The position numbers were made by a program, and so were the translations under genes. A stretch of 5,743 nucleotides of DNA from a virus, in IMG/VR virus record IMGVR_UViG_3300045988_005865; one strand, 5' to 3'. Of this stretch, positions 1 to 5,743 are shown one piece after another. The stretch's first letter is position 1. The number at the start of each line of letters is the position of its first letter. The notes below the pieces were generated by a model. It was not told where the DNA came from. It searched no databases and saw only the letters and a list, made by a program, of their open reading frames with translations.

Positions 1-85
1 CGCTTTCAAAACAAAGGAGCAAAACCGAGTTACTAATATATCAATTAAAATTCTAGAAAAGCTTGACTTTTTTCAAAAAAAAAAG
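1..85. repeat. Terminal redundancy, left copy. It is identical to 5659-5743 and marks a circular genome of 5658 nt.
   Basis: I compared cgctttcaaaacaaaggagc...gcttgacttttttcaaaaaaaaaag at 1-85 base by base with 5659-5743, and the match is exact and runs to the window end. This is a typical assembly overlap of a circular molecule, not a biological repeat. Confidence 0.9.
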
Positions 86-92
86 ATAAAAT
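63..92 (+). promoter_or_regulatory. Candidate sigma70/sigmaA-type promoter upstream of the peptidase gene
   Basis: TTGACT (63-68), an 18-nt spacer made of T6-C-A10, then TAAAAT (87-92). A perfect TATAAT sits at 92-97, but its spacer from the same -35 would be 23 nt. The site lies at the end of the non-coding region, upstream of the first gene of the + strand gene train. Confidence 0.35.
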
Positions 93-147
93 ATAATCAA
101 GTCCGCAGAGTAGGAACATACGATACCAGAAAAGAAGGTTGACAAAA

Positions 148-537
148 GTGATTAAAAGCTATATCATGGACACAGACGCAAACGAAAAAGTAGGGCAACA
201 CTTTAAAGTACGAGAATTCGCTTGCAAAGACGGATCACAAGTAGTTTTTATAGATAGTTACCTAGTATCTATCCTAGACATCCTCAGAAACCAAATCGGA
301 AAGCCTGTAATCATCAACAGTGGATACCGGACACCGGAAAAGAATAAAGCGGTAGGCGGTGCAAAGTATTCATACCACATGCGAGGAATGGCAGCAGACA
401 TACGGGTTAATGGAATGACCGCAAAAGAAATTGCCAACAGACTGAATAAAATCATTCCGAATGAATGCGGCATCATCGTATATAGCACGTGGGTACACAT
501 CGACACACGCACCAAAAAATACAGAAAGGGGGTATAA
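148..537 (+). CDS. Zinc D-Ala-D-Ala carboxypeptidase-like peptidoglycan peptidase (Peptidase M15A / Peptidase_M15_3 type), a putative endolysin
   Basis: The ORF is open from 139 to 537. The family pattern is clear: SGYRTPEKNKAVGGAKYSYHMRGMAADI ... GIIVYSTWVHIDTR. This gives the H-x6-D ... H zinc ligand set (H at nt 376-378, D in AAD, H in VHID). The start is ambiguous. TTG 139 directly abuts the SD-like AGAAGG (133-138). GTG 148 lies 9 nt after that SD and is preferred here. ATG 166 has no SD. Confidence 0.85.
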   Translation: MIKSYIMDTDANEKVGQHFKVREFACKDGSQVVFIDSYLVSILDILRNQIGKPVIINSGYRTPEKNKAVGGAKYSYHMRGMAADIRVNGMTAKEIANRLNKIIPNECGIIVYSTWVHIDTRTKKYRKGV

Positions 538-538
538 A

Positions 539-661
539 ATGGCACTGATTTCCATTAAGGACGTCAAACAGGCAATCCGCATTATGATGCAGATTCTCGA
601 AAAGCTTGACGAGATCTATCACGCACTGCATGATAGCATCAACGAAGACGAAAAGGAGTAA
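539..661 (+). CDS. Hypothetical small protein (40 aa, acidic, predicted helical)
   Basis: ATG 539 is preceded by GAAAGGGGG (525-533) at 5-nt spacing and lies 1 nt after the peptidase stop (TAA 535-537). The product is MALISIKDVKQAIRIMMQILEKLDEIYHALHDSINEDEKE. The track's longer 461..661 ORF overlaps the peptidase in another frame and has no SD. I recognise no family. Confidence 0.55.
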   Translation: MALISIKDVKQAIRIMMQILEKLDEIYHALHDSINEDEKE

Positions 662-665
662 AACC

Positions 666-893
666 ATGATGCACAAAACATGGAACGTAAGAGACCAGAC
701 CAAAGAAGCGTTGGAAATCCTACTCGAACGAAAGTACAAAGAAATTGATAGCAATTACAAGATGCTTAGAAAAGTGTCAAATATCGAAGACGCTAAAAGA
801 CTAATAGATGAAATTTGGCAAATGAAAAATTTTGCAAACACCATCGAAATAGAACTGATGAGAAGGAAGTATAAAAATGGCACGACATCGTAA
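666..893 (+). CDS. Hypothetical protein (75 aa, charged, helical or coiled-coil-like)
   Basis: ATG 666 lies 7 nt after AAGGAG (653-658) and 4 nt after the previous stop (TAA 659-661). The product is MMHKTWNVRDQTKEALEILLERKYKEIDSNYKMLRKV... The track's 606 start lies inside the upstream ORF and has no SD. I recognise no family. Confidence 0.6.
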   Translation: MMHKTWNVRDQTKEALEILLERKYKEIDSNYKMLRKVSNIEDAKRLIDEIWQMKNFANTIEIELMRRKYKNGTTS

Positions 894-999
894 GGCAGTA
901 GGCGGAGCAAAAGATCGCCATATGTTCAACGTAACCGCACGAAAAACCAAAACCATCAACCTTAGCCAGAAACCTATGCGCGGCGGTATCCGGCTGTAA
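877..999 (+). CDS. Small basic DNA-binding/packaging protein (gokushovirus ORF8-like, functional analogue of phiX174 J)
   Basis: This gene is not in the ORF track because it is only 40 aa. I translated it by hand: ATG 877 ... TAA 997-999 gives MARHRKAVGGAKDRHMFNVTARKTKTINLSQKPMRGGIRL. Eleven of the 40 residues are R or K. The C-terminal PMRGGIRL matches my recollection of Chlamydia-phage ORF8-type proteins. AGAAGGAAG (861-869) lies 7 nt upstream. The gene overlaps the preceding ORF by 17 nt in another frame. Confidence 0.7.
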   Translation: MARHRKAVGGAKDRHMFNVTARKTKTINLSQKPMRGGIRL

Positions 1000-1015
1000 A
1001 AGAAAGGAAAAAACA

Positions 1016-1255
1016 ATGGAACATCTGTATTACGGAATTTGGGACGAAGTAGCAAAGTGCTATGCATGGGTAGGCGAAAGCAAGAACAACGCAACCTTTG
1101 CGCGAATGTGCAACGTAATGGCAAAGGATGAAAAAACCTTCATTGGACAGGCGCCGGGGGACTACGTAGGCTACAGGCTGGCAAAGTTCGATGACGAAAC
1201 CGGAGCCTTCAACAACGACAAGGAAAAAGCATGGGAGGGCAAGCCGCATGAATAA
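1016..1255 (+). CDS. Conserved small microvirus non-structural protein (VP5-like), 79 aa
   Basis: ATG 1016 lies 7 nt after AGAAAGGA (1001-1008). The pattern YYGIWDEVAKCY...KNNATFARMC...DEKTFIGQAPGDYVGYRLAKFDDETGAF resembles the small protein recurrent in gokushovirus genomes (Y.I.D.VA..Y ... A.R.F ... P.D..L..LG.FDD.TG.F). This is recalled from family knowledge and was not searched. Confidence 0.65.
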   Translation: MEHLYYGIWDEVAKCYAWVGESKNNATFARMCNVMAKDEKTFIGQAPGDYVGYRLAKFDDETGAFNNDKEKAWEGKPHE

Positions 1256-1646
1256 ACGATACGAAGAAGGGCGAAAGCCCTTCTTTTCTGAATCGGGCGA
1301 AAAAATGCGAAAGCAATACGTTTGGACGAAAGATGAAAAAGGGAAGGAAGTGTTACAGGAGACTGCACCAATCGACATCCAGCAAGAAATCGAAAGCTAT
1401 GCAGAAGAATGCGACATCAAAAACATCGTCCGAAAAGCAAGTTTCGACCCGCAGTTTCTGAAAAGTCTGTCAGAAGGAGCGCTAGAAGGAACAGAGGTGG
1501 ATATCACCGAATTTCCGCAAAACATTCATGAGTATCACCGCATGATTGCGACCGCACAGACAAACGCAATGAAACTTGAAGAACTGCAAAAAAAGGCAGC
1601 AGAAGAAGCAAAAGCAGAGCCTAAAGCAAAGGAGGAAGAAAAGTGA
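1248..1646 (+). CDS. VP3: Internal scaffolding protein VP3 (132 aa from ATG 1248)
   Basis: The motif ESYAEECDIKNIVRKA matches the gokushovirus VP3 signature (D/E)ECD(I/V)N.I(V/L). The C-terminus is acidic and lysine-rich. GGGAGGG (1233-1239) lies 8 nt before ATG 1248, and the start overlaps the upstream stop (ATGAATAA, 1248-1255). The track's 1191 start would add 19 aa with no SD. Confidence 0.8.
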   Translation: MNKRYEEGRKPFFSESGEKMRKQYVWTKDEKGKEVLQETAPIDIQQEIESYAEECDIKNIVRKASFDPQFLKSLSEGALEGTEVDITEFPQNIHEYHRMIATAQTNAMKLEELQKKAAEEAKAEPKAKEEEK

Positions 1647-3328
1647 ATCGAAACAATGAACGGCACTTCAATCAGATTCCAGAAATGAAAGCAAGCCGAA
1701 CACGATTCAACCGTGACCAAACTATTCTCACAACGTTTGATTCCGGCAAGCTGATTCCGTTTTATGTTGACGAGGTGTTACCGGGCGATACATTCAACGT
1801 AGATACGTCAGCAATCATCCGAATGACCACGCCGAAGTATCCGGTGATGGACGATGCATTCATTGACTTCTACTATTTCTACTGTCCAAACCGCATTTTA
1901 TGGGATGATTTCAAGCACTTTATGGGAGAAGTTGAAGAAAAGCCCTGGATGCCAACGAAAGAATACAGTGTACCACAAATCGAAATCAAAGGGTCGAATT
2001 CTAACCCTAAACCGTATGAAGGCTCAATACTGGATTACATGGGAATCCCAACGAAAATTAAAAACACTTTCAAAATAAACGCACTTCCAATCAGAGCGTA
2101 CACAATGATTTGGAACGAATTTTTCAGGGACGAAAATGTAGAAAATGCGGCAGTATGGAAAAACAACAGCGAAAATACAGAATATAACGATACAAAAGAT
2201 GAAGGTAACCAAGAAGGAAATCTGCAGAGAGCAATCATGGGAGGAAGATGCCTACCGGTAAACAAATTCCACGACTACTTCACAAGCTGTCTGCCTTATC
2301 CTCAGCGCGGGCCGGAAGTGGCACTGCCATTAGAAGGGAATGCAGCGGTCAATCTATACGACAACCAGCAGCTAACAGAAAAAACACCAACAAACGAAAA
2401 CATATGGCTCAACGGCAACGTAAGAGGGCAAGAAAGTACATTGCCAAGAATCGGAAACTTCCCAACAGAATACAACAAAGGGTACCCCGCACTAATTAAC
2501 GGCGCGTTAGAAGATGCGGGAACTAAAAAGAAAGATGCATTCTTAGGAGCAGACCTTAGCACAGTAACTGCCGTAACCATCAACGAATTAAGAAAAGCCG
2601 TAGCAGTACAGCAGTACTACGAGGCACTTGCAAGAGGTGGCAGCCGTTACAGGGAACAGGTACAGGCACTATGGGATGTAGTAATTTCCGACAAAACCGT
2701 ACAAATCCCGGAATACCTTGGCGGTGGCAGATACCACGTCAACATGAACCAAATCGTACAGACAAGCGGACAGCAGAACAACAATGACACACCCATTGGT
2801 GAAACGGGTGCAATGTCAGTAACGCCCATCAACGAAAGCTCTTTTACCAAATCTTTTGAAGAGCACGGATTTATCATTGGTGTGTGCTGTGTACGGCACA
2901 ACCATTCGTACCAACAGGGACTCGAACGTTTTTGGAGCAGAACAGACAGGCTGGACTACTATGTACCGCAATTCGCAAATCTGGGCGAACAGCCGGTAAA
3001 GAAAAAAGAAATCATGCTGACCGGCACAGAAAGCGACGAAGAGACGTTCGGCTATCAGGAAGCATGGGCGGACTACAGAATGAAACCAAATCGAGTATCC
3101 GGCCTCATGAGAAGCAACGCAACGGGAACGCTGGACTTCTGGCATTATGCCGACAACTATGCAAACGTACCGACACTGTCGCAAGAATGGATGGCAGAAG
3201 GAAAGGAAGAAATTGCACGCACGTTGATCGTGCAAAATGAGCCACAGTTTTTCGGCGCAATCCGCGTAACAAACAAAACCACAAGACGGATGCCGCTATA
3301 CAGCGTACCGGGCTTGTATAAATTGTAA
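1643..3328 (+). CDS. VP1: Major capsid protein VP1 (Microviridae F-type capsid protein), 561 aa
   Basis: Several hallmark blocks are present: RTRFNRDQTILTTFDSGKLIPFYVDEVLPGDTF, DYMGIP, INALPIRAYTMIWNEFFRDEN, KFHDYFTSCLPYPQRGPE, TINELRKAVAVQQYYEALARGGSRYREQV and IPEYLGGG. The GTG start at 1643 lies 7 nt after AAGGAGG (1629-1635) and overlaps the VP3 stop as GTGA. Confidence 0.95.
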   Translation: MNRNNERHFNQIPEMKASRTRFNRDQTILTTFDSGKLIPFYVDEVLPGDTFNVDTSAIIRMTTPKYPVMDDAFIDFYYFYCPNRILWDDFKHFMGEVEEKPWMPTKEYSVPQIEIKGSNSNPKPYEGSILDYMGIPTKIKNTFKINALPIRAYTMIWNEFFRDENVENAAVWKNNSENTEYNDTKDEGNQEGNLQRAIMGGRCLPVNKFHDYFTSCLPYPQRGPEVALPLEGNAAVNLYDNQQLTEKTPTNENIWLNGNVRGQESTLPRIGNFPTEYNKGYPALINGALEDAGTKKKDAFLGADLSTVTAVTINELRKAVAVQQYYEALARGGSRYREQVQALWDVVISDKTVQIPEYLGGGRYHVNMNQIVQTSGQQNNNDTPIGETGAMSVTPINESSFTKSFEEHGFIIGVCCVRHNHSYQQGLERFWSRTDRLDYYVPQFANLGEQPVKKKEIMLTGTESDEETFGYQEAWADYRMKPNRVSGLMRSNATGTLDFWHYADNYANVPTLSQEWMAEGKEEIARTLIVQNEPQFFGAIRVTNKTTRRMPLYSVPGLYKL

Positions 3329-3339
3329 GAAAGGAGGAT

Positions 3340-3365
3340 GCCCGGGCAAAACCCGGGCTATTTTT
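3340..3365 (+). terminator. Intrinsic terminator/attenuator-like hairpin between VP1 and VP2
   Basis: GCCCGGG (3340-3346), loop CAAAA, CCCGGGC (3352-3358), then TATTTTT (3359-3365). This is a perfect 7-bp all-G/C stem followed by a T-run, 12 nt after the VP1 stop. Confidence 0.6.
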
Positions 3366-3367
3366 AA

Positions 3368-4204
3368 ATGAGTGTATTATCAGGCCTTTTAACAGGTTTA
3401 AACGTAGCGGGAAACGTGGCAAATACGATCGGAACTGTTGCAGGAGCAGCTAAAGACGTAGCCGGAATATTCGGCGGCTGGGGTCAAACCGGCAACAGCA
3501 AAAGCCAGGGCGGAGCCGTAAGCCAAGGCGGCGGACACTCAGAGAGCGAAAGTTATTCGGGCACAAACGTACAACAGGTAAACGACTGGCTTAGACAGGC
3601 ATATGCATACCAAGGGCAAGAAGCTGCCATGCAAGGTAAATACAACAGTCAAAGCATGCTTAAACAGATGGGTTACAACACCTTACAAGCAATCATGCAA
3701 GGCGTATATAACCACATTGAAAACAGCGTAGCAATGAGCTACAACAGTGCAGAAGCACTAGCAAACCGTAAATGGCAAGAGCACATGAGCAATACAGCAT
3801 ATCAAAGAGCCGTTGAAGATATGAGAAAAGCTGGGCTTAATCCAATCTTAGCTTTTGCCAACGGCGGTGCAAGCACGCCAGGCGGCAGTGCAGGAACAAT
3901 CAGCGGTGCAAGTATGGGACTAGCAAGCAGCAGCGCACTAGGAATAAGTAGAAGCGGCGGTTTCGTACCGAACGCATACGAAAGCAATAGCTGGAGTAAA
4001 AGCGACTGGTACAACGCATCACAAAGTTGGCAACAGATGCTCAGTAGTACGCAAATGACGCCTTATGGATTAGCAAAGACTTTAACAAGCATCGGAAACG
4101 ATACTGGAAAAGCAATAGAAAAAGCAACAGAACCAGAAAGTAAAAAGCACAAAAGCAAAGCTGGAGTAACACACGGCGGCGGTGGAGGTGAAATCAAAAA
4201 GTGA
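3368..4204 (+). CDS. VP2: DNA pilot / minor capsid protein VP2, 278 aa
   Basis: The N-terminus is Gly/Ala-rich and hydrophobic (MSVLSGLLTGLNVAGNVANTIGTVAGAAKDVAGIFGG). The central motif WQEHMSNTAYQRAVEDMRKAGLNPILA is typical of microvirus VP2/H-class pilot proteins. The C-terminal half is Ser/Gly-rich. ATG 3368 is the first possible start because an in-frame TAA lies at 3365-3367. Confidence 0.85.
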   Translation: MSVLSGLLTGLNVAGNVANTIGTVAGAAKDVAGIFGGWGQTGNSKSQGGAVSQGGGHSESESYSGTNVQQVNDWLRQAYAYQGQEAAMQGKYNSQSMLKQMGYNTLQAIMQGVYNHIENSVAMSYNSAEALANRKWQEHMSNTAYQRAVEDMRKAGLNPILAFANGGASTPGGSAGTISGASMGLASSSALGISRSGGFVPNAYESNSWSKSDWYNASQSWQQMLSSTQMTPYGLAKTLTSIGNDTGKAIEKATEPESKKHKSKAGVTHGGGGGEIKK

Positions 4205-5220
4205 GTTGCTACAAGCCATTAATAAGGCTGTACAACCCGAACGATAAAAACATCAGCGGGAGGGTGTATTCACTCTCCCGCTTTTCTCAGTTAGCGGGAA
4301 AACAGCTCAAATATGAAGACCTGATGTACAGAAAAGATATCATGTTGATACCATGCGGGCAGTGTATCGGATGTAGAATCAGACAAAGAGAGGACTGGAC
4401 AACACGAATAGAATTAGAAGCACGAGACTACCCAAGAGAACAAGTTTGGTTTATAACATTAACTTATAATGATGACCACGTACCAGGCATGATAGTAAAC
4501 ACAGGTGAAATCATGCGAAAAGTACAATACGTCTGGAAGCCGGGAAAGAAGCGCCCTGAAAGCGTCCAAACGTTGCTATATACTGACGTTCAAAAATTCT
4601 TAAAACGTCTCAGAAAAGCTTATAGGGGCAAATTACGCTATTTTGCAGCGGGAGAATACGGAGAACAGACAGCAAGACCGCATTATCATATGATACTGTA
4701 TGGATGGGAACCAACAGACCTAGAGCACCTATACAAGATACAACACAACGGATACTTCACAAGTAAATGGCTAGCAGACGTATGGGGCATGGGTCAGATA
4801 CAAATAGCGCAAGCGGTACCGGAAACATATAGATATGTTGCGGGATACGTCACAAAAAAAATGTATGAGATAGACGGTCAGAAAGCAAACGTATACTACG
4901 AACTGGGACAACAAAAACCTTTTGCGTGCATGAGCCTAAAGCCGGGCTTAGGAGATAACTATTACCAAAAGCACAAAGAAGAAATCTGGAGACAAGGGTA
5001 TATCCAATGCACAAACGGCAAACGCGCACAAATTCCACGTTATTATGAAAAGAAGATGGAAGCAGAAAACCCACAAAGGTTGTGGAGAATTAAACAGAAC
5101 AGGCAAGCAGCAGTCATAGCAGAAAACCGACTAAAGTACGAAAATGCAGACTTTGCAGAACAGTGCAAGACGAAAGAGAGAGTGATAAAGAAACAGATGA
5201 AGAAAAAAGGGACACTATAA
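4201..5220 (+). CDS. VP4: Replication initiation protein VP4 (HUH rolling-circle endonuclease), 339 aa
   Basis: MSCYKPL... N-terminus, then the PCGQCIGCRIRQREDW cysteine cluster. RCR motif 1 is FITLTY (nt 4450-4467). Motif 2 is PHYHMILYG (HYH at nt 4681-4689). Motif 3 is YRYVAGYVTKK (nt 4828-4860), carrying the catalytic tyrosines. GTG 4201 overlaps the VP2 stop as GTGA, and GGAGG (4184-4188) lies 12 nt upstream. Confidence 0.93.
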   Translation: MSCYKPLIRLYNPNDKNISGRVYSLSRFSQLAGKQLKYEDLMYRKDIMLIPCGQCIGCRIRQREDWTTRIELEARDYPREQVWFITLTYNDDHVPGMIVNTGEIMRKVQYVWKPGKKRPESVQTLLYTDVQKFLKRLRKAYRGKLRYFAAGEYGEQTARPHYHMILYGWEPTDLEHLYKIQHNGYFTSKWLADVWGMGQIQIAQAVPETYRYVAGYVTKKMYEIDGQKANVYYELGQQKPFACMSLKPGLGDNYYQKHKEEIWRQGYIQCTNGKRAQIPRYYEKKMEAENPQRLWRIKQNRQAAVIAENRLKYENADFAEQCKTKERVIKKQMKKKGTL

Positions 5221-5240
5221 CAGTGTCATAGTGTCACCTG

Positions 5241-5274
5241 GCCCAGTACCTATCAAGTAAGGTACTGGGCTTTT
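5241..5274 (+). terminator. Intrinsic terminator-like stem-loop downstream of VP4
   Basis: GCCCAGTACCT (5241-5251) pairs with AGGTACTGGGC (5260-5270), giving an 11-bp perfect stem with the 8-nt loop ATCAAGTA, followed by TTTT (5271-5274). It lies 20 nt after the VP4 stop. Confidence 0.65.
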
Positions 5275-5293
5275 GTCGTCTAAGGACTCCATG

Positions 5294-5320
5294 TATCAGT
5301 CTATTCAGTCTATCAAGTAA
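5294..5320 (+). repeat. Three tandem degenerate 8-9 nt repeats. The last one belongs to an 11-nt exact copy of the terminator-loop sequence.
   Basis: TATCAGTC (5294-5301), TATTCAGTC (5302-5310), TATCAAGTA (5311-5319). CTATCAAGTAA occurs exactly at 5250-5260 (the loop of the 5241-5270 hairpin) and again at 5310-5320, exactly 60 nt apart. Confidence 0.8.
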
Positions 5321-5327
5321 TATAATC

Positions 5328-5381
5328 TATAACGCACGTGCGCACACGCGCGATAGCGCGCACGCGCGCACGCGCGCTATA
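5328..5381. repeat. GC-rich, purine-pyrimidine alternating imperfect palindrome (hairpin/cruciform-capable) bracketed by TATAAT boxes
   Basis: The arms TATAACGCACGTGCGC (5328-5343) and GCGCACGCGCGCTATA (5366-5381) are complementary at 14 of 16 positions. An inner hairpin pairs GCGCG (5348-5352) with CGCGC (5357-5361) around the loop ATAG. Positions 5332-5352 and 5356-5377 each show perfect R/Y alternation. TATAAT occurs at 5321-5326 and 5378-5383. Confidence 0.85.
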
Positions 5382-5415
5382 ATATTAACTTGTTGTAGGA
5401 GTAGTAGTAGAGGCA

Positions 5416-5589
5416 GTGGAAAAGTTGAAAAGTACTAAAATTTAACGCTAAAGCGTAAATAAAAAGCAAAAAATACTGTTGAAAGTTTTGTTGAAAACTT
5501 GTTGAAATGTTGAAAGTCCGTCAAAATGACGAAAACCTTTGTGCAACATTTTGTGGAAAACCTGTTGAAAGTGTTGAAAGTGTTGAAAA
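5416..5589 (+). repeat. Iteron-like array of ten same-orientation copies of (T/A)GT(T/G)GAAA
   Basis: TGTTGAAA is at 5477, 5489, 5500, 5508, 5563, 5572 and 5581 (start positions). AGTTGAAA is at 5423, TGTGGAAA at 5552 and AGTGGAAA at 5416. The last three TGTTGAAA units form a perfect 9-nt tandem (TGTTGAAAG TGTTGAAAG TGTTGAAAA, 5563-5589). GAAAACCT also occurs twice (5531-5538 and 5556-5563). Confidence 0.85.
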
Positions 5590-5658
5590 CGCGCACAGCG
5601 CTTACAATGAATGGATCAGCCGAGCTCCGCATGCGCTACGCACGGCAAGGCGCTAAAG

Positions 5659-5743
5659 CGCTTTCAAAACAAAGGAGCAAAACCGAGTTACTAATATATC
5701 AATTAAAATTCTAGAAAAGCTTGACTTTTTTCAAAAAAAAAAG
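5659..5743. repeat. Terminal redundancy, right copy, identical to 1-85
   Basis: Exact 85-nt match to the window start. See the feature at 1-85. Confidence 0.9.

Follow-up and report, generated by a model that had tools for sequence, protein, structure and literature searches.

A conserved CG hairpin in gokushoviruses, apparently under selection as a single strand of the polarity opposite to the genes

Background

What does a nearly pure C/G palindrome do in the non-coding DNA of a gokushovirus, and on which of the two strands does it act? The question is raised by a genome sequence of 5,743 nucleotides (IMG/VR record IMGVR_UViG_3300045988_005865), referred to as the window in this text; its given strand, which carries the genes, is the + strand. 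A reading of this sequence alone had proposed a candidate single-strand origin or nick-site hairpin acting on the + strand. Gokushovirinae are the dominant microviruses of the gut and of many other habitats, and we found no paper that maps their cis-acting replication signals. A literature search for a gokushovirus origin, hairpin or intergenic element returned just generic hairpin predictions for other microvirus clades (PMC9865509) and XerCD/dif work (PMC7062461), neither of which describes the CG hairpin.

Results and discussion

Sequence and fold of the CG hairpin

On one side of the palindrome is a hairpin close to the VP4 gene whose loop displays CTTGATAG; on the other is a module that combines DnaA boxes and DnaA-trios with AT-rich DNA (Table 1). 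The palindrome occurs once in the window genome, and its flanks read CTATAATATT (+ strand) and TTATAGATTA (- strand). All coordinates given in the sequence-only reading for the alternating GC-rich palindrome, its TATAAT flanks, the repeat, the pairing of the arms and the ATAG hairpin could be verified. Positions 5333-5377 have a G+C content of 80% (7 A, 2 T), TATAAT is found at 5321-5326 and 5378-5383, and CGCGCACG is present in two copies (5357-5364, 5365-5372). The alternation of purines and pyrimidines is unbroken in 5332-5352 (21 nt) and 5356-5377 (22 nt), long CG/CA-rich runs of the kind predicted to be Z-DNA-prone. Of the 16 positions in each outer arm (5328-5343 and 5366-5381), 14 are paired, and the inner stem (5348-5352 with 5357-5361) encloses the loop ATAG; GATAG can be read in the loop region. 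TAGCGC is located at 5354-5359 and ATATTAACTTG at 5382-5392. A repeat search returned a single 25-nt inverted repeat (5328-5352 with 5357-5381, 80% complementary, 4-nt loop). Its 25 bp comprise 20 Watson-Crick pairs and 5 mismatches, all of them A.C on the + strand and therefore G.T on the - strand.

The region does fold into a genuine stable hairpin, as had been suspected. In a 70-nt sliding fold of the whole gokushovirus genome it ranked top in stability on both strands, with values of -20.2 kcal/mol (coding strand) and -27.2 kcal/mol (opposite strand; genome mean about -5.6, sd about 3.2); the dinucleotide-shuffle z-scores were -2.6 (+) and -5.2 (-). The fold continues outward through pairing of 5314-5326 with 5379-5392, which extends the hairpin from 54 to 79 nt. 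The left half of this outer stem overlaps the second copy of a direct repeat, CTATCAAGTAA (5310-5320, TTACTTGATAG on the - strand), and the right half shares bases with the AT-rich edge of the DnaA module. The CG hairpin was not among the terminators reported by a terminator scan, and its GC-rich stem is not directly followed by the T/U run of an intrinsic terminator. An Rfam search with all families on both strands gave no match.

Table 1. Features of the region, with their positions in the window
Feature	Position	Strand	Remarks
VP4-proximal hairpin	5240..5271	-	stem 5241-5251 with 5260-5270; from inverted repeat, terminator scan and relatives
CCTTACTTGATAGG	5248-5261 region	-	VP4-proximal nick-motif stretch
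ATTACTTGATAG	5309-5320 region	-	second nick-motif stretch
CTTGATAG, second copy	5310-5317	-	3' base of extended CG hairpin
TTAACTTGTTGTAG		+	possible VP4 cleavage substrate, like CCTTACTTGATAGG and ATTACTTGATAG
AT-rich outer stem, left half	5314..5326	-	CAAGTAATATAAT; pairs with 5379-5392 in the fold
CG/CA quasi-palindrome	5328..5381	-	arms 5328-5352 and 5357-5381
CG hairpin loop	5353-5356		ATAG on +, CTAT on -
AT-rich outer stem, right half	5379..5392	-	ATAATATTAACTTG; from fold and inverted repeat
AT-rich stretch	5378..5395	+	TATAATATTAAC at 5378-5389, then TTG TTG; resembles a DNA-unwinding element
DnaA-trio-like repeats	5396..5410	+	TAG GAG TAG TAG TAG; 5'-TAG-3' = 3'-GAT-5'
Spacer and DnaA-box-like site	5411..5423	+	AGGC (4 nt, G-rich), then AGTGGAAAA, one mismatch to TGTGNAWAA
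Repeat array	5424..5589	+	about 10 GTTGAAA(A) / TGTGGAAAA repeats in one orientation, ranging from degenerate to perfect DnaA boxes
CGCGCACAGCGC	5586..5597	.	right-hand breakpoint of the inverted segment (about 5378-5585) in L021, L069 and L103

Conservation in related genomes

Exactly one (CG/CA)n hairpin, always in non-coding DNA, was found in at least 92 of 132 related genomes. This number is a lower bound, since the tract filter overlooked L038, L057, L061, L063 and L091. The IMG/VR matches L042, L085 and L088 proved to be chance matches in low-complexity coding DNA. A scan of genome contigs for the core motif yielded a single genuine microvirus contig, which belongs to a genome bin of Bacteroides sp. 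CAG:545; the other three matches were due to chance, again in coding low-complexity DNA.

The relatives vary in the sequence of the tract but retain its dyad symmetry and its orientation with respect to the genes: the coding strand carries the CA-type tract in every genome, including 28 in which the DnaA module is inverted. For the inner 16 bp of 23 thinned lineages we counted 275 Watson-Crick pairs, compared with 196 +/- 10 after shuffling of partners and 191-221 after register shifts of 2 or 4, so the symmetry exceeds what composition gives. The hairpin is thus a real and conserved element that is orientation-locked to the genes. It is also dispensable: about a quarter of the relatives have no tract, among them two with a VP4 that is about 90% identical, and the essential role implied by the sequence-only reading had to be given up. 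In class B genomes, the tract is located on the other side of the VP4-proximal hairpin, so that an arrangement with the single-strand origin (sso) upstream of the double-strand origin (dso) is not general.

The hairpin pairs fully in one polarity only

The pairing of the arms differs sharply between the two strands. Read in coding polarity, the 82 unique tracts contain 1119 G-C, 222 A-T, 326 A.C and 7 G.T combinations, and 222 of the 229 T residues (97%) face an A. The 23 thinned lineages show 92 A.C, which is the random expectation (about 97-115), and no G.T at all, where 18-24 would be expected. In non-coding polarity, every one of 504 aligned pairs is a standard pair (100.0%), as opposed to 75.1% paired in coding polarity. 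None of 500 shuffles attained this value (95.0 +/- 0.5% standard pairs in non-coding polarity), slides of +/-2 gave 88.5 and 93.5%, and nine pairs had changed on both sides. The structural conservation that the sequence-only reading asked for is therefore present, but in the polarity opposite to the one it assumed.

We considered the genome-wide A-richness as the full cause of the asymmetry between A and T and rejected it. Mutation bias alone, calculated from the measured substitution rates, would produce A.C over G.T at about 3-5:1, compared with at least 47:1 observed, and T is opposite A in 97% of the cases. As a control for the method, the mRNA terminator downstream of VP1 displayed the opposite pattern in coding polarity (3 G.T, 0 A.C). 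The tract shares with Z-DNA-forming (CG)n/(CA)n sequences and cruciform palindromes its 21-22-nt alternating runs and near-perfect dyad symmetry. However, its conservation obeys a single-strand wobble rule of one polarity that neither predicts: cruciform, Z-DNA and duplex-binding models are strand-symmetric and yield no asymmetric pairing rule, so Z-DNA or a cruciform alone, as suggested earlier, does not account for it. Judging from the pairing, the hairpin is apparently selected as a single strand of non-coding polarity and not as a duplex. G.T is only moderately tolerated in DNA; wobble this strict is more typical of RNA, which counts against reading the strand as DNA.

The VP4-proximal hairpin carries a nick motif

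VP4 is an HUH rolling-circle Rep (Pfam REP_ORF2-G2P), and the hairpin next to its gene is its constant companion; the class B equivalent adjoins the VP4 start. The conserved loop reads (CT)ATCAAGTA on the + strand, followed by TTTTG, and TTACTTGATAG on the - strand, so that CTTGATAG, the canonical rolling-circle nick motif, is presented on the non-coding strand. The loop is the reverse complement of CTTGATA, the nick heptamer of phiX174 and pC194. The heptamer occurs twice in the region, on the - strand only (5251-5257 and 5311-5317), and neither copy is inside the CG hairpin. In the relatives, the stems covary around the conserved loop (693 Watson-Crick, 14 A.C, 1 G.T), with the same preference of A.C over G.T as in the CG hairpin. 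A loop conserved together with its cognate HUH Rep is thus seen in the VP4-proximal hairpin and not in the CG hairpin. Conservation of the second CTTGATAG copy is only partial; among close relatives, L001 and L017 have TATCAAA in its place. The VP4-proximal hairpin is the better candidate for the VP4 nick site, compared with both the CG hairpin and ATATTAACTTG, and it may double as the VP4 terminator. SpV4 was discarded as a polarity comparator for the nick motif: its AACTTGATAAG is on the coding strand, but within an ORF far from the Rep gene, which makes it weak evidence.

An oriC-type module beside the hairpin

On the other side of the CG hairpin, the sequence-only reading had seen in ATATTAACTTG a permuted version of the phiX174 origin core. 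Only AACTTG (5387-5392) and ATATTAA (5382-5388) are present, in permuted order, and not the contiguous core CAACTTG/ATATTAATAAC on the displaced strand. Instead, ATATTAACTTG is the AT-rich edge of an oriC-type module, in which DnaA boxes and DnaA-trios are joined by an AT-rich element for unwinding. DnaA-trios are defined by the consensus 3'-GAT-5' (PMC8287927, PMC7561715, PMC8235120), and the polarity from box to trio was inferred from the same papers. The basal unwinding system of oriC calls for at least three NAN trios within 16 bp of a DnaA box (up to 2 mismatches), on the correct side and with a GC-rich spacer of about 4 bp, and for an AT-rich unwinding element distal to the trios. The window has five trios, the spacer AGGC and the one-mismatch box AGTGGAAAA, and its AT-rich stretch (5378-5389) is distal to the trios. 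More than 120 IMG/VR contigs carry the exact trio pattern. Across 118 modules, the 12 nt 5' of ACTTG have a mean A+T content of 94%, and 63 of the 118 have a box with at most one mismatch exactly 4 nt past the last TAG (36 of these are perfect TGTGGAAAA; TGTGNAWAA is the reverse complement of TTWTNCACA). In the window, a perfect DnaA-box-type repeat is found at 5552-5560. DnaA boxes are not enriched window-wide (14 found, 13.9 expected); their enrichment is limited to the local same-strand cluster 5415-5589, and in relatives the mean is 5.0 boxes (at most one mismatch) per 230 nt, compared with 0.26 in the background.

The layout agrees with bacterial oriC in order, polarity and spacing: an AT-rich stretch, TAG GAG TAG TAG TAG, a 4-nt G-rich spacer, (A/T)GTGGAAAA and more boxes in the same orientation. 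The reverse complement of the C. difficile trios, TCATAGTAGTAATAGTAGTAGGTG, is closely similar to the trios of the window. Unlike oriC, the putative DnaA-binding module is located on a 5.7-kb rolling-circle ssDNA phage, occurs in both orientations relative to the genes and has mostly one-mismatch boxes (TTTTCAACA). Resemblance to a dif site, judged by eye against dif sequences, was weak and AT-rich.

In the 28 relatives with an inverted module, the AT skew of the coding strand is still +0.34 to +0.39. The module inverts while the strand asymmetry stays, which makes ATATTAACTTG an unlikely VP4 nick site. The CG tract keeps its orientation and place in these genomes and is then found at the DnaA-box end, while another GC-rich block, GCGCTGTGCGCG, abuts the AT-rich edge. 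We also considered that the hairpin might form on the strand that unwinding leaves free, opposite the DnaA-trios, and rejected this because the polarity of the hairpin tracks the genes and not the module.

Which strand is single-stranded?

Codons ending in U are normally over-used by ssDNA phages, owing to a C>T bias of the virion strand (PMC4032129). At four-fold sites of the coding strand we found frequencies of 0.49 for A and 0.13 for T, and T reaches 0.65 in SpV4 and 0.51 in Chp2. Both the synonymous-site composition and the substitution spectrum of the clade are the mirror image of those of the latter two phages. Polarised substitutions in non-coding polarity, per 100 sites, amount to 10.7 vs 3.7 for C>T, 3.3 vs 0.7 for G>T and 3.2 vs 1.2 for A>T. 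The GC skew at four-fold sites, with more G than C on the coding strand, is not what simple deamination of cytosines in the opposite strand would give, and codon-usage selection for A-ending codons is a possible alternative source of the composition. Taken together, the mirrored composition and spectrum, the wobble polarity of the VP4-proximal stem and the CTTGATAG loop on the non-coding strand suggest this strand as the one that is displaced or packaged. Against this stands that, to our knowledge, all microviruses of known polarity package the coding strand.

A far-reaching version of this idea is possible, although we regard it as rather doubtful: this large clade of gut gokushoviruses would be negative-sense, with the antisense strand displaced and encapsidated, VP4 would nick CTTG/ATAG in the VP4-proximal loop of that strand, the CG/TG hairpin would be its second-strand origin, and the RF would carry a captured oriC-type module in either orientation.

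Comparison with known single-strand origins

The ssos of Firmicutes rolling-circle plasmids (ssoA, ssoU, ssoT, ssoW) are imperfect palindromes that are active only as single strands, orientation-specific and dispensable; their position relative to rep is flexible, and they behave as exchangeable cassettes at recombination junctions (PMC5703833, PMC4595007). The CG tract of this clade is likewise orientation-locked, variably placed and missing in some genomes. It differs from plasmid ssos in its length (55-80 nt instead of about 160 nt), in its pure alternating CG/CA stem and in belonging to a virus. An origin of the ssoA type is an imperfect palindrome of some 130-160 nt that carries the conserved RSB sequence and on which, once folded, RNA polymerase makes the primer. 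The orientation specificity of ssoA would have its counterpart in the CA-type coding strand of all genomes and the complete pairing in one polarity. The ssoA hallmark CS-6, TAGCG(T/A), a motif of the terminal loop which the sequence-only reading had recognized in TAGCGC, shows no conservation across the 82 unique tracts. The non-coding polarity, presumed to be the functional one, lacks it; there the window reads GCGCTATCGC. TAGCGC is confined to a subtype with ATAG or GTAG loops; other loops include AAA (27 tracts), TAAT (11), AAG (10) and TAGA (8), and TAAA was also seen. By these features the CG hairpin is apparently not an ssoA member.

Like the complementary-strand origins of ssDNA coliphages (the PriA assembly site of phiX174, the primase hairpins of G4, the double hairpin ori(-) of M13), the element proposed here would be an SSB-resistant intergenic hairpin of the packaged ssDNA at which the second strand starts (see also PMC9865509). 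There is no sequence similarity to these coliphage origins, and the single CG/CA hairpin is apparently read on the complement of the genes. With the 30-bp origin of phiX174 and the dso of the pC194 family (CTTG/ATA), the clade shares an HUH Rep and the heptamer CTTGATA, here on the non-coding strand. The host is probably not an enterobacterium, as indicated by sigma-A-type promoters and strong Shine-Dalgarno sites in the genome. The actual downstream promoter is cut by the end of the window.

Proposed function and alternative explanations

We propose that the conserved hairpin acts as ssDNA on the strand complementary to the genes, as an accessory cis element and sso-like second-strand signal. 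This is our working model, to which we would give somewhat less than an even chance. The non-coding strand would be displaced by rolling-circle replication and then encapsidated. The tract would snap into a 25-bp G-C/G.T hairpin that resists melting by SSB and marks the start of the second strand for host RNA polymerase, primase or a PriA-type primosome, much as rolling-circle plasmids do with their sso and phiX174, G4 and M13 with their hairpin origins. Three parts of this model are inferred: the nature of the single strand as DNA and not RNA, the displacement or packaging of the non-coding strand, and a role in priming. Plasmid ssos act orientation-specifically on the displaced strand, tolerate changes of position and are dispensable (PMC5703833, PMC4595007); the orientation lock and the natural variants without a tract were accordingly counted in favor of an sso-like element. 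Of the earlier proposal, the priming role thus stands as the best-fitting function for a conserved and strand-specific hairpin, but the + strand that it assumed does not, since the rules hold on the complement of the genes. A sigma-70 promoter scan of 5100-5743 found no promoter-like site on either strand and so supports neither a promoter mimic nor an antisense promoter.

Among the alternatives, the hairpin could be a duplex-level accessory of the DnaA-type module, a cruciform- or Z-DNA-prone GC block that focuses or limits the supercoil- or DnaA-driven melting of the AT-rich element. In most class A genomes only 6-25 nt separate the tract from the AT-rich edge, GC-rich flanks have been reported to boost melting of adjoining AT-rich DNA (PMC8235120), the strict R/Y alternation is conserved, and GCGCTGTGCGCG provides a GC-rich block at that edge in inverted genomes. 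We nevertheless consider this explanation unlikely. Being strand-symmetric, it leaves both the 326 A.C against 7 G.T and the 504 standard pairs out of 504 unexplained; the tract stays put when the module inverts, ending up at the box end; its distance from the module grows to 47-78 nt, with other lineages showing about 200 nt; and about a quarter of the genomes do without it. An sso-like signal on a packaged + strand, with A.C as tolerated bubbles or mutational load, would agree with the textbook polarity of Microviridae and the excess of G over C at coding-strand four-fold sites, and even on this strand the hairpin is the most stable fold of the genome (-20.2 kcal/mol); known ssDNA promoters and ssos also contain mismatched bubbles. 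Yet selection for + strand stability should do the opposite of what we see, namely the mild T.G essentially forbidden (0-7) and the disruptive A.C at random expectation. The mRNA terminator behaves in the opposite way, and composition and substitutions mirror SpV4 and Chp2, so that we give this view little credence. We rate as equally improbable a regulatory or primer hairpin of an antisense RNA, in which G.U would be as acceptable as A-U. Its strictly wobble-tolerant pattern is typical of RNA, and a terminator-like hairpin with a T-run follows in the antisense direction (- strand 5235-5211, reported by the terminator scan together with 5240-5271 on the + strand). This T-run, however, is VP4 coding sequence and not conserved in relatives, promoter-like sites are absent from both strands of 5100-5743, the right of the tract is occupied by the DnaA module in either orientation and thus offers no conserved antisense promoter context, and Rfam holds no matching family.

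The tract might also be a functionless, hypermutable CG-repeat hotspot of recombination, kept by slippage or template switching and marking junctions of module exchange and inversion. In L021, L069 and L103 the left-hand inversion breakpoint is the 3' edge of the CG hairpin and the right-hand one another CGCGCAC motif, the same tract and flank stand beside unrelated neighbours in class A and class B, and the tract is dispensable. In L003 it is a pure (CGCGCGCA)4 tandem repeat. Its two arms are often identical as direct repeats (L008, L011, L032), and no transversional covariation accompanies the retained R/Y alternation; both observations point to slippage or to a further constraint that the model proposed above leaves unexplained. 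But slippage yields no central loop, no complete pairing in one polarity and no covariation in which T occurs only opposite A, and a single copy per genome has been held across lineages whose VP4 proteins are just about 37-47% identical. The tract is also full of 4-6-bp palindromes such as type II restriction enzymes recognise, and a phage should shed these from a neutral tract. This origin of the tract therefore has a slim chance at best. Least probable of all is that the CG hairpin itself is the nick or termination hairpin of VP4. HUH Reps often nick hairpin loops, and GATAG in the loop region and the CTTGATAG copy at the 3' base of the extended hairpin (- strand 5310-5317) could be read in this way. 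However, the loops differ (ATAG, AAA, AAG, TAAA) between genomes whose VP4 proteins are more than 90% identical, that copy has become TATCAAA in L001 and L017, hairpin-less genomes exist, and the VP4-proximal loop is far better conserved and constantly found with VP4.

Conclusions

A single region of 380 nt contains three testable elements: a Rep-linked hairpin with a nick motif, a strand-specific GC hairpin and an oriC-like DnaA module. The argument drawn from its sequence is that signals and an ssDNA-type mutation signature are on the antisense strand. We found no description of negative-sense packaging or of a captured oriC-type module for Microviridae, and in the literature searched no paper mentions both 'DnaA box' and 'Microviridae'. 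If the model is wrong, the wobble asymmetry still calls for an explanation, for example an antisense RNA. If it is true, a large clade would be an exception to the positive-sense rule of Microviridae, strand-aware virome methods and mutation models would need adjusting, and a small rolling-circle phage would recruit the chromosomal initiator of its host.

Genome organization and sequence of the CG hairpin

The sequence is a complete gokushovirus (Microviridae) genome with every gene on the + strand, and its nearest GenBank records, gokushoviruses from the human and pig gut, share 84–85% identity with it. Positions 5659-5743 are identical to 1-85. This terminal repeat of 85 bases is an assembly overlap of the circular genome, and the true circle therefore measures 5658 nt. 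A sigma-70/sigma-A-type promoter (TTGACT-N18-TAAAAT) lies at 63-92 ahead of the peptidase gene, with TTGACT also at 5721-5726; its counterpart in relatives reads TTGAAA-N17-TGaTATAAT. Together with strong Shine-Dalgarno sites, the promoter at 63-92 suggests that the host may be one with canonical promoters, e.g. a Firmicute, rather than Bacteroides.

Positions of genes and of elements in the non-coding region
Feature	Position	Strand	Remark
M15 peptidase	139-537	+	
Chp2-type scaffold protein	1191-1646	+	
VP1, major capsid protein	1643-3328	+	Pfam Phage_F
VP2	3368-4204	+	
VP4, rolling-circle Rep	4201-5220	+	Pfam REP_ORF2-G2P
VP4-proximal hairpin	5240-5271		
AT-rich stretch	5378-5395	+	
Five DnaA-trio-like repeats	5396-5410	+	TAG GAG TAG TAG TAG
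4-nt G-rich spacer, then DnaA box	directly after trios	+	Box (A/T)GTGGAAAA
About 10 GTTGAAA(A) repeats	to 5589	+	Same orientation; degenerate boxes

The CG hairpin sits in the sole long non-coding region, which extends from the VP4 stop codon (5218-5220) to the next gene. The observations of the sequence-only reading were confirmed: both flanking TATAAT hexamers (5321-5326 and 5378-5383) are present, as are two runs of alternating purines and pyrimidines (5332-5352 and 5356-5377) and an 8-nt periodicity in CGCGCACG. Of the 16 outer-arm positions 14 are paired, the inner stem has 5 bp and an ATAG loop, and TAGCGC and ATATTAACTTG are located at 5354-5359 and 5382-5392. Overall, 5328-5352 and 5357-5381 form a single 25-bp hairpin that contains five mismatches, lengthened in the fold by an AT-rich outer stem (5314-5326/5379-5392). 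Among 70-nt folds of the genome it is the most stable on either strand (coding strand, -20.2 kcal/mol; opposite strand, -27.2; genome mean about -5.6, sd about 3.2). Each of the five mismatches is an A.C on the + strand and thus a G.T on the - strand, where the stem runs without interruption. GATAG/CTAT pentamers recur across 5300-5381, including the hairpin loop (GATAG), and a perfect tandem 9-mer (TCAGTCTAT x2, 5296-5313) lies between the VP4-proximal and CG hairpins.

Conservation of the hairpin

In BLAST comparisons, the most widely conserved stretch of the region was 5377-5410, directly 3' of the palindrome. A scan of IMG/VR for ACTTGTTGTAGnnGTAGTAGTAG had more than 120 gokushovirus contigs among the matches listed, and 132 such genomes were searched throughout for GC-rich alternating tracts of at least 28 nt. 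The tract was present in at least 92 of the 132, a lower bound because the filter overlooked several further tracts, and always in non-coding DNA. It occurred in exactly one copy in 90 genomes; the two scored with two tracts are contigs with duplicated ends. It is truly absent from one lineage with about 47% VP4 identity and from most of class B, a distant lineage (class A being the window's group). It is also missing from two genomes with about 90% VP4 identity, which resemble deletion derivatives. Counts and absences together describe a tract that is widespread and single-copy, yet dispensable.

The 82 unique tracts differ in sequence and share a constant design of two CG/CA-step arms around a loop of 3–5 nt (AAA, AAG, ATAG, TAAT, TAGA or TAAA). 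Purine-pyrimidine alternation is maintained without transversional covariation. In several lineages (L008, L011, L032) both arms are identical as direct repeats, and arms change in concert between genomes. A single arm is in these cases a wobble palindrome too, and folding into two small hairpins is a possible alternative. In a further contig, L003, the homologue of 5333-5377 consists wholly of tandem repeats, (CGCGCGCA)4.

Pairing polarity

Since (CG)n is self-complementary, composition by itself yields many pairs, and the tracts were therefore thinned to 23 lineages, with more than 3 differences required among the 32 inner positions. The true register then gave 275 Watson-Crick pairs out of 368, compared with 196 +/- 10 when partners were shuffled among sequences (maximum 237 in 1000 shuffles) and 191–221 at register shifts of 2 or 4, which retain the alternation. 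That the true register beats both indicates a hairpin selected beyond composition.

Read in coding-strand orientation, the 82 tracts contain G-C 1119, A-T 222, A.C 326, G.T 7 and other combinations 18 times. T faces A in 222 of 229 cases, where about 154 T.G would be predicted under independence. In the thinned set, A.C (92) is at the random level (about 97–115) and G.T is 0 versus 18–24 expected. The non-coding strand obeys the ordinary wobble rule, with G.T tolerated and A.C forbidden. In ungapped alignments, all 504 cells are standard pairs in this polarity (shuffles 95.0 +/- 0.5%, 0/500 matching the observed value; slides of +/-2, 88.5% and 93.5%), while only 75.1% of cells are paired in the coding polarity. 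In the non-coding polarity, 9 of 18 pairs have changed on both sides. Whatever the genome, it is the coding strand that carries the CA-type version of the tract.

Mutation bias does not account for this pattern, as rates at four-fold sites predict merely about 3–5:1 A.C over G.T. As a control of the method, a bona fide mRNA terminator downstream of VP1 (GC stem, then T-run) showed G.T 3 and A.C 0 in the coding polarity. Because cruciform, Z-DNA and duplex-binding protein are all strand-symmetric and cannot fit the polarity, the element must work in single-stranded form, with the non-coding sequence.

The region right of the hairpin

Four elements make up the basal unwinding system of oriC (PMC8287927, PMC7561715, PMC8235120): DnaA boxes (TTWTNCACA), a spacer of about 4 bp that is GC-rich, DnaA-trios (3'-GAT-5', i.e. 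5'-TAG-3') and an unwinding element rich in A+T. The elements right of the hairpin share its order, polarity and spacing, and the trio run closely resembles that of C. difficile (reverse complement TCATAGTAGTAATAGTAGTAGGTG). In the window, 5415-5589 holds a cluster of five boxes on one strand, none with more than one mismatch. Statistics were drawn from 118 unique modules, all of which contain trios by construction, having been retrieved with that motif. In 63 of 118 modules the last TAG is followed, at a distance of exactly 4 nt, by a box with one mismatch or none, 36 of them with a perfect TGTGGAAAA. The next 230 nt hold a mean of 5.0 same-orientation boxes (background 0.26, opposite orientation 0.58); this array is enriched in 118/118 modules, independently of the search key. 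The 12 nt upstream of ACTTG average 94% A+T. We found no paper mentioning 'DnaA box' together with 'Microviridae' in a literature search.

In L021, L069 and L103, contigs whose VP4 is 91–93% identical to that of the window, the module of about 200 bp (5378-5585) is exactly inverted relative to the genes; one breakpoint coincides with the CG hairpin's 3' edge, and the other immediately precedes CGCGCACAGCGC (5586). In 25 class B genomes (about 37% VP4 identity; e.g. L023, L050, L109) it is inverted and relocated upstream of VP4. From its sequence, 5378-5590 is a predicted oriC-like, DnaA-type module, usable in either orientation. Coding-strand AT skew is +0.25 to +0.39 in 118/118 genomes whichever way the module points, so that ATATTAACTTG, proposed as a phiX-like nick site, is better explained as the module's edge. 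Downstream, a conserved GC-rich block (5586-5680) keeps its gene-relative orientation in the three inverted contigs; it contains a mini-hairpin GCGCTAAAGCGC (5650-5661), with a similar CGCTAAAGCG at 5446-5455.

The hairpin beside VP4

A hairpin directly after VP4 has conserved, covarying stems and a conserved loop in relatives. In class A the loop, read on the non-coding strand, is TTACTTGATAG and contains CTTGATA, the heptamer at which phiX174 and pC194-family replicons are nicked. The class B equivalent lies directly before VP4, with unchanged orientation relative to the genes, a loop that reads ...CAAG(T/G)AAG and a preceding GGTGTCA. The rare non-Watson-Crick pairs of the hairpin (A.C 14, G.T 1 in coding polarity) follow the polarity of the CG hairpin, opposite to that of the VP1 terminator. 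It is a better nick-site candidate than ATATTAACTTG.

This hairpin also scores as a + strand terminator, and a second CTATCAAGTAA copy lies 60 nt downstream (5310-5320), where the extended CG hairpin has its base. The VP4 stop codon falls within an inverted repeat (GACACTATAACA/TGTCATAGTGTC, 5211-5235) that scores as a - strand terminator, its T-run (CCTTTTTTCT) being VP4 coding sequence and not conserved. Beside it, a GGTGTCA-like motif precedes the VP4-proximal hairpin in classes A and B.

Which strand is single-stranded

To our knowledge, every microvirus of established polarity packages the coding strand. Codons ending in U are normally over-represented in ssDNA phages, since their virion strand, on which C>T damage accrues, is the coding strand as well (PMC4032129). 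At four-fold sites of the coding strand, T reaches 0.65 in SpV4 and 0.51 in Chp2; the window (VP1, VP2, VP4 and smaller ORFs) is their mirror image, with A 0.49 and T 0.13. Substitutions polarised with 32 sister pairs and outgroups gave, per 100 sites in the non-coding polarity, C>T 10.7 vs 3.7, G>T 3.3 vs 0.7 and A>T 3.2 vs 1.2, increases of about 3–5 fold. Such an 'everything to T' pattern is expected of a damaged single strand. Four-fold sites have G>C on the coding strand, a misfit with simple deamination of the other strand, and codon selection may be the source of the composition.

Four observations, counted as independent, point towards a displaced or encapsidated non-coding strand: the wobble polarity of the CG hairpin, that of the VP4-proximal hairpin, CTTGATAG on the non-coding strand, and base composition together with the substitution spectrum.

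Function of the CG hairpin

Our tentative interpretation, to which we give a slightly less than even chance, is that the palindrome serves second-strand synthesis as an sso-like signal, located on the complement of the coding strand. This reading rests on tract properties that match reported ssos (single-strand origins) of rolling-circle replicons, namely a hairpin that acts solely in single-stranded form, is locked in orientation, occurs once, varies in its place in the replication region, lies at cassette junctions and is dispensable (PMC5703833, PMC4595007). The tract also resembles the hairpin origins of phiX174, G4 and M13 in several properties. The earlier proposal is supported in part, for a single-strand origin-type hairpin but not for its strand, an ssoA motif or a phiX-like nick site. 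The TAGCGC resembling CS-6, the ssoA loop motif, is limited to one loop subtype and absent in the functional polarity, so that the element is not a member of ssoA.

An sso on the + strand, as first suggested, would have to accommodate a pairing rule that holds in the non-coding polarity instead. The palindrome could also be a duplex-level accessory of the neighbouring DnaA-type module; the tract's orientation is fixed to the genes, that of the module is not. Alternatively, it could be the Rep nick hairpin itself, a role for which the CTTGATA-bearing loop beside VP4 is the better candidate, or encode an antisense RNA, but a scan of 5100-5743 found no promoter on either strand and a search of all Rfam families on both strands found no match. 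A CG-repeat recombination hotspot without function is another alternative, to be weighed with the concerted change of arms on one side and the excess of pairing over composition on the other.

The context is more novel and more directly testable than the hairpin itself: possible antisense packaging, and what would be an oriC-like DnaA module in a microvirus.

Follow-up and report, generated by a model that had tools for sequence, protein, structure and literature searches.

In the present study, a discrete 213-nt cassette (5378-5590) has been observed in the non-coding region of a microvirus genome, and the array of repeats that forms its larger part may well be the DnaA-box part of an oriC-like module that reproduces the basal unwinding system (BUS) of Firmicutes on the double-stranded replicative form of the phage. 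Judging from the arrangement of the parts in the sequence, it is quite likely that host DnaA binds the boxes of the cassette, and moderately likely that DnaA would also unwind the DNA there. A small single-stranded DNA phage would then probably recruit the host initiator DnaA, which is undescribed for Microviridae; a DnaA-recruiting or origin cassette of this kind in Microviridae or gokushoviruses was not found described in the open-access literature.

The cassette and its box array

The window (the whole stretch of DNA that was analysed, 5,743 nt) is terminally redundant, with positions 1-85 repeated at 5659-5743, and therefore the genome corresponds to a circle of 5658 nt. VP4 (phrog_942), a rolling-circle protein, is the sole initiator that the genome encodes. 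The cassette has VP4 on one side and an M15 endolysin gene on the other, and it is read in the order A/T-rich tract, trio run, gap, tandem box pair, spacer and two box arrays (Table 1). A terminator-like hairpin outside the cassette forms its left bound, and directly to the left of the cassette lies a G+C-rich palindrome that gives a strong hairpin when folded as single-stranded DNA; many clades carry this palindrome and some lack it (e.g. L033), and it is left uninverted when the cassette is inverted. On the right, the cassette ends at the inversion breakpoint, at about 5590.

An earlier note, made from the letters alone, had described ten co-oriented repeats in this region, and exactly ten GT[TG]GAAA sites have been counted, all on the + strand at 5416-5588, with none elsewhere on either strand of the 5658-nt genome; the impression of the earlier note that no further perfect GTTGAAA occurs in the coding part is thereby borne out. 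Eight of the ten are GTTGAAA (5424, 5478, 5490, 5501, 5509, 5564, 5573 and 5582), and the G variant GTGGAAA is found at 5416 and 5553. The proposed genome-wide comparison with shuffled sequences gave 8 GTTGAAA against 1.25 +/- 1.0, and none of the 200 shuffles reached 8. Similarly, TGTKGAAA was observed 8 times against 0.5 expected, and TGTKGAWAA with at most one mismatch gave 18 sites against 6.7 expected, 11 of which lie at 5415-5589 on the + strand. The perfect 9-nt tandem triple was also found as described (5563-5588). Moreover, the starts of the boxes cluster on one side of the helix (resultant 0.76 for a 10.5-bp turn; P = 0.0004 when compared with boxes placed at random). The strict DnaA-box argument did not stand, as TGTGNAWAA has one match against 0.73 expected and is not enriched by itself, and the cassette of the window contains no perfect consensus DnaA box. 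Also, the label "iteron" does not fit in its plasmid sense of 17-22-bp repeats with their own initiator, since the repeat core here is 8-9 nt.

Table 1. Features of the cassette and of its flanks, with positions in the window
Feature	Position	Strand	Description
Terminator-like (intrinsic) hairpin after VP4	5240-5276	+	GGCCCAGTACC...GGTACTGGGC then TTTT; 12-pair stem with 7 G-C pairs
G+C-rich palindrome, alternating purine/pyrimidine (CG/CA)n	5328-5381		25-nt arms, 80% complementary
A/T-rich tract TATAATATTAACTTGTTG	5378-5395	+	Beyond the trios, away from the boxes; also the left inversion breakpoint
DnaA-trio run TAG GAG TAG TAG TAG	5396-5410	+	Five consecutive NAN trios, four of them TAG
4-nt G-rich gap AGGC, trios to first box	5411-5414	+	Length invariant in all aligned cassettes, sequence varies
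Tandem box pair AGTGGAAAA / AGTTGAAAA	5415-5431	+	Abutting; 5415-5423 and 5423-5431
A/T-rich spacer	5432-5476	+	Free sequence, fixed length; weak small hairpin TTTAACGC-TAAA-GCGTAAA
Box array I, four co-oriented boxes	5477-5516	+	Starts 5477, 5489, 5500, 5508; spacing 12, 11, 8
Variable middle spacer	5517-5551	+	Small hairpin CGTC-AAAAT-GACG (5519-5531); degenerate box-like TGTGCAACA (5540-5548)
Box array II	5552-5590	+	TGTGGAAAA at 5552; TGTTGAAA at 5563, 5572, 5581; spacing 11, 9, 9
Two conserved G+C-rich hairpins, right flank	5619-5662	+	5619-5646 and 5649-5662; outside the cassette

Counterparts in bacterial chromosome origins

The unwinding module of Firmicute oriC, composed of DnaA boxes and DnaA-trios, lies between dnaA and dnaN. 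Cassette-like arrays were observed in this interval in five gut Bacillota genomes (Oscillospiraceae, Ruminococcus and Negativibacillus; L088, L125, L153, L165 and L192), in which dnaA and dnaN were identified by the Pfam families Bac_DnaA and DNA_pol3_beta. This result supports the DnaA-box-like, origin-like arrangement suggested by the earlier note. The order in the host regions is A/T-rich DNA, (TAG)4-6, GGGG(T), GTTGAAA-ct-GTTGAAA, a spacer of about 50 nt and arrays at 8-12 nt, with GGGG or GGTA as the gap between the trios and the first box. The part-for-part match is best in L088, L125, L153 and L192, and these four of the five regions have the order 5'-(TAG)n-gap-TGTKGAAA in common with the phage; L165 has the trio run, five boxes only and no recognisable box pair beside the trios. 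Box density is 7-28 per kb in the dnaA-dnaN region compared with 0.4-1.7 per kb outside. The host genomes are metagenome bins that were found through the GTTGAAA pattern, so that their number is biased, and the positions of the matches within them are unbiased. Many simple 8-nt tandem repeats in unrelated bacteria also appeared in the genome scan as noise and were ignored.

The host hits are not hidden microviruses, as no VP1, VP2, VP4 or M15 matches were detected in them. A blastn comparison of the phage genome with the host loci revealed no extended similarity, only a 31-nt match in the box arrays; descent from a host origin is therefore not proven, and a recent capture from a sequenced host is unsupported. 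The origin of a chromosome would be expected beside dnaA and dnaN. The present cassette is found in a microvirus genome, between VP4 and the M15 endolysin gene, and it is thus oriC-like and not an oriC.

Under the published rules for the BUS (PMC8287927), two DnaA boxes stand in tandem no more than 3 bp from each other, one deviating from TTATCCACA at up to 2 positions and the other at up to 4; beside the pair come three or more DnaA-trios whose middle base is A (consensus 3'-GAT-5', that is 5'-TAG-3'), separated from the nearer box by some 4 bp. The trio rule is also given elsewhere (bioRxiv 10.1101/2022.03.18.484894). In the cassette, the two abutting boxes of the pair, whose reverse complements are TTTTCCACT and TTTTCAACT, have 2 (5415-5423) and 3 (5423-5431) mismatches to this consensus, the gap is short and G/C-rich, and the run beside it holds five trios with a central A. 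None of 200 shuffles matched the pattern of trios plus box pair. The boxes are oriented so as to run a filament onto the trio strand, as in four of the host regions, an orientation relative to the trios that we take to agree with the sequence of B. subtilis.

The earlier note had placed an unwinding element at 5431-5476 and had overlooked both the trio run and the A/T-rich tract at 5378-5395. The stretch 5431-5476 is unlikely to be the unwinding element, because it is located on the side of the box pair opposite to that expected, and it varies in sequence at constant length, as a phasing spacer would. Unwinding would instead be expected at 5378-5395, where the known architecture places it. This tract has just 12-18 nt and abuts the G+C-rich palindrome, compared with at least 100 nt of A/T-rich DNA at this place in the host origins. 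In B. subtilis, trios 1-3 suffice (bioRxiv 10.1101/2022.03.18.484894), and in C. difficile the unwinding site is located in the dnaA-dnaN region, adjoining a (TAG)n-type trio (PMC7561715). No unwinding of C. difficile oriC2 was obtained in vitro without oriC1 (PMC7561715), and a single module of the oriC2 type might thus be insufficient.

Spread, conservation and inversion among microviruses

The cassette has been found in more than 100 gokushovirus contigs with VP4 identities of 29-95%, always near VP4, and the similarity of its DNA persists even where that of the coding DNA has been lost. Other microvirus clades carry the perfect DnaA box TGTGGATAA (= TTATCCACA) in the column of the TGTTGAAAA of the window at 5489, and L290 and L293 contain (TAG)6-7, a box pair and 4-5 copies of TGTGGATAA. 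At box position 4, T and G alternate across 139 cassettes, and C never occurs. The boxes and the three box-proximal trios (5402-5410) are conserved, the latter being nearly invariant with rare variants (TAA, CAG) that retain the central A, and the fourth trio (5399-5401) varies freely. In addition, AACTTGTTG(TAG) hardly varies between the phage clades. The spacers are fixed in length and free in sequence; the one after the box pair measures 46-47 nt in 138 cassettes (mean z -1.6), with no conservation of sequence. With boxes and proximal trios conserved, the fourth trio free, spacers of fixed length and a 10.5-bp phase, the selection pattern fits a DNA-binding and unwinding element.

In six close relatives, exactly the segment 5378-5590 is inverted, and the cassette is likewise inverted in 33 of 110 additional contigs. 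The A>T skew at four-fold sites of the coding strand is +0.52 to +0.66 whichever way the cassette lies, in every clade except the outlier L290/L293 (n = 2), where the cassette is inverted and the skew is -0.64. The latter value is confounded by the two-member sample and the very distant lineage, yet a flip of the packaged strand together with the cassette would produce just this result. With the same four-fold-site skews everywhere but in L290/L293, the idea that the orientation of the cassette sets the packaged strand, through a nick site inside it, is unsupported. The occurrence in either orientation with unchanged skew suggests that the cassette acts on double-stranded DNA. The inverted cassettes group in a sequence clade of their own, with additional bases at the junctions, which indicates an old single inversion with no ongoing flipping, and a phase-variable invertible switch was thus rejected. 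One contig that had been considered as a natural deletion variant (L034) is chimeric or longer and leaves microvirus sequence at window position 5323.

Possible mechanism, rival explanations and known systems

Herein, we propose that host DnaA would occupy the ten co-oriented, helically phased TGT(T/G)GAAA boxes, and that the tandem pair at 5415-5431 would steer a DnaA-ATP filament over the 4-nt gap onto the TAG trios at 5396-5410. The duplex would then open at the trios and the adjoining A/T tract, and the phage could use this opening to start or boost replication of the replicative form, either as a loading site for the host helicase and primase, in a theta-type initiation, or as a melted substrate for the rolling-circle machinery. 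Against this model, Microviridae replicate by rolling circle and, to our knowledge, have no need for DnaA. Among the binders suggested by the earlier note, namely VP4, DnaA and a transcription factor, DnaA fits best, and VP4 or another regulator fits less well.

Several rival explanations have been weighed. The array may be a DnaA sink or a DnaA-responsive switch without unwinding, in which the many-copy replicative form soaks up DnaA like datA and thereby blocks re-initiation of the host chromosome or changes DnaA-regulated transcription, or in which a nearby phage promoter is regulated. This explanation, which we regard as unlikely but worth keeping in view, is consistent with the ten boxes per genome copy, with an orientation-independent function and with the position of the cassette, some 130 nt upstream of a promoter-like site (63-97); also, cloned DnaA-box clusters disturb initiation in B. 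subtilis. However, perfect high-affinity boxes would be expected of a sink, and a sink leaves unexplained why the three proximal TAG trios hardly vary, why the gap always measures 4 nt, why the box pair keeps its orientation relative to the trios and why the A/T tract is conserved. A datA-like locus is composed of boxes without an unwinding module, whereas in the cassette the boxes are joined to a conserved trio run and an A/T tract. An improbable reading is that a phage protein, either VP4 or the small DNA-binding protein encoded at 1016-1255, binds the array as initiators bind the repeats by the nick site of rolling-circle plasmids ("bind") or the iterons of circoviruses and geminiviruses, with a nick perhaps between TAACTTG and TTG. 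Rolling-circle initiators of the VP4 type commonly use direct repeats, the element is always near VP4, and the conserved AACTTG resembles the origin of phiX174 (CAACTTG and A on either side of the nick). Yet the same arrays and trios are present in bacterial dnaA-dnaN regions without microvirus genes, the boxes remain unchanged while VP4 falls to 29-37% identity, inversion of the cassette without a flip in skew argues against a nick site inside it, and AACTTGTTG recurs as ordinary inter-box sequence at 5496. Another host regulator, such as Spo0A, might tie phage development to sporulation as in phi29. TGTTGAA is one base from the 0A box TGTCGAA, spore formation is common among Oscillospiraceae, 0A boxes and DnaA boxes overlap in the origin of B. 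subtilis, and phage phi29 carries 0A boxes. Spo0A is nevertheless a very improbable binder, given that C is never found at box position 4, that homologous sites are occupied by the perfect DnaA box TGTGGATAA in other clades, and that the origin function in the host requires trio-adjacent boxes, which are DnaA boxes.

The region might also act on the single-stranded genome in a strand-specific manner, as a start site for the complementary strand or as a packaging signal. The element is non-coding and lies beside strong hairpins, the whole non-coding region folds better than shuffles (z = -4.5), and plasmid R6K offers a precedent in DnaA-dependent priming on a box-carrying hairpin; but the cassette occurs in both orientations with unchanged strand skew, its direct-repeat boxes do not pair into duplex boxes, and the strongest folding is found in the flanks, which stay uninverted, so that we give this explanation very little weight. 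Least credible of all is that the region encodes a small protein (ORF 5526-5714 or 5507-5656) or yields a structured non-coding RNA, although the 5526 frame is open in most close relatives and a "hypothetical protein" is annotated here in some GenBank records. No PHROG family matched the three overlapping ORFs (5507-5656, 5526-5714 and 5435-5632 on the minus strand). The 5507 frame contains stops in 49 of 67 unique cassettes from relatives, a G-to-T swap at 5552 creating a TGA in 49 of the 67. In the 5526 frame, variation at codon positions 1, 2 and 3 is 0.058, 0.042 and 0.025, the third being lowest, and frameshifting indels occur among relatives; inversion of the cassette cuts both ORFs. These ORFs were thus rejected as coding, in agreement with the non-coding status given in the earlier note. 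A structured RNA or tRNA was likewise rejected, as there was no Rfam match at E<=1, the tRNA scan found none, and RNAalifold predicted 0 pairs over 26 diverse cassettes. CRISPR-repeat mimicry, which was considered for the resemblance of GTTGAAA to the 3' end of some repeats, was set aside in view of the 8-9-nt unit, the absence of a repeat hairpin and the match to host origins.

Compared with known systems, the order and orientation of the parts are those of the Firmicute BUS (B. subtilis incC boxes 6/7 with DnaA-trios; C. difficile oriC2): an A/T-rich tract stands in the place of the unwinding region, next to three or more NAN (TAG) trios, and these are followed, some 4 nt on, by the tandem box pair and further boxes in phase. 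The three proximal trios are the conserved ones in the phages, and the five Oscillospiraceae-type origins use the same box variant. Unlike the BUS, the cassette is carried by a 5.7-kb single-stranded DNA phage, is not located beside dnaA, comprises 213 nt with a very short A/T tract and no oriC1-like partner cluster, has its proximal boxes 8 and not 9 nt apart, and occurs in either orientation. E. coli datA and the DnaA-box clusters of B. subtilis resemble it in being dense boxes away from the chromosome origin, but we know of no trio run or unwinding region in them, and the trios of the cassette are under clear selection. P1 oriR, F, pSC101 and R6K are mobile replicons that recruit DnaA through boxes by an A/T-rich region; they depend on their own iteron-binding initiator, with DnaA as an accessory, whereas the cassette has neither such an initiator nor 17-22-bp iterons and copies a chromosomal module including its trios. 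The bind locus of pMV158 and the iterons of circoviruses and geminiviruses are likewise short co-oriented direct repeats near a rolling-circle initiator gene, but these are bound by their own initiator and adjoin a nick-site hairpin, whereas the repeats of the cassette are common to bacterial origins. The viral-strand origin of phiX174 shares the hexamer AACTTG beside A/T-rich sequence; this origin lies inside gene A without DnaA boxes or trios, and AACTTG has a chance expectation of about 0.25 in the non-coding region and also recurs as inter-box sequence.

We tentatively suggest that gut gokushoviruses might have taken over, possibly repeatedly, the DNA-opening module of their hosts, with box variants matching the host, and thereby acquired a DnaA-dependent replication of the double-stranded form. 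The conserved oriC-type module offers a concrete cis element and a named host partner, DnaA, for Gokushovirinae. If the proposal is true, a DnaA-dependent replication step exists in a family thought to use rolling-circle initiation only, which suggests a new start of replication in single-stranded DNA phages or a new hijack of the host cell cycle. In that case, the hosts of uncultured microviruses might be read from origin mimicry (here, Oscillospiraceae-type Bacillota), and the cassette would be a natural minimal (213-nt), inversion-tolerant origin-unwinding system that is useful for the study of mechanism.

Outside the cassette, the two hairpins of the right flank keep their orientation when the cassette is inverted, and three compensatory base pairs were observed in the first of them (5619-5646). 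These hairpins are candidates for strand-specific functions of the non-coding region, as single-stranded DNA or as RNA.

Genome context, repeat array and conserved parts

Bases 1-85 of the window are repeated at 5659-5743, and the window is therefore a circle of 5658 nt. All genes lie on the + strand, no supported gene was found in 5277-5658 and 1-138, and the closest GenBank records belong to gut gokushoviruses sampled in faeces of humans and pigs. The oriC-like candidate cassette (5378-5590, 213 nt) reads TATAATATTAACTTGTTGTAG...GTGTTGAAAAC and comprises DnaA-trios (NAN, here mostly TAG), an adjoining tandem pair of DnaA-box-like sites and further box arrays.

Features of the window and parts of the candidate cassette
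Feature	Coordinates	Strand	Remark
M15 endolysin	139-537	+	
ORF without assigned function	606-893	+	
Small DNA-binding protein, VP5-like	1016-1255	+	
VP3	1191-1646	+	
VP1, major capsid protein	1643-3328	+	
VP2, pilot protein	3368-4204	+	
VP4, replication initiator	4201-5220	+	
Terminator-like hairpin 3' of VP4	5240-5276		
G+C-rich palindrome	5328-5381		alternating purine-pyrimidine (CG/CA)n, ~50 nt, abuts A/T tract
A/T tract	5378-5395		
Trio run	5396-5410		TAG GAG TAG TAG TAG
Gap	5411-5414		AGGC
Box pair	5415-5431		AGTGGAAAA / AGTTGAAAA
First spacer	5432-5476		
Box arrays	5477-5589		
Two conserved G+C-rich hairpins right of cassette	5619-5662		

The ten co-oriented iterons proposed in the earlier note were borne out, as the genome, both strands counted, has exactly ten GT[TG]GAAA sites and each of them lies within 5416-5588 on the + strand. 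GTTGAAA is enriched (8 observed against 1.25 expected, with 0 of 200 shuffles reaching 8), TGTKGAAA was observed 8 times against 0.5 expected, and the pattern of trios plus box pair never arises in shuffled sequence. The appeal to the strict E. coli relaxed box TGTGNAWAA carries no weight on its own, because one match was found against 0.73 expected. The box starts share one helix face (resultant 0.76, 10.5-bp period, P = 0.0004), and no signal was obtained for box-start periodicity at 10 or 11 bp. The earlier note had also asked whether repeat number and spacing are conserved; the same array with the same spacing is kept in the close relatives found by VP4 (80 IMG/VR loci, protein identity 89-95%).

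At the DNA level, the cassette is the best-conserved part of the genome, and several GenBank microviruses match the window here only. Conservation across 139 unique cassettes falls on AACTTGTTGTAG, the trios, the box pair and the boxes of the arrays, and not on the sequences of the first spacer and of the spacer at 5517-5551. The first spacer is 46-47 nt long in 138 cassettes; free in sequence and fixed in length, it would behave as a phasing or looping spacer, and in the B. subtilis origin a phased loop is the route of action of the distal boxes (PMC6669920). Among the trios of the phage alignment, the three nearest the boxes hardly change, and their rare variants TAA and CAG retain the central A; the fourth is free to vary (GAG, ACG, TCG, AAG, CCG).

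Likeness to bacterial origins

The layout of the cassette is, judged by sequence, a known origin-unwinding architecture. In a published search rule (PMC8287927), the two boxes may differ from TTATCCACA at no more than 2 and 4 positions, the gap is ~4 bp, three or more NAN trios are required, and an A/T-rich region lies past the trios. The cassette agrees with this rule in boxes (2 and 3 mismatches), gap and trios; its A/T tract lies past the trios but is short, and is a candidate for the fourth feature. In C. difficile, DnaA-dependent melting has been located in the dnaA-dnaN region, next to trios that read TAG TAG TAA TAG TAG TAG on the opposite strand, and oriC2 unwinding in vitro required oriC1 (PMC7561715). 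In B. subtilis, the three trios nearest the boxes are both required and enough, with a critical role for the adenine at their centre (bioRxiv 10.1101/2022.03.18.484894), and these are the same three that are nearly invariant in the phage.

When one genome per bacterial species was scanned for GTTGAAA in three close copies, many of the hits were simple-repeat noise and others were arrays in Oscillospiraceae, Ruminococcus and Negativibacillus bins. In these host genomes, which are metagenome bins selected through the motif pattern, the arrays adjoin dnaA in all five loci with dnaA in the fetched stretch (L088, L125, L153, L165 and L192) and lie between dnaA and dnaN in all four also holding dnaN (L125, L153, L165 and L192), the genes being identified by Pfam Bac_DnaA and DNA_pol3_beta and by tblastn. 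Box density is 7-28 per kb in the dnaA-dnaN regions against 0.4-1.7 per kb outside, and no microvirus genes were found in the five loci. In L088, L125, L153 and L192, the order is A/T-rich DNA, (TAG)4-6, GGGG(T), GTTGAAA-ct-GT(T/G)GAAA, a ~50-nt spacer and arrays of TGTTGAAA and TGTGGAAA spaced 8-12 nt, like the phage cassette in order and orientation of parts; L165 has a trio run, five boxes only and no recognisable box pair beside the trios. The tested comparators are these five host regions, and the boxes of B. subtilis are taken to have the same orientation relative to the trios. As blastn revealed no extended similarity between the phage and host loci, the likeness may stem from common descent or from convergence.

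In L125 (1965-2025), L153 and L192 (reverse strand), an 11-13-nt inverted repeat, GTTGAAAACTT ... AAGTTTTCAAC, spans the ~50-nt spacer and has the second proximal box as one of its arms, whereas the phage has a direct box at this position. A three-box cluster (GTTGAAA, spacings 12 and 9 nt) recurs in many Oscillospiraceae, Ruminococcus and Faecalibacterium genomes whose fetched stretch lacks dnaA (L096, L103, L120, L131, L138, L151, L173, L184, L200 and L204 among them), and may represent DnaA-box clusters outside the origin.

Orientation and flanking structures

Searching IMG/VR for the trio-plus-box-pair pattern yielded at least 120 stretches. Among the matches listed, 110 of 114 additional contigs are microviruses of 4.4-6.3 kb, with 29-95% (VP4) and 34-98% (VP1) identity to the window; the module runs in the direction of VP4 in 77 of the 110 and opposite to it in 33. 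The clade at ~37% VP4 identity has the module upstream of VP4. The counterpart of 5378-5590 is precisely inverted, with both flanks unflipped, in six of the 80 close relatives (L022, L024, L033, L042, L046 and L066). An ongoing inversion switch was rejected, since the inverted copies share sequence variants of their own and thus reflect one old, retained inversion. At four-fold sites of the coding strand, an A>T skew of +0.52 to +0.66 was observed in all clades but one, in either module orientation; the exception, the small clade of contigs L290 and L293, favours T over A (-0.64), like phiX174-like composition. If the skew marks the packaged strand, the cassette does not set that strand, and the nick site and any function peculiar to single-stranded DNA are therefore probably not within it. 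Taken with the inversions, this orientation-independent skew suggests that the cassette acts on the double-stranded replicative form.

The non-inverting flanks, with the palindrome at 5328-5381 and the hairpin at 5619-5646, are the likelier seat of strand-specific functions. The palindrome is Z-DNA-prone and, when single-stranded, folds into a strong hairpin; several clades have similar palindromes that differ in their loops, and genomes L033, L206 and L209 have none. In the hairpin at 5619-5646 (GCCGAGC...GCACGGC), relatives show compensatory changes at three pairs (G-C to A-U in 7/20, U-A to C-G in 8/20 and G-C to U-A in 2/20); it is present even at ~37% VP4 identity, does not flip with the cassette, and may serve as a start site for complementary-strand synthesis or as a 5'-leader structure. 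A 10-mer mini-hairpin, CGCTAAAGCG, occurs in the first spacer (5446-5455) and in the right-flank hairpin (5651-5660). The terminator loop sequence CTATCAAGTAA (5250-5260) recurs 60 nt downstream (5310-5320) and TCAGTCTAT is duplicated in tandem at 5296-5313; these look like small duplications between terminator and palindrome. The 8.8-kb IMG/VR contig L034 tracks the microvirus genome to window position 5323 and continues, from 4116 onward, as unrelated sequence without the cassette; chimeric assembly or a junction left by integration may account for this.

Proposed function, rival readings and spread

Herein, we propose that host DnaA most likely would occupy the phased boxes, that the proximal pair would nucleate a DnaA-ATP filament on the trios, and that the duplex would open at 5378-5410. 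This opening could be used to load host helicase and primase for theta-type copying of the replicative form, preceding or accompanying rolling-circle synthesis, or could aid the rolling-circle machinery. As the main rival reading, a DnaA sink or switch accounts for the boxes but leaves the conserved trios, gap and A/T tract unexplained. A hexamer that this phage has in common with the phiX174 origin (CAACTTG|A) is no more than a weak lead, since ordinary inter-box sequence at 5496 also contains AACTTGTTG. Of the candidate ORFs in the array region, a first is 5507-5656 and a second is 5526-5714; the frame of the second is open in close relatives. A protein-coding reading was rejected, as PHROG families gave no match to ORFs of the region, the frame of the first (5507-5656) is stopped in 49 of 67 relatives because a G-to-T swap at 5552 makes TGA, and the second varies least at third codon positions within the cassette (0.058, 0.042 and 0.025 at positions 1, 2 and 3), carries frameshifting indels at 5572, 5616 and 5663 and is cut by the inversion. 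A structured RNA was likewise rejected, with no match in Rfam and tRNA scans and zero RNAalifold pairs over 26 diverse cassettes.

Aligned cassettes from clades at ~47% and ~55% VP4 identity have the perfect consensus box TGTGGATAA where the window has TGTTGAAAA (5489), and L290 and L293 (~30% identity) carry (TAG)6-7, GCATT, GTGGAAAtGTGGAAA and four or five TGTGGATAA copies. The array boxes are thus predicted DnaA-box equivalents. Spo0A-type boxes read TGTCGAA, and are argued against because box position 4 is either T or G, with no case of C. No description of an oriC-like element of this kind in Microviridae or other phages was found in the open-access library searched. The kind of element, an origin-unwinding module, is already known; what appears to be new is that single-stranded DNA phages carry it, conserve it and have it in either orientation. 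Trio-plus-box-pair modules were also observed in two non-microvirus viral contigs (L235:3675-3703 and L317:~8265), one in a 38-kb contig, flanked by an ORF of unassigned function and a primase gene, and the other in a contig with head protease and anti-restriction genes, with TTATCCACA and TGTGGATAA boxes close by. Tailed phages or phage-plasmids may also show origin mimicry.
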